A stretch of DNA of 64,000 bases from an uncultured Sulfitobacter sp. (GTDB taxonomy: Bacteria; Pseudomonadota; Alphaproteobacteria; Rhodobacterales; Rhodobacteraceae), in contig CANMXJ010000009.1 of assembly GCA_947501805.1 (NCBI GenBank), positions 8,330-72,329 on the forward strand, read 5' to 3'. Positions 1 to 64,000 of this stretch are shown in pieces (position 1 is the first letter of the stretch; every line of letters starts with the position of its first letter). Below the pieces are notes generated by a model. That model was not told the DNA's origin, did not search any database, and was given only the letters and a program-made list of their open reading frames with translations. A program made the translations under genes and the position numbers.

Positions 1-2
1 GG

Positions 3-581
3 GCATACGGGATTCCCGGCGCTGTTGAGGACTTACCGACGGATGCACTGCGGGCGATTTTTGAGGCGAATTTTTTTGGCTGGCACACATTAAGCCGCGC
101 AATTATCCCTGTGATGCGCGCCCAAGGGCATGGTCGGATTGTGCAATGTTCATCGGTTCTTGGCCTTGTTACGATGCCATGGCGAGGCGCATATAATTCC
201 ACGAAATTCGCGCTTGAAGGGTTGACCGACACCATGCGGATCGAAATGCGTGGCACCGGCATTCACATCTGCCTGATTGAACCCGGACCGATCACCTCCA
301 AGATCCGCGCCAATTCGATCCCGCATTTCGAACGCTGGATTGATTGGGAAAGCTCTGCGCGTGCGCAGCAGTACCGCCAAAAGCTGATCAAACGTCTATA
401 CGAATCTTCCGGCCCGGACACTTTTGAATTGCCACCTTCTGCTGTCACAAAACGCCTGATTCACGCTGTTGAAAGCCTGCGCCCCCGACCGCGATATTAC
501 GTCACAGTCCCCACGTATTTCTCTGGCATCATGCGACGCATCCTGCCCACACGTGCTCTTGATTGGATACTCAGCCGTTAA
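3..581 (+). CDS. Short-chain dehydrogenase/reductase (SDR), 5' truncated by window edge
   Basis: Frame is open from base 3 (AYGIPGAVEDLP...); SSVLG and YNSTK (YxxxK) catalytic motifs. Confidence 0.9.
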   Translation, partial: AYGIPGAVEDLPTDALRAIFEANFFGWHTLSRAIIPVMRAQGHGRIVQCSSVLGLVTMPWRGAYNSTKFALEGLTDTMRIEMRGTGIHICLIEPGPITSKIRANSIPHFERWIDWESSARAQQYRQKLIKRLYESSGPDTFELPPSAVTKRLIHAVESLRPRPRYYVTVPTYFSGIMRRILPTRALDWILSR

Positions 582-640
582 CGGCACTTGCGCTCTGCGC
601 AACTCCGGCTACATCAGGCCGGATAGACAAAGGAAAACCG

Positions 641-847
641 ATGGCTGACGAACCGCTTTTCATTGCAATTCTCTTGGCCATTGCGGCTGTTGTGATCATC
701 CTGATGATGGGTTTGGGCGGTTTTGCAGGTGGCGGTGCCTTTAACAAAAAAAACTCCAACAAGCTGATGCGCTACCGGATACTGGCCCAATTTATCGCCG
801 TATTGCTGATCGTTGGGCTGGTCTGGATGCGAGGGGGAACAAACTGA
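641..847 (+). CDS. Twin-transmembrane-helix small protein (HIG1 family)
   Basis: Two hydrophobic helices around NKLMRYRILAQ; AGGA RBS before ATG 641; usual position before pduO. Confidence 0.8.
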   Translation: MADEPLFIAILLAIAAVVIILMMGLGGFAGGGAFNKKNSNKLMRYRILAQFIAVLLIVGLVWMRGGTN

Positions 848-1437
848 TGGTCGTTCTGAACAAAATTTACACGCGCACGGGTGACGCCGGCACAACCGCA
901 CTTGGCAATGGCACGCGCGTTGCGAAATATGATGCGCGGGTCGAAGCCTATGGCACATCGGACGAGTTGAACTGCTTTGTCGGTGTTGCGCGACTGGAGG
1001 CGACAGGTGAAATGGATGAAGCGTTGTCGCGTATCCAGAATGACTTGTTCGATCTGGGCGCGGACCTGTGCCGCCCTGATATGACCGCGGACAAAGACGC
1101 CGAATATCCACCATTGCGGATGGTGATGGCGCAAGTCGAACGTCTGGAAGCCGAAGTGGATGAGATGATTGGCAACGACGAGGATGAGCCAAAGCTCGCG
1201 CCCTTGCGCAGTTTTATCCTACCCGGTGGCAGCGCCTTGGCAGCGCATTTGCATGTGTGTCGCACAGTGGCGCGCCGCGCCGAACGGCTGGCGGTGCTGC
1301 TGGCCAGTGACGAGGATATCAACGAGGCGGCGGTAAAATACCTGAACCGCCTCAGCGATTGGTTCTTTGTCGCCGCACGCGTGGCCAACAATGGCGGCAA
1401 AGATGACGTACTGTGGGTTCCGGGCGCGAACCGCTGA
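847..1437 (+). CDS. pduO: PduO-type cob(I)alamin adenosyltransferase
   Basis: N-terminal KIYTRTGDAGTT; RTVARRAER and YLNRLSDWFF motifs. Confidence 0.93.
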   Translation: MVVLNKIYTRTGDAGTTALGNGTRVAKYDARVEAYGTSDELNCFVGVARLEATGEMDEALSRIQNDLFDLGADLCRPDMTADKDAEYPPLRMVMAQVERLEAEVDEMIGNDEDEPKLAPLRSFILPGGSALAAHLHVCRTVARRAERLAVLLASDEDINEAAVKYLNRLSDWFFVAARVANNGGKDDVLWVPGANR

Positions 1438-1441
1438 TCTG

Positions 1442-2188
1442 ATGGCAGATTCGTTCGAGAGTATCTTTCGGGACGCGTATGAAGTTTTTGCGACATCAAC
1501 GCCCGAAAGCCTGAACGTCTGCACGCGGGCGGGTTGTTGCATGCCCCGTGAAACGGAACGCGAGATGCTGACACGTCCCCGCGCCGAGATCACCCAAGCA
1601 CATTTATCCAGTTGGCTGTCAGCGGCGTTCAAATCAAAGCCGTTTCCGCACAAGGTTTGTGTCTATCTTGCGCCCTGTCTGATGGAACTTGCTGTGCAAG
1701 ACGATATATCCATAGAATATGAGCTGATCTTCGAACGACTCCGTCTTGGAGACACCTCACTCTGGAGCGATGCGCAGAACGATGTGATTCGTCGCTATCA
1801 CATTCACTATTTCGAACACTTTCGTAAAAGCACGGGGCCAGACCCCGCCCTTGATGATGTGCTGTGCATGTTCACTCTCACGCGGTTTGCGCCACGCACA
1901 AGTCTGAAACAGGTTGATGCGTGGCCTATCGAAGATCTCATCAATCGCCTTTGGATTGACAGTAACGGCACCGCCATGTGGCAATCTGTCTGGTGGGACT
2001 TCCCCGATGAAGAGGCCGCCGCCACAGCAGCCCACGAAGAGGTGCTTGCATGGTATAATGCACCGCGACTGAAGGCACGGATCGACAGATATTTCGAAAC
2101 CGGTGATCCTCAAAGCGCATTCTACAAACGCGCCTCAGCCGTGCGAACGGTTCTCTCTCGCAAGATACCATGCGGCTTTTATGACTAA
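1442..2188 (+). CDS. Hypothetical protein (248 aa)
   Basis: Long ORF starting 4 nt after the pduO stop; no family recognised; CxxxxCC near N-terminus. Confidence 0.7.
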   Translation: MADSFESIFRDAYEVFATSTPESLNVCTRAGCCMPRETEREMLTRPRAEITQAHLSSWLSAAFKSKPFPHKVCVYLAPCLMELAVQDDISIEYELIFERLRLGDTSLWSDAQNDVIRRYHIHYFEHFRKSTGPDPALDDVLCMFTLTRFAPRTSLKQVDAWPIEDLINRLWIDSNGTAMWQSVWWDFPDEEAAATAAHEEVLAWYNAPRLKARIDRYFETGDPQSAFYKRASAVRTVLSRKIPCGFYD

Positions 2189-2326
2189 TTTTCACGCAAC
2201 GCGGCGTCCTTAGTGCCGCATATGACGATTTTGCCCTGTTTCGCTGGGACCCGTTTCGTTAAACCTTGCGCTAAGAAATGAATCGCTTGCCCAAAAGGCG
2301 GGCAGAAACCAAGGAGAGTAACGCCC

Positions 2327-3085
2327 ATGAAGGTGCTTGTACCTGTCAAACGCGTGATCGACTACAACGTGAAAGTGCGCGTCAAAGCGGACGGATCGGG
2401 TGTTGATCTTGCCAATGTAAAAATGTCAATGAACCCCTTCGACGAGATTTCCGTCGAACAGGCGATCCGGCTGAAAGAAGCGGGTCAGGCGGATGAAATC
2501 GTCGTTGTTTCTATCGGTGTAAAGCAAGCGCAGGAAACTCTGCGCACCGCTTTGGCCATGGGCGCCGACCGTGCGATTCTCGTGATTGCCTCCGAAGATG
2601 TGCACCACGATATTGAGCCGCTGGCCGTTGCAAAGATCCTAAAGGGTATTGTTGACGAAGAGCAGCCAGGGCTGGTGCTTTGTGGCAAGCAGGCAATTGA
2701 CAATGACATGAACGCAACCGGCCAGATGTTGTCTGCGTTGATGGGTTGGTCACAGGCGACGTTCGCTTCCGACATCGAAATTGCAGGCGACAAAGCAAAA
2801 GTCACACGCGAAGTGGACGGCGGTTTGCAGACCATCGAAGTCACCATGCCAACGGTTGTTACTGTTGATTTGCGCCTGAACGAACCACGCTATGCGTCCC
2901 TGCCCAACATCATGAAGGCCAAGAAAAAGCCGCTGGAAGAAAAAACACCGGCTGATTACGGCGTTGATGTCACCAACCGTCTGGAGATCGTAAAAACGGT
3001 TGAGCCAGCGGAGCGTGCAGCAGGCATTAAAGTCGCCTCAGTTGAAGAATTGGTCGAGAAACTTAAAGAAGCGGGGGCTGTGTAA
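2327..3085 (+). CDS. etfB: Electron transfer flavoprotein beta subunit
   Basis: [45 protein letters not shown]; AAGGAG RBS. Confidence 0.97.
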
Positions 3086-4012
3086 ATGGCTGTTCTACTC
3101 CTTGCAGAAATTACAGACGGCGAATTGTCGATGGATGCCACGGCCAAGGCCGTGACTGCCGCAAAGACGCTGGGTGATGTAACGGTTCTGGCTTGTGGCG
3201 GCACCGCTGCTGCGGCTGGCGAAGCAGCATCAAAGATTGATGGCGTGTCCAAAGTACTGGTAGCCGAGGATGCGTCCTTGGGCCACCGTCTGGCCGAGGC
3301 GACTGCTGCGCTGATCGTGTCATTGGCTGGTGATTACGAACATATCGTTGCCCCCGCCACAACAGACGCGAAAAACGTCATGCCACGGGTTGCCGCATTG
3401 CTGGACGTGCAGATTATCTCTGACGCTTCCGGCGTTGTGGATGGCAGCACGTTCGAGCGTCCGATTTATGCGGGCAATGCGGTTCAGACAGTCAAATCCA
3501 GCGATGCCAAGAAGGTGATCACGTTCCGTGGTGCGTCCTTTGATGCGGCTGGTGAGGGTGGTTCCGCTTCTGTCGAAACCATAGGTGCGGTTGCCGATCC
3601 TGGCCTGTCCTCATGGGTCGAAGACAAGGTCGCAGCCTCTGATCGTCCAGAACTGACATCTGCGGGTGTGGTTGTGTCCGGTGGCCGCGGCGTTGGTTCT
3701 GAAGACGACTTTGCCTTGATCGAAAAGCTGGCTGACAAACTGGGTGCCGCTGTTGGCGCGTCCCGCGCTGCGGTGGACAGTGGCTTTGCCCCGAATGACT
3801 GGCAAGTTGGTCAGACAGGCAAGGTTGTGGCCCCTGATCTTTATGTCGCTGTTGGTATTTCAGGTGCGATCCAGCATCTTGCCGGCATGAAGGACAGCAA
3901 GATCATCGTTGCAATCAACAAAGACGAAGAAGCGCCGATCTTTCAGGTGGCTGATTACGGTCTGGTTGCGGATCTTTTTGAAGCCGTGCCTGCACTTATC
4001 GACCAACTGTAA
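3086..4012 (+). CDS. etfA: Electron transfer flavoprotein alpha subunit
   Basis: FAD-binding motifs [28 protein letters not shown]. Confidence 0.97.
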
Positions 4013-4034
4013 AGCCTGACGAATTAAGTTTGGT

Positions 4035-4066
4035 CAAAAGGCCCGCCATATCTGGCGGGCCTTTTG
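4035..4066. terminator. Bidirectional intrinsic terminator between etfA and the convergent DUF6473-like gene
   Basis: Perfect hairpin CAAAAGGCCCGCCA-tatc-TGGCGGGCCTTTTG with A/T tails. Confidence 0.85.
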
Positions 4067-4068
4067 CG

Positions 4069-4902
4069 TTATTGGATGCCTTTTATCACCTCAAGCAAAG
4101 CTGCAGCGGCTTCCTCGTGTGCCTTTGGTCCCAGCATGGCGGAAGCCGCCATCACATCCATCTCGTCAAAGGTCATACCCTGTGTGCCCGCAGCCTGTGC
4201 ATCGGCCGAGGCCACAACTTCGACGACTTGCGTACAGTGTTGCGATATCTCGTTGATCATATCACGTGTGACAAAAAGAGGATCGCTGCCGATTGCTGCT
4301 GGATCATCGCCACTCTGGTCTTCGGGCGCACGATCAGAGAACCAGAGCAAAACTGATTTCCCGTTGATCCGCTTGAACATCAGGCGCATACGCGCAACCC
4401 AAGCGTCCTGAAGTTCTTGCAGAACCGTTCGAAACCGGTCTGGCGACACTTCCATCAGACGTTGCAACATATGTTTGTTGAAATGAAACTCGGAAAAATC
4501 CACCTCGCGGTAAATGGCGCGTAACAACGTAGATGTCGTTACAAAGCGATCATTGCGGCGCGGATGTACCGCGTAGAACCGATTAGTCATATTCTGCGCG
4601 CCCATCACCTGCACAACAGTGACCTGCGCCGCTGACGCGGCTCCAATAACAAATGGATCTGACGAAAAGGCGTCAATCCCTGCATTAATCTGGCCGAAGT
4701 TGGCGCAGGGCTTGCCCACCTCTTGCTCAACAAGCGCCGGAAAAGGCGTCTCGATGTATTTACCATAGGTTTCTGTGGCACCGATGAAAGCCAGATACGG
4801 CCGGGTCAGATCCCGCCGTGGCCCCCTGAACATCAATTTTGACGTACCATAACGGCACGGTAGATAGTCGAGGGGCCCTGGCCCCAATACGTCATAGGTC
4901 AT
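4069..4902 (-). CDS. DUF6473-like Rhodobacteraceae conserved protein
   Basis: N-terminus LDYLPCRYGTSKLMFRGPRR and GATETYGK..PFP recalled from this family; ATG at 4902 (GTG at 4911 is an alternative). Confidence 0.7.
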   Translation of the reverse strand: MTYDVLGPGPLDYLPCRYGTSKLMFRGPRRDLTRPYLAFIGATETYGKYIETPFPALVEQEVGKPCANFGQINAGIDAFSSDPFVIGAASAAQVTVVQVMGAQNMTNRFYAVHPRRNDRFVTTSTLLRAIYREVDFSEFHFNKHMLQRLMEVSPDRFRTVLQELQDAWVARMRLMFKRINGKSVLLWFSDRAPEDQSGDDPAAIGSDPLFVTRDMINEISQHCTQVVEVVASADAQAAGTQGMTFDEMDVMAASAMLGPKAHEEAAAALLEVIKGIQ

Positions 4903-5061
4903 CTCACCCACCTGATTTTAAACTCACCCAGGCACCAACATGACGGGCGGGAATTGCAAATGTGTTAAGGGGTGAAATTGTGGTTTACGCGGTCTAAACG
5001 CTGCCCTTGCAGCCCGCCCCTTCAACACCCTATTGTACCCCAAATCTTGAAAGGATCAGGC

Positions 5062-5937
5062 ATGGACATCCAGACAATCGGCATCGTAGGCGCAGGACAA
5101 ATGGGCAACGGCATTGCCCATGTAATGGCCTTGGCAGGTTATGATGTATTGCTGACTGATGTAAGCGCAGAAGCTCTGCAGAAAGCGGTTGAGATCGTCG
5201 ACGGCAACATGGGACGGCAAGTCGGGCGCGGTAAAATCACCGAGGCCGAGATGGTTGCAGCCATGGGGCGAATCAAAACGACAACGACGTTGACCGACTT
5301 GGGACCAAGTGACTTGATCATCGAAGCTGCGACAGAACGCGAAACGATCAAAAACGCAATTTTCGAAGACCTACTGCCCCATATCAAGCCGGATACGATT
5401 CTGACGTCCAATACATCGTCAATCTCGATCACACGTTTGGCCAGCCGCACCGACCGGCCTGAAAAGTTCATGGGATTTCATTTCATGAATCCGGTGCCCG
5501 TAATGCAATTGGTCGAACTCATTCGCGGGATCGCCACAGACGAAGAAACCTTCAACGCCTGCAAGGCGGTGGTAGACAAGTTAGGCAAGACCGCAGCTTC
5601 GGCCGAGGATTTCCCCGCATTTATCGTAAACCGCATTCTGATGCCGATGATCAACGAGGCTGTGTACACCTTGTACGAAGGCGTCGGGAGCGTGAAATCA
5701 ATCGACAGTTCCTTGAAGCTCGGTGCAAACCATCCGATGGGCCCCCTTGAACTGGCAGACTTCATCGGATTGGATACCTGTCTGGCCATCATGAACGTAC
5801 TGCATGACGGGTTGGCGGATACGAAATACCGTCCTTGTCCGTTACTAACGAAATATGTAGAGGCCGGATGGTTGGGCCGCAAATCACAACGCGGGTTCTA
5901 TGATTACCGCAGTGGTGAAGCAATTCCGACGCGGTGA
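5062..5937 (+). CDS. hbd: 3-hydroxybutyryl-CoA dehydrogenase
   Basis: GAGQMGNGIA Rossmann motif, SNTSS, HFMNPVP, HPMGPL. Confidence 0.95.
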   Translation: MDIQTIGIVGAGQMGNGIAHVMALAGYDVLLTDVSAEALQKAVEIVDGNMGRQVGRGKITEAEMVAAMGRIKTTTTLTDLGPSDLIIEAATERETIKNAIFEDLLPHIKPDTILTSNTSSISITRLASRTDRPEKFMGFHFMNPVPVMQLVELIRGIATDEETFNACKAVVDKLGKTAASAEDFPAFIVNRILMPMINEAVYTLYEGVGSVKSIDSSLKLGANHPMGPLELADFIGLDTCLAIMNVLHDGLADTKYRPCPLLTKYVEAGWLGRKSQRGFYDYRSGEAIPTR

Positions 5938-6005
5938 TCTACACCGCGAGCCACTGCGCAGGTTGATGGTACGGACGATATTTAGGGCCAAAAAGAAAGG
6001 CAGAG

Positions 6006-6890
6006 TTAGTCTTTTAGCCCAAGGGTATGTGCACGCAGCCACGCCATGAAACCGCGAGGATCATCCGACCGCTCATCAATTTCGGACTGCGGGATCGGAT
6101 GACCAACAATTGGGCCTTGAGGCTTGTTGCAGGAGTGAACGATCTCGTGCAGCAACAAGCCCTGACGCAGCATCGGGCTGATTTTATTGGCAATCTGATA
6201 GGCACGACTGTTCTGGCCCGGGAATTTCATTGGAACAACGGTTGCCCCTGAGCGACGGATCATCTTGGCTGTGAAAACGTTCCACTCCGCCTCGACCGCT
6301 TCTCCCCAGAACGTTTCGGATGTTGCAACCACACCGGACGGAAAGAGCGCAACCACGCCGCCGGCCTTAAGATGCGCCATTGCCTTGGCGCGCATCTCTA
6401 CACCTTTGCGCTGTGCATCGGGGTCATGGGGAAATGGCACCGGAATCATAAAACTGCCCGCAACCTCGTCGATAGAGGTGAGTAAAGAGCGTGTGAGAAT
6501 ACGGTAATCGGGGCGTACACGGCCGATCAGATCCGCAAAAATCATCCCATCCACCATGCCATGTGGATGGTTCGCAACCACCACCACCGGCCCTTCTTTG
6601 GGGATGCGATCCAATTGCTCTTGCGGGGTTGTCAGGTCGATTCCCATGGTATCCAGCGCGCCGCGCCAGAATGCCTGGCCCGTCGGTGCGCCCGATCGTT
6701 CGAATTTGCGCACAAGACGCAAAATCGTGAGCTTGCCAGTCAGCATTTCAATCACGCTGATGACGCGTGCTTTCCATGGATCTTTAAACGTAGAGGCATA
6801 TGACAAACTGGCGCGGTCATATTTCACCGGCGCGTCTTCGTTGCCCGAAGCCGCGTTTGATCCCGTCATAGAATGAACATCATCGACCAA
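6006..6890 (-). CDS. Lysophospholipid acyltransferase family protein (PlsC-like)
   Basis: VVVANHPHG (HxxxxD region) and LFPSG motifs; start uncertain (TTG 6890 or ATG 6869). Confidence 0.8.
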   Translation of the reverse strand: MVDDVHSMTGSNAASGNEDAPVKYDRASLSYASTFKDPWKARVISVIEMLTGKLTILRLVRKFERSGAPTGQAFWRGALDTMGIDLTTPQEQLDRIPKEGPVVVVANHPHGMVDGMIFADLIGRVRPDYRILTRSLLTSIDEVAGSFMIPVPFPHDPDAQRKGVEMRAKAMAHLKAGGVVALFPSGVVATSETFWGEAVEAEWNVFTAKMIRRSGATVVPMKFPGQNSRAYQIANKISPMLRQGLLLHEIVHSCNKPQGPIVGHPIPQSEIDERSDDPRGFMAWLRAHTLGLKD

Positions 6891-6922
6891 GAAGATCCCC
6901 TTTTCAGGTCCGCTTGCAGGCG

Positions 6923-7192
6923 TCAGTAACCTTCGCCAAACTTGTCCGCAATCAATGCGGTCAGCGCCTCTGCCAGTGGACCTGCGTCCGGGCCTGAGGT
7001 TTGCACGTCAATAATGCTTCCCCGCGCTGCTGCCAACATCAAAAGTCCCATGATGCTGTCACCTGATGCAGACATACCATCCTTGCTGACTTCGGCGCGC
7101 GCATCAAAAGCTTCAACAACTTCGACAAGCTTTGCCGAAGCCCGCGCATGCAGTCCTTTTTGGTTTACAATTTCTAGGGATATCTGGGTCAT
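6923..7192 (-). CDS. ptsH: HPr/NPr phosphocarrier
   Basis: GLHARAS (His15) and SIMGLLML (Ser46) motifs. Confidence 0.95.
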   Translation of the reverse strand: MTQISLEIVNQKGLHARASAKLVEVVEAFDARAEVSKDGMSASGDSIMGLLMLAAARGSIIDVQTSGPDAGPLAEALTALIADKFGEGY

Positions 7193-7202
7193 TGTTGGGC
7201 CT

Positions 7203-7595
7203 TTAACTGACGCTAACATTCTGGCTATCAATATATTTCTTACCTGCTTCCAAAGCAGCGCGCACGGCGTCCGGCACCTCCATCTGGCGGGACTTTGCAA
7301 GTTTGATTAACATCGGCAGGTTTGCACCGTAAATGATCCGACGGTTTTCAGGCTGGCAGGCCCGCAACGAAAGGTTGGACGGCGAGCCCCCGAAAAGGTC
7401 GGTTACAATTACCACGCCTGCCCCCTGATCGACTGCATCTGCGGCGCTGCAAATCTCGTCTTGCTTGGCGTCACGGTCATGGTCGGCATCAATCGCAATT
7501 GCGCTCATCCCGATTTGTGATCCCACGACATGCTCAATCGCCGCGAGGTATTCCCGCGCCAATCCACCATGTGCAACAATCACTATGCCGATCAC
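7203..7595 (-). CDS. manX: PTS EIIA, mannose/fructose family
   Basis: IVIVAHG, TDLFGGSPSN, GANLPML. Confidence 0.92.
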   Translation of the reverse strand: MIGIVIVAHGGLAREYLAAIEHVVGSQIGMSAIAIDADHDRDAKQDEICSAADAVDQGAGVVIVTDLFGGSPSNLSLRACQPENRRIIYGANLPMLIKLAKSRQMEVPDAVRAALEAGKKYIDSQNVSVS

Positions 7596-8509
7596 TGTGT
7601 ATCTCGTCCTTCATGCTGGCGATCTAGCTCGCGGTGCCTAATTGACACTTGCCAACCGTCTTGTGCAAGACGCAATGCATGTTGTTCTGCCAACGTCACC
7701 GAACGGTGTTGGCCACCTGTGCATCCGAAGGCAATCGAAATGTTGGATTTCCCCTCTTCACGGAATGCCGGTAAAAGCAGCTGGCTGAGTGCCAGAACCT
7801 GATCTGCAAAGGCCGTGAAACGTGGGTCATCGCCGACGTAAGCAGCGACGCGAGGGTCAGTACCATTGGCATCCCTTAAGGTCGGATCCCAATGGGGATT
7901 GCGTAAAAAACGGCAGTCAAAGACCATGTCAACAGAACGCGGCAGCCCACGTTTATAGGAAAACGATTGCACCGATACGCTGAGATGGCGCTGCCCTTCA
8001 GGGGCGAACCATTGTTCAACCTCGGCGCGCAATTCGTGGATGTTCAGGTTCGACGTGTCGATCAATACGTCTGCACGCAACCGGATTGGCCGCAACAAGG
8101 CCTGTTCACGCTCAATCCCGGCCGCTGGCGAGCTTCCCTCTGCCAAAGGGTGCCTGCGGCGCGTTTCGGAAAACCGGCGCAAAAGGACATCAGGCGCACA
8201 ATCAAGGTACAGAAGTTCCACGCCCAGAGTCGGGCGCGCACCAAATTGCGTCAACAATTCCAGAAACCCATCTGTCGAAAAGTCGCGCGTACGTGCATCA
8301 ATGCCAAGCGCGATCGGGCGGTCATCGCCACTTTTGTCCAACAAGGCTGGGAGCAATCCCAAGGGCAAGTTGTCTATTGCTTCAAAGCCTGCGTCCTCAA
8401 GTACATCAAGTGCCGAAGAGCGCCCGGCACCGGACGCCCCTGTTACGAGGACAAGACGCCGCTTCTGTGACAGGACATCGGGGTCCAGCAAAGGAGACTC
8501 AGTAATCAT
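7592..8509 (-). CDS. rapZ: RapZ/YvcJ P-loop protein
   Basis: GASGAGRS, DNLP, ETRRRHPL, SFSYKRG, DCRFLRNP, GCTGGQHRSV; ATG 8509 overlaps the hprK stop. Confidence 0.93.
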   Translation of the reverse strand: MITESPLLDPDVLSQKRRLVLVTGASGAGRSSALDVLEDAGFEAIDNLPLGLLPALLDKSGDDRPIALGIDARTRDFSTDGFLELLTQFGARPTLGVELLYLDCAPDVLLRRFSETRRRHPLAEGSSPAAGIEREQALLRPIRLRADVLIDTSNLNIHELRAEVEQWFAPEGQRHLSVSVQSFSYKRGLPRSVDMVFDCRFLRNPHWDPTLRDANGTDPRVAAYVGDDPRFTAFADQVLALSQLLLPAFREEGKSNISIAFGCTGGQHRSVTLAEQHALRLAQDGWQVSIRHRELDRQHEGRDTQ

Positions 8510-8943
8510 TGATGTACACCTATCCCACCTTTGAGCCAAAGCAAGATAGCTGGTGCAAAATGTGAGCCTTCCGTGCGCCAGAGGCAAGGCAGTGTGATAC
8601 CCAGCAAGTCAAGAGAATGCGGGTCTGGCAATCGCTTGGTTTCTTCTTTGTCCAAATTGACGACAAGGCCAATCGGCGTCGGCCCGGCAGGGGAAAGGCG
8701 CAGCAATCCCACGCCCCGCGCTTCTATCAGGCCTTCAATCGTTTTTGGTGCCCGACCAAAAACGAGTCCGTCTTGTTCGTTAATAATGGTCCGATCATCA
8801 GACACAAGGGCAGCACCAAGGGAAATCAGATGCAATGCCAACGAGGATTTGCCGGTTCCGGAGGCCCCAAGGATCAAAGCACCGCGTCCATCAACACAAA
8901 CTGTAGTTGCATGAATGATGTTTGGTGCGTCAGACGTATTCAT
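8506..8943 (-). CDS. hprK: Short alphaproteobacterial HPr kinase/phosphorylase
   Basis: IHATTV, GASGTGKS Walker A, LVSDDRT, GLIEARGVG. Confidence 0.9.
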   Translation of the reverse strand: MNTSDAPNIIHATTVCVDGRGALILGASGTGKSSLALHLISLGAALVSDDRTIINEQDGLVFGRAPKTIEGLIEARGVGLLRLSPAGPTPIGLVVNLDKEETKRLPDPHSLDLLGITLPCLWRTEGSHFAPAILLWLKGGIGVHQ

Positions 8944-8950
8944 CAGCCGT

Positions 8951-10669
8951 TTACGTCGGCAGGCCCACAACAAAACGCGCGCCAAGCGGGTCAGATGTGA
9001 TGTCAGCTTCGGTCGGTCGGATATTCTCGGCCCAGATCACGCCACCATGCGCCTCCACGATCTGCTTTGATATCGCAAGACCAAGACCAGAGTTGTTACC
9101 GAAGTGTTCGTCAGGGCGCTGGGAATAGAAGCGTTTGAAAATCTTGCTCAGAGCCTGTTCGGGGATACCGGGCCCCGTATCTTCGACGACCACGAGCACA
9201 CGATTTTCGCGTTTGCGCGCCCAGACACGGATCGCATCACCATCCTCACAGAAGGATATCGCGTTTGTGATCAAGTTTACAAAAACCTGCGCCAACCGCG
9301 CCTCCAGCCCATGAACCATGATCGGCTCGTCTGGCAAGTCGGTGATAAAATCAATGCCCCGCCCTTTTGCATCTTCGCCAAGGTATTGACCCAGATTGCC
9401 AACCATATGCAGCAGATCGAATTCCTCTTCCTCTTCCTTGACGAGTTCAGAATCGAGGCGGGAGGCATTTGAAATATCGCTGACAAGGCGGTCCAGACGA
9501 CGCACGTCATGGTCAATCACGTCGAGCAATTTCTCGCGTTGGTCCTCGCGTTTGATCATGCGCAACGTGCCAACGGCAGAACGCAAAGAGGCTAAGGGGT
9601 TTTTGATCTCGTGTGCCACATCGGCGGCAAATTGTTCGTTACCGTCTATCCGGTTGTAAAGCGCGGAAACCATGCCGCGCAGGGCACCGGACAGGCGGCC
9701 AATTTCGTCAGGGCGCGCCGTCAGGTCAGGAATGCGAATGCGGCCTGGGTTCATCTGGCGCGCGTTCTTGTCACGACCCAGTCTGGCCGCGGCGGCAAGA
9801 TCAGCCAACGGGTGTGCAATGGTGGATGCCAGCACAAGGCTGAGGCCGATGGATACCAGTGTCGCGATCACAAACATTTGCAATACGCGCTCGCGCTCAC
9901 CGCGTACCAGGCTGTCAATTTCACCCGCGGCTGATGCAATTGCAACGACACCAACAGCCGTTCCATCCTGCATGATCGGAGTCATAACTGTAAAAAGCGT
10001 TCCACCTTCGCCATCAAGGGTATCCTCGATCCGGGTACCGCTTTCCAGACTGCCTGCGATCAGCGGTTTGAACTGCTCTTCGATTGGGACAACCTCGGGC
10101 GCAACGCCCCTGCTGAACGGGGAAGACATTTTGTCCCAGACCCAATTTAGGCCATCGGTGAGTAGCGTGGGACTGCCACGATCCGAGCTTGCATCGCCGA
10201 TACTCAGCTTGCCTTCTGTCTGGCCCACCAAGGTTTCGGATTTATCATAGACAAACACGTCAATGCCGCTGCGTAAATCAATCGCGCCAAGCGTAGCAGC
10301 GACATCAATTCCTTCACCGGTGGCCAGATCAACTTGCGTGCCCTCTGGTAGCTTTGCCTCGATCACATTCGCGATCAGCTCGGCCTCGGACACCAAAGCG
10401 GCGGCCCGTTGTACGGCCAGAGAATCCCGCGAGGAATTGAGATACAATATCCCCGCAACAAGGATGTTTAGGGCAATAAGGTTAAAAGTGATGATCTTGC
10501 GGGTAAGCGGCGAGCGACGCAGAGAAAAGAGCCCCCGCCGGTTACGGCGGGCACGCATTTCGTCAGGAGCAGCGCTTTCCGGTGAGACCCAATCATCTCC
10601 CAGAACAACATCGCCGTCCCTTACAGGTGTGCTTAGGTCGCGCACAAAATTCCTTTCGGCAATCGCCAC
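8951..10669 (-). CDS. chvG: Sensor histidine kinase ChvG/ExoS
   Basis: Two TM segments, HAMP, H-box DVAHEIKNPL, N/G boxes; adjacent to chvI and hprK; start approximate. Confidence 0.92.
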   Translation of the reverse strand: MAIAERNFVRDLSTPVRDGDVVLGDDWVSPESAAPDEMRARRNRRGLFSLRRSPLTRKIITFNLIALNILVAGILYLNSSRDSLAVQRAAALVSEAELIANVIEAKLPEGTQVDLATGEGIDVAATLGAIDLRSGIDVFVYDKSETLVGQTEGKLSIGDASSDRGSPTLLTDGLNWVWDKMSSPFSRGVAPEVVPIEEQFKPLIAGSLESGTRIEDTLDGEGGTLFTVMTPIMQDGTAVGVVAIASAAGEIDSLVRGERERVLQMFVIATLVSIGLSLVLASTIAHPLADLAAAARLGRDKNARQMNPGRIRIPDLTARPDEIGRLSGALRGMVSALYNRIDGNEQFAADVAHEIKNPLASLRSAVGTLRMIKREDQREKLLDVIDHDVRRLDRLVSDISNASRLDSELVKEEEEEFDLLHMVGNLGQYLGEDAKGRGIDFITDLPDEPIMVHGLEARLAQVFVNLITNAISFCEDGDAIRVWARKRENRVLVVVEDTGPGIPEQALSKIFKRFYSQRPDEHFGNNSGLGLAISKQIVEAHGGVIWAENIRPTEADITSDPLGARFVVGLPT

Positions 10670-10678
10670 AAGCTCAGA

Positions 10679-11380
10679 TTACTCTTCGTTATATCTGTAG
10701 CCGATACCGTAAAGCGTCTCAATCGCGGAGAATTCATCGTCCGCGGTGCGCATCTTCTTGCGCAAACGCTTGATGTGACTGTCGATGGTGCGATCATCCA
10801 CATAGACCTGATCGTCATATGCGACGTCCATCAACTGATCACGTGATTTGACGAAACCGGGACGCTGGGCCAAAGCCTGCAATAGCAGAAATTCGGTTAC
10901 TGTCAGCGACACGTCCTTGCCTTTCCAGGAAACAGCATGACGCAGCGGATCCATTTTCAGGTCGCCGCGGTCCATCACCTTGGTCTCTTCGGTGTCGCCA
11001 ACCTCGCCCGTATCGACCGCATCCTGACGGCGCAACAGCGCGCGGATACGCTCGACTAACAAGCGCTGGCTAAAGGGTTTTTTGACGTAATCGTCGGCAC
11101 CCATGCGCAGACCCAGCACCTCGTCGATCTCATCGTCCTTGGAGGTGAGAAAGATCACCGGCATTGCGGTTTTCTGACGCAAGCGTTGCAACAAATCCAT
11201 CCCGTCCATGCGGGGCATCTTGATGTCCAGCACAGCCATATCGGGTAGCTTTTTGTTAAATGCATCCAACGCGGCCTGACCGTCGTTGTATGTTTCCACC
11301 TCGAAACCTTCGGCTTCAAGAGTCATCGACACAGACGTCAGGATGTTCCTGTCGTCGTCCACCAATGCAATTTTTGACAT
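10679..11380 (-). CDS. chvI: OmpR-family response regulator ChvI
   Basis: [41 protein letters not shown]. Confidence 0.95.
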
Positions 11381-11740
11381 TGCCTGTTTCCTTGTACTGC
11401 TCAATTTTCGTTTTTTATGTTTTGAGACATTGATCACCATTTTCCTTGCGCGAATCAATCGCTAACTTCGAATCACCACAATCCTTGGCCACATTTCCGC
11501 CATAATTTGATTAGGAATGGCTAAATTGCCGCACTTTTCCGCAAACTTAGATGCTTAACTTTGTATCAATCATCGGTTTGACGCCAAACTTCGCCATGGT
11601 GGCGCTAACTGCGACACGGCCACCTGTTCATTTCCAAAAACATCGTGCTAAGAGGCGCATAGCGGCCACACAGGTCGCGGCCAGTTTGGTCACTAACGTC
11701 AGCGAAGCGCCACAAATTGCGCGCCTACAGGAGAGTAGTT

Positions 11741-13339
11741 ATGACATTTGGACGGGTAAACCCGCAGTTCCGCCTTGAAGATCAACAGATCAGTGGGCTG
11801 GGCAATGTCTACTATAACCTGATGGAGCCTGCGCTGATCGAAGCGGCGCTCAAACGTGATGAGGGCACCTTGGGCAATGGCGGTGCCTTTCTCGTTACCA
11901 CAGGAAAATTCACGGGTCGCTCCCCCAAAGACAAGCACGTGGTCAAAACAGCAAGCGTTGCAGATACGATCTGGTGGGAAAACAACGCAGAAATGTCACC
12001 GGAAGGCTTTGACGCCTTGTACGACGATATGATCGCCCACATGCAGGGCGGTGACTATTACGTACAGGATCTGGTCGGCGGTGCGGACCCGCGGCACGCA
12101 ATCAACGTGCGGATGGTCACTGAACTGGCATGGCATGGCCTATTCATCCGCACAATGCTGCGCCGCCCCGAACGCGCCGATCTGGATGATTTCATCGCAG
12201 ACTTTACGGTCATCAACTGCCCCAGCTTTCAGGCGGACCCTTCAAAACACAATTGCCGGTCAGAGACCGTGATTGCGATGAACTTTGACCGCAAGCTGAT
12301 CCTTATTGGTGGTACGGAATACGCAGGCGAAAACAAGAAATCCGTCTTTAGCTTGCTGAATTACCTGCTGCCGGAAAAAGGCATCATGCCGATGCATTGC
12401 TCTGCGAACCACGCGACAGGCAATCCGGTTGATACGGCTGTGTTCTTTGGTCTGTCCGGCACAGGTAAGACGACCTTATCTGCAGATCCCAACCGCACCC
12501 TGATCGGTGACGATGAACACGGCTGGTCAGATAACGGCACGTTCAACTTCGAGGGTGGCTGTTACGCCAAGACAATCAATCTGAGCCGTGAGGCGGAACC
12601 CGAAATTTACGACACCACGTCAAAATTCGGCACTGTGATCGAAAACATGGTTTTTGATCCCGAAACCAAAGAACTGGATTTCGACGACGACTCACTGACA
12701 GCCAACATGCGCTGCGCCTACCCGTTGCACTACATTTCCAACGCCTCCGAGAAGGCAACAGGCGGCCACCCCAAGAATATCATCATGCTGACATGCGATG
12801 CTTTTGGCGTGCTTCCCCCGATCGCGCGTTTGACGCCAGCACAAGCGATGTATCATTTCCTGTCCGGATTTACATCCAAAGTCGCAGGGACAGAGCGCGG
12901 CGTAACCGAGCCGGAACCGACATTCTCGACGTGTTTCGGCGCACCGTTCATGCCGCGTCGTCCCGAGGTTTACGGTAACTTGCTGCGTGAAAAAATTGCG
13001 CAACATGGCGCGACTTGCTGGCTGGTGAACACCGGCTGGACAGGTGGTGCCTATGGAACAGGCAGCCGCATGCCAATTCGTGCCACACGCGCATTGCTTA
13101 CCAGCGCCCTTGAGGGAGGCTTGGCAGAAGTTGAATACCGCAAGGATGCAAACTTTGGATTTGAAGTGCCTGTTGCTGTGGACGGGGTCGCAGATATCCT
13201 GCTGGACCCGCGCCGCACATGGGACAATCCGGAGGCCTATGATCGTCAGGCAGCCAAGCTGGTCTCTATGTTCTCGGAAAACTTCGAGCAGTATCTGCCG
13301 TTCATTGATGACGATGTGAAATCGATTGTCATCGGCTAA
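11741..13339 (+). CDS. pckA: Phosphoenolpyruvate carboxykinase (ATP)
   Basis: [27 protein letters not shown]; AGGAG RBS. Confidence 0.97.
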
Positions 13340-13361
13340 TACTGCCATGTGGTAAGTAATA

Positions 13362-13393
13362 GAAAAGGCGGGCCCAACAGGACCCGCCTTTTC
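13362..13393. terminator. Bidirectional intrinsic terminator after pckA
   Basis: GAAAAGGCGGG-loop-CCCGCCTTTTC. Confidence 0.85.
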
Positions 13394-13398
13394 GCTGT

Positions 13399-14121
13399 CT
13401 ACGCCGCTTGCGCGCGCAATTTCTCTTCGGCCGCCGGCATTTCAAGGACAAACCGCATATCAGCACGATCCATATAGGTAAGGTAGCCCTCAATAGGCGT
13501 GTCGACGCCAGTCAGGAACCACCGCAGCGCACCGGGTTGCATATGCAGATAGGCGTGCCGCGCGGCAAAACCTTTGCACACGACCTCTTTTTGCATGAAC
13601 GCAAATACATTGTCGGGGTCCCAACGGTTCATGGCCTCCCAAAAGGCGTAACGGCCCAGCAAACTGGACAAACCCGTGCCCCTGAATTCGCCCGGTTCCC
13701 CGCCAATCCAGTATTCCCCGTGATAGCATGCCGTCCCGAAGACACGTGACACGCCTGGACCGGCCCGAAAGCGGGACCGCTCCAGATCAATGTCGACGCC
13801 GGAGGGCGGAAAATCACGGAAATTAAAACGCAAATACTCGCCCAAAGACACGCCGCCTGTCTCGATCATGCGCATCGCCTGTGTGTGAATAATGTGACCC
13901 GCGGAATTCCGCCCAATCATCCAAAATGCGTTTGTCGGGTTCAAATCATGTAGTCGCGGCTCAAAGGGATCGCCCAGAATATGGTCCGGCCGAGCTTCTT
14001 TAAGGAGCATGCGATAGTCCTCAAAATTGCTGCCTGCCGTCAGCGAAACGCCGATTTCCGCAAGTTTATCAAGGCTTAACGCCGCAAAGCGTTCCCCGTC
14101 GTCGAAGTTGTGAAGTGTCAT
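13399..14121 (-). CDS. Hypothetical protein, possible acyl-CoA N-acyltransferase (GNAT/LuxI-like) fold
   Basis: 240-aa ORF; YHGEYW followed by FRGTGLSSLL resembles the GNAT acyl-CoA-binding motif; fold call is inference. Confidence 0.6.
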   Translation of the reverse strand: MTLHNFDDGERFAALSLDKLAEIGVSLTAGSNFEDYRMLLKEARPDHILGDPFEPRLHDLNPTNAFWMIGRNSAGHIIHTQAMRMIETGGVSLGEYLRFNFRDFPPSGVDIDLERSRFRAGPGVSRVFGTACYHGEYWIGGEPGEFRGTGLSSLLGRYAFWEAMNRWDPDNVFAFMQKEVVCKGFAARHAYLHMQPGALRWFLTGVDTPIEGYLTYMDRADMRFVLEMPAAEEKLRAQAA

Positions 14122-14194
14122 GTTTGAGCCCCCAAAATGACTGATTCACTCTAGGTTAACGCAATTTACGCGCTTTGGCTTGTTTTTTGCCGAA

Positions 14195-15127
14195 TCAAGC
14201 CGGGTAGGTCACTCTGGCGTCGGCAGGCATCAATTCCAGCACCTCCTGATCGAGTCCCTTAATGCGAATGGTTTCGGAACGGTCCACAACAGTAATCAGC
14301 GCAAAGCTGCCATCCGGGAAACGCCCCCCCATGAGCAGTCGATGATACGCCAGCGGTTCGGGCGGCGTGTCCGCGCTGCGCGGAATTTGAGTTACAACCT
14401 CGTCCAGTCTTAGCCCGCCACTGGCTTGCACTTCTTCAAACGACTGGTTGATGAGGTTCTCAAATTCCGGCCCCCCCGGAAACTCGCCCAGACCGCGTCC
14501 GATGCTGCTGCGGGCATTAGCCCACCCCCACCATTGTGCGTAAAATGACTCTTCTCCGATCTCGACACAAATCCAACCATGTGGCGTATGACGATACACC
14601 AAGACAAACGGCCTCATTTTCTGGAACTCAGGGGCCTCAAGGTATCCTTCACTCCTGCTCCAGGCGGAGATGCAATCGCGGAACAAAGACGACGTCAAAT
14701 CCCAAGCGTGATTAAGTGGCTGATGTTGCTGAAAGAAAGCCCATCCATTAGGCGCTTCATGCGAAAACCGCATCAAATTGTTGACGTGGCCAGCCTGTCC
14801 TGTGATCCAGAGCTTGCCGCGTGCCAGCAGATCATCTGCTTCCGGCAGCATTTCAATGCCATGTGTTGTCAGCGTGTAGTGGTGCCCTTCCATCGAGAAC
14901 AGTTTGTTCCCCGACACTTCCTCCAACTGTGCGATATGGCGCCTCACCGTTTGGCGGGTACTGCCGAGCTCCGCAACAGCATGACTAAGATTCAGGGTGC
15001 GCGCCAATGTCGTAAACGAACGTATCATCTCATACAGCAAAGACGGCACCTGCACCGGCGCAGCTTTGGCCTGCACCGTTTGCACGGGATCTTCTTGTAT
15101 GGGTAACCTGACGTTCATTCGCGTCAT
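14195..15127 (-). CDS. LysR-type HTH fused to an atypical (PAS-like) C-terminal domain
   Basis: IRSFTTLARTLNLSHAVAELGSTRQTVRRHIAQLEE...LF...LTxxG is a LysR HTH; the C-terminus lacks LysR substrate-binding features; start uncertain. Confidence 0.7.
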   Translation of the reverse strand: MTRMNVRLPIQEDPVQTVQAKAAPVQVPSLLYEMIRSFTTLARTLNLSHAVAELGSTRQTVRRHIAQLEEVSGNKLFSMEGHHYTLTTHGIEMLPEADDLLARGKLWITGQAGHVNNLMRFSHEAPNGWAFFQQHQPLNHAWDLTSSLFRDCISAWSRSEGYLEAPEFQKMRPFVLVYRHTPHGWICVEIGEESFYAQWWGWANARSSIGRGLGEFPGGPEFENLINQSFEEVQASGGLRLDEVVTQIPRSADTPPEPLAYHRLLMGGRFPDGSFALITVVDRSETIRIKGLDQEVLELMPADARVTYPA

Positions 15128-15291
15128 GGTAAATCAATCATACATTTTGGCAATACAAATCACCCATCTTCCGTATAATTTTCCACCCAATTCGACATTT
15201 TTTATAACCGGATTAAAAAAATCTATGCAATTGAATGGAATCACCGCAGCCGCAATCAATGGAGGGCAAGTTCAACCAGAGGTAACAAGTT

Positions 15292-15651
15292 ATGTCCCAC
15301 CCCGTCGATGTTCATGTCGGTCGCAAACTCAAACAGATTCGCACCCTGCGACGCCTGTCCCAAACCGATGTCGCACGAAAGCTCGACCTGTCGTTCCAAC
15401 AGATTCAGAAATACGAAATCGGATCGAATCGCGTCGCTGCCAGCCGCCTATTTGAATTGTCGCAAATCCTTGACGTACCACCGTCGTTTTTCTTTGAGGG
15501 TCTGCACGACAATGAGAATGAGTCGCCGCAAAAAGACCCCGGCATGGAAATTGTCAGCGCATTGGCTGCAATCAAAGACGAAGATATCAAGTCACGTATT
15601 GTCACATTTATTCAAGATGTTTCCGGTGTGACAGTTGCGAGGCGCGGCTAA
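15292..15651 (+). CDS. XRE-family HTH transcriptional regulator, PraR/PhrR-like
   Basis: HPVDVHVG...LSFQQIQKYEIGSNRVAASRL...FFEGL; AGAGG RBS. Confidence 0.88.
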   Translation: MSHPVDVHVGRKLKQIRTLRRLSQTDVARKLDLSFQQIQKYEIGSNRVAASRLFELSQILDVPPSFFFEGLHDNENESPQKDPGMEIVSALAAIKDEDIKSRIVTFIQDVSGVTVARRG

Positions 15652-16412
15652 AATACCGCCCGCCGGATCAGGTTTGCCCCAGCGATCAATAAGACAATCA
15701 AGGTGGCACGTTTGAACATGACTTGATCAATTCTGTCCACAACTCTGCTGCCTGCCCACATCCCGATGAGGGCCGGTGCCACCAACAGAAGCGAAAATGG
15801 CACGGTTTCGGCACGCAAAACGCCTGACCCGAAATGTGCGCCAACCAATGCAACCGAACCAAGGCCATAGATCACACCCTGCACCCTTAACTGGTCCAGT
15901 TTGGGCGTATTTATTGCGGTAAGATACATCACAGTTGTTGGCCCCCAGGTGCCGGCGAATCCACCTAGAATGCCGGCAACTGCACCCGCTACTATCTCAA
16001 CCAGCTTGCTATTTCGGGTCAGGGAGAACTGGACACCGCTCAGTTGCAGGGCCGCATAGCCAAAAGCCGGCACACCAATGACAAACAGCAATAGTCGTTC
16101 GGGGACCACCCGAACCATTTGCGCGGCAATAACCAGAGTAATTCCTCCGGCGATCAGAAAGTACCTGAATGCCTTGACAGAGATCCAAGCAGCTCTTGGT
16201 CCTTGGCGCATGGATTGGACAATGTTTGTCACCAACGTCGGCGCAATCAGTCCTGCCAAGGCCAGTTCCGGCGCAAGAAACAAAGTCAGCCCTGAAATCA
16301 GGACCAGAGGCATGGCAAATCCAACCACACCTTTGACGAATCCCGCACAAAAAGCGATACACAATACAATGATAAAGGTAAGTGGGCCCAGAAACGGGAA
16401 AAACGCATCCAT
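15648..16412 (-). CDS. TauE/SafE sulfite exporter family membrane protein
   Basis: AGFVKGVVGFAMP and GGFAGTWGP repeated halves; multiple TM helices. Confidence 0.85.
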   Translation of the reverse strand: MDAFFPFLGPLTFIIVLCIAFCAGFVKGVVGFAMPLVLISGLTLFLAPELALAGLIAPTLVTNIVQSMRQGPRAAWISVKAFRYFLIAGGITLVIAAQMVRVVPERLLLFVIGVPAFGYAALQLSGVQFSLTRNSKLVEIVAGAVAGILGGFAGTWGPTTVMYLTAINTPKLDQLRVQGVIYGLGSVALVGAHFGSGVLRAETVPFSLLLVAPALIGMWAGSRVVDRIDQVMFKRATLIVLLIAGANLIRRAVF

Positions 16413-16557
16413 GGCCCTACATACCAGCTTGAAATAACACCGCACGGCAAATCGGCCGCGTAATTATCGAACAAATTGACGCAGTAAAACGTATCTTTGT
16501 TGTGCTGCGGCTGCGAAGTCGTTATCTGCGGTGCAGAAAAACAAGGGATAGATTTTA

Positions 16558-18246
16558 ATGGCACATGACGGTCAGGATATGACATTGGCACAGGCTCCGG
16601 TCCTGTTGGATGATTTGCTTGCATTGACTGCTGCGGCTGTGCCGCCGGTTGATGCCATTCTGGAGAAAGCAAAGGCCAGTGTGCGCGATATGGTCAGTGC
16701 AGACGGACGCGTATCGGCTGGATTGATCGAAGCCAACCAAACCGCCGCGCATGGTCTTGCCTGGCTTGCCACATACGCGCAATCCTTGCATGAAATGCAG
16801 AAATGGGCCGAAGCACTGAATGCGAACGGCAAATTTGCCGAAACAGAACAGCTGATCCATCAAATCGCTTTTGGTGAATACCTTTGGCAAATCTACGGTG
16901 GCATCCAGATGAACCAGGGTGAAATCCTGCGCCTTCAGGATATGGGCCTGACCCAAGATGACATGCGCGGCTTGATGGAGCCTGCAATCCAGACCCTGAC
17001 TCAAGGCGGCAACAGTCAGGCGGCGCGCACCCGTCTGGTTGAACTCATGCAGGAACAATCGGCAAACGCCACTGTTGGTGCATCCGGTCTGGACGAAGAG
17101 CTTGAAATGATCCGCGACCAATTCCGCCGTTATGCTGCGGAAAAGGTAGAGCCGTTTGCACATGAATGGCACCTCAAGGACGAGTTGATCCCGATGGAGA
17201 TCATCAATGAACTGGCAGAGATGGGCGTTTTCGGCCTGACCATCCCGGAGGAATTTGGCGGCTTTGGCCTCTCTAAAGCCTCCATGTGTGTGGTTTCCGA
17301 AGAACTGTCGCGTGGATATATCGGCGTCGGTTCGCTGGCGACCCGTTCCGAGATCGCAGCAGAGTTGATCATCGCGGGCGGCACGGACGAGCAGAAAGCC
17401 AAATGGCTGCCGCGCATTTCTTCCGCCGAAACCCTACCGACTGCGGTATTCACCGAGCCCAATACGGGGTCAGACCTCGGCTCTTTGCGCACCCGCGCGG
17501 TAAAGGATGGAGATGACTATACCATCACTGGCAACAAAACATGGATCACTCACGCGGCACGCACGCATGTGATGACCTTGCTGGCGCGAACCGATCCTGA
17601 AACGTCCGACTACAAAGGCCTGTCGATGTTTCTTGCCGAAAAGACACCTGGCGATGATGCAAATCCCTTCCCTACGGATGGCATGACAGGCGGAGAGATC
17701 GAAGTCCTCGGCTATCGCGGCATGAAGGAATACGAACTGGCGTTTGACGGCTTCAAAGTCAAAGGCGAGAACCTGCTTGGCGGCGAAGAGGGAAAAGGCT
17801 TCAAGCAGTTGATGGAGACGTTTGAATCTGCACGCATCCAGACCGCTGCCCGCGCCATTGGCGTGGCGCAATCCGCGCTCGATATTTCCATGCAATACGC
17901 CCAAGACCGCAAGCAGTTTGGTAAGGCACTGATCAACTTCCCACGTGTTTCCTCCAAACTGGCAATGATGGCGGTCGAAATCATGATTGCGCGTCAGCTG
18001 ACGTATTTCTCGGCCTTCGAGAAAGACGAAGGGCGCAGATGTGACGTCGAAGCAGGCATGGCAAAACTGCTTGGCGCACGTGTGGCATGGGCCGCAGCCG
18101 ACAATGGTTTGCAAATTCATGGCGGCAATGGGTTCGCGCTGGAATACAAGATCAGTCGTGTGCTCTGTGATGCACGTATTCTCAACATCTTCGAGGGTGC
18201 GGCAGAAATCCAGGCACAGGTGATTGCGCGTCGCTTGCTCGGCTAA
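16558..18246 (+). CDS. mcd: (2S)-methylsuccinyl-CoA dehydrogenase (ethylmalonyl-CoA pathway acyl-CoA dehydrogenase)
   Basis: ~170-aa N-terminal extension (AHGLAWLATY, QIAFGEYL) plus ACAD core TEPNTGSDL, GGEIEVLGYRGMKEY, FEGAAEIQ, as recalled for Rhodobacter Mcd. Confidence 0.88.
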   Translation: MAHDGQDMTLAQAPVLLDDLLALTAAAVPPVDAILEKAKASVRDMVSADGRVSAGLIEANQTAAHGLAWLATYAQSLHEMQKWAEALNANGKFAETEQLIHQIAFGEYLWQIYGGIQMNQGEILRLQDMGLTQDDMRGLMEPAIQTLTQGGNSQAARTRLVELMQEQSANATVGASGLDEELEMIRDQFRRYAAEKVEPFAHEWHLKDELIPMEIINELAEMGVFGLTIPEEFGGFGLSKASMCVVSEELSRGYIGVGSLATRSEIAAELIIAGGTDEQKAKWLPRISSAETLPTAVFTEPNTGSDLGSLRTRAVKDGDDYTITGNKTWITHAARTHVMTLLARTDPETSDYKGLSMFLAEKTPGDDANPFPTDGMTGGEIEVLGYRGMKEYELAFDGFKVKGENLLGGEEGKGFKQLMETFESARIQTAARAIGVAQSALDISMQYAQDRKQFGKALINFPRVSSKLAMMAVEIMIARQLTYFSAFEKDEGRRCDVEAGMAKLLGARVAWAAADNGLQIHGGNGFALEYKISRVLCDARILNIFEGAAEIQAQVIARRLLG

Positions 18247-18327
18247 ACCGCGCTTATACGACCTATACTAAAAACGCAGGGGAGGCATGACTTGCCTCTC
18301 CGCCCAAAGCGCGGTTATGACGAAACC

Positions 18328-18846
18328 ATGTCTCGTCCCCGCCTCTCTCCTGAAAAATGGCTGATCGCCGGCCTTGATGCCCTTGCGGTGTCTGGCCCGA
18401 ACGCTCTCGCAGCGGAACCTTTGGCGCGCGCACTCGGGACGACCAAGGGATCTTTTTATTGGCATTTCAAGGATGTCCCAACGTTTCAACAAGCTGTCCT
18501 GACAGCTTGGGAAACCGCCGCATTGGAACATGTTGTCACACAGCTGTCCCGCACGGATGATGCGGACAAACGCCTCAGGGATTTCGGGCAAACCGTTCTG
18601 ACCGACCCGGTTGAATCGCAACTGCGTATCTGGGGTCAGACAGATGAACGTGTGGCGATTGCGCTGGTGGAAGTCGACACAGAAAGGCTGAACTATCTCA
18701 CCCGCCTGTTACGGCAACTTGGTCTGGGCAATCCCGATTTTGCACGCGCTGTTCTGGCGACATTAATCGGCCTGCCACTAACGGGGGCGGATACAGATGC
18801 CGCACCATTTGATACACTTGTTGATACAGTACTGGCCCTGTCATGA
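18328..18846 (+). CDS. TetR/AcrR family regulator
   Basis: LARALGTTKGSFYWHFKD HTH; start uncertain (TTG 18292 is an alternative). Confidence 0.88.
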   Translation: MSRPRLSPEKWLIAGLDALAVSGPNALAAEPLARALGTTKGSFYWHFKDVPTFQQAVLTAWETAALEHVVTQLSRTDDADKRLRDFGQTVLTDPVESQLRIWGQTDERVAIALVEVDTERLNYLTRLLRQLGLGNPDFARAVLATLIGLPLTGADTDAAPFDTLVDTVLALS

Positions 18847-19244
18847 GAACGTTGCCGCTTTTGTTGCTGATCGGCACTGCCGCCCTGATCAGCGCATGCC
18901 GACCGGACGAAACGGTCCGCGCGTATGGCGCAGCGGACAAGGTCTGGACATTGACAGAACTACGCGGCGCACCGTTCGACGCGGCTGCCACATTGGAGTT
19001 CCCGGAACGGGACCAGATCGCAGGTAGCGGCCCCTGTAATCGCTTTACCGCGACGCAGAATGTTCCTTATCCTTGGTTCGGCGTTGGGCCAATTGCCGCC
19101 ACACGCATGGCCTGCCCTGATCTTGAGGCCGAAACTGCCTATTTCAATGCGCTCGCTGAGGCTTCGGTATCAGTTATCACCAAGGACACACTGACGCTGT
19201 CCGACGAGAACGATGTATTGCTGGTATTCAAATCCGGCGATTGA
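18843..19244 (+). CDS. META-domain (HslJ-like) lipoprotein
   Basis: Lipobox ISAC; GSGPCNRF and ATRMACP motifs. Confidence 0.88.
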
Positions 19245-19953
19245 ACGCATCAATATAGCGTGCACGGGCCTCTGGCAGAGGCTTGTCACCCAAATCCCGT
19301 GCCAAATGTGCGTTCAGAAAATACCCGGTCGTGACAAAGCCCTGTGCGATTTCATGGTCCGTCGCATCGCCGATACCCCGCAACACATCAGGCAGTGGCA
19401 GCATCCGGTCCGCCCAGTCACCAGCGCCTTTTGCCGATACCGCCTGCCCCGATTTTGGCGAAACATAAATCAACTCTTCCGTCGCCCCCGTCGCTGCGCA
19501 AGTGGTCAGATCAAGGCCAAAACCCATCTCTTCCAGCAGCGCCAACTCCCACTGGAGATACGCCAGAGGCCACAAATCGCTATGGTCCAACAAGTCAAGC
19601 AACGCCTCGGAGCGGGCATACAAGGCGGGATGGGGTTCGCGTTCCGGCAAACAAAATGACAGCAATGCAGTGACGGTGTTTAATCCCGCCAGCGCCAAAC
19701 GGTCGCCCATCGCTACGGCAGCGCGGCTGCGCACCGGCTCCACTGCGAAGCTACCGATATGGTCCTCAAGGCGCGCGCGCCACACAACGTCAAGCTGCGC
19801 GCCGGGTTGCAGGATTGGGGCAATCTTGCGGCTGGTGCCACCACGTACGATGCCTGCATGACGGCCCTGTTCGGGCGTGAAAACTTCGATGATCAAGGAG
19901 TTTTCCCCGTGGCGGCGCGAGCTGAGCAATATCCCCTGATCACGCCATTCCAT
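19228..19953 (-). CDS. recO: DNA repair protein RecO
   Basis: [19 protein letters not shown]; follows era. Confidence 0.95.
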
Positions 19954-20282
19954 CAGGCAAGCCCGTCCTGATCCAGCAAGTGCCGCCCTTGGCGATCCTC
20001 CACCTCGATCACCCAAAGGTCAGGATCAAAACCGCGCTGCCGCGAAACTGTCTCATCCACTTCGCGTTCAGCGCCGCTAGCAAGTTCGATCCATTTTTTA
20101 TCACCTGTCATGATGTCAAAGGAGCGCTGGAACAAGACCGCTTGCCCGTCGAGCGTGGCCAATTTCACCAACACAGCCCCTCCTGTATCATCGCCATGCG
20201 CCACAACGAAGGCAGGGATGTCAAAGACGTTCAATCGCGCCAGATAGGCATCAACCCAGAACCGCGCTGTCAATCGTGCCAC
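19953..20282 (-). CDS. DUF1491 family protein
   Basis: [12 protein letters not shown] and [12 protein letters not shown]; typical era-recO linker gene; GTG start. Confidence 0.85.
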
Positions 20283-20353
20283 GCCGCTACCCTTCACTTG
20301 GCCCTTAAACTCAATCCTACGCCTGCCTCAACTGCAAACGCCAGCGTTCAAAA

Positions 20354-21280
20354 TCAGCTGTTTCCGTCTTTGAAATCAAGGCCCATTTCAGTGTACCGCT
20401 CAGCTTCATCCAGCCAATTGGCACGCACTTTGACTTGCAAAAACAGATGGATACGGCGACCCAGAAATTCTTCCAGTTCCTCGCGCGAAGCCTTGCTGAC
20501 CGCTTTGATCGTCTCACCCTTGTTGCCCAGCACGATACCTTTGTGTCCGTCGCGGACCACAAAAATCAACTGATCCACGCGGGCGGAACCATCGGGACGT
20601 TCCTCCCAGTTTTCGGTTTCAACGGTCAATTGATACGGCAATTCCTGATGCAGTCTAAGCGTCAGTTTCTCACGGGTCATTTCCGCTGCAATCTGGCGCA
20701 TCGGCAGATCAGCAATCTGGTCTTCGGGATAGAGCCATGGACCGCTTGGCACTTCACCCGCCAGCCATTTGCGCAAGGCATCCACGCCATGTCCTTTTTC
20801 CGCCGAGATCATAAATGTCTCGGCAAAATCAAAGCGTTCGTTCAGTTTCCGGGACAAACCCAGCAAAACCGGAGCCTCAACACGGTCAATCTTGTTGATC
20901 GCCAACGCAACCTTGCGGCCTTTCCCGATCTCGGACAGCCCTTCCAGAATACGCTCGACCCCTTCGGTCATTCCACGTTGTGCCTCGACAAGCAGAACCA
21001 CGACATCCGCATCTGCCGCGCCTCCCCAAGCGGCGGCAACCATCGCACGGTCAAGACGGCGGCGGGGTTGGAACAGGCCTGGCGTATCCACAAATACGAT
21101 CTGGCTGTCGCCTTCCATCGCCACACCGCGAATGCGCGCGCGTGTGGTCTGCACTTTGTGCGTCACGATAGAGACTTTGGCCCCTACCATCCGGTTCAGC
21201 AATGTGGACTTACCGGCGTTGGGTTCACCAATCAGGGCGACAAATCCGGCCCTCGTTGCCGTAGGCTCGGGTGTCGTCAT
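20354..21280 (-). CDS. era: GTPase Era
   Basis: [18 protein letters not shown] domain ELPY. Confidence 0.97.
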
Positions 21281-21963
21281 GGGTCATTCTCCAATTTTGC
21301 CAAAAGCGTGGTTGCCGCGGCCTGTTCAGCAGCGCGTTTTGAGGGCGCGGTTGCTTGGGCGCTTTCGCCCGTTTCAAGTTTGGCCGCGATTGTAAACACC
21401 GGTGCATGATCAGGGCCGCTGCGGGCAGTTGTTACATATTGCGGTGGCTGTAATTTCCGGGCCTGCGCCCATTCCTGTAGCGCCGTTTTGGCATCGCGCG
21501 CGTCATCTTCAACGGTTTCGATCCGCTTGCCCCACAGTTGAAGGATCATGGATTTGGCCGCATCAAACCCGCCATCAAGATAGACCGCTGCAATAACAGC
21601 TTCAATTGCGTCGCCCAACAAGGCCTGCTTGCGTCGGCCGCCTGAAATCATCTCAGAACGCCCCAATTTCAGAACCGTGCCAAGATCAATTTCGCGCGCG
21701 ACGTCCGCGCAAGTTTCTTTGCGTACCAAGGCGTTAAAACGCGGAGCAAGCTGCCCTTCGCTTGCACCTCGATCACTTTCCAGCAAGGCTTGCGCCATCA
21801 CAAGGCCCAACACACGGTCACCAAGAAACTCAAGGCGCTGATTATCATCGCGGTTTGCCGAGGACATGGACGCGTGTGTGACGGCACGAACCAGGAGCGC
21901 AGGATCACGGAATGCGTGTCCGATGCGTTCCTGGAACGCTTTGAGATCTCCGCTCAGTTTCAT
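21277..21963 (-). CDS. rnc: Ribonuclease III
   Basis: [12 protein letters not shown] signature plus dsRBD. Confidence 0.97.
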
Positions 21964-22796
21964 TCAACCCCTTTGAAAAACCGGTCGCCACGCCAAGTCC
22001 AGAAGTACAGCATCGAGCTGCCCGCAGAGCTGAACATGATGCGATCGGCGCGACCAATCAGGTTTTCGTAAGGGACAAAACCAACACCACCAACCTGCTG
22101 CGCAAGGCGGCTGTCGGCGGAATTATCACGGTTGTCGCCCATGAAAAAGAAATGACCCTCCGGGACGCTATAGACACCCGTACGGTCGGATTGCTGGTTG
22201 CCAATATTCAGGATTGCATGTGAAACGCCGTTTGGAAGTGTTTCAATCTGGCGGGATTTAGTACATGTGCCGCCTTCGCCAACGGGGCCATTTTCGCAAC
22301 GTGGTCGCAGGCGTTGTGGTCCTTGTGCAGCCATCTCTTCTTCGAACACACCGGCGTCCTCGAGCTTGACTGCTTCACCATTGATCTGCACCACACCACC
22401 CGTGACCTGAACAGTGTCACCCGGCAAGCCGATCACGCGTTTGATGTAGTCACGGCCCGACACCGGATGACGAAACACCACAACGTCACCGCGTTCCGGT
22501 TCACTGCCCCACAAGCGGCTGTTGTCGCCGTCAAATGCACCACAGATGTCCGTAGCATCCACTTCGATCCCCAGATTGGGCAACATCAGGGACGGACAGG
22601 ACGCGTAGGAATAACCATACGCCATTTTGTTCACAAAGAGGAAATCGCCAATCAAAAGCGTCTCTTTCATCGACCCCGATGGAATCCAGAACGGCTGAAA
22701 AAACAGCGTGCGAAAGACACCTGCGATGACCAGTGCATAGACGACAGTCTTGATCGTTTCGACAATGGCATTGCCGGATTTTTCGGTGTCAGCCAT
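21960..22796 (-). CDS. lepB: Signal peptidase I
   Basis: [25 protein letters not shown]. Confidence 0.96.
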
Positions 22797-22933
22797 GCGG
22801 CGTCCTTCTTGTGTCATTTGGGGTTACATGCGGGCGGGGCGCGGTACTGTCAAGATGGGCAGATCGGGATGTCGTAGGGAACGGGTTCTTTGCGGATGAA
22901 TACCGCCTAAATGCAAACGGAACGGGGTGAAAA

Positions 22934-23341
22934 CTAGGTTTGCGTCACGGGCCGCGCTTCGATCACGACAAAAGCCTGTGCCCAAGGATGATCGTCTGTC
23001 AGGGTGACGTGTATGATCGCTTCGTGTCCTGCAGGTGTCATTTTGGCAAGGCGTTCGGCGGCCCATCCCGTAACAGCCATCACCGGTTGTCCGGTGTCCA
23101 TATTGCTGACCATCATGTCGCGCCAGGAGATACCCATGCGCAGACCTGTTCCCAAAGCTTTGGAACAGGCTTCTTTTGCCGCCCAGCGCTTTGCATAGGT
23201 CCCGGCAACATCCTTGCGCCGCTCGGCTTTGCCCTGTTCCACTTCCGTAAATACCCGATTGCGGAAACGGTCACCAAAACGATCGAGCGTGCCTTGAATC
23301 CGCTCGATATTGGCGAGGTCGGTACCGATCCCAAGAATCAT
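22934..23341 (-). CDS. acpS: Holo-ACP synthase
   Basis: [21 protein letters not shown]. Confidence 0.96.
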
Positions 23342-24096
23342 AAGGTTGCCGCGCGCGCCTTATCCATCAACTGCCGCATTTTCAGGATCGCTGGTTCAAG
23401 ACCGAGGAAAATTGCCTCGCCAATCAGAAAATGCCCGATGTTCAATTCACGCACTTCTGGAAATGTCGCAACAGGTGCCACAGTATCATAGGTCAAACCA
23501 TGCCCCGCATGGACCTCAAGGCCCAGTGAGTGTGCAAATGTCGACATTTCGCGCAGCTTGGTCAACTCGACCTCTGCCTCCTCCAACCGCCCTTCGGCAT
23601 GGGCATCACAATAGGCCCCTGTGTGGAGTTCGATCACTTCCGCCCCGATACGGTTCGCCGCTTCGATCTGACGCGGGTCAGCAGCGATAAAAATCGACAC
23701 ACGGCTACCCGCTTCGCGCAGCGGCGCAATGAAGTGGGCCAATTTATTCTCTTCGCGCGCCACCTCAAGTCCGCCTTCGGTTGTACGTTCCTCGCGCTTT
23801 TCCGGAACGATGCAGACAGCATGGGGTTTATGACGCAAGGCAATCTTTTGCATCTCGTCAGTCGCCGCCATTTCAAAGTTAAGTGGCACGCGCAGCACCT
23901 CCATCAACCCTTCGATGTCCGCATCGGAAATGTGACGGCGATCCTCACGCAGATGTGCGGTAATACCATCGGCACCTGCCTCTTGTGCGATGCGGGCCGC
24001 ACGCAACGGATCAGGATAGGCACCACCACGAGCATTGCGCACGGTTGCCACATGGTCGATGTTTACGCCAAGACGCAGTTTTTCCGCATTAGACAT
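23338..24096 (-). CDS. pdxJ: Pyridoxine 5'-phosphate synthase
   Basis: [25 protein letters not shown]. Confidence 0.97.
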
Positions 24097-24108
24097 GACA
24101 TGTCCCTC

Positions 24109-24774
24109 TCATTTCGCCTGATCCGCCATACGCTTGGATTCGGCTTTGGCAGCAGTCTTTTGTTTCAGCGATTCAAACTTGGCCTTGATCAGACCCCGGC
24201 GACGCTTTTGATAGGCATGTAGCAGTGGCACGGTCAAATAGTAGGCGATTGTCGCACAGATGATACCGGGGACAATGCCGCCAATCAGATAGGGATAAAA
24301 GACCTCACGCGAAAAGATCGCAAGGCCCGACCAATCCATTTGCGCATCTGTAAAGATCGAAATGAAATTGTGCCAAAGATCACTACCCGCATCGCCGAAC
24401 TTGCGACTGAGGGCGCGCAGCTCTCCTTCTTCCAAGTCGGTTCCCAGAATGAGGTGTCCCGTTTTCAACGAGGACAGTGCAATAAAGACAAAGGTCAGCG
24501 GATTGCCGACAAAAGTCGCCAATAAAGACGCCAGCATGTTGCCCCGCATCAACCGGGCCAACAGAACAGCGGCCACAAAATGAAAACCGAACAGCGGTGA
24601 GAAAGTGACAAAGACCCCAGCCCAGACCCCGCGCGCGATGCGTTCGGGACTGTCGGGCAGTCGCTTCATCCGGTGTTTGACATACATGAACGCGCGTGAC
24701 CAACCGCCGCGTGGCCACAAGAATTCGGCCATCGCACGCATAGTCGGTTTCGGATCGCGGCGTTTGAAGATCAA
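24109..24774 (-). CDS. DUF2062 membrane protein
   Basis: PERIARG..GVF..F.P..G.H and NPLT motifs; between spoT and pdxJ; TTG start. Confidence 0.82.
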   Translation of the reverse strand: MIFKRRDPKPTMRAMAEFLWPRGGWSRAFMYVKHRMKRLPDSPERIARGVWAGVFVTFSPLFGFHFVAAVLLARLMRGNMLASLLATFVGNPLTFVFIALSSLKTGHLILGTDLEEGELRALSRKFGDAGSDLWHNFISIFTDAQMDWSGLAIFSREVFYPYLIGGIVPGIICATIAYYLTVPLLHAYQKRRRGLIKAKFESLKQKTAAKAESKRMADQAK

Positions 24775-24831
24775 GTTTGCAGTCCTGCCTTTATTTTGCG
24801 TCTATGTTAACAACCATAATTATGTGTCACG

Positions 24832-26976
24832 TCATCTTGTCGGCTTTTGGGCATCGATTTTACGAAATCTTGTCACTTCAGCCACATCATCTTCGGCCTC
24901 AAGTGTCAGCATCAGGGAATGAAGATGTGCCACGTCGCGTAGATCAAGATAGATCAGCATCCGGTAAAAATCAGGTTTTCGTTCCAAAAACTCCAAATCA
25001 GAGATATTCGCCGACGCCTCGCCAATCAAGGTGCAGATACGGCCCAGCGCGCCCGCGCCGTTGCTGATGGTCAGGTCAATCACGGTACCATAAACCGCCT
25101 GATGATTGCCATCGTGCCAGCGCAAGTCAATCCAGCGTTCTGGCTGATCTTCGTATTCACTTAACTTTTCGCAATCAATTGCATGGACGGTCACACCCTG
25201 CCCTTTGAAGGTGATCCCGATGATACGCTCCCCCGGAAGCGGCGTACAGCAGGGAGCAAGGTTATGAAATTGACCCTGCTCAAGACCGACGACTGCACTT
25301 CTGGCGTCTATCGCTCCCCCTTCCTTGGGGGTGATGTCAGGATAGACAGACTCAACTACTTCACGGCCTGTGATCTCTGAGCTGCCAAGTCGTGCAAGAA
25401 GTTCATGCACATCCTCAAGCCGCATGTTTTTCGCTGCGGTGCGCAAAACCTTGTCGGTTGCCTCCTTGTCGACCTGAGCGAACGCCGAGCGCGCAAGCTC
25501 TTGGCCAAGCTTCACGAAACGGGCCCGATCCACCTCACGCAACGAACGGCGAATGGCGGATTTGGCTTTGCCAGTTGTTGCGATATCAAGCCATGTCACC
25601 TGCGGAGTCTGGCCTTCTGCGCGGATAATCTCGATAGACTGACCGTTTTTGACACGGGTCCAAAGTGGAACACGCATCCCGTCAATCTTGGCACCGACGC
25701 AGGCATTGCCGATGCGCGTATGGATCGCATAGGCGAAATCAATTGGCGTGGCACCACGCGGCAACTTCACCACATCGCCCTTTGGCGTGAAACAGAACAC
25801 TTGGTCGGCGTACATTTCGAGCTTCACCGCCTCCAGAAAATCCTCATGGTTTTCTTCAGCGTCGAATTGCTCGTTGAGCTGCGAAATCCATTTCACCGGA
25901 TCAACCGCAAACGGGTTCTTGGATCGTTTTCCCTCACGGTAAGACCAATGCGCTGCCACACCTGTCTCGGCTACGTCATGCATCTGGCGCGTTCTGATCT
26001 GCACCTCTACCCGTTTGCCATCACGACCCGAAACCGTGGTGTGGATAGAACGGTAGCCATTCGATTTGGGTTGACTGATGTAATCCTTGAACCGGCCCGG
26101 CACAGCACGCCACCGGCGATGGATCACACCAAGAATCCGGTAACAGTCTTCCTCGCTATTGTTCAGAATACGAAAGCCGTAGATATCGGACAAACGCGAA
26201 AAACTCAGCTCTTTTTCCTGCATCTTGCGCCATATGGAATAAGGCTTTTTGGCACGGCCATAAACTTCTGCATCGATCCCCGCCTTGTCCAGTTCAAGGC
26301 GCATATCACCGGTAATACGCTGGATCACATCGCCTGATTCACGTTGCAAGGTAATAAAGCGACGGATGATGCTGGCGCGCCCTTCAGGATTAAGCACCTT
26401 GAAGGCCAGATCCTCTAGTTCTTCGCGCATCCACTGCATACCCATGCGGCCCGCCAACGGCGCGTAGATATCCATGGTTTCACGCGCCTTCTGCGCCTGC
26501 TTGTCATCCCGCATCGCCCTGATTGTGCGCATATTGTGAAGGCGATCAGCAAGTTTGACCAAAATCACCCGCAGGTCTTTCGACATTGCCATGAACAGCT
26601 TGCGGAAATTCTCGGCCTGTTTCGTCTCGGTCGAGTTAAGTTGCAGATTGGTCAGCTTTGTTACGCCATCAACCAGTTCCGCAACTTCGGTGCTGAATAG
26701 ACGTTCGATGTCTTTGTAGGACGCACGGGTATCTTCGACCGTATCATGCAACAGCGCGGTGATAAGCGTGTCGTCATCCAATTGCTGCTCCGTCAGGATC
26801 GCGGCAACTGCAACCGGATGGTTGAAATACGCCTCGCCTGAATGGCGCAATTGGCCCGCATGCATGTCGCGGCCAAAATCATAGGCCGCGCGCAGCAGTT
26901 TTTCGTTGGTCTTGGGGTTGTAAGCCTTAACAAGGGAAATCAGGTCATCAGCAGTGATTTCAGTCGTGTCCATCAA
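24832..26976 (-). CDS. spoT: Bifunctional (p)ppGpp synthetase/hydrolase (RSH)
   Basis: HD domain LLHDTVED, KLADRLHNMRT, YISQPKSNGY, TGS, ACT. Confidence 0.96.
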   Translation of the reverse strand: MMDTTEITADDLISLVKAYNPKTNEKLLRAAYDFGRDMHAGQLRHSGEAYFNHPVAVAAILTEQQLDDDTLITALLHDTVEDTRASYKDIERLFSTEVAELVDGVTKLTNLQLNSTETKQAENFRKLFMAMSKDLRVILVKLADRLHNMRTIRAMRDDKQAQKARETMDIYAPLAGRMGMQWMREELEDLAFKVLNPEGRASIIRRFITLQRESGDVIQRITGDMRLELDKAGIDAEVYGRAKKPYSIWRKMQEKELSFSRLSDIYGFRILNNSEEDCYRILGVIHRRWRAVPGRFKDYISQPKSNGYRSIHTTVSGRDGKRVEVQIRTRQMHDVAETGVAAHWSYREGKRSKNPFAVDPVKWISQLNEQFDAEENHEDFLEAVKLEMYADQVFCFTPKGDVVKLPRGATPIDFAYAIHTRIGNACVGAKIDGMRVPLWTRVKNGQSIEIIRAEGQTPQVTWLDIATTGKAKSAIRRSLREVDRARFVKLGQELARSAFAQVDKEATDKVLRTAAKNMRLEDVHELLARLGSSEITGREVVESVYPDITPKEGGAIDARSAVVGLEQGQFHNLAPCCTPLPGERIIGITFKGQGVTVHAIDCEKLSEYEDQPERWIDLRWHDGNHQAVYGTVIDLTISNGAGALGRICTLIGEASANISDLEFLERKPDFYRMLIYLDLRDVAHLHSLMLTLEAEDDVAEVTRFRKIDAQKPTR

Positions 26977-27010
26977 ACTGCCTCTTGACCCCGCACATGG
27001 CGGGCGGGTG

Positions 27011-27364
27011 TTAGCCCTGCCCCTGCGCTGCCATTAACTGCCGCAGCAGCATTTCTTCTGACATGCTGTCTTCTTCGGGCTTGTCCTGCTCTGCACCCAT
27101 AAGAAGCGCCATTGCGTCCTCTTCGGGCTCATCCACTTCGATCTGGTTCTGGTTGGATTCGATCAGACGTTCGCGAAGATCTGCCGCACTCTGGGTTTCT
27201 TCCGCAATCTCGCGCAGGGAAACAACAGGGTTCTTGTCGTTGTCGCGGTCCACGGTCACAGCGGATCCCGCAGAGATTTCACGCGCACGGTGCGCTGCAA
27301 GCATGACAAGCTCAAAACGGTTGGGAACTTTGTCTACACAATCTTCAACGGTGACGCGGGCCAT
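27011..27364 (-). CDS. rpoZ: RNA polymerase omega subunit
   Basis: MARVTVEDC...NRFELV...[12 protein letters not shown]. Confidence 0.97.
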
Positions 27365-27460
27365 GGAAGCCTCCAATATCTCAAAGGGCGATCAGAAGTG
27401 GGGTAATTAGGCCGGATTGGCCCAAGTTACAAGTCGTTATTGCAACCCGCTTGCCTCACG

Positions 27461-28072
27461 TCAGGCCAATATCCTGACCCCCTCCAGATCAGCCGGATCA
27501 AGAGCATCCCGCATTTCTATCACATTGAGTCCAAGCACCGGATGCACCCAATCAGGGGCCACATCAGCAAGTGGCACCAAGACAAAGGCACGGTCCTGAA
27601 GCCGGGGGTGCGGCAGGATCATTTGGTCAGGTGTGGTGCCAATTTGCGCATCCAGTGGCAAATTACGCCATTCTGCGTGGGTTTTCGCGTCTGGTAACAC
27701 ACAATCGCCAAATGCGATCAAATCAAGATCAAGGGTGCGTTGCCCCCAGCGTGCGACCCTTTCCCGGCCCATCTGCGCCTCGATTTCGTGGCACACCGCA
27801 AGCGCATGTTGCGGCGTCCAGTCCGCGCCAAAGCGTGCGGCCGCGTTCACATAGTCAGGTCCATTGCCTGCAGGAAAGGCAGGTGTGCTATAAAACGGGC
27901 TAACGGCGCGAATCACTGCGCCGTATTTCTCAAGGACATCCAGCGCCGCCCGGAGGGTTTTTTCTGGCGCTCCAACCGATGACGTTAAGTTAGCACCAAG
28001 CGCTAAAAGCCAATACCCGTCAGGATTGAGCGGGTCTTTGCCATATTCCCCGTGAACTTGGGCTTGCGGCAT
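27461..28072 (-). CDS. folK: 2-amino-4-hydroxy-6-hydroxymethyldihydropteridine pyrophosphokinase
   Basis: LALGANL, YVNAA, RTLDLDL, LPHPR...RAFVLVPL. Confidence 0.93.
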   Translation of the reverse strand: MPQAQVHGEYGKDPLNPDGYWLLALGANLTSSVGAPEKTLRAALDVLEKYGAVIRAVSPFYSTPAFPAGNGPDYVNAAARFGADWTPQHALAVCHEIEAQMGRERVARWGQRTLDLDLIAFGDCVLPDAKTHAEWRNLPLDAQIGTTPDQMILPHPRLQDRAFVLVPLADVAPDWVHPVLGLNVIEMRDALDPADLEGVRILA

Positions 28073-28229
28073 GGTCAGAATTCCTTACTTAGACATCCGA
28101 GCGAGATGTCTGGTGGGTTAAATTTTAATTCGCGCTTTTATTGATACAGCGCAATGCTAGATAGCAGCCGATCGGCAAGGTTTCAGGACGGTTTAGAGTT
28201 AGACGGCATATTAGTCGGAAGGAAAATAC

Positions 28230-28784
28230 ATGTTTTACAAAGATGAGCGGCTTGCGCTCTTCATCGATGGGTCAAACCTCTATGCCGCGGCTAAGACATT
28301 GGGCTTTGATATAGACTACAAATTGTTGCGCCATGAGTTCATGCGTCGCGGCAAGTTGTTGCGCGCGTTCTACTACACTGCTTTGTTGGAAAACGACGAA
28401 TACTCACCAATTCGACCACTGGTTGACTGGTTGAACTATAACGGCTTCACCATGGTCACAAAACCGGCCAAGGAATACACCGACAGCATGGGCCGCCGTA
28501 AGGTAAAGGGCAACATGGACATCGAACTGGCCGTTGATGCGATGGAATTGGCTCCGCACGTCGACCATATCGTGATTTTCTCGGGCGACGGTGATTTCCG
28601 CCCGCTGGTCGAAAGCCTGCAACGGCAGGGCGTTCGCGTGTCCTGTGTATCCACGATCCGCAGCCAACCGCCGATGATTTCAGACGATCTGCGTCGTCAG
28701 GTCGATAACTTCATTGAACTTGAAGACCTGCGTGACGTCATTGGCCGCCCACAGCGCCAAACAGAACAACAGCGCGACGAGTGA
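28230..28784 (+). CDS. NYN domain protein (LabA/DUF88)
   Basis: [23 protein letters not shown]. Confidence 0.92.
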
Positions 28785-28860
28785 GGCGCAAACGGCACCA
28801 TGCCGCACTGGACCTGTGAGACATGAGACATTAAGTCATGGGCATTCAATGGAGTGTGCC

Positions 28861-29811
28861 ATGACCAAGCCCCCCCTTACCCTCTACCTCGCTGCCCCGC
28901 GCGGGTTCTGCGCAGGTGTAGATCGTGCGATCAAGATCGTAGAGATGGCCTTGGAGAAATGGGGCGCACCCGTCTATGTCCGCCATGAAATTGTGCACAA
29001 CAAATTTGTCGTAGACGGATTGCGCGACAAGGGGGCAGTGTTTGTCGAGGAACTGGATGAATGTCCCGATGACCGTCCGGTAATTTTTTCGGCGCATGGC
29101 GTACCGAAATCTGTCCCTTCTGCCGCAGCAGCACGCCAGATGGTCTATGTCGATGCAACGTGTCCACTGGTCAGCAAGGTTCACATCGAAGCACAACGCC
29201 ACGCGGATGCGGGCCTCCAGATGATCATGATTGGCCATGAAGGGCATCCCGAAACAGTTGGCACAATGGGACAACTTCCAGAGGGCGAGGTTTTGTTGGT
29301 AGAAACACCCGAAGACGTGGCCGTGGTTGACGTACGCGACGAAGACAAGTTGGCCTACATCACCCAAACCACGTTAAGTGTCGACGATACGGCAGATATT
29401 GTCGCCGCCCTTCGCACCCGTTTTCCTTCCATCGTCGGACCACACAAAGAAGATATCTGTTACGCGACAACCAACCGACAAGAAGCCGTCAAGGCGATGG
29501 CCCCGAAATGCGACGCAATGCTGGTTGTCGGCGCGCCCAATTCCAGCAATTCCAGGCGACTGGTTGAAGTTGGTGCCCGTGCAGGATGCGCCTATTCACA
29601 ATTGGTACAACGCGCAGACGACATCGACTGGCGCAGCCTGAAAGGCATCAAGAGCATCGGCATCACGGCCGGAGCCTCCGCACCTGAAGTGCTGATAAAC
29701 GAGGTCATCGCCGCTTTTGCAGATCGCTATGAAATGACGCAGGAATTGGTTGAAACCGCACAGGAAAACGTGGAATTCAAAGTGCCACGGGTTCTACGCG
29801 AACCTGCCTGA
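28861..29811 (+). CDS. ispH: 4-hydroxy-3-methylbut-2-enyl diphosphate reductase
   Basis: [28 protein letters not shown]. Confidence 0.97.
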
Positions 29812-29904
29812 GACCGCGCCCCACGCCTCAATGAACTCACGACTTTACCCCGCGTCCTCTGCGGCTTACGGTTTGTCGAACGCAGCGCTGCCAAGAGGTA
29901 CCAT

Positions 29905-30519
29905 ATGATCTCGATCCAATTTCTTCTCACTGCTTTTGTGGTCGTGATCGCCCCCGGAACCGGCGTAAGTTATACGCTTGCATTGGGACTGGGTCAGGGG
30001 CGGCGTGCCGCATTGTGGGCGGCTTTGGGCTGCACCTTCGGAATTGTACCGCATCTGGCCGCGGCAACCCTAGGCCTCGCCGCCGTGCTACACACTTCTG
30101 CCGTATTGTTCACCATCGTAAAATGGGCGGGCGTTGCCTATCTGCTGTACCTCGCATGGCAAAGCCTGAAATCAGGGGGTGCCCTTGCGGTCACTGCCGA
30201 AAAGTCGGCCGAAAGTGGCTGGACCATTGCGCAGCGCGGTGGGCTGATCAACATTCTGAACCCCAAACTGTCAATTTTCTTTCTCGCCCTTTTGCCTCCG
30301 TTCCTAAGCGGCAATGCGGCCACCGCCACATTGGAGATGGGCTTGATGGGTGCGATCTTTATGGTTCTTACGTTTGCCGTTTTTGTCCTTTATGGCACTT
30401 TTGCCGCCGCCGCCCGCACATGGCTGCTGGGATCAGAAACCGTCATGCGATGGCTCAACCGCTCGTTTGCTGCAATCTTTGCCGCACTTGCAGGTCGGCT
30501 GGCTGTTGAAAGGGTATAG
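29905..30519 (+). CDS. LysE/RhtB family translocator
   Basis: APGTG, YLLYLAW, NILNPK. Confidence 0.9.
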   Translation: MISIQFLLTAFVVVIAPGTGVSYTLALGLGQGRRAALWAALGCTFGIVPHLAAATLGLAAVLHTSAVLFTIVKWAGVAYLLYLAWQSLKSGGALAVTAEKSAESGWTIAQRGGLINILNPKLSIFFLALLPPFLSGNAATATLEMGLMGAIFMVLTFAVFVLYGTFAAAARTWLLGSETVMRWLNRSFAAIFAALAGRLAVERV

Positions 30520-30522
30520 AAA

Positions 30523-30978
30523 ATGATTGGTCGCATTCCTCCCGCCGCTTTTTTGCTGGGCTTTGCCGGATTGATTCCGTTCCTCTGGGCCGCTTTGCTT
30601 GTGCTAAATCCCACGGCTACTCCGGGCTGGCCTATTCCCAAAGTTATGCTGGGTGACGGCAAATTGATCATGCTTCGATATGGCGGCGTGATCCTTCCGT
30701 TCATGTCGGGCATTTTGTGGGGCTTTGCCACAGGGGCGCGCGGCAAGATGTCTTATGCAGCCTACGCCCTGTCCGTGGTGCCAGCCCTCTGGTGGTTCTT
30801 CATGCCCGGCATCGGCGTCACCTCTGCATTAACCAACCTTGCCACAGGATTTCTCGGATTGTTATTGCTGGATTACGCTTTCTACCGCTGGGATCTGGCA
30901 CCAAGTTGGTGGATGACCTTGCGCCTCCAGCTGACCTTGGTTGTTGTGCTATGCCTTGGCATAGGAATTCTGGTATGA
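30523..30978 (+). CDS. DUF3429 membrane protein
   Basis: LGFAGLIPF, YGGVILPFMSGILWG, WWMTLR. Confidence 0.8.
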   Translation: MIGRIPPAAFLLGFAGLIPFLWAALLVLNPTATPGWPIPKVMLGDGKLIMLRYGGVILPFMSGILWGFATGARGKMSYAAYALSVVPALWWFFMPGIGVTSALTNLATGFLGLLLLDYAFYRWDLAPSWWMTLRLQLTLVVVLCLGIGILV

Positions 30979-31568
30979 GCGATCCTGAGACCCTCAAAAT
31001 CTATAGCGCCAAGGCAGATGACTATGTGGCGCTCACGTCAGGATCGGTCATTAAAGACCCAATGTTCGACGCCTTCCTCGCAGAATTGCCAAGTGCAGCT
31101 AGTATCCTTGATCTCGGCTGCGGTCCGGGTCATTTCTCCGCCGCAATGGCAGCAAGAGGGCATGCCGTAACAGCGCTAGACGCTGTGCCGGAAATGGTTG
31201 ATTTAGCGGCGGCCCATAGCGGTGTGACCGCACATGTCGCCACCTTTGACGAGATCACAGGCGAAAACTTGTATGACGGCGTCTGGGCCAACTTCAGTCT
31301 GCTGCACGCGGCGCGTGATATGATGCCAAAGCATCTTGCAGCATTACACAAGGCGCTCAAACCAAAAGGCGTTTTTCATATTGCACTCAAGTCGGGAACC
31401 GGATCAAAGCGCGACACGCTGGGACGCCTTTATACCTATTACACAGATACGGAGCTGACGGCGATGTTGGAGAAAACAGGTTTCACCGTTACCGACCGCG
31501 CGTCTGGCTGTGACATCGGAATGGACGGCGCAATGGCCGACTGGATCGCGTTGCGCGCCCGTGGCTGA
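30975..31568 (+). CDS. Class I SAM-dependent methyltransferase
   Basis: ILDLGCGPG motif [13 protein letters not shown]; ATGA overlap with upstream gene. Confidence 0.9.
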
Positions 31569-32013
31569 ACTTTACGCCTATACAGATGGTGCCTGTTCCG
31601 GCAATCCCGGCCCCGGTGGCTGGGGTGTCTTGATGCAGGCCAAGGACGGCGACAAAGTGGTCAAAGAACGCGAGTTGAAAGGCGGCGAGGCGCAGACCAC
31701 CAACAACCGGATGGAATTGCTGGCCGCTATTAATGCGTTGGAAACACTCGAACGCGAAACCACCATCACGATCGTAACGGACAGCAACTACGTCAAGAAT
31801 GGCATCACTGGATGGATTCACGGCTGGAAGAAAAACGGCTGGAAAAATTCCGCCAAAAAACCCGTCAAAAACGTAGAGCTATGGCAACGACTGGATGCCG
31901 CCAACGCCCGTCATAACGTCAAATGGGAATGGGTCAAAGGCCACGCAGGCCACCCCGAAAACGAACGCGCCGACGAACTCGCACGCGCGGGAATGGCACC
32001 CTTCAAACCATGA
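31561..32013 (+). CDS. rnhA: Ribonuclease HI
   Basis: [33 protein letters not shown]; GTG start. Confidence 0.97.
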
Positions 32014-32633
32014 CCTTGGTTGCGCTTCTGGATTACGCATCCGTGCTGGTTTTTGCCATTACCGGTGCGCTGGTGGCCAGTCGTGCCCAGCTTGATCTGG
32101 TCGGCTTTGCCTTTATCGCCTGCCTGACTGCGTTAGGCGGCGGTACGATCCGCGATCTGTTACTTGACCGCAACCCGATCTTCTGGATCGCCAATCCAAC
32201 CTATCTGGGTGTCGCCGCAGGTGCCGCGCTGGTGATCTTTTTCACCGCACATCTGCTGGAAAGCCGGATGCGTGCGCTGATCTGGCTTGATAGCTTCGCG
32301 CTGGCGGTTGCTGTGGCGGCGGGTGCCGGTGTTGCCCTTTCACTGGACCAGTCAGCGGTCATTGTGATCCTAATGGGCATGATCACCGGTTGCATGGGCG
32401 GTTTGATGCGCGATGTGGTGGTCGCAGAAGTGCCGCTGGTACTGAAACAGGGCGAACTCTATGTGACGGCTGCTTTTGCAGGGGCGGGAACTGCGGCTAT
32501 TGCAAAGCTCTATTTGCTGGATACATCGCTTGCGCTGCTGACGTGCGCCCTTGTGACATGGGTATTGCGGGCAGGTTCGTTGATGTTTGGCTGGCATTTG
32601 CCCATCTACAAGAACGAACCGCCAAAAAGCTGA
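32010..32633 (+). CDS. Trimeric intracellular cation channel (UPF0126/YadS) membrane protein
   Basis: Duplicated [10 protein letters not shown] / GGLMRDVV halves. Confidence 0.88.
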
Positions 32634-32640
32634 CCAATCG

Positions 32641-32877
32641 TCACTTTCGCCAGTGAAACGGCACAATCACCAAAGCACCGATAGACGATACAATCGCATT
32701 CACACCGGGCGAGGAAAATCCGAGACCAAACATGATGCGGATGAAGTAGAACACGAACGCCCCACCCACGCAGATGATGATAGACTGCAGATAACCGTTA
32801 TGTGTCCAACCAGTTTTCTCGGAGACATAACCGACGATCCCCGCGATAACGACAGTGCCGAACAGGACCAGAAACAT
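32641..32877 (-). CDS. GlsB/YeaQ/YmgE-like small membrane protein
   Basis: Three hydrophobic helices with IVG...IIICVGGAF...SSIGAL pattern. Confidence 0.65.
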   Translation of the reverse strand: MFLVLFGTVVIAGIVGYVSEKTGWTHNGYLQSIIICVGGAFVFYFIRIMFGLGFSSPGVNAIVSSIGALVIVPFHWRK

Positions 32878-32881
32878 CGCG

Positions 32882-33796
32882 TTATTCTCCGTTCAGGATT
32901 GTGCCGGGCGCAATCTGCGCCCCGCTTTGAAACACATCCACATCCTGCGCCGCCTTGCCCGCCCGTTGCAAGCGGGTCAGTTGAACCGCCCCGTCACCAC
33001 AGGCAACGCGCAATCCGCTGTCGAGGACCTGGCCAGCTGCGCCGCTGCCAGTAGACAAGGTTGAGCCAAGCGCCTTGACGCGGATACCGTCCAGGTCGAA
33101 CCACGCGCCGGGAAACGGGGACAGACCCCGGATCAGACGATCTACTTCAATGGCAGGCCTGGTCCAGTCGATGCGGGCTTCGGACTTGTCAATCTTGGCG
33201 GCGTAGGTAACACCCTGCTCTGATTGCGGCTGGGGTACAAGCGTATCAAGCGTGGCAATTGCCTCGACAATGGCTTCGGCACCCAGCGCACTCAGCCTGT
33301 CATGTAATTCTGCCGTTGTCTCTGACAGCCCGATCTCAACTTCTTTACACATCAACACCGCACCCGTGTCCAACCCTGCATCCATCTGCATGATGCAAAC
33401 ACCCGTCTTCGCATCCCCCGCCATAATCGCTCGGTGGATCGGTGCCGCGCCGCGCCAACGTGGCAACAGGCTGGCGTGGATGTTCAAACAGCCTCTGGTC
33501 GGCGCATCCAGCACGGCTTGGGGCAGGATCAAACCATAGGCGACAACCACGGCAATATCCGCATTCAGTGCCGCAATCTCTGCCTGCGCCTCGGGCGTTT
33601 TCAACGAAACAGGATGGCGCACCTCAAGTCCCAGCGCTTCTGCACGTTCATGCACGGCAGTTGGGCGATCTTTCTTGCCGCGCCCTGCTGGACGGGGTGG
33701 CTGGCTATAGACGGCAGCGATATCATGGCCCGCGTCAACCAATGCATCCAGCACAGGAACGGAGAAATCCGGCGTGCCCATAAAGATGATACGCAT
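32882..33796 (-). CDS. fmt: Methionyl-tRNA formyltransferase
   Basis: [24 protein letters not shown]. Confidence 0.97.
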
Positions 33797-33820
33797 TGAT
33801 GCCGCCTCCTGTTGGGCCGT

Positions 33821-34318
33821 TTACCCGTTTAGTTTCTTGGCTTTACGCAACAGCATGTCACGTTTGGTCTTGCTCAAGCGGTCAAAGTACATCCGCCCCG
33901 CAAGATGGTCGATCTGGTGCTGCACACTCGTCGCTTCCAGCCCGACAAATTCGCGTCGCGCAATCACACCGTTCTGATCAAGAAACCGAACCGACACCGC
34001 GCGGGGCCGTGTGATCTTGGCCGACACACCCGGAAGACAAGGGCTGGCTTCTTCATGCTCGTTCGGCTTGGCAGAGGCTTCAATCACCTGCGGATTGGCC
34101 ATCAGAATACGGCGGTTCCGTTCACTTGACGCATCCACAACAGCCAATTGCAGCATCACACCAATTTGCGGCGCACCCAAACCAACTCCGGGCATGGCGT
34201 CCATCGTATCGACCATATCCTGCCAAATGCCACGCACCTCATCGGTGATTTCCACAACTTCTTCGGCCTTCGTGCGCAGACGCTTATCCGGCCACTGGAG
34301 GATATTACGCACACTCAT
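33821..34318 (-). CDS. Peptide deformylase-like protein with degenerate active site
   Basis: PDF fold (GVGLGAPQIG) but EASPCLP replaces EGCLS and HQIDH replaces HEIDH. Confidence 0.88.
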   Translation of the reverse strand: MSVRNILQWPDKRLRTKAEEVVEITDEVRGIWQDMVDTMDAMPGVGLGAPQIGVMLQLAVVDASSERNRRILMANPQVIEASAKPNEHEEASPCLPGVSAKITRPRAVSVRFLDQNGVIARREFVGLEATSVQHQIDHLAGRMYFDRLSKTKRDMLLRKAKKLNG

Positions 34319-34812
34319 TGCGCATGATACTCCGCAATCAAAGCCTCGCGTTCATCCGACAACAAATGATCAAACGTCACGATCCCGTCGAGATGATCAA
34401 TTTCATGCTGTACACATGCGGCAACAAAACCGTCAAAACTCTGCACATATCGCCCACCATTCAACCCCGTCCAGACCATTTGCACCTGCGCGGGGCGCGA
34501 AATCTCGGCACTCACACCGGGGATACTCAGGCAGCCTTCCGTATTGGTCACACGCTCTTCGCTCAGCTCCTGCAACATCGGGTTGATGCAAACCAACGGA
34601 TCGGATTTGCCTTCTTTCCACCCCGCATCCATCACAAATATGCGGTGCGTCGACCCAACTTGTGGCGCGGCAAGACCACGACCAGGCGCAGCATACATGG
34701 TTTCCAACATATCGGCGGCAAGCGTTTCAATCTCTGGCGTGATTTCTTCCACAGGCACACAGGTATCCGTCAACCGCGGATCAGGCCACAGGACAATCGG
34801 CAACACGCTCAT
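34315..34812 (-). CDS. def: Peptide deformylase paralogue 2
   Basis: GRGLAAPQVG, EGCLS and QHEIDH all intact. Confidence 0.92.
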   Translation of the reverse strand: MSVLPIVLWPDPRLTDTCVPVEEITPEIETLAADMLETMYAAPGRGLAAPQVGSTHRIFVMDAGWKEGKSDPLVCINPMLQELSEERVTNTEGCLSIPGVSAEISRPAQVQMVWTGLNGGRYVQSFDGFVAACVQHEIDHLDGIVTFDHLLSDEREALIAEYHAQ

Positions 34813-35327
34813 GCGCGGGCCAACTCGCGTTTCAGCTTTACCATCTTACGCGTCATCATCTGGCGTTTCAGCGGCTTGAGGTAATCAATAAACAACTTGC
34901 CATTGAGGTGGTCGATTTCATGCTGCACACAAGTTGCCCACAACCCGTCAAAGGTCTCCGTCTGCGCATTGCCATCACGGTCCATCCACTCGACGTCCAC
35001 AACCTTGGGGCGCGTCACATCCGCATATAGATCAGGCAGTGACAAACAGCCCTCCTCATACGTATTTTCCTCATCCGAGGACGCCAGAATGCGCGGATTG
35101 AACATCACCATCGGGCGCGGCTTTTCGCCCTCCTCTTTGACACAATCGAGCACAATCAAACGGTCCAGAATACCGATCTGTGGTGCTGCCAAACCAATGC
35201 CTGGTGCCTCGTACATCGTGCGCAGCATGTCGTCGGCCAGCGCGCGCAGATCGTCCGTCACGTCATCAACGGGCTTGGCCAGTTTTTTCAAGCGCGGATC
35301 GGGGTGTAAAAGAATGTTGCGTTTCAT
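34809..35327 (-). CDS. def: Peptide deformylase (canonical)
   Basis: GIGLAAPQIG, EEGCLS, QHEIDH; basic C-terminal helix. Confidence 0.96.
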   Translation of the reverse strand: MKRNILLHPDPRLKKLAKPVDDVTDDLRALADDMLRTMYEAPGIGLAAPQIGILDRLIVLDCVKEEGEKPRPMVMFNPRILASSDEENTYEEGCLSLPDLYADVTRPKVVDVEWMDRDGNAQTETFDGLWATCVQHEIDHLNGKLFIDYLKPLKRQMMTRKMVKLKRELARA

Positions 35328-35423
35328 ACCGCTGATTTAGGGGATGCACCCCGCCACTGCAAGCGAGGGCTTGCAGGTCGCGCCGTAACCGCTAGCTTGA
35401 GCGCGCATAAAAGGAGCCATCCC

Positions 35424-36593
35424 ATGAGTTTTGACGAGATCATCGACCGCCGCGACACCCATTGCGCCAAATGGGACAAGATGGAGGCGCTGTACGGCGT
35501 GCCGCGCGACACAGGGATCGCGATGTGGGTGGCCGATATGGATTTCCGCCCACCTCAAGTTGTGCAAAATGCCCTGCAGGCGCAAGTAAACCATGGTGTT
35601 TACGGCTATTTCGGCGATGACAGCAAATATCTGGCCGCGATCCAGTGGTGGATGGACAGCCGCCACGGCTGGAAGATTGAACCGGAATGGGTGTTCACAA
35701 CGCACGGTCTGGTGAACGGCACGGCGATGTGCGTGGATACCTTTACCGTCGAAGGGGACGGCGTGGTATTGTTCACGCCTGTTTACCATGCCTTTGCCAA
35801 GGTGATTAACGCCGCAAACCGCAAGGTCGTGGAATGCGAGATGCCCGTTGTCGATGGTCGCTACGAAATGGATTTTGACGCATGGGATGCGCAAATGACC
35901 GGCAGCGAAAAAATGGTGATCTTGTGTTCGCCGCACAATCCCGGCGGGCGTGTCTGGAGCCGCGCAGAACTACAGGGCGTCGCTGATTTCGCCAAACGGC
36001 ACGATCTGGTTCTGGTGTCTGATGAAATCCACCATGATCTTGTGATGCCCGGTAACACACATATCCCGATGGCCGACATCGACGGGATTACCGACCGTCT
36101 TGTGATGATGACGGCGACAACCAAGACCTTCAACATCGCGGGCAGCCATTCGGGCAACGTGATCATTGAAGACCCTGATTTGCGGGCGAAATTCGGCGCG
36201 CGGATGATGGCGCTTGGCCTGTCACCAAATTCCTTTGGTTTGTTCATGGCAACCGCCGCCTATTCACCCGAAGGGGCTGCGTGGGTGGATGATCTGGTGG
36301 CCTATCTGGATGGCAACCGATGCTTGTTTGATGACGCCGTGAACGCGATTCCGGGCCTCAAGTCGATGAACCTTGAAGCAACCTATCTGGCGTGGGTCGA
36401 TTTTGAGGACACCGGCATGGCCCGTGACGAATTCACACGCCGCGTGCAGGAAGATGCAGGCATCGCAGTGAACCACGGACCGACCTTTGGCAAGGGCGGC
36501 GAAAACTTCCTGCGCTTCAACATCGCAACGCCACGGGCGCGGGTTAAAGAAGCCTGTGAACGGTTGGTCAAGGCATTTGGGGATTTGCAGTAG
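35424..36593 (+). CDS. MalY/PatB family PLP-dependent C-S lyase
   Basis: MWVADMDF, LCSPHNPGG, SDEIHHD, KTFNIAG; AAGGAG RBS. Confidence 0.92.
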   Translation: MSFDEIIDRRDTHCAKWDKMEALYGVPRDTGIAMWVADMDFRPPQVVQNALQAQVNHGVYGYFGDDSKYLAAIQWWMDSRHGWKIEPEWVFTTHGLVNGTAMCVDTFTVEGDGVVLFTPVYHAFAKVINAANRKVVECEMPVVDGRYEMDFDAWDAQMTGSEKMVILCSPHNPGGRVWSRAELQGVADFAKRHDLVLVSDEIHHDLVMPGNTHIPMADIDGITDRLVMMTATTKTFNIAGSHSGNVIIEDPDLRAKFGARMMALGLSPNSFGLFMATAAYSPEGAAWVDDLVAYLDGNRCLFDDAVNAIPGLKSMNLEATYLAWVDFEDTGMARDEFTRRVQEDAGIAVNHGPTFGKGGENFLRFNIATPRARVKEACERLVKAFGDLQ

Positions 36594-36599
36594 TTAGCC

Positions 36600-36977
36600 T
36601 CAATTCGATCCTGAAAGGTCTTGCGCGATCATCAGCGCATTGCCGTCAGGATCATAAAGCGTTGCTAGGCTGACCATGCCTTCCATCGTCTCTGTGTCAC
36701 CGTCAAACCGGACCCCTTCGGCTTCCAACGCCGAACGGGCCACGCCAATATCGGCGACTCCGAATACAGGAATAGCATTTCCGGGCGTTGGTTCCGCCTG
36801 CTCGCCCAACCCCAAGACAACACCTTTGGTTTTGGTGTCCATCTCGCTCCAACCTGCCTCATCAATATGCATACGTAGTTCAAACCCGAACATTTTGTTG
36901 TACCAGTCAGCGCTTGCGTGCCGATCCTTTACAGAAATGGCAAAAGTGATCTGATCATCCAAAGTTACAACTGACAT
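36600..36977 (-). CDS. VOC (glyoxalase/bleomycin-resistance) family protein
   Basis: WYNKMFGF...YDPDGNALMI; paired beta-alpha-beta-beta-beta pattern. Confidence 0.87.
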   Translation of the reverse strand: MSVVTLDDQITFAISVKDRHASADWYNKMFGFELRMHIDEAGWSEMDTKTKGVVLGLGEQAEPTPGNAIPVFGVADIGVARSALEAEGVRFDGDTETMEGMVSLATLYDPDGNALMIAQDLSGSN

Positions 36978-37017
36978 GGTGCTTTCCTATGTTTGAAAAA
37001 TATATTAACTATACTTT

Positions 37018-37554
37018 ATGGACATAAATCTTCTTGTCAAGATTACCGCCCGTGCTTGGTCGCTTTCGATCCTCGGGCTGATGCATCGGGGTGTTCCCGG
37101 TCGTCAGGCCGCGCTGCTTGCCAAATCGGGTGCCGGGCGCACAGCATTTGCACACAGCTTAAAGCACCTGGTAGATCTTGGGTTGTTGGAACGCACCCCC
37201 GGTCACGGACATCCTTTGCGCCCTGAATTCCAACTTACAGAGAAAGGGAAAATCGCTGCACATATAGCGGACCAGATTGAAAAATCTTCCGCACAAACCT
37301 TGGAAAATACCCTTCTGCGCCGTGCATGGACCGTGCCAATTCTTGCCGTCAGCACACAGCCAAGGTTCTTTTCCGACCTTAAGAAAGAGTTACCATCCAT
37401 AACAGATCGGGCTTTATCGCAATCTCTAAAACAGTTGGAAGACCAACACTGGGTGAAACGCCAGATCAACACGAACATACATCCGCCACGCGCCTTGTAT
37501 CTGGCAACAAACGAAGGCGCATCTATTGGAAATGCCGTTGGACTTGGCATCTAG
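37018..37554 (+). CDS. HxlR-like regulator with two tandem winged-helix domains
   Basis: Two RAW..IL repeats; the second has FSDLKKELPSITDRALSQSLKQLE. Confidence 0.82.
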   Translation: MDINLLVKITARAWSLSILGLMHRGVPGRQAALLAKSGAGRTAFAHSLKHLVDLGLLERTPGHGHPLRPEFQLTEKGKIAAHIADQIEKSSAQTLENTLLRRAWTVPILAVSTQPRFFSDLKKELPSITDRALSQSLKQLEDQHWVKRQINTNIHPPRALYLATNEGASIGNAVGLGI

Positions 37555-37657
37555 AGCGTTTTCGAAAAAACCTGAACCATCCTTCGTCACCTAACACCTT
37601 GAAATCTTTGATTTCAGGCAACGTTAGGCGATTCAGGTTTTTCGAGAACTGCTTTAG
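37551..37657. mobile_element. Palindromic MITE/RIME-like element (~107 bp)
   Basis: Imperfect terminal IRs CTAGAGCGTTTTCGAAAAAACCTGAA / TTCAGGTTTTTCGAGAACTGCTTTAG; nested TCACCTAAC/GTTAGGCGA; core TGAAATC-ttt-GATTTCA. Confidence 0.7.
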
Positions 37658-37676
37658 CCGCACTCATTCTGGCTAA

Positions 37677-38030
37677 TTATCGTGCGTCTGCAATCAACCC
37701 GACAGGTGCATCCACGCTACGCACAAAATCAAGCGCAGCTCCGGATGCTACCGCCGTTGCCCGTTTGAACTCGAACCGCATCTCGCCCGCTTCTTCCTCG
37801 CTTGCGACAATCAGGCATTGGAACAGGTGGTTCGCCCCGTCATACAGGTCAACCAAGCCCGGCAAATGTGGCGCATCCGCTGCCTCAACCGCAAACCCTG
37901 TCTTCCACATGCGCAGCACGCGATAGGTAACGCCGTCCACAGTCAGCCGCAGCCGCGACCCGTTGCGCAGGCTTTGCATGCGCGCCGCATCAAGCCCTTC
38001 TTGTATCTCTTTTGACAACACCGAATCCAT
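37677..38030 (-). CDS. Conserved hypothetical protein (117 aa)
   Basis: ATG 38030 with GGAGG RBS; beta-rich LRLTV...YRVLRMW...GLVDLYDG...CLIVAS pattern. Confidence 0.75.
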   Translation of the reverse strand: MDSVLSKEIQEGLDAARMQSLRNGSRLRLTVDGVTYRVLRMWKTGFAVEAADAPHLPGLVDLYDGANHLFQCLIVASEEEAGEMRFEFKRATAVASGAALDFVRSVDAPVGLIADAR

Positions 38031-38190
38031 AATTGCACCTCCCCCATAGTCTTTCCAGACTGATCTAACTGCGCATAAAATCAACACAATTCGACATGTG
38101 CGCCTGTGCAGGGTTCCTGCGCCCCGATTGCTATGTGCAGCATAGAACAACACCGCTAGATATTGCGTTAACAACGCAAAGGAGCAGGAC

Positions 38191-39171
38191 ATGGGCTTAC
38201 TGGTAGACGGCAAATGGCAGGACAAATGGTATGATACCAAATCGTCTGGCGGAAAGTTTGAACGCTCGGCAGCAAAGTTCCGCAATTGGGTGACGGCCGA
38301 CGGATCCGCAGGTCCGTCCGGCTCCGGCGGCTTCAAAGCAGAAAGCGGGCGCTATCATCTCTATGTTTCATTCGCCTGTCCCTGGGCGCATCGCACATTG
38401 ATTTTTCGCGCGCTCAAGGGACTGACGGATCATATCGACATCAGTGTTGTGCATCCTGATATGCTTGGTGAGGGGTGGACGTTTGACGCCAGCTATGACG
38501 GCGCAACCGGCGATACACTGTTCGGACTGCCCTTTGCCCGCGACATCTATATCAAGGCTGATCCGGCTTTTACCGGCCGCGTGACAGTGCCAATCCTTTG
38601 GGACAAGCACCAAGAAACTATTGTTTCAAACGAAAGCTCCGAAATCATCCGAATGTTGAACAGCGCTTTTGATGAAATCACCGGAGACACACAGGACTTC
38701 TGGCCCGAGGACCTGCGTACCGCGATTGAGCCCGTGAACCAGCGTATCTACGACACATTGAATAATGGTGTTTACCGTTGCGGCTTTGCGACCACGCAAA
38801 GCGCCTATGACGAAGCCATCGACCCGCTGTTTGACACGCTGGACTGGCTGGAGGATCGGATGGCACAAAACCGCTATCTAATGGGGGAGCGCATCACCGA
38901 AGCTGATTGGCGTCTGTTCCCGACCTTGATCCGTTTTGACAATGTGTATCATCTGCATTTCAAGTGTAATCGTCGCCGGATCGTGGATTACCCGAACATC
39001 TGGGCCTATGTGCGCGAGTTGTACCAATGGCCCAGTGTGGCGCAAACGGTAAACATGGATCACATCGTGCGGCACTATCACTACAGCCATGACACTATCA
39101 ATCCGAACCGGATTATCCCGACAAACCCTGTTCTGGACTTTGATGCCCCGCACGGACGCAGCGCATTCTAA
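38191..39171 (+). CDS. yqjG: Glutathionyl-hydroquinone reductase (YqjG-type GST)
   Basis: YVSFACPWAHR, VTVPILWD, NESSEI, NNGVY, HIVRHYHYSH. Confidence 0.93.
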   Translation: MGLLVDGKWQDKWYDTKSSGGKFERSAAKFRNWVTADGSAGPSGSGGFKAESGRYHLYVSFACPWAHRTLIFRALKGLTDHIDISVVHPDMLGEGWTFDASYDGATGDTLFGLPFARDIYIKADPAFTGRVTVPILWDKHQETIVSNESSEIIRMLNSAFDEITGDTQDFWPEDLRTAIEPVNQRIYDTLNNGVYRCGFATTQSAYDEAIDPLFDTLDWLEDRMAQNRYLMGERITEADWRLFPTLIRFDNVYHLHFKCNRRRIVDYPNIWAYVRELYQWPSVAQTVNMDHIVRHYHYSHDTINPNRIIPTNPVLDFDAPHGRSAF

Positions 39172-39533
39172 CCGCGGTCTGACCCATAATGTTCGACCAT
39201 TGCGGCCAGATCTTCGGGTGGCGTACTGGATGGCAAAAACGCCCGAGCATTGGCGCAATGGTTGAAAATGGATCCGTCAGAAAAGAAAGACGTGTTGGTT
39301 ACAAAAATCACATCCGCATCCGGTTGGCGGTAGTTGGCATAATCCGAAACCGCCAACGCAGAGCCTTCGTCAAGAACAAGATCAAGTATGATGATATCGA
39401 CGTGGTGCTGCGCAAGATATGCCGTCGCTGCATCCTGATTTGTTACCCGCGCGACGTCCATCTCATGCCGTTCCAAGTGCTTTTGCCATATCCAGCCAAG
39501 TTCGGGCTGGCTTTCGACGATGAGCACTTTCAT
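39168..39533 (-). CDS. Atypical single-domain response regulator, Osp-like
   Basis: REC fold VLIVES...IILDLVL...FVT, lacking the second acidic residue and the conserved Lys; CtrA box upstream. Confidence 0.8.
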   Translation of the reverse strand: MKVLIVESQPELGWIWQKHLERHEMDVARVTNQDAATAYLAQHHVDIIILDLVLDEGSALAVSDYANYRQPDADVIFVTNTSFFSDGSIFNHCANARAFLPSSTPPEDLAAMVEHYGSDRG

Positions 39534-39601
39534 CCGGACATTTTTCCCAGTTGGCATATTATGGTTGAGCATAGACATATAACTGTCGTCTGCCCATTAC
39601 G

Positions 39602-39617
39602 TTAACAAAGGGTTAAC
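39602..39617. promoter_or_regulatory. CtrA binding site
   Basis: TTAA-caaaggg-TTAAC, matching TTAA-N7-TTAAC on both strands; extra GTTAAC half-site at 39632-39637. Confidence 0.8.
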
Positions 39618-39739
39618 AGAATTACAAAATCGTTAACGCCTCGCAGATCACTTGAAGAAGCGGCGTTTTTCCGCTTTGTGCTCTAAAGGCAAATGGCATT
39701 TTTCCGCCGATACATCAAACAATGGGACACAAACAAACC

Positions 39740-40684
39740 ATGCAAGGCAAACGCGATCATGGCGGCAATCTGGACGCGGCTATCGCCCAATTCGGCGCAG
39801 CGCGGGACGCATGGATTGATTTGTCGACCGGAATCAATCCCGTCCCCTACCCGCTGCCCGATATTCCGGCAAACGCATGGACTGCACTTCCCGATCAGGG
39901 CGCTTTAGAAAGATTAAATGCTGCTGCGCGCAAACTTTGGCGTGTCCCTGACAGCGCGGGCATTCTGGCCGTGCCCGGTGCTTCGGCCGCAATCGCGCAT
40001 ATTCCGCTTTTGTCAAAACCGGGACGCGTCTTTGTCCCCAAGCCAACCTACAATGAACACGCTGCCAGCTTTGCGTTCGCAGGGTGGCATGTCACCGATA
40101 CCTTGGATCAGGTTGACGCCAGCGTGCATGTGCATCCAGACAACCCGGACGGACGATTCTGGCGATCAGCGGACCTGACAGGGACCCTGCGTGTGATCGA
40201 CGAGAGCTTTTGCGATGTCGCACCAGAGGCATCTCTCATGGCCGAAGCCAGCAACCCCGATACATTGATTCTAAAGAGCTTTGGCAAATTCTGGGGTCTT
40301 GCCGGCCTGCGTTTGGGGTTCGTGATCGGTGACCCCGATCATCTTGAAACTCTCGCCTCGATGCTCGGCCCTTGGTCGGTCGCCGGACCAGCCTTGCATA
40401 TTGGTGCGGCGGCCCTCGGCGATAACAACTGGGCCGCGCAAACCCGCGCCCGTCTTGTGGCGGATGCCGCTCGCCTTGATGCATTGATGACTGAAAAAGG
40501 AGCGGAAACTGTCGGCGGTACAACCCTCTTTCGGCTATACGATGTTGGCAAGGCAGTCGAATGGCAAAGACGGCTGGCACAGAACCATATCTGGAGCCGC
40601 GTCTTTCCCTACAACACCCGCTGGCTGAGACTGGGCTTGCCCGCTCCAACTGACTGGCCCCGTCTGCAATCGGCATTGTCATGA
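39740..40684 (+). CDS. cobD: L-threonine-O-3-phosphate decarboxylase (Salmonella CobD / Pseudomonas CobC)
   Basis: [29 protein letters not shown] (PLP Lys); precedes cbiB. Confidence 0.9.
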
Positions 40685-41595
40685 GTACCCCGATTGTTTT
40701 GTTTGCGGCGATGCTGCTGGACGCGCTGTTCGGCGAACCCGACTGGCTTTGGCGGCGCGTGCCGCATCCGGCAGTCCTGATGGGCAAAGTGATCGGCATA
40801 TGCGATGCAAGAATGAACAACGGAAAATTGCGCAAGGCCAAAGGGATTGCGCTGGTTCTGGGACTGGTGTTTCTTGGTGCCGTTCTTGGCACCTTTTTGC
40901 AGTTTCTGGGTCCCCTTTTCGAAGTTGTTATTGTGGCGATTCTGCTCGCGCAGCGTTCCTTGGTCCAGCATGTCAGTGGCGTGGCAAACGGTCTGCGGAT
41001 GTCACTTGCCGAGGGGCGGCGTGCTGTTGCAAGAATTGTGAGCCGCGACACCAGATCAATGCAAGAGCCCGCAATCTCCCGCGCCGCTATCGAAAGCGCA
41101 GCCGAAAACCTGAGCGACGGGATCATCGCTCCTGCCTTCTGGTTCCTCATCGGCGGCCTGCCCGGCATATTGATCTATAAGCTCATCAATACGGCTGACA
41201 GTATGATCGGCTATCGCACGGAACGCTACACGGACTTCGGCTGGGCAGCTGCCCGTCTGGATGATCTGGTTAACTTGATACCTGCACGGTTGACTGCAGT
41301 GTTCATTGCACTGCCTGCTGGTGCCTTGGCGCAATGGGCCGCCATCCGCGCAGATGCCAGCCTGCACCGCTCGCCCAATGCAGGGTGGCCCGAAGCCGCC
41401 ATGGCCCGCGCCATAGGAGTAGCCCTTGCTGGCCCACGCGCCTATGATGGCGTGATGCAGGATTTTGCATGGGTCAACGGCGCAGGCGAACGTGCAATTG
41501 GCCCGACAGAAATTGACGCATGCGTAACCCGATTGTGGCATGCGTGGGGGATCGCCCTCGCTTTGGCGTTTTGCCTGGGTATTTTGACAAGTTAA
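40681..41595 (+). CDS. cbiB: Adenosylcobinamide-phosphate synthase
   Basis: [41 protein letters not shown]. Confidence 0.95.
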
Positions 41596-41604
41596 AGGAT
41601 TAAG

Positions 41605-42777
41605 ATGCGACGTACATTTTTTGCTGCAATGTTGTTTTGCGTGCCTTTCGCACAGATGGCATCCGCTGCTTGCGGCGGGTCTTTCTCCGGCTTCATTGAC
41701 AACCTCAAGACCGAAGTCGTTGCAAGTGGCGTACCAGCAAGCAAAGCTGACGCTTTCTTTGCAGGCGTTCGACAGGATCCCGCCGTCTTGCAAGCCGATC
41801 GCAAACAAGAGGTATTTCAACTACCATTCATCGAATTCTCTCGCCGCCTGATCTCGAATGACCGGATCAATCGCGGCCGTGCAAATGGCAAACGATACGA
41901 TGCAGTTTTTAACCAGATCGAACGTGATTACGGCGTCAGTCGCGGCGTTCTGCTAGCGTTTTGGGCGTTTGAGACCGACTACGGTGCATTTCAGGGCGAC
42001 TTCAACACAGCCAACGCACTTGTCACCCTTGCCCATGATTGCAGACGCCCCGAGTTGTTCCGCCCACAAGTTCTTGCTGCGGTTGAGTTATTCACCAAAG
42101 GCCAGTTTGATCCGCGCCGCACAACCGGCGCTTGGGCGGGCGAAATCGGCATGGTCCAGATGTTACCCCGCGACATTCTGGAAAACGGTGTCGACGGGGA
42201 TGGGGACGGCAAAGTATCCCTTAAGACGTCCGCGCCGGATGCGCTGCTTTCCGGCGCAGCTATGTTACAGGATTTAGGCTGGCGCGCAGGCGAGCCATGG
42301 TTGGCCGAAGTTTCGGTACCGGATAGCTTCGACTGGTCCCTGACAGGTCTGGAAACAATTAAACCGGTAAGCGAATGGCGCGCTCTTGGCATTACCCCCC
42401 GCAACGGACCGCTGACCGAAGGTTTGGGAGCGTCCCTCCTTTTGCCACAGGGGCGGGGCGGCCCGGCCTTCATCGCCTATCCCAATTTTCGCGTCTATTT
42501 TGACTGGAACCAGAGTTTTACATACGTGATGACTGCTGCCTACTTCGCCACCCGCTTGGAGGGTGCCAAGGTTTTTGATGCGGGTAATCCGCAAAAAGGA
42601 CTGGCGGGTGCTCAAATGAAATCGCTGCAAACCAAACTGCAAGACCGGGGTCACGACGTTGGCAAGATCGACGGTATTCTAGGTGCCGGGACGCGCGCCG
42701 CTGTACGCGCAGAGCAAGCCCGTCTGGGAATGCCGGTTGACGGCTGGCCCACCGCTGCACTGCTATCACAGCTCTAA
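41605..42777 (+). CDS. Lytic murein transglycosylase (MltB-like) with C-terminal peptidoglycan-binding domain
   Basis: Signal peptide, WAFETDYG, GAWAGEIGMVQMLP, DGDGDG, LQTKLQDRGHDVGKIDGILG. Confidence 0.9.
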   Translation: MRRTFFAAMLFCVPFAQMASAACGGSFSGFIDNLKTEVVASGVPASKADAFFAGVRQDPAVLQADRKQEVFQLPFIEFSRRLISNDRINRGRANGKRYDAVFNQIERDYGVSRGVLLAFWAFETDYGAFQGDFNTANALVTLAHDCRRPELFRPQVLAAVELFTKGQFDPRRTTGAWAGEIGMVQMLPRDILENGVDGDGDGKVSLKTSAPDALLSGAAMLQDLGWRAGEPWLAEVSVPDSFDWSLTGLETIKPVSEWRALGITPRNGPLTEGLGASLLLPQGRGGPAFIAYPNFRVYFDWNQSFTYVMTAAYFATRLEGAKVFDAGNPQKGLAGAQMKSLQTKLQDRGHDVGKIDGILGAGTRAAVRAEQARLGMPVDGWPTAALLSQL

Positions 42778-42791
42778 ACCGGAGAACTCAA

Positions 42792-43187
42792 ATGCCACTC
42801 AAGAAAACTGCAGCCCAAATGGTCGCCGACGCCCGCGCCCGTATCGAGGAAATAGAGAGTGCTGACGCCCTTGCGATGGTCGACGATCCAAGCATCCAGA
42901 TTGTTGACCTGCGCGACCCGCGCGAACGCATACGGACAGGATACATTCCCGGCAGTTTCCACTGTCCGCGCGGCATGCTTGAATTCTGGGTAGACCCAGA
43001 CAGCCCCTACTTCAAAGAAGTCTTTGCTCAAGAAAAGAAGTTTGTCTTTCACTGTGCATCCGGCTGGCGCTCCGCAATTTCGGTCGCCACATTACAGGAC
43101 ATGGGCTTTGACGCCGCACACCTGAAGGACGGATTTGGAGGATGGGAGAAAGCGGGCGGTGCAATAAAAAAAGAAACACCCAAGTAA
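42792..43187 (+). CDS. Rhodanese-like domain protein
   Basis: VDLRDPRE, HCPRGMLEF, HCASGWRS, LKDGFGGW. Confidence 0.9.
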   Translation: MPLKKTAAQMVADARARIEEIESADALAMVDDPSIQIVDLRDPRERIRTGYIPGSFHCPRGMLEFWVDPDSPYFKEVFAQEKKFVFHCASGWRSAISVATLQDMGFDAAHLKDGFGGWEKAGGAIKKETPK

Positions 43188-43200
43188 GCAGCAAAGTCGC

Positions 43201-46200
43201 TCATGCAACGAGTGTTTCAGCTTTTTTCAAGTCAACCGAGACCAGCTGGCTAACGCCCTGCTCTGCCATTGTTACACCAAACAGTCGGTCCATCCGTGCC
43301 ATTGTCACAGCGTGGTGCGTAATAATCAAAAAGCGCGTGTCGGTCTGACGGCACATCTCATCCAGCAGATCGCAGAACCGCGTGACGTTAGCATCGTCCA
43401 GAGGCGCATCAACCTCGTCCAACACACAGATCGGTGCGGGATTGGCAAGGAAGACTGCAAAGATCAGCGCCATCGCTGTCAACGTCTGCTCTCCGCCCGA
43501 CAACAGGCTGAGTGTGCTAAGCTTTTTGCCCGGCGGCTGGCACATGATCTCAAGACCCGCCTCAAGCGGGTCATCGGATTCGACCATCACAAGGTTCGCC
43601 TCACCCCCACCGAACAAATGCGTAAACAGCAGCGAGAAATTCGAATTCACCTGCTCGAAGGCTGTCAGCAAACGCTCGCGACCCTCGCGGTTCAGCCCGG
43701 CAATTCCAGACCGCAGCGTTTTGATTGCCTCTTCCAGATCAGCTTTCTCGGCTGTCAGGCTGTCGTGCTCTTCCTGCACCTCCTTGGCATCCTCTTCGGC
43801 ACGCAAGTTAACTGCGCCCAAAGCATCCCGTTGCCGCTTCAGACGGTTCACATCCGCTTCGAGAGCATCTGCTGCGGGCATTTGATCAGGATTTACATCC
43901 AGCGTGGTCAGCAATTGGTTCGGGGTCTGCTGGCTGTCTTCTGCGATACGCTCCGCTGCCGCCACAACCGTTTCCCGCGCAGCCTCTGCGCGCGCCTCGG
44001 AGCGCGCGCGTGCTTCACGTGCCTCGGACGCATGACGTTCTGCGTCCCGCTCCGCCGACGTGGCCTCTCGCAATGCAGATTCCGCTGATGATAGCGCATC
44101 AGAGCTTTGGGCCTTGCGCGCCTCTGCCGTGGCAATTGCCCCGTTTAACTCGTCCCGCTTGGCAGCGATTTCAGCCGGGGCGGCACTTGCCTCTTTCAAT
44201 TCAGCTTCTGATCCCGCTTTGCGCTCGACCAATTCGGCACTTCGTTTCTCTGCCGTCTCAAGACGGTGACGCCAACCACTGATTTCCTTGGTCACTTCTT
44301 GCGACCGCTTGATCCGCGCCTCGCCTTCACGGCGCAATTCATCATGCGATGACCGGCGTGACATCATCGTGATCCGCGCCGCTTCTACTGTCATACGCAG
44401 GTCGTCGATGGCACCACGCGCTTCGCTCAAATCACCGAGTTCAGCCATGGCACGCTCAGCCTCGATAACACGCCCCCGTGCGCTCATTGCCTCGTCTTCG
44501 TGCCGCTTGACCGCAAGACCGAGGCTTTCCAGACGCCCTTCGGCCAAGTTTCGATCCGCCTCGACGCGGCTCAGGGCGCGACCCGCATCCGCCACAGCGC
44601 GGTCTGCATCTCGACGCGCCTCGCGGGCATGTTTGTCGGCCTCCGTCTGTTCGCTCAGGGTACGGGTCAAATTCTCATGTGCGGCACGGGCACCCTCGGC
44701 CCGCTGATTGGCTTGTTCCAGCCCTTGTTTAAGAACCTCAAGACGATTGAGTTGTTGCAGGCGCAGTGCAGCAGCGGACGGCGCGTCCTCTGCCCAAGCC
44801 CGAAATCCGTCCCAGCGCCACAGATCACCTTCGGGCGACACCAGCCGTTGACCCGGCAACAGAGCCGCCTGCAGCCGAGGACCATCGTCCGGATCCACCA
44901 GACCGATCTGTCCCATGCGACGGGCCAACACATCCGGAACCGAAACATGCTGTGTCAGCGGCGTTATCCCCGCTGGCAACGGTTGTTCGTGGTCATAGAC
45001 CGGTAATACAGCCCAACCGGACGGCCCGTCGTCTTCAACCTGCGGCGCACGCAGATCATCGGCCAACGCAGCACCCAGCGCCTTTTCGAACCCATGTTCC
45101 ACCTGCAAGCGGTCAAGGATTTGTCCCCCTTCTGCGGTATCACGCTCCACCAGTTTCGCCAGTGCCGAAACTTCGGCGCGCAACGCGTTCATCTCACCTT
45201 CTGCTTCGGATCTTTCGCCACGTGCATCCGCCTCACGCGATTGCGTTTCAGCACGGGCTTCTTCGGCTCTGATCAACGCCTCTTCAGCATGCGCGGCGGC
45301 GCTTGCAGCAGCTGCTTCCGCCTTCTTGGCAGTTTCATAATCAAGTGCTGCCTGATCAAGCGCGGCCCGGCTTGCCGCCGCCGCTTCTTGGGCTTTCAGC
45401 GCTTCATTTTCAGATTTACTTTGCGTCTTGCGACTATCCTCAAGGAGCCGTTCAGCAGACCCATGGCGCGCTGCAAGCCGTGCGACATCTTCTGTCTGTT
45501 GTGACAGATCCCCTTCGCGGGCCTGCAATACTACTGCGGCTTCACGGGCGGCTTCTGCGGCAGCTTCGAGCGACTCACTGTGACCCTCGCCTGCTTTTGC
45601 AAGCTCCTTGGCTTCCCACTCCAACCGCTCGATTGTCTCGCCCGCATCCCGGTTCAAACCGGCCTCCCGCTCGATATCGCGGGCCAACTGGGTGATGCGG
45701 TTTGTGAGTGTGTCAATCGTCTGCTGTGCGCGGGCCTCCTGATCACTTAAAGTGTCGCGCTGCACGGCTAAACGCTGCAACACAGCTGCCGCAATCGCCT
45801 CTTCTTCCCGCAAAGGCGGCAAAGCATCTTCGGCAGCCTGTCGTTGTTTAGCCGATTGTTGCACCAAGCCCTGTGCCTGAGCGGCGGCTGTCACTCGGGC
45901 GCGCAGTTCCTCGTCCGCTTTGGCGCGGGCATCATCCGCTTCACGCCAGCGGCGATAGAGCAACATGCCCTCATTGCGCCGCAGATCATCTCCGATTTCG
46001 CGGTAGCGTGCCGCTTGGCGTGCCTGACGTGCAAGTTGTGACAATTGCGCCGCGAGCTGTTCGATCACATCATCAACACGGGTAAGGTTTGACTCCGCGC
46101 CGTTCAGTTTCAATTCTGCTTCGTGACGGCGTTGATACAGACCCGATATTCCGGCTGCTTCTTCCAGAATGCGACGGCGGTTCTTGGGCTTGGCGTTGAT

Positions 46201-46656
46201 CAATTCCGAAATCTGCCCTTGCCGAACCAATGCAGGGCTGTGTGCACCGGTTGACGCATCAGCAAACAACATCTGCACATCACGCGCACGGACATCTTTA
46301 CCTCCCGCCTTGTAGGCGCTGCCCACATCACGGGTAATCCGGCGGACAATATCAAGCGAATCCTGATCGTTGAAACCCGCAGGCGCAAGTCGATCGGAAT
46401 TGTCGATATGCAAGGAGACTTCGGCAAAGTTGCGCGCCGGACGCGTTGCGGCACCCGCAAAGATCACGTCTTCCATTCCGCCACCACGCATTGCCGTCGG
46501 ACGGTTTTCCCCCATGACCCAACGCAACGCTTCGAGAAGGTTGGATTTGCCACACCCGTTTGGCCCCACAACGCCTGTCAGACCATCTGCGATGATCAGG
46601 TCGGTGGGGTCTACGAAGCTTTTGAAGCCTGTTAGCCTGAGTTTGGAAAAGCGCAC
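43201..46656 (-). CDS. smc: Chromosome segregation protein SMC
   Basis: GFKSF, GPNGCGKSN, long coiled coils, LSGGE, LDEVDAPLD; GTG start at 46656. Confidence 0.97.
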   Translation of the reverse strand: MRFSKLRLTGFKSFVDPTDLIIADGLTGVVGPNGCGKSNLLEALRWVMGENRPTAMRGGGMEDVIFAGAATRPARNFAEVSLHIDNSDRLAPAGFNDQDSLDIVRRITRDVGSAYKAGGKDVRARDVQMLFADASTGAHSPALVRQGQISELINAKPKNRRRILEEAAGISGLYQRRHEAELKLNGAESNLTRVDDVIEQLAAQLSQLARQARQAARYREIGDDLRRNEGMLLYRRWREADDARAKADEELRARVTAAAQAQGLVQQSAKQRQAAEDALPPLREEEAIAAAVLQRLAVQRDTLSDQEARAQQTIDTLTNRITQLARDIEREAGLNRDAGETIERLEWEAKELAKAGEGHSESLEAAAEAAREAAVVLQAREGDLSQQTEDVARLAARHGSAERLLEDSRKTQSKSENEALKAQEAAAASRAALDQAALDYETAKKAEAAAASAAAHAEEALIRAEEARAETQSREADARGERSEAEGEMNALRAEVSALAKLVERDTAEGGQILDRLQVEHGFEKALGAALADDLRAPQVEDDGPSGWAVLPVYDHEQPLPAGITPLTQHVSVPDVLARRMGQIGLVDPDDGPRLQAALLPGQRLVSPEGDLWRWDGFRAWAEDAPSAAALRLQQLNRLEVLKQGLEQANQRAEGARAAHENLTRTLSEQTEADKHAREARRDADRAVADAGRALSRVEADRNLAEGRLESLGLAVKRHEDEAMSARGRVIEAERAMAELGDLSEARGAIDDLRMTVEAARITMMSRRSSHDELRREGEARIKRSQEVTKEISGWRHRLETAEKRSAELVERKAGSEAELKEASAAPAEIAAKRDELNGAIATAEARKAQSSDALSSAESALREATSAERDAERHASEAREARARSEARAEAARETVVAAAERIAEDSQQTPNQLLTTLDVNPDQMPAADALEADVNRLKRQRDALGAVNLRAEEDAKEVQEEHDSLTAEKADLEEAIKTLRSGIAGLNREGRERLLTAFEQVNSNFSLLFTHLFGGGEANLVMVESDDPLEAGLEIMCQPPGKKLSTLSLLSGGEQTLTAMALIFAVFLANPAPICVLDEVDAPLDDANVTRFCDLLDEMCRQTDTRFLIITHHAVTMARMDRLFGVTMAEQGVSQLVSVDLKKAETLVA

Positions 46657-46755
46657 CTGTGGCGAGGCTCCGATGATTCCTGCGTCAAGCGAAAATGCGT
46701 GTACTACCCAGTCTCTGTCAAGCAATCACCCCAATAGAAGGGGTTTTGAGCGGGG

Positions 46756-46764
46756 TTATCCACA
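46756..46764 (+). promoter_or_regulatory. Consensus DnaA box upstream of smc
   Basis: Exact TTATCCACA in the intergenic region, 100 bp before the smc start. Confidence 0.55.
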
Positions 46765-46785
46765 AGATATTGAGTTTGGGCTGCT

Positions 46786-47190
46786 TTATGAGATATCACA
46801 TTCGATATCGATCCGTATCTGCCCGATCTCCTTGATCCCTGATCCCCGAACCGGCACACAATCCAGCTCGATTGGTCCTGAAGCCGGTGGCCGCCTACCT
46901 TTGCCGCATTTCAACCTTCCGAATATCAATGCCTGATCGCCGGTCACTCTGGACACCGTGCATCCACTGACCTGTTCAATCGCGGTACTGGCACGTTGTT
47001 CAATAGAACCAAATCGCGGCGCATACTGGGCGTTAACCCGCATCGCCTCAGCTCGGTTTTCCCGAATGCGCACATCAAAAACAGAACCGTCAACGGTAAT
47101 ACGTGTTGCAGGGATTCCACGAAATTGCGGACTCGGTGTATTGCAGGCAACAAGAAGCATGACAGCAAGAAAAAGGAGAAGATGTTTCAT
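46786..47190 (-). CDS. Hypothetical lipoprotein
   Basis: Signal peptide with lipobox LVAC; TPSPQF...DGSVFDV...AEAMR pattern. Confidence 0.75.
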   Translation of the reverse strand: MKHLLLFLAVMLLVACNTPSPQFRGIPATRITVDGSVFDVRIRENRAEAMRVNAQYAPRFGSIEQRASTAIEQVSGCTVSRVTGDQALIFGRLKCGKGRRPPASGPIELDCVPVRGSGIKEIGQIRIDIECDIS

Positions 47191-47323
47191 CCACTGAAGC
47201 TGCGCTTCTTTGGTTAACAATCCACTAACTTGATTTTGCTACAAACCGTTGGAGGAATCAAAGCGCACCCGTTGTTACGCCCCGAATTTGGTCATATCAT
47301 CTAACCAATTCTAGGAAACCGAC

Positions 47324-48091
47324 ATGCCTTTTCACCACGTTACCCCTGAAAAGCTCTCCACCGCCGTCATACGGCAGATCGAAGAGTTAATTCTTCGTGG
47401 CATCTTGCGCCCCGGCGAACGATTGCCGCCCGAACGGGAATTGGCCGAACGCCTCGGTGTCTCGCGCCCCTCGTTGCGGGATGCCATTGCTGCCCTTCAA
47501 GAAGCAGGCCTGCTGAGCGCAAAACCGGGCGCAGGCATCTATGTTGCTGATGTACTTGGCAGTGCCTTTGCCCCCGCATTGATCAACTTATTCGCGCGTC
47601 ACGACGAGGCCGTGTTTGATTACTTGTCTTTCCGCCGCGACATGGAAGCTCTCGCCGCTGAGCGGGCCGCCAAATACGGGTCGGACACGGACTTGGCCGT
47701 TGTGCAAACCGTCTTTGATAAAATGCAAGCGGCCCATGAAACCCGTAATGCAGAGGATGAAGCGCAACTGGATGCGCAATTTCACATGGCGATTGTAGAG
47801 GCGAGCCATAACGTCGTGATGCTGCACATGATGCGGTCAATGTACGAGCTGTTGCGTGGTGGCGTCTTTTACAACCGGCAAGTGATGTTCAAACAACGCA
47901 CGAGCCGCGCCGCCCTTCTGGATCAACATCGTCTGATAAACGCAGCACTTCAGGCACGTGATCCGGATGCGGCCAGAACCGCGATCGAAGCACATCTTGG
48001 TTTTGTCGAGGTCTCGTTAAAGGATCAGAAGAAAGCGGAGCGCAACGAAGTGATTGCCCGCCAACGTCTGAAACACGAGACCGAAGGATAA
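47324..48091 (+). CDS. GntR/FadR family regulator (LldR/PdhR/GlcC-like)
   Basis: LPPERELAERLGVSRPSLRDA HTH; FCD domain with DAQFH, QH, H. Confidence 0.92.
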   Translation: MPFHHVTPEKLSTAVIRQIEELILRGILRPGERLPPERELAERLGVSRPSLRDAIAALQEAGLLSAKPGAGIYVADVLGSAFAPALINLFARHDEAVFDYLSFRRDMEALAAERAAKYGSDTDLAVVQTVFDKMQAAHETRNAEDEAQLDAQFHMAIVEASHNVVMLHMMRSMYELLRGGVFYNRQVMFKQRTSRAALLDQHRLINAALQARDPDAARTAIEAHLGFVEVSLKDQKKAERNEVIARQRLKHETEG

Positions 48092-48131
48092 TTGTCACCA
48101 GCAAGAGAGCTGTACATTTGGTTGCCCAAAT

Positions 48132-48161
48132 AAAAAAGGCCCCGAACATGTCAGGGCCTTT
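48132..48161. terminator. Intrinsic terminator at the end of the atp operon
   Basis: AAAAAAGGCCC-loop-GGGCCTTT; the T-run follows on the minus strand. Confidence 0.75.
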
Positions 48162-48185
48162 CAAATTTCGGGTTGTTTCGCCGGC

Positions 48186-48755
48186 TTAGTGCAGCTTGGC
48201 CTGAACCTGAGCGATAGCATCGTCAATCAGTTTGTTACCTTCAGCAGCTGACATCTGTTTGGCAATCACATCACGCGCCGCGGCGACGGCAATCATAGCC
48301 GCCTGATCGCGCACTTCTTTCACTGCAGCGGCTTGAGCTGATTCAATCTGGTCTTCTGCGGCAGCCATGCGGCGGGCAACAGATTTTTCCAGATCAACAC
48401 GGGCCTGAACGCCGGCAGCTGTTGCTTCTTCTTTTGCAGCAGCAACAATGCGATCCGCCTGCTCTTGCACTTCCTTCTGCTTGCGCTCGTAAGAGGCGAG
48501 CAGTGTCTGTGCTTCTTCACGCAACTTGCGGGCCTCATCCAACTCGGATTTGATACCTTCAGCGCGTTGATCCAGCATGCCGCCCAGAAGGCTAGGCACT
48601 TTGAAGTAAAACAAAACAGCGATGAACAGAAGGAACGCCAGCAGTACAACAAAGTCGGTGTTCTTGAGCGAAAAGAATGGACCGGACGCGGCAAGAGCCG
48701 GTGACGCTGCAACGGTTGCCGCAAGGGCGGTAAGGGTCAAACGCATGGTAATCAT
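48186..48755 (-). CDS. atpF: F0 ATP synthase subunit b
   Basis: TM anchor [10 protein letters not shown] then [15 protein letters not shown] coiled coil. Confidence 0.95.
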
Positions 48756-49279
48756 CCTTTCATCCGAGCAGTAACAGCGGCCGTAATCGTTTTGGCATCA
48801 GCCTTGCCACCCATGGCGGCAACGATTTCTTTCGCGGTATCTTTGGCAACGATCTTCACGTTCTCCAATGAAGACGCGCGAATTTCGGCAATGGCTTTCT
48901 CGGACTCGGCAGACTTGGCAGAAATTTCTGCGTCCGCCTTGGCAATCGCCACATCCAGATCAGCTTTGATTTCGGCTTTGGCACTCTCGACAATGCGCTG
49001 CGCTTCTGCGCGGGCATCAAGTAGAGCCTTGTCATATGCAGCTTCGGCCTCGACCGCTTTGGCCTTGAGATCTTCTGCTGCAGCAATATCGTTGGTGATC
49101 GTGCCGGTACGCTCGGCCAGAACTGCACCGATGCGGGGCAGTGCGACACGCGACAGGATCAGATAGATCGCGATCAACGCAAGCACGAGCCAGAAAATCT
49201 GGTTACCCCACGTGGAGAAATCCAGTTGTGGCATGCCCGGGGCCTGAGCCACTTCTGCGCTAGTTGTTTCGGTTGCCAT
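48752..49279 (-). CDS. atpX: F0 ATP synthase subunit b'
   Basis: [21 protein letters not shown]. Confidence 0.93.
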
Positions 49280-49374
49280 CTTGGCATCTCCTTGGAAGTC
49301 GGAGCCTAAAAACTTGGGTCTTACAGCGGATAGGGATTGCCCCTATCCGCACGCAAGGATGTCGAAACTGCTAC

Positions 49375-49599
49375 TTAAACAGCGAACATCAAGAGCAGAG
49401 CTACGAGGAACGCGAAGATCCCCAAGGCTTCTGCAAAGGCGATGCCGATGAACAGTGTTGCTGTCTGCGAAGCAGCAGCGGATGGGTTGCGCAATGCGCC
49501 TGCGAGGTAGTTACCTGCAACGTTACCAACACCGATTGCGGCTGCGCCGGAACCAATTGCTGCCAAGCCTGCGCCGATGTGTGCGAGTTCGCCTTCCAT
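49375..49599 (-). CDS. atpE: F0 ATP synthase subunit c
   Basis: [11 protein letters not shown] loop, FAEALGIF (H+-binding Glu). Confidence 0.97.
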
Positions 49600-49656
49600 G
49601 ATATTCTCCTATGCGTTGGAAGTTTAGTATAAGGACGGGGTTAAGTGTCGCCCGAA

Positions 49657-50418
49657 TTAGTGTGAGGGATGCAGCGCGTCCTTGAGGTACACGCATGTAA
49701 GGATGGTAAAGACGTAGGCCTGAATGAAGGATACGAGAACCTCCAGACCGTACATCGCCGTGATGCCCACGATCGCAACAGGCGATACTGCCGTGATTGC
49801 CGCAAAACCAGCAAAGACCTTAATAACCGCGTGGCCAGCCATGACGTTACCAGCCAAACGAATGGAATGACTGACGGGGCGCACGAAATAAGAGATCAAC
49901 TCGATGATTGCCAGAACAGGGCGCAAAGCCAACGGTGCCGATGACACCCAGAAAAGACCAAGGAACGCAGCGCCGTTCTTTACAAAGCCCAGTATGGTCA
50001 CAGTCAGGAAAACAGCCATCGCCAGCACGACGGTAACGGCAAAGTGTGAGGTCGGCGTGAAGGACGTTGGCAGCAGGCCAAGGAAGTTGGCACAGACAAT
50101 GAACATGAAAAGGGTCATGATATATGGGAAATACTTGACCCCATCCTTGCCACAGATATCTTCGACCATCTTATAGACAAATCCGTAGGCCAGTTCGGCA
50201 ACCGACTGCATCCGCGACGGGATCACAGCGCGCTTGGAGGAACCCAGTACCAGCAAAGCAAAGGTCGCGATGACAGCCAGAAACATCCAGACTGTCGCAT
50301 TGGTCACGGTGTACCAAGCAACATCAGACCCACCGCCAAAGAATGGCTTGATGATGAACTGATCCATCGGGTGAAATACCAGACCGCCTTCTTCCGCGCC
50401 GTTTGTCTCTGTGGCCAT
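49657..50418 (-). CDS. atpB: F0 ATP synthase subunit a
   Basis: [23 protein letters not shown]. Confidence 0.97.
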
Positions 50419-50419
50419 C

Positions 50420-50740
50420 TCAGGCTCCTTCGTCGTTCTTAGCCATATCGGCTATCTTCTTATCTTGGATCTCTTGCGCAGACCGGAGCATCGTTTTGAT
50501 CCCCGCCGCAAGACCCAGCATTACAAACAGCACCATGAATATCGGCAGCGTGCCAAACAGCACATCAAGTCCGTATCCGATGCCGAAACCGATCCCCAGA
50601 CCGGCTACCAATTCAATCACCATCCGCCATGCAAGCTGCGCCTGCGAATAGTGCTCTTCCTGGTGTGGTTTCGCCGGTGCCGACCGCTTCTTGGCGGCTT
50701 CGATCTTGGCTTCAAGCTGCTGAAGGTCTTGATCGGGCAC
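50420..50740 (-). CDS. atpI: ATP synthase protein I (AtpZ/AtpI)
   Basis: [11 protein letters not shown]...GYGLD...P; first gene of the F0 operon. Confidence 0.92.
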
Positions 50741-50770
50741 AGGTCATTCCCCACTGGAATTCTTGTGTGA

Positions 50771-50799
50771 GTGCTACTTGGCGGTGCCGTCAGAGTCAA
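50771..50799 (-). promoter_or_regulatory. Putative sigma70 promoter of the atp F0 operon
   Basis: TTGACT-N17-TAGCAC on the minus strand, ~30 bp upstream of atpI. Confidence 0.55.
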
Positions 50800-50921
50800 C
50801 CTGAGGGAAAATACCGCCAAGACGTTGATATAATATGTTAATTTATCCCGCATCCAACCGCATAAACCGCCACAGGCACCAGTCAGGTCGCTTTCGCTCA
50901 TTCAACCTTTTGGTTGATCTT

Positions 50922-51815
50922 TCAGCAATCCACCCCGCGCCAACCCGCTGTTTCTGCCATCAGCCAGTCGCGAAAGACACGTACAGCTTTGCGGCGCAAG
51001 ACGCCCTCACCCTGCAGCAGATAATAGCCACCCTCACGAAACCCGACCTCTGACAGGCGGATCAATCGTCCGGCGGCGACTTCACCAGCAACCACCTCAT
51101 CCGAGACCAGAAGGATGCCTTGCCCCGCAACCGCCGCTTCAACCGCGAGAACCGAACTCATCCGCCACGTGGATTGCGGCACCTCCTGCGGCGCGACCTC
51201 TCCGGTCAAGGCAAACCACATATCCCACGTTCCGCTGGTCCGGTCCTTGAGCAACGGATAAGACAGGAAATCGCGCGTTGATGCCAGCGGTCCCTGCAAC
51301 AATGCAGGCGCTGCATAAGGATGCATCGGCGCATCACTGATCAACTCGGCCCCTGCATAGCTGTTATCAGGGCGCACAAACCGGATCGCCAAATCCGCCT
51401 CGTAACGCGCCACATCAGCTAAATGTCGCGAAGCCTCTAGCCTGACCTCGATATCCGGGTGCAATGCCGCAAAGTGCCCCAGTTTTGGCACCAGCAGCTT
51501 GGTCGCAAACAAGGTTTCCGAATTCACCCAAACCGTTCCCCTTGGAACCTCCGTCAGGGTTTCGGTGGCCGAAGCAATCGCATCCAAGGCAGGGGTTATC
51601 TGCGCAAGATAGGACGCGCCGTATTCCGACAATTCCAAGCCACGCGGCAAATCACGAAAAAGCTGCACCCCGAGACGATCCTCAAGCCCTCGCACATGAC
51701 GGCTGATCGACGAATGGCTGACACCCAACTCATCTGCGGCACGCGAAAAGCTCTGGTGGCGACCAGCAGCTTCAAAGGCGCGTAAGGCATTGAGAGGAGG
51801 AAGCTGACGGGACAT
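50922..51815 (-). CDS. LysR family regulator (GcvA/AmpR-like)
   Basis: LPPLNALRAFEAAGRHQSFSRAADEL HTH plus substrate-binding domain. Confidence 0.93.
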   Translation of the reverse strand: MSRQLPPLNALRAFEAAGRHQSFSRAADELGVSHSSISRHVRGLEDRLGVQLFRDLPRGLELSEYGASYLAQITPALDAIASATETLTEVPRGTVWVNSETLFATKLLVPKLGHFAALHPDIEVRLEASRHLADVARYEADLAIRFVRPDNSYAGAELISDAPMHPYAAPALLQGPLASTRDFLSYPLLKDRTSGTWDMWFALTGEVAPQEVPQSTWRMSSVLAVEAAVAGQGILLVSDEVVAGEVAAGRLIRLSEVGFREGGYYLLQGEGVLRRKAVRVFRDWLMAETAGWRGVDC

Positions 51816-51821
51816 GCCTAT

Positions 51822-51840
51822 ATGTGCGTTTTTTGCACAT
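51822..51840. promoter_or_regulatory. LysR recognition site
   Basis: Perfect IR ATGTGC-N7-GCACAT containing T-N11-A, immediately upstream of the LysR start. Confidence 0.65.
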
Positions 51841-51919
51841 GACACGTCAAGCAAATGTCTTTGAGGTTCCTCAGGGCTTCTGGCAAATATGGCCTATTCC
51901 ATTTGAAAGGTAGGATAAA

Positions 51920-52150
51920 ATGGCTTTGACAGAGCAAAACACGCTGTGGCGTGAACAAAACGATCGTGTCAAAATCACATCTGTTTGGCGTGCCGTATGC
52001 GTTGCCTTGCAAGGTATCAAACCGCGCAGGCACCCTCATATCAAGGATATCAACGCCCATTACGCCCGCGACATCGGCCTATCCGCCAGCGATATCGCCT
52101 ATCATCAGCACCGGATGCCGTCACAGCACACACATCATCCGCGGGGCTGA
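51920..52150 (+). CDS. Small DUF1127-like protein
   Basis: GGTAGGA RBS; INAHYARDIGLSASDI resembles the DUF1127 (L.D..LRDIGL...D.) motif; divergent from LysR. Confidence 0.6.
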   Translation: MALTEQNTLWREQNDRVKITSVWRAVCVALQGIKPRRHPHIKDINAHYARDIGLSASDIAYHQHRMPSQHTHHPRG

Positions 52151-52190
52151 AACGCTTTCCCTGACCGTTGCTGCACGCTAGAGATAGCGT

Positions 52191-52532
52191 ATGACACGCA
52201 CCATTGATCAGGTCTTTGCCGCATTATCGGACCCCACACGCCGCGCGATCCTCGGGATGTTGTTGGAGGACGATATGGCCGTGACTGACGTAGCCGAACC
52301 ATTTGAAATGTCGCTGGCTGCGATTTCCAAACACCTGAACGTGCTGACCAATGCAAAATTGATTTCTCAGGAAAAGCGCGGGCGCGTGAAATGGTGCAAA
52401 CTGGAACCGGACGCGATGCGCGAAGCATCGATTTGGATGCAAGGGTTTGGACAGTTCGAGCCCGTTAATCTGGATGCTTTCGAACGCTTCTTGGCCGCCG
52501 AACTGCCGTCAGATGTTGAAAACGGCACCTGA
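52191..52532 (+). CDS. ArsR/SmtB family regulator
   Basis: FAALSDPTRRAIL, SLAAISKHLNVL, EKRGR. Confidence 0.92.
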   Translation: MTRTIDQVFAALSDPTRRAILGMLLEDDMAVTDVAEPFEMSLAAISKHLNVLTNAKLISQEKRGRVKWCKLEPDAMREASIWMQGFGQFEPVNLDAFERFLAAELPSDVENGT

Positions 52533-52551
52533 TCACAGGAGCCGTTTTTTT
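52519..52551. terminator. Intrinsic terminator overlapping the ArsR stop
   Basis: AAAACGGC-a-CCTG-atca-CAGG-a-GCCGTTTTTTT. Confidence 0.75.
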
Positions 52552-52560
52552 AAAGTTTCT

Positions 52561-52629
52561 TCAGAATACGAAGCGCACGATCGCCAAGACAATTACGACA
52601 AGGCCGACAAGATAGATAATGTTACGCAT
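52561..52629 (-). CDS. 22-aa single-TM small protein MRNIIYLVGLVVIVLAIVRFVF
   Basis: Strong GAAAGGA RBS 7 nt before ATG; fully hydrophobic helix; ends just before the ArsR terminator. Confidence 0.7.
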   Translation of the reverse strand: MRNIIYLVGLVVIVLAIVRFVF

Positions 52630-52690
52630 GGGGCGTCCTTTCAATTTCTAAGGACACAACGTCGCAGGCACACCAGCGGTTCCCAAAAAA

Positions 52691-53587
52691 TTACGAAACC
52701 TTTCGCGCCTCGTCATCCCGCAGCAGCAAAAGCAGTGCAACAACCGTCAATGCGACCCCTCCCATCACCAACACCGGCGGCACAGCATTGCCAAGCGCGA
52801 TTTCCCACACAATAACCCAGGACGGTGTGAGATAGGTATAGGCCATCACCTTGGCCGACGGCAGTCGCAAGGTAGAGAACTGCAGAAGAACCACCGTACA
52901 GGCCGTCGCAAAGAAGGCAGTGTAAAACAATGTGATCCAGACCATTGCAGGCAACTCCGACCAGTTGACTACCCTCAGCTCGGGCCACGCATAAATTGTC
53001 AGCAGAATTCCACCTGCAACAACCGTACCAAATGTGAAGGTCACCGCAGTTTCGCCCCGGTTCAAGCGCCGCACCATCGGGGCATAAAGCGCATGACTGA
53101 CACACCCGATGAAATAGATCGCCTCGCCCCGCCCGATATCAAACGCAATCAATGCGCCAAGATCAGCCCGAAAGATTACCCAAAGGGCACCCACGCCCCC
53201 TGTGGTTAGCGCCAACGCCATGCGGGGCGTCACGATCTGGCGCAATAGGAGCCATGCAAAACCCGCCGCCATCAACGGCACCAGCGTGAACACAGCTGCC
53301 GCGCTAACCGGCGGGGCAGTTTTCAATCCCTCAAACATCAATACGAAATAAATGCCAAAAAGCCCGCCAAGTATGCCGTACCGCCAGGGGGCTGCGAAAC
53401 TGCCAACGCCAAAACCGCCACGCAAGTAGGCAAGCATGCCAACGAAAACCGCCGCAAGCCAGAACCGCGCCGCAATGAACGCGGCCGGATCAATGTCGTT
53501 CGCCATCAATCCACCCAGCGAAAACGATCCCGCAACCAAAGCCGAAAACGCCAGCATCGCCAGATGACCTTGCGCACCGGGGCTCAA
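52691..53587 (-). CDS. DMT/EamA family transporter
   Basis: Ten TM helices in two EamA repeats; TTG start overlapping the LysR stop. Confidence 0.88.
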   Translation of the reverse strand: MSPGAQGHLAMLAFSALVAGSFSLGGLMANDIDPAAFIAARFWLAAVFVGMLAYLRGGFGVGSFAAPWRYGILGGLFGIYFVLMFEGLKTAPPVSAAAVFTLVPLMAAGFAWLLLRQIVTPRMALALTTGGVGALWVIFRADLGALIAFDIGRGEAIYFIGCVSHALYAPMVRRLNRGETAVTFTFGTVVAGGILLTIYAWPELRVVNWSELPAMVWITLFYTAFFATACTVVLLQFSTLRLPSAKVMAYTYLTPSWVIVWEIALGNAVPPVLVMGGVALTVVALLLLLRDDEARKVS

Positions 53588-54462
53588 AACAGGCTGCCCG
53601 CAGCGTGTTCCTTGATAAAGCGCAACAAAGCCTGCACTTTCGTTGTCCGGTGCAGGTCTACATGCGTGACAAGCCAAATCGGCGCAGACCACTCTGGCCG
53701 CGGCGCATGTATTTCTACAAGATCATCACTCTGTGCCGCTTCGGACTGCGCCAGAAAACCGATACCTGCTCCCGCACGAATTGCCGCCTCGGCCACGCCG
53801 GAATCTGTGCAGCGAAACCTGACGGCACTGTCCGGTATGTTCTCCCGTAGCCAGATATAAAAGGGTGCGCGGCTGTCGCGGTCTTCCGGTCCGACAAAGC
53901 GGTGCTCCGCATAATCCTGTGGTGTTTCCGGATAACCATATTCCGCAACATAGCCCTTGCTCGCGTAGGCACCTATTTGCAAATCCGTAAGGGGTTGCAC
54001 CACATTATCGGGTTGATCGGGCACTGTACCAGACCGGATCGCGACATGTGCCTCACCATATTCAAGCCGAAACAGCCGCTCACCGGTCAGATACCGCACA
54101 GTAAGGTTTTTGTGTTCCCTTTGAAACGCCGCAAGAATTGGCGCGACCTGATCTGCGAGAGAAGCCAATGAGGTGACAACCAAATCGCCAGATACGTCCG
54201 ACCCGCGCCCCTTTATGCGTCCCGCAAGTTGGCTAAACTGATCATCTGTTGCCTGCGCTACCCGCAACAAATCTTCCCCCGCTTCGGTCGGGTTGTATCC
54301 ACGCGCATGGCGTTGAAACAACTTCACGCCCAACCGCCCCTCTAGCGCATCTATATGGCGGATCACCGTTGCATGGTGTACGCCCAAAACCTCTGCCGCA
54401 CCGCTCACGGTTCCCATTCGGGCCACTTGAAAGGCAGTCCTGATCTCGTCCCAGTTGTCCAA
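53584..54462 (-). CDS. LysR family regulator
   Basis: WDEIRTAFQVARMGTVSGAAEVLGVHHATVIRHIDALE HTH; EAHVAIR; WLVTH.DL. Confidence 0.93.
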   Translation of the reverse strand: MDNWDEIRTAFQVARMGTVSGAAEVLGVHHATVIRHIDALEGRLGVKLFQRHARGYNPTEAGEDLLRVAQATDDQFSQLAGRIKGRGSDVSGDLVVTSLASLADQVAPILAAFQREHKNLTVRYLTGERLFRLEYGEAHVAIRSGTVPDQPDNVVQPLTDLQIGAYASKGYVAEYGYPETPQDYAEHRFVGPEDRDSRAPFYIWLRENIPDSAVRFRCTDSGVAEAAIRAGAGIGFLAQSEAAQSDDLVEIHAPRPEWSAPIWLVTHVDLHRTTKVQALLRFIKEHAAGSLF

Positions 54463-54750
54463 ACCAGCCTCCCTAGCGGCTCACATCTTAATCTATCTGC
54501 TGAACAACTACCGTTGGCCTCAAAAATGCAAGGATTGTGTTCATATAACGCCGCTGAACAATATTAGCGCATTTGATGGTATGTGAAGCCCGCTATCAGT
54601 ATTCGAAGGGTCGCAAATTGTTTATTATTCAGAAATAGGTTGTTTCCAGTCCTACACGAATATTCAACTCAGGGTGTCAGTGACAAAATGACAGCAATAT
54701 GTTACATAATTTTGACACATTTTAATCACTTTATCGCCATGGAGAATATT

Positions 54751-55356
54751 ATGAACAAAGTCAAACATTTGGCTGCAGTTGCGGCCCTTTTACTCGGAGG
54801 GACAACTGCGTCAGCAGCAACAGTTTCCTCAACGGGAGATTTCTTGGAGATCGCGGCACCTGCAAGCGTCACCAACGCGGCCCCCAGCAGTAATAGCAAT
54901 ATTTTTTACTTCAACGAAGTCCAGAATTACACCCTTTCGAGCGCGCTGACGACTGATACCGGTGTCTTGGCGGCTGGTACGCGCGTTGACAGCCACTTGT
55001 TTTTCCACAACCGCGTTGGCGGCGGCGTAAACACATTGAGTGGTACCCTCACTTTTGCAACAGCAATCCTTGGAACCATGTCGGATATCAACGGCGGCTT
55101 ACTTGACGCTTCCGATTTCCTCGGGGCTGTGGGTACAACCTACCAGAGCGGCTTCGCGAACCGTGGTCTTGAATCCAATGATTCACTTTCCTTTATTGGT
55201 GACACTGTAACGGCGTCTCTTGTTGTTTCGCAGCCTGGTGACTGGGTACGCGTTGTAACCGTTGCAGCCATTCCGGTACCGGCAAGCATTCTTTTGCTGC
55301 CCCTTGGCCTTGGTGCTCTTGGGGCCATTCGCCGTCGCCGTCGCAAACCAAGCTGA
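54751..55356 (+). CDS. VPLPA-CTERM (PEP-CTERM family) exosortase-target surface protein
   Basis: Signal peptide (ending ASA), Ser/Thr/Gly-rich beta body, C-terminal IPVPAS + TM helix + RRRRRK; GGAG RBS. Confidence 0.88.
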   Translation: MNKVKHLAAVAALLLGGTTASAATVSSTGDFLEIAAPASVTNAAPSSNSNIFYFNEVQNYTLSSALTTDTGVLAAGTRVDSHLFFHNRVGGGVNTLSGTLTFATAILGTMSDINGGLLDASDFLGAVGTTYQSGFANRGLESNDSLSFIGDTVTASLVVSQPGDWVRVVTVAAIPVPASILLLPLGLGALGAIRRRRRKPS

Positions 55357-55387
55357 ACGCGCCAAAGGCGGTAAAACACAACAGTTC

Positions 55388-55422
55388 GACCAAGGGCCTT
55401 GCAATGCGCAGGGCCCTTGGTC
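55388..55422. terminator. Stem-loop downstream of the VPLPA-CTERM gene
   Basis: GACCAAGGGCC...GGCCCTTGGTC IR. Confidence 0.6.
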
Positions 55423-55656
55423 CTTCTTCAGTTCGTTGGCGTCTTCAAACGGTCTGATCGGTGCCACGTCTTGACAGGCGCTCGGTCAAGAATTAGAGAT
55501 AACCAACCTCCGGAAGCCTAATTGTCTTCCGGTCCCCTTTTTCATTGGGGATCGCCCTCCGTCAGCGCGTTGCGCCCACGGGGGCATTTGTGCATTTTCG
55601 CGGTCGTCCCTACATAAGGGATATCCCGCAACCGAACCGAGAAAGGGCAACTGCCC

Positions 55657-57153
55657 ATGTTTGAGAACCTCAGCGAACGCCTTGGTAGCGTCTTTGACCG
55701 CCTGACCAAACAAGGTGCCTTGTCCGAAGAGGACGTAAAAACCGCCCTGCGCGAAGTGCGCGTGGCTTTGTTGGAAGCTGACGTCTCCCTGCCTGTTGCC
55801 CGAGATTTTGTCAAAGCAGTGCAGGAAAAGGCCACTGGCCAAGCTGTCACCAAATCCATCACACCGGGTCAGCAGGTCGTCAAGATCGTGCATGACGCGC
55901 TGATTGATGTGTTGAGCGGCGAAGGCGAGCCGGGCGCGCTCAAGGTCGATAACCCGCCCGCCCCGATCCTGATGGTCGGTCTGCAAGGGGGCGGTAAAAC
56001 CACTACAACCGCCAAGCTCGCCAAACGTCTCAAGGAAAAAGACGGCAAGCGCGTGCTGATGGCCTCGCTTGACGTGAACCGCCCTGCCGCGATGGAACAG
56101 CTTGCGATCCTTGGCGTGCAGATCGGCGTTGATACCTTGCCGATCGTCAAAGGCGAAGATCCCGTTGCGATCACAAAACGCGCCAAGACGCAGGCCGGTT
56201 TGGGCGGGTATGATGTCTATATGCTCGACACGGCGGGTCGCTTGTCCATCGACGAGGAATTGATGGCGCAGGTCGAAGCCGTGCGCGACGTTGTAACGCC
56301 GCGCGAAACGTTGCTGGTCGTCGACGGTCTGACAGGTCAGGACGCAGTGCATACGGCTGAAAATTTCGATGAACGCATCGGCATCACCGGCGTCGTCCTC
56401 ACCCGGATGGACGGCGATGGCCGTGGTGGTGCCGCCCTCTCCATGCGTGCCGTTACCGGCAAACCGATCAAATTCGTCGGCTTGGGCGAAAAGATGGACG
56501 CGCTCGAGACCTTCGAGCCGGAGCGCATCGCGGGCCGTATCCTCGGCATGGGCGACATTGTTGCCCTGGTCGAAAAGGCACAGGAAACCATCGAGGCCGA
56601 ACAGGCCGAAAAGATGATGAAGCGCATGGCCAAGGGGCAGTTCAACATGAACGACCTCAAGGCGCAGCTGGAGCAGATGATCAAAATGGGCGGCATGCAG
56701 GGCATGATGGGCATGATGCCCGGCATGGGCAAAATGGCCAAACAGGTTGAGGACGCAGGTCTGGATGACAAGGTTCTGGTGCGCCAGATCGCCCTGATCC
56801 AGTCCATGACCAAGAAAGAACGTGCCAACCCGCAAATCCTTCAGGCCAGCCGCAAAAAGCGGATCGCCAAAGGTGCGGGCATGGAGGTTTCCGACCTCAA
56901 CAAACTGATGAAAATGCACCGCCAGATGTCCGACATGATGAAGAAGATGGGCAAAATGGGTAAGGGCGGCATGCTCAAACAAGCCATGAAAGGCATGATG
57001 GGCAAAGGCAGCATGGATCCTGCAGCAATGGCACAAGGCATGGACCCCAAGGCGCTCGAAGCAGCCGCCAAGCAGATGGGCGGCAAGCTGCCCGGGATGG
57101 GCGGCGGTATGGGATTGCCTTCCGGTCTTTCGGGGTTTGGTAAGAAAAAATGA
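55657..57153 (+). CDS. ffh: Signal recognition particle protein Ffh
   Basis: GLQGGGKTTT, DTAGR, TRMDGDGRGG, RILGMGD, M domain. Confidence 0.98.
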   Translation: MFENLSERLGSVFDRLTKQGALSEEDVKTALREVRVALLEADVSLPVARDFVKAVQEKATGQAVTKSITPGQQVVKIVHDALIDVLSGEGEPGALKVDNPPAPILMVGLQGGGKTTTTAKLAKRLKEKDGKRVLMASLDVNRPAAMEQLAILGVQIGVDTLPIVKGEDPVAITKRAKTQAGLGGYDVYMLDTAGRLSIDEELMAQVEAVRDVVTPRETLLVVDGLTGQDAVHTAENFDERIGITGVVLTRMDGDGRGGAALSMRAVTGKPIKFVGLGEKMDALETFEPERIAGRILGMGDIVALVEKAQETIEAEQAEKMMKRMAKGQFNMNDLKAQLEQMIKMGGMQGMMGMMPGMGKMAKQVEDAGLDDKVLVRQIALIQSMTKKERANPQILQASRKKRIAKGAGMEVSDLNKLMKMHRQMSDMMKKMGKMGKGGMLKQAMKGMMGKGSMDPAAMAQGMDPKALEAAAKQMGGKLPGMGGGMGLPSGLSGFGKKK

Positions 57154-57671
57154 CCGCGATGACCGATCATATCCCGGTACTGGACACTCAGCGTCTGACC
57201 CTGCGCGCGCCCAAAAAGACGGATCTGCGCACGCTCACAGCGTTCTTTGAGACCGAGCGCAGTCATATGGTTGGCGGCCCGCGTGATGCAACGGGCAGTT
57301 TCACATCGCTCGCCTCGCGGATCGGACACTGGGCGCTGCACGGGTTCGGTCTGTGGCATATCGACAGTCGTGAGAACGGTGATTTTCTTGGGTGGGTCGG
57401 AATACTCAATCCACCGGATTGGGACGAGCCTGAACTGGGCTGGACCCTTTTCGCCCACGCCGAAGGCAAAGGCTATGCCTTTGAAGCCGCCCGCGCGGCC
57501 CGCGCATATGCTGCACAGGAATTCAAACTGGACAGGTTGATCAGCTACATTCGCGCTGACAATGCCCGCTCATTGGCGTTGGCCAAACGCCTTGGGGCCA
57601 CGTACAAACGTGATGGCACCGTGATGGGCACTCCCTGTCAGATCTGGCGCCACCCCAAGGAGGCCGCATGA
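57150..57671 (+). CDS. GNAT acetyltransferase (RimJ/RimL-like)
   Basis: LDTQRLTLR, ELGW, EGKGYAFEAA, DNARSLALAKRLG. Confidence 0.9.
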   Translation: MTAMTDHIPVLDTQRLTLRAPKKTDLRTLTAFFETERSHMVGGPRDATGSFTSLASRIGHWALHGFGLWHIDSRENGDFLGWVGILNPPDWDEPELGWTLFAHAEGKGYAFEAARAARAYAAQEFKLDRLISYIRADNARSLALAKRLGATYKRDGTVMGTPCQIWRHPKEAA

Positions 57672-57964
57672 CCGACGCTGTAAAACTCGCTGCCGAGGTG
57701 CTGAAAGAACACCGCGCCTCCATTGACCGACTGGATGCAATCCTTGTCTATACTCTGGGCGAGCGATTTAAACACACACAGGCTGTGGGAAAACTCAAAG
57801 CCGAACACGACCTTCCCCCGTCCGATCCAAACCGCGAAGCGGGCCAAATCGCACGGTTAGAAGATTTGGCGAACCGGGCCGATCTCGACCCCGAATTCGC
57901 CAAGAAGTTTCTCAACTTCATCATCGCTGAAGTCATTCAGCATCACAAAAAACACCAATCGTAG
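57668..57964 (+). CDS. Chorismate mutase (AroQ, monofunctional)
   Basis: RASIDRLDAILVYTLGERF, VGKLK, DPNRE. Confidence 0.9.
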   Translation: MTDAVKLAAEVLKEHRASIDRLDAILVYTLGERFKHTQAVGKLKAEHDLPPSDPNREAGQIARLEDLANRADLDPEFAKKFLNFIIAEVIQHHKKHQS

Positions 57965-57981
57965 GGTGGGTGAAATCCACC
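57961..57981 (+). repeat. GTAG-family REP-like element
   Basis: GTAG-GGTGG-gtgaaat-CCACC; its TAG is the chorismate mutase stop; single copy in this window. Confidence 0.5.
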
Positions 57982-58012
57982 GCCCTCAACAAAACCCAAA
58001 GGAACTAACACC

Positions 58013-58414
58013 ATGGCTATGAAAATTCGTCTTGCCCGCGGCGGCTCAAAAAAGCGCCCGTTTTACCGTATCGTTGCTGCTGACTCTCGCATGCCACGCG
58101 ACGGCCGCTTTATCGAAAAGCTGGGCACATATAACCCGCTCTTGCCGAAAGACAGCGAAGAGCGCGTGAAAATGGACGTTGAGAAAGTAAAAGAGTGGAT
58201 GGCCAAAGGCGCACAGCCAACAGACCGTGTGCGTCGTATGCTCGAAGCCGCTGGCGCATTGCCCAAGACAGAGCGTAGCAACCCGAAAAAAGGTACGCCT
58301 GGCAAGAAAGCACAAGATCGCGTTCAGGAGAAAGCCGACAAGGCCGCAGCCGCAGCGGAAGCCGCAGCAGCACCAGCCGAGGAAGCACCTGCCGAAGAAG
58401 CCGCAGCAGAATAA
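58013..58414 (+). CDS. rpsP: 30S ribosomal protein S16
   Basis: [18 protein letters not shown]...[14 protein letters not shown]; Ala/Glu-rich tail. Confidence 0.98.
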
Positions 58415-58432
58415 GAAAACAGGCACACCGGC

Positions 58433-59062
58433 ATGGATGAGTTTTCGCAAGATTTCCGTGCCGGTTTGCACGATCTGATGCGATGGCGGCGCGATGTGCG
58501 CCACTTTCGCACAGATCCGGTAGACGAGGCATTGGTGCGCCAATGCCTCGACACCTTTTCCCTCGCCCCTTCCGTGGGACTGTCAGAACCATGGCGCATT
58601 CTGCGTGTGAGCTCTGATACAGCCCGCGCAAAAACGATCCGGAACTTCAAAGACGCGAACGCCAAAGCCCTGACCGGATATACCGGCGATCAGGCGAAAC
58701 TTTATGCCTCGCTGAAACTGTCCGGGATGCAGGACGCGCCTGAACATTTCGCGATTTACTGCGATGATACGACAGACAAGGGCGCAGGCCTTGGCGCGAC
58801 CAGCATGCCTGAAATGCGCCGCTATTCCGTCGTGGGGGCGATCACGCTGATGTGGCTCACGGCGCGCAGCCTCGGACTTGGTATCGGCTGGGTTTCTGTC
58901 CTTGACCCTGACCGCCTGAACACTGATCTTAAGGTACCGGAAGGGTGGGCGCTGGTGGCCTATTTGTGCCTTGGTTGGCCGAACAAAAACACCCTGACGC
59001 CCGAATTGGAAACCAAAGGCTGGGAGGCCCGCGCCCCCGCCCTCATCATTGAAAGCCGCTGA
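58433..59062 (+). CDS. bluB: 5,6-dimethylbenzimidazole synthase
   Basis: WRRDVRHF, APSVGLSEPW, LKLSGMQDAP, GWVS, YLCLGWP. Confidence 0.9.
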   Translation: MDEFSQDFRAGLHDLMRWRRDVRHFRTDPVDEALVRQCLDTFSLAPSVGLSEPWRILRVSSDTARAKTIRNFKDANAKALTGYTGDQAKLYASLKLSGMQDAPEHFAIYCDDTTDKGAGLGATSMPEMRRYSVVGAITLMWLTARSLGLGIGWVSVLDPDRLNTDLKVPEGWALVAYLCLGWPNKNTLTPELETKGWEARAPALIIESR

Positions 59063-59211
59063 TGCGCCGCCTGATAATTCCATTGCTCACCCTTATCATC
59101 GGCTTTGCCGCCGGGATCTGGTATGACCGCCAGCAAATGGCAGTCGAATGCGCCAATGGCGAAGGCGAATGGACTGGCACAATCTGTGTGAACTCGGAGT
59201 TACTGCAATGA
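59062..59211 (+). CDS. 49-aa small membrane protein [49 protein letters not shown]
   Basis: TGATG overlap with bluB and ATGA overlap with rimM; N-terminal TM plus C-x11-C. Confidence 0.75.
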
Positions 59212-59729
59212 GCGATCTGATCCCCGTCGGGGCCATAACCGGATCATACGGCGTGCGCGGCGAACTGCGCATCAAAAGCTATTGCGCGGTGCCCGAAGAA
59301 ATCGAGAACTACAGCCCGCTCTGGACCGAAGCGCGTGCCAAGCAATATGCGCTGGCAATCCTGCGTCCGATCAAAGGCGGCTTTGTCGCCCGAATTCCCG
59401 AAGTTGCGACCAAAGAAGAAGCCGATGCACTACGCGGGACAACGCTTTTTGCGCAGCGAAAGCAGTTGCCATCCCTGCCGGATGATGAATTCTATTACGC
59501 CGATCTGATCGGGCTTGAGGTCTACGACACCGGTGGCGTGCTTCTGGGTAAAGTCAAAACCGTTCATAATCACGGCGCGGATGATCTGCTGGAAATGCAA
59601 CTCGCAGGCACCTCCGATTTTGTGTTCATTCCCTTTACCAAGGCTGCCGTGCCCACAGTGGATATTGGTAAGGGCCGCATCGTGGCGGACCCTCCGCTTG
59701 GCACGATGCCTGAAAGCGCCGACAGCTGA
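59208..59729 (+). CDS. rimM: Ribosome maturation factor RimM
   Basis: [35 protein letters not shown]. Confidence 0.96.
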
Positions 59730-60523
59730 TGCCACGCCGCATCATTATCCATGCGGGGTTTCACAAAACCGGCACGTCCACCATACAAGCGACTTTGCGC
59801 GAAAACCGTGTCGCGTTGAAAAAGCAGATCGCATTGCGATTGCGCTGGCATCTCAAAGATGTGGTGTCCGCCGCAAGGGGTTATTCCACAGATCATGATC
59901 CCCTGACGCTCATCAAGCTCCAGTCCCGCTTTGGCCAGATGGTTAACGAACTGCCGGGTATGCCTCGCCGCACCTTGATCATCTCTGCCGAGGAACTCTC
60001 GGGCCACCTGCCCGGGCGCGGCAACATCATGGATTACAGCGCCGCACCCGTCTTGCTTTATGCCTATTGGGAGATTGTAACAGCGCGCTATCCCGAAGCC
60101 GAAGTTCTCGTTTACGTCTCGACCCGCGACCCTGAAACATGGCTTGTCTCCGCCTATTGGGAGCACGTGAAGTCCTCCAGTATGACGATGGACTTCGACG
60201 CTTTTCGCCAGAAATACCACAAGGCCGCGGACCTCAATGGCATGGTCGCTGAAATTGCCAGCCGGGTGCCTGCTCCTGTGCATCGTCATCGTCTGGAAAA
60301 CTGTCGCGATCTGCCACTGGGGCCGACTGATCCGTTGCTAGATTTGTGCGATATTCCATTGTCACTTCGCCCGACTCTGGTACCGGTCCCAAAGACAAAT
60401 GTGCGCATGGGGGATAATGTGCTGCAGGCCCTGCTAGAAGCGAACCGCACCCAAACCGGGGACAGAGCGCGCAAAGAGGCCAAAGAGGCCATTCTCGCCC
60501 AAGCGCAAGCTGCCGCGTCATGA
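59729..60523 (+). CDS. Hypothetical protein, sulfotransferase-like
   Basis: IHAGFHKTGTSTIQ (PAPS-binding loop-like), ISAEELS, TRDPETWLVSAY. Confidence 0.65.
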   Translation: MPRRIIIHAGFHKTGTSTIQATLRENRVALKKQIALRLRWHLKDVVSAARGYSTDHDPLTLIKLQSRFGQMVNELPGMPRRTLIISAEELSGHLPGRGNIMDYSAAPVLLYAYWEIVTARYPEAEVLVYVSTRDPETWLVSAYWEHVKSSSMTMDFDAFRQKYHKAADLNGMVAEIASRVPAPVHRHRLENCRDLPLGPTDPLLDLCDIPLSLRPTLVPVPKTNVRMGDNVLQALLEANRTQTGDRARKEAKEAILAQAQAAAS

Positions 60524-61308
60524 AACCAACACGCTCACACGGCCGCCAATCCGTCAGCCCCTCGCTGAAACCACGTGAATTAATGCAAGCACAACCGGAT
60601 TACAGCGATGTCTGGCAAGCCCGTATCGTAACCCTTTTTCCTGATCTGTTCCCGGGTATTTTGGGTGCCAGCCTGACGGGCAAGGCACTGCAGGAGGGTA
60701 AATGGCAACTGCACACCCATGATCTGCGCAGCTTTGGCATCGGCAAACACCGCAATGTGGATGACACTCCCGCAGGGGGCGGGGCCGGTATGGTCATGCG
60801 GGCTGATGTGGTTGGTCCCGCGATTGAGGCGGCTCAGGGGCATGCGCATGGACGCTGGCCGATCCTTTACATGTCACCACGGGGTCAACGTTTTGATCAG
60901 GCGATGGCGGCCGATTTGGCAACTTGCGCTGGCGTGACCATGCTGTGTGGGCGCTTTGAGGGTGTCGATGAACGAGTGATTGAGCACTACGACATCACCG
61001 AAGTTTCGCTGGGCGATTTTGTAATGACTGGTGGTGAACTGGCTGCGCAAGCGATGATTGATGCCACCGTCCGTCTTTTGCCCGGCGTGCTGGGAAATGC
61101 AGACAGCACAGTTGAGGAAAGCCACTCAAACGGGTTGCTGGAACATCCGCAATACACCCGTCCGGCAACGTGGGAAGGGCGCGATATTCCCCCTGTTCTA
61201 ATGTCCGGCAATCACGGCGAAATCGCCAAATGGCGGGCAGCGCAATCGCGCGAATTAACCCGCGTGCGGCGGCCCGATCTACTGAAAAAAAGGGACGGCG
61301 AAGAATAA
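60520..61308 (+). CDS. trmD: tRNA (guanine37-N1)-methyltransferase
   Basis: TLFP, VDDTPAGGGAGMVM, CGRFEGVDER, SLGDFVMTGGE, LEHPQYTRP. Confidence 0.97.
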   Translation: MKPTRSHGRQSVSPSLKPRELMQAQPDYSDVWQARIVTLFPDLFPGILGASLTGKALQEGKWQLHTHDLRSFGIGKHRNVDDTPAGGGAGMVMRADVVGPAIEAAQGHAHGRWPILYMSPRGQRFDQAMAADLATCAGVTMLCGRFEGVDERVIEHYDITEVSLGDFVMTGGELAAQAMIDATVRLLPGVLGNADSTVEESHSNGLLEHPQYTRPATWEGRDIPPVLMSGNHGEIAKWRAAQSRELTRVRRPDLLKKRDGEE

Positions 61309-61333
61309 TCGCCATCCCGTTCGCTGCTTATGA

Positions 61334-61579
61334 TTAAGCGGCTGCTTTCTTAACGTACGCGTAGATTTCATCCTTCAACGCCATACGCTCCTTGCGCATT
61401 TCGACCATGTGTTCGTCGCTGGTCGGCTCGACGTTTGTTTCGGCACGATGCAGCGCACGGTTGACGGTATGGTAATCCTCAGAGAGCTTTGCGAAATGAT
61501 TATCGGACTGGCGCAGCGCCGCCATTTGCTCAACCAGTTCCGGAAACTCTTCGGTCAATTCGTGTGGGGTATGTGACAT
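61334..61579 (-). CDS. YdcH/DUF465 family protein
   Basis: HELTEEFPE...HFAKLSEDYH...RKERMALKDEI; AAGGAG RBS. Confidence 0.88.
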   Translation of the reverse strand: MSHTPHELTEEFPELVEQMAALRQSDNHFAKLSEDYHTVNRALHRAETNVEPTSDEHMVEMRKERMALKDEIYAYVKKAAA

Positions 61580-61611
61580 TGGGTCGTTCTCCTTTTGGGT
61601 GTAAGTCGGAT

Positions 61612-62496
61612 CTAGCGGCTTTGCGGATGCAAAGAGGACGCCAGAATGTGATCGCTGTTGTTCAGCACGGCCTCTGCCTGATGAAAAATCTTCGGGTCAG
61701 GCGGGGTTGCAACAGAGGTGTCCTTGTCCGGGTAATCCAGCTGCGCCAGAAAGTGCCGCATGCAAGTCAGGCGCGCGCGCTTTTTGTCGTTTGAACGGAT
61801 CACTGTCCAAGGTGCATCCGCGGTATCAGTATAAAAGAACATCGCTTCTTTTGCTTCGGTGTAATCGTCCCATTTATCTAGGCTAGCACGGTCAATCGGG
61901 GATAGTTTCCAGCGCTTCAAAGGGTCTGTTTCACGCGAAGCAAACCGCGCCTTTTGCTCTTCTTGGGTAACCGAGAACCAGTACTTGAACAGCTTGATGC
62001 CAGAACGTGTCAGCATCCGCTCGAATTCCGGCGTCTGACGCATAAATTCGAGGTATTCATTGGGCGCGCAGAAATCCATCACACGTTCGACACCGGCGCG
62101 GTTGTACCACGAGCGGTCATATAGGACCATTTCACCTGCTGTTGGCAGATGTTTGATGTACCGTTGGAAATACCACTGACCGCGCTCTTCATCGGTGGGT
62201 TTGTTCAACGCAACAACACGCGCGGCCCGTGGATTAAGGTGTTCCGTAAATCGCTTGATCGTCCCACCCTTGCCCGCAGCATCACGCCCTTCGAAAAGCA
62301 ATACAAACTTTTGTCCCGTTTCCTGAACCCAATGTTGGACTTTCAACAGCTCGACCTGCAGCGCGGATTTCTCGGCCTCATAGGTCTTGCGTGCCAGTTT
62401 CTTGGGATAGGGATACTCGCCTTGCTCAAAGCCAAGAATGGTATCTGCTGCACTGCTTGCCACCTGTTGTTTGGTGTTATTGGCTTTTGTCGGCAT
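61612..62496 (-). CDS. ppk2: Polyphosphate kinase 2
   Basis: FEGRDAAGKGG, DRSWYNRAGVE, WKLSPID. Confidence 0.96.
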   Translation of the reverse strand: MPTKANNTKQQVASSAADTILGFEQGEYPYPKKLARKTYEAEKSALQVELLKVQHWVQETGQKFVLLFEGRDAAGKGGTIKRFTEHLNPRAARVVALNKPTDEERGQWYFQRYIKHLPTAGEMVLYDRSWYNRAGVERVMDFCAPNEYLEFMRQTPEFERMLTRSGIKLFKYWFSVTQEEQKARFASRETDPLKRWKLSPIDRASLDKWDDYTEAKEAMFFYTDTADAPWTVIRSNDKKRARLTCMRHFLAQLDYPDKDTSVATPPDPKIFHQAEAVLNNSDHILASSLHPQSR

Positions 62497-62607
62497 ATGG
62501 GTCCCCTTGCTTTTGATTTCCGGTAGCGATCAGAGCATAGGGAATGAGACCAGCGGGGGCTTTGACGTGGATCAATGGAATGCCATATTCCGGCGTGAAT
62601 TGGCCAC

Positions 62608-62636
62608 TTGATCCAGCCGTCTCCCCCCCCTATACC
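62608..62636 (+). promoter_or_regulatory. Putative sigma70 promoter of rplS-rpmE
   Basis: TTGATC-N17-TATACC, implying a ~170-nt 5' leader. Confidence 0.5.
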
Positions 62637-62816
62637 CCGCCTATCCGGAATCACTTGTGTGGCTCCGGTGCTTTGCGTTTTTTTTGCAAAGCGGATAAGG
62701 AATGACGATGCTACCTCCGGTGGGCTGCCATGTGCAGACCCGACAGACAGACCGAAGCTCTTGGATCGCGCAATAACTTCGTGGAAATACCACGAGCATC
62801 ATAGGAGAAGCATCAG

Positions 62817-63191
62817 ATGAACCTGATTGCAGAGATTGAGGCGGAACAGATCGCCGAACTCGCCAAGGAAATCCCTGATTTCCGCGCCGGTGACACCATC
62901 CGCGTCGGCTTTAAAGTGACCGAAGGTACACGTACCCGCGTCCAGAACTACGAAGGCGTTTGCATCGCGCGTAACAACGGCCACGGCATTGCCGGTTCGT
63001 TCACTGTGCGCAAGATCAGCTTTGGCGAAGGTGTTGAGCGCGTATTCCCGCTGCACTCCACCAACATCGAAAGCATCACCGTGGTTCGCCGCGGCCGTGT
63101 GCGTCGTGCCAAGCTGTACTATCTGCGTTCGCGTCGTGGTAAATCCGCGCGTATCGTCGAGAATTCCAACTACAAGCCGAAAAAAGCGTAA
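62817..63191 (+). CDS. rplS: 50S ribosomal protein L19
   Basis: [31 protein letters not shown]. Confidence 0.98.
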
Positions 63192-63202
63192 GGGGCGGAT
63201 AG

Positions 63203-63424
63203 ATGAAAGCCGATACACATCCCGAATATCACACGATCAACGTCAAAATGACCGACGGTTCTATCGTGGAAATGAAATCAACCTGGGGCAAAGAGGGCGA
63301 CCAGCTTTCTTTGGACATCGATCCTTCCGTGCACCCTGCATGGAACGGCGGCACAAGCCGTTTGATGGATACCGGTGGCCGCGTGTCCAAGTTCAAGAAC
63401 AAGTACGCTGGTCTGTCGCTGTAA
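63203..63424 (+). CDS. rpmE: 50S ribosomal protein L31 (Cys-free form)
   Basis: [27 protein letters not shown]. Confidence 0.97.
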
Positions 63425-63447
63425 GCGTTTCAGAACTGACGGAATTT

Positions 63448-63480
63448 AAAGGCGCTGCTGTAATGGCTGCGCCTTTTTTT
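63448..63480 (+). terminator. Intrinsic terminator after rpmE
   Basis: AAAGGCGC...GCGCCTTTTTTT. Confidence 0.8.
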
Positions 63481-63593
63481 CAACCTGAAGGTCAGGCCCC
63501 ATGTGTTTCTCGACGAAACGGTGCCTCGATCGTCTTACCGGGGTGGATCAATACAGCAGTCCAGATCCAGCGCACCGCTAGATAGAAGCATCA

Positions 63594-63998
63594 TCAAAAG
63601 CCAAGTTTCTTCAGTTCACGCAGGATCGTATCTACTTTATCCACATCCTTTTGATCGAAGTTCTTTTTCGATCTTGCCATGTTGTCCTTGTAATCTTTTT
63701 CGGCCTGCTGATACCTATCCCTAATTTTCTTAAGCGCAGCTTCGTCTTTTTTGTTTTTGGTTAGAAATGCCCGCGTGTCCTTTGCAAGCTTTTCTAGGTC
63801 TTCGCCGATTTTGCCAACCTTCGCATCCTCGCCACTGTCCTTTGACAAGGATTTCTCGGCATCTTCGCAAAACTTCAGGGCTTTGCGCAGCGCCGCCGAG
63901 GCTAGACCGATGTTATCATTTGCCTTCCCCTGAGATTTTCCTGCGCCCTGCGCGAATGACTTCAGGTCTTTTGCTCTTTTTTCGGCATCAAGAAGCAT
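63594..63998 (-). CDS. Lys/Asp/Glu-rich helical hypothetical protein, probably 5' truncated by window edge
   Basis: Open to the window end; visibly AT-richer than neighbours; no motif recognised. Confidence 0.6.
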   Translation of the reverse strand: MLLDAEKRAKDLKSFAQGAGKSQGKANDNIGLASAALRKALKFCEDAEKSLSKDSGEDAKVGKIGEDLEKLAKDTRAFLTKNKKDEAALKKIRDRYQQAEKDYKDNMARSKKNFDQKDVDKVDTILRELKKLGF

Positions 63999-64000
63999 GT

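Follow-up and report, generated by a model that had tools for sequence, protein, structure and literature searches.

Between pckA and a gene for a membrane permease, a marine Roseobacter-group bacterium carries a conserved cassette of three adjacent genes, encoding a GNAT-like enzyme, a LysR/PAS-type regulator and a small XRE protein. Are these genes functionally linked and, if so, what might an enzyme, a sensor and a second DNA-binding protein accomplish together? An earlier note on the window (the whole 64,000-nt stretch of DNA analysed here) took them for a possible small-molecule signalling system that mirrors a luxI/luxR pair, with the orphan enzyme as putative synthase and the XRE protein as master repressor. 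A literature search for this cassette found nothing. The results below support the view that the three genes form a functional cassette.

Layout and control region of the locus

The arrangement described in the earlier note was confirmed for the ORFs and their strands, for the AT-rich spacer between the divergent genes and for the terminator of pckA (Table 1). From their sequences, all three ORFs can be taken as real genes; homologues (88 for the GNAT-like ORF, 765 for the regulator and many for the XRE protein) were found, without stops. Translation of the regulator probably begins at a conserved ATG at 15118 ('MN...'), which is favoured over the annotated start at 15127. Of 80 related loci, about 49 have the TauE/SafE permease next to the cassette, and the Roseobacter species lack it; it is a variable neighbour and therefore lies outside the cassette core.

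With an A-run and a T-run on its flanks, the hairpin that separates pckA from the convergent GNAT-like gene is probably a terminator in both directions, at which the cassette transcript ends. No terminator-like site was found in the gap between regulator and GNAT-like gene. Among relatives this gap measures 37-149 nt (median 68) and includes a TTGCGyTAA block of weak conservation. The two genes are probably co-transcribed.

GC content of the divergent spacer is about 0.45, against about 0.55 in the surroundings. Conserved blocks of this control region were called across 80 loci and are included in Table 1. The region has one sigma-70-like match, on the minus strand (15153-15126). A direct repeat of ATGGrTGAT with 21-bp spacing, seen in the control-region consensus, was dropped, as it is kept in only 3 of the 80 loci.

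Table 1. Coordinates of the cassette, its neighbours and its control elements in the window
Feature	Position	Strand	Remarks
pckA	11717-13339		PF01293, E 3e-214; convergent with GNAT-like gene
Hairpin	13362-13393		14-bp stem, 9 GC pairs; flanked by A-run and T-run
GNAT-like enzyme ORF (orphan)	13399-14121	-	240 aa
Regulator-GNAT intercistronic gap	14122-14194	-	73 nt; GGGGG Shine-Dalgarno 8 nt 5' of ATG
LysR/PAS-type regulator ORF	14195-15127	-	310 aa
Regulator C-terminal alpha/beta sensor domain	14258-14800	-	about residues 110-290
ATTTACCAT block	15126-15134		conserved; two bases inside regulator ORF as annotated
Divergent control region	15128-15291		164 bp, AT-rich; spacer between regulator and XRE genes
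TTGCA-type block	15143-15155		conserved, enriched in control region
GATGGGTGAT block	15159-15168	-	conserved block of divergent spacer
CAATTG palindrome	15228-15233		conserved block of divergent spacer
XRE-family regulator ORF	15292-15651	+	119 aa
TauE/SafE-family membrane permease	15648-16445	-	PF01925; convergent with XRE gene, 4-nt overlap with XRE stop

Predicted folds and domain architecture

The acyltransferase fold that had been proposed for the orphan was recovered in its AlphaFold2 model (pLDDT 88.4, pTM 0.86), which displays the mixed alpha/beta order of the GNAT fold (beta1-alpha1-alpha2-beta2-4-alpha3-beta5-alpha4-beta6-7). Comparison of this model with the PDB using Foldseek gave 119 matches at E<=1e-3 (best E 9.6e-6, TM 0.4-0.63), and the best 50 of these 119 are without exception GNAT N-acetyltransferases of generic kinds. 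On the strength of this confident model, the orphan is a GNAT-fold protein. Searches of Pfam and NCBIfam with the enzyme returned nothing at E<=1, curated GNAT sequence models included, and phmmer and family-profile searches of PDB sequences returned nothing relevant; a match to ceruloplasmin covers a short stretch and is spurious. Amongst 53 family members, Pfam produced a single match (Acetyltransf_7, E 0.17, in one member), while extended or fused representatives (P0264, P0270, P0245 and others), scanned with Pfam for informative fusions, were without domains. The family comprises about 1000 clusters at 50% identity and is without a curated model.

Within the enzyme, one conserved strand carries the motif Y133-x-G135-E136-x-W138. 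The loop R147-G-T-G150-L-S152 directly precedes the helix formed by residues 151-166, in the place where the CoA pyrophosphate loop is expected, and R147, G148 and G150 are nearly invariant among orthologues. Compared with the pattern R/Q-x-x-G-x-G/A, the loop ends in Ser instead of G/A; 46 of 126 representatives of the wider family carry the strict R/Q-G-x-G motif. Judging from the fold alone, the enzyme presumably uses acyl-CoA. Its C-terminal tail is disordered and ends in Ala-Ala, an ending that is conserved.

The reading of the second gene as a LysR-HTH/PAS fusion was supported for both halves of the protein. The DNA-binding part (residues 31-108) consists of a LysR-type winged HTH and linker helix. 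HTH_1 (PF00126) matches residues 34-90 only (E 1.3e-9; 14858-15028), the PDB sequence matches are DNA-binding domains of LysR-type transcriptional regulators (LTTRs), and Foldseek superposes the domain on those of OxyR, CcmR, BenM and CbnR at 0.8-2 A over 78-88 residues. No LysR_substrate domain (PF03466) was found, and nothing past residue about 103 was matched in Pfam, NCBIfam or the PDB. The structure model (pLDDT 90.2) displays a PAS-like order of strands and helices at residues 175-283, and its full-length Foldseek matches are IclR regulators of the wHTH+GAF/PAS type and NPAS4-ARNT2.

The PF07310 (PAS_5) model gave nothing at E<=1 against the regulator, and direct comparison of its C-terminal domain with Pfam-validated PAS_5 neighbours of the enzyme family by hhalign was below significance. 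The domain could, however, be aligned with the ~300-aa neighbours of distant GNAT-like genes (Prob 93.4%, E 2.5e-7), and these in turn with the Pfam-validated PAS_5 neighbours (Prob 96.5%, E 8.8e-10; negative control 0.2%). The C-terminal domain thus appears remotely related to PAS_5, by a link that is transitive through intermediate sequences. Together, model and profiles support a hybrid one-component regulator, in which a LysR-type HTH is fused to a sensor domain of PAS type and not of LysR type.

This architecture combines traits of two known families. Like LTTRs, the regulator has an N-terminal winged HTH and a long linker helix and adjoins its likely target gene, but LTTRs carry a periplasmic-binding-protein-type effector domain (LysR_substrate) where the cassette regulator has a PAS-type alpha/beta domain, and they are divergent from the neighbouring gene whereas the cassette regulator is co-directional with it. 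With the IclR family it shares an architecture in which a PAS/GAF-like small-molecule-binding domain comes after the wHTH; IclR-type structures 2g7u, 5h1a, 8eju, 5y6i and 2xrn are full-length Foldseek matches with a probability of 0.87-0.98, although TM-scores are low (0.19-0.28). The cassette regulator differs from IclR proteins in its LysR-type DNA-binding domain, and matches no IclR sequence model.

The XRE protein contains an HTH_3 domain (PF01381, E 5.2e-12, residues 13-67) like the small regulators of the CdxA/PraR/PhrR family. A ubiquitous Rhodobacteraceae XRE, found at a separate conserved locus in 280 of 301 genomes, matches residues 1-80 only, with 49% identity over the HTH. The tail of the window protein (about residues 80-119, 40 residues) is specific to the cassette and is without a counterpart in the ubiquitous copy. 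On these comparisons, the window XRE is a cassette-specific paralogue of the ubiquitous protein and not an orthologue of PraR/PhrR, and the earlier label of a PraR-like master repressor does not fit it. The ubiquitous copy is presumed to be the orthologue of PraR. The CdxA/PraR/PhrR ancestral XRE regulators include paralogues under cross-control in Caulobacter and Rhizobium (PMC10688885, PMC4149787). The PraR box, TTGCAA, is close to the TTGCA-type block of the cassette control region.

Conservation of the enzyme-sensor pair

A family census was carried out on 301 Rhodobacteraceae genomes, in which matches cut by a contig end or by gene decay were excluded from the regulator count. In every one of the 80 related loci, the trio is kept in synteny. 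Since pckA, chvI, chvG and ACAD, which surround it, are syntenic across these loci too, this pattern reflects mostly shared ancestry, and evidence of coupling therefore has to come from subfamily-2 and class-level loci. Throughout the 301 genomes, enzyme and regulator genes are adjoining and co-directional where both are complete. Full-length regulators without an adjoining co-directional GNAT-like gene are confined to two genomes (G235 and G186), and one (G231) has a lone GNAT-like gene without a regulator beside it. A full-length XRE of the window type adjoins the regulator in 24 of 24 subfamily-1 genomes, with three further copies elsewhere, and in 22 of these 24 the GNAT-like gene is beside the regulator too. 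In two genomes (L092 and L093) regulator and XRE are kept and the enzyme is gone. Of the conditions that the earlier note had set on its proposal, co-occurrence of the three families and the acyltransferase fold of the orphan were both borne out.

Subfamily-2 pairs have about 30-37% identity and are located away from pckA, chvI and ACAD, in unrelated contexts, so that the pairing persists outside the syntenic neighbourhood. The gene order at most of these loci is regulator, GNAT, MFS transporter; at two (L083 and L091) the called ORFs overlap, enzyme stop with MFS start. A divergent XRE gene is found at 4 of 8. The genome that the window comes from also has a third paralogous pair, kept in three genomes, in which a GNAT-like gene is accompanied by a gene for an XRE-HTH-plus-sensor protein. 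BLASTP of the LysR-PAS regulator against this partner was below significance, jackhmmer searches from it found nothing among the class-level neighbours, and hhalign against PAS_5-type profiles gave 31-34% probability only. A relationship of this partner to PAS_5-type proteins is a suggestion.

Across the class, a sample of 401 alphaproteobacterial genomes contained the enzyme family in 34, with a maximum of four copies per genome; multi-copy and tandem paralogues are frequent in these class-level genomes. For other Alphaproteobacteria, 29 loci were compared, and in about 25 of them the enzyme has a PAS_5 or PAS_5-like protein beside it. Outside the Roseobacter group, the usual neighbours are stand-alone PAS_5 proteins (PF07310, formerly DUF1457), whereas in the cassette regulator the related domain, itself without a direct Pfam match, is fused to a DNA-binding domain. 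At many of the non-Roseobacter loci the partner is convergent and has no recognisable DNA-binding domain, an arrangement for which contact between the proteins or a shared ligand accounts as well as transcriptional control does. Ten of the ~300-aa convergent neighbours gave nothing in Pfam, and these proteins are tied to PAS_5 solely by iterative and profile-profile searches. By such sequence comparisons, the core of enzyme and sensor recurs across the Alphaproteobacteria. This pairing of the enzyme family with PAS_5-type proteins is a wider pattern that was absent from the earlier note. A literature search for a function of PAS_5 found none.

Possible roles of the cassette

The best explanation, to which we give slightly more than even credence, is a conserved regulatory cassette assembled around an old alphaproteobacterial GNAT/PAS_5-type pair and operating as a ligand-gated feedback loop. 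The GNAT-fold enzyme would be an acyl-CoA-dependent acyltransferase. Within the Roseobacter group, the PAS_5-type sensor would have been fused to a LysR-type winged helix, resulting in a one-component transcription factor, whose gene is directly upstream of that of the enzyme on a transcript that is probably shared and starts from the AT-rich divergent promoter. The cassette-specific XRE protein, encoded in the opposite direction, would most likely act on the same control region. We infer that it represses there, and that the PAS-type domain binds the substrate or the product of the acyltransferase and thus governs how its own operon is transcribed. The MFS transporter added in the sister subfamily would move the sensed molecule across the membrane.

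The enzyme represents a sizeable, undescribed GNAT-fold family without a curated model, and its near-obligate pairing provides a concrete, testable handle on both this family and the PAS_5/DUF1457 domain. Work could start most easily from the version of the Roseobacter group, where fusion of the sensor to a DNA-binding domain makes its output readable by a promoter reporter. Were the ligand the product of the enzyme, the cassette would represent a new chemistry of signalling in bacteria dominant in algal blooms; were it the substrate, a new inducible N-acylation route. With either outcome, several hundred annotations as 'hypothetical protein' or 'LysR family' could be corrected.

The cassette might instead be an autoinducer system, in which a diffusible acylated signal is made by the GNAT-like protein and received by the LysR-PAS protein, the XRE protein serves as an RsaL/PraR-like brake and the MFS protein of the sister subfamily is the exporter; we regard this as unlikely. 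Its appeal lies in the comparison with LuxI/LuxR pairs that have an intervening small HTH repressor (LasR-RsaL-LasI; CinR/CinI with PraR), where a GNAT-superfamily enzyme, a ligand-sensing factor and a small HTH protein occur together as they do here, in a layout capable of feedback. The adjacency of enzyme and receptor-like protein is held over long evolutionary distances and in differing contexts, and the apparent operon of regulator and enzyme would allow positive feedback. The MFS gene right after the enzyme in most subfamily-2 loci, with the overlapping stop in two, and the dedicated XRE paralogue divergent from the operon point the same way, and the conserved Ala-Ala tail suggests that the level of the enzyme is tightly controlled. 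However, a specific resemblance to LuxI or FeeM was not borne out. Autoind_synth (PF00765) is not matched by the window enzyme or by the 53 family members, curated models for FeeM and N-acyl amino acid synthases are likewise unmatched (NCBIfam 0 families, Pfam none), and the best 50 of 119 Foldseek matches, generic N-acetyltransferases at TM 0.4-0.6 for the closest, include no LuxI-type structure. LuxR receptors combine an autoinducer-binding domain with a GerE HTH, in place of the HTH_1 and PAS_5-like domains of the cassette regulator, and the cassette differs further in having the regulator 5' of the enzyme in one apparent operon. Outside the Roseobacter group, most partners are stand-alone PAS_5 proteins that have no DNA-binding domain, and two genomes keep receptor and XRE without the 'synthase', although these might also be 'solo receptors'. 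A broader version takes the GNAT-like family and the PAS_5-type partner as a widespread and hitherto unrecognised synthase/receptor pair for small-molecule signalling in Alphaproteobacteria, with the LysR-PAS fusion of the Roseobacter group as the transcription-coupled form, XRE as brake and MFS as exporter. This version seems decidedly unlikely; if true, it would add a new class to the signal systems that act between cells or between host and microbe, and would supply the first function for the PAS_5/DUF1457 domain.

Equally on the unlikely side is a role in modification or detoxification, in which the regulator would sense an incoming amine or amino-acid analogue (e.g. of algal origin) and induce its N-acylation, and an MFS or TauE-type permease would import or expel it. 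The order regulator-GNAT-MFS is typical of resistance, detoxification or catabolic loci, structural neighbours of the enzyme include SpeG, AAC(6'), phosphinothricin-type and other small-molecule N-acetyltransferases, and a dispensable accessory role is suggested by two genomes that have lost the enzyme and by stops or split genes in others. Against this, the core pair is inherited vertically beside housekeeping genes in many genera and not in islands, no catabolic enzymes are co-conserved, and the dedicated XRE and the frequent multi-copy or tandem paralogues point to regulation more than to catabolism. Another reading is a switch at the protein level, where the enzyme acylates or complexes its PAS_5-type partner (here the transcription factor) without any free small-molecule product. 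It would suit the strictly one-to-one adjacency of the enzyme and PAS_5-type proteins, a pattern often seen for interacting proteins. This adjacency includes partners without a DNA-binding domain and convergent ones with overlapping 3' ends, and many of the top structures are enzymes that acetylate protein N-termini or lysines (RimJ, Naa60, Ard1, NatD, HP0935); yet Foldseek rank among GNATs at TM 0.4-0.6 cannot discriminate substrates, and no enzyme/PAS_5-type fusion was found among the extended representatives scanned. We consider such a switch quite improbable.

The chance that the genes are mere syntenic neighbours with unrelated functions, or a GNAT-toxin/HTH-antitoxin module, is close to negligible. 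Within the clade, adjacency says little, as the chvG-chvI-pckA...ACAD neighbourhood is wholly syntenic, and a DNA-binding antitoxin encoded upstream of a GNAT toxin is a familiar arrangement. But those modules are mobile and pair an antitoxin of about 90 aa with an overlapping toxin of ~170 aa, whereas the cassette is chromosomal and vertically inherited, its 240-aa GNAT protein is separated by the 73-nt gap from a 310-aa partner with a sensor domain, unlike a small antitoxin, and tRNA-acetylating toxins are absent from the best 50 of 119 Foldseek matches. The pair is also present in genomic contexts unrelated to this one, in a diverged subfamily and elsewhere in the class. Both readings were rejected, being largely refuted by the co-occurrence census.

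Organisation of the cassette and predicted folds of its products

The window (positions 8330-72329 of contig CANMXJ010000009.1) comes from a genome of 4.56 Mb in 47 contigs, of which the Sulfitobacter-like assembly GCA_003352065.1 is a genus-mate. ORF calls bear out the arrangement described in the earlier note: three genes lie between pckA and a TauE/SafE permease gene, two of them co-oriented on the minus strand (a regulator and an orphan GNAT-like gene) and the third, an XRE-family gene, divergent across an AT-rich spacer. The layout of the minus-strand genes is compatible with an operon, as the 73-nt gap between them contains no terminator-like site and the orphan ATG is preceded by a GGGGG Shine-Dalgarno sequence. 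The regulator probably starts at a conserved ATG at 15118, three codons downstream of the called start (“MN...”). Upstream of pckA are chvI and chvG-type two-component genes (a chvI-like response regulator and a chvG-like histidine kinase), named by homology to window proteins and conserved in synteny. A chvG/chvI pair with divergent pckA is the classical alphaproteobacterial arrangement; in the window it spans 8951-13339 and it adjoins the cassette in nearly all of 80 related loci.

Features of the cassette, its flanks and the related transporter loci
Feature	Position	Strand	Remarks
pckA	11717-13339		one flank of cassette; PF01293, E 3e-214
Hairpin	13362-13393		14-bp stem, between convergent pckA and orphan genes
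Orphan (GNAT-like gene)	13399-14121	-	240 aa ORF
Regulator	14195-15127	-	310 aa ORF
Divergent spacer	15128-15291		164 bp; GC ~0.45 vs ~0.55 in surroundings
XRE	15292-15651	+	119 aa ORF
TauE/SafE permease	15648-16445		other flank of cassette
Subfamily-2 MFS genes	L083:8388-9614; L086:8354-9517; L089:5398-6585; L091:7456-8676		fetched loci; PF07690, E 1e-32 to 1e-40

The orphan protein has no sequence match in Pfam, NCBIfam or PDB, and its 88 close homologues are exclusively from Sulfitobacter, Roseobacter, Tateyamaria and Aliishimia. Searching 1.84 billion representatives with a profile recovered 1007 clusters at E<=1e-3 (496 at E<=1e-10). The broader family alignment of 53 members was likewise without a match among Pfam families or PDB sequences. 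An AlphaFold2 model built on a 42-sequence alignment (pLDDT 88.4, pTM 0.86) gave 119 Foldseek matches in PDB at E<=1e-3 (best E 9.6e-6, TM 0.4-0.63), the best 50 of which are GNAT N-acetyltransferases throughout (PA3270 type, SpeG, Naa60, Ard1, RimJ, AAC(6') and others). The label “acyltransferase-like” is thus correct at the level of the fold. The nearly invariant R147-G-T-G150-L-S directly precedes helix 151-166, in the model the position at which GNATs bind the CoA pyrophosphate, and the strand before this loop carries Y133-x-G135-E136-x-W138. The C-terminal tail is disordered (residues 232-240, pLDDT <50; codons 13399-13425) and ends in Ala-Ala in 83/88 close orthologues, with variable preceding residues; the same ending occurs in just 16 of 126 representatives of the wider family. 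It looks like a candidate ssrA-type (ClpXP) degron, which would make the enzyme short-lived.

The regulator was described earlier as a LysR-HTH/PAS fusion, and this reading is supported, for the PAS part at the level of remote homology and topology. HTH_1 is confined to residues 34-90, and all matches in NCBIfam or PDB end near residue 103. In the model (pLDDT 90.2) the LysR DNA-binding domain, with its linker helix, can be superposed on the DNA-binding domains of OxyR, CcmR, BenM and CbnR at 0.8-2 A. This domain is common to the regulator and LysR-type regulators, but the effector domain of the latter is missing. From residue 175 the modelled chain, as read from the DSSP string, runs through two strands, several helices and three strands, the canonical PAS order. 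Full-length structural matches are IclR regulators of the wHTH+GAF/PAS type, the closest architecture, and NPAS4-ARNT2. Trp and Arg residues that never vary are unusually frequent in the sensor domain (14205-14800): W107, W156, W185, W199, R172, R179 and R263. In A-R-S-S-x-G-R (residues 205-211), conservation at each named position is complete or no lower than 90%. This might point to a binding pocket for aromatic or anionic ligands.

Conservation of the cassette and association of the GNAT-like family with PAS_5-type proteins

The orphan, same-strand regulator and divergent XRE occur together in 80/80 fetched loci of close relatives. By itself this shows little, because pckA, chvI, chvG and a 562-aa acyl-CoA dehydrogenase (ACAD) gene are syntenic in the same loci. 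The weight of the coupling rests instead on a census of Rhodobacteraceae (301 genomes, roughly one for each genus), on a diverged sister group of pairs (subfamily 2) and on the distribution of the XRE. In the census, ~36 genomes have a full-length regulator and ~34 a strong GNAT-like match; genomes with complete copies of both have them side by side on the same strand. Two genomes (loci L092 and L093) retain regulator and XRE with pckA directly adjacent, abutting the regulator in L092, and the GNAT-like gene absent. The other exceptions are a decayed pair (G013), a regulator split into two ORFs (G202), genes truncated by contig ends (G136, G158) and a GNAT-like gene plus MFS gene without regulator (G231). 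In-frame stops were also seen in the regulator (TAA, G111) and in the GNAT-like frame (TGA, G096 and G206). Such occasional decay, including the enzyme losses and the split regulator, suggests that the cassette is dispensable.

The proteins of subfamily 2 are ~29-33% (enzyme) and ~33-38% (regulator) identical to those of the window. Their genes, present as a second copy in two genomes, are located away from pckA, chvI and ACAD. The order regulator to GNAT-like gene is maintained, so that co-occurrence, proposed earlier as a check, persists in independent contexts. An MFS transporter gene directly follows the GNAT-like gene in 7/9 loci (6/8 pairs and the regulator-less G231 locus); in L083 and L091 the start called for it overlaps the stop of the GNAT-like gene. 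In 4/8 loci a divergent XRE can be made out.

The full-length XRE type (matching residues 1-112 or more) adjoins the regulator in all 24 subfamily-1 (window-type) genomes; three extra full-length copies lie elsewhere (G067, G045, G177). A different type is found in 280/301 genomes, at a separate site flanked by conserved neighbours of its own (L136-L143); its ~50% identity to the cassette XRE is limited to residues 1-80 (in the window genome, contig C2:442060-442281, 49% over residues 1-74). By this distribution the cassette XRE, called PraR-like in the earlier note, is a dedicated paralogue and probably not the PraR orthologue. The ubiquitous protein is the likely counterpart, presumably by orthology, of the CdxA/PraR/PhrR XRE described as “ancestral”, which has a class-wide conserved neighbourhood and is known to spawn cross-regulated paralogues (PMC10688885).

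Across 401 alphaproteobacterial genomes the GNAT-like family is present in 34, representing 26/308 sampled genera, with up to four copies per genome, tandem copies included. Examples of tandem or multiple copies are G363 (C76:1378-3081), G609 (C1:1124960-1126518) and G695 (four copies, two on C10). Of the Pfam families hit by 90 neighbouring ORFs, PAS_5 (PF07310) is the commonest, with 5 proteins and a best E of 4.7e-12; HTH_3 comes second. Iterative search from one Pfam-validated PAS_5 neighbour places a PAS_5-like protein beside the GNAT-like gene in ~25/29 loci, a count that takes in ~300-aa convergent neighbours without a Pfam match of their own. In independent profile-profile comparison these neighbours match the Pfam-validated group (probability 96.5%, E 8.8e-10) and the C-terminal domain of the window regulator (93.4%, E 2.5e-7, 152 columns); with the pooled set as target, an earlier run of that domain reached 83% (E 9e-6). 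Since its direct comparison with the validated group was not significant, the evidence for PAS in the regulator consists of remote, transitive homology and topology and does not extend to Pfam membership. The control, GNAT-like against PAS_5, gave 0.2% probability.

The window genome also encodes a third, distant GNAT-like paralogue (contig C18:76150-76824, equivalent to L002:1411-2130 on the minus strand; 23% identity with a pairwise E of 9e-8). An XRE-HTH gene (L002:653-1459, plus strand) converges on it, the 3' ends overlapping by 49 nt, and three genomes share this conserved pair (G098 and G208 among the carriers). The C-terminal domain of this partner, ending “...FVRLMLPVKD...”, is of no known type, and its link to PAS_5 (hhalign probability 31-34%) is only suggestive.

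A literature search found no paper assigning a function to PF07310/DUF1457. The GNAT-like/PAS_5 association is robust and widespread, and offers this family a testable partner.

Possible function and control region

The cassette combines known folds in an undescribed way, attached to two uncharacterised families. The suggested parallel with luxI/luxR is one of layout only: the arrangement recalls LuxR-LuxI with a brake of the RsaL/PraR type. It fails for each LuxI/LuxR membership feature tested, and the orphan carries neither the LuxI signature (PF00765) nor that of an N-acyl-amino-acid synthase. Coincidental synteny is essentially excluded, as is a toxin-antitoxin pair.

We slightly favour an enzyme with a cognate ligand-gated regulator. 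The GNAT-like protein would use an acyl-CoA, and either its substrate or its product would be bound by the PAS-type domain. The LysR-PAS factor would autoregulate the bicistronic operon, with the XRE repressing from the shared spacer. The compound may be moved by the MFS protein in subfamily 2, or possibly by TauE, a variable neighbour here. This general reading is an umbrella over two narrower ones, so the likelihoods given here are not mutually exclusive and do not add up to one. That the ligand is the enzyme's product, making the cassette a signalling system, is rather unlikely as a specific proposal; that it is the substrate, so that modification is inducible, we consider equally doubtful. 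Alternatively, the enzyme may act on its PAS partner itself, as a switch at the protein level. This reading is favoured by the stand-alone, often convergent PAS_5 partners that are the rule outside the Roseobacter group, and is less probable still.

Alignment of the XRE-regulator spacer from the 80 loci revealed the XRE Shine-Dalgarno sequence and four conserved blocks: a CAATTG palindrome (56/80 loci), GATGGGTGA (exact in 27/80, vs 0.04 expected by shuffling), TTGCA[AT] (46/80, vs 11 expected) and TTTACCAT (35/80, vs 0.5 expected). Because the PraR box reported in Rhizobium is TTGCAA (PMC4149787), the TTGCA block gives a weak hint, by analogy, of a putative XRE binding place. There is a single sigma-70-like match, at 15153-15126. 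In the gap between regulator and enzyme genes (14122-14194) a TTGCGyTAA block is partly conserved, single columns reaching 90% across the 80 loci; it could be an internal promoter or operator.
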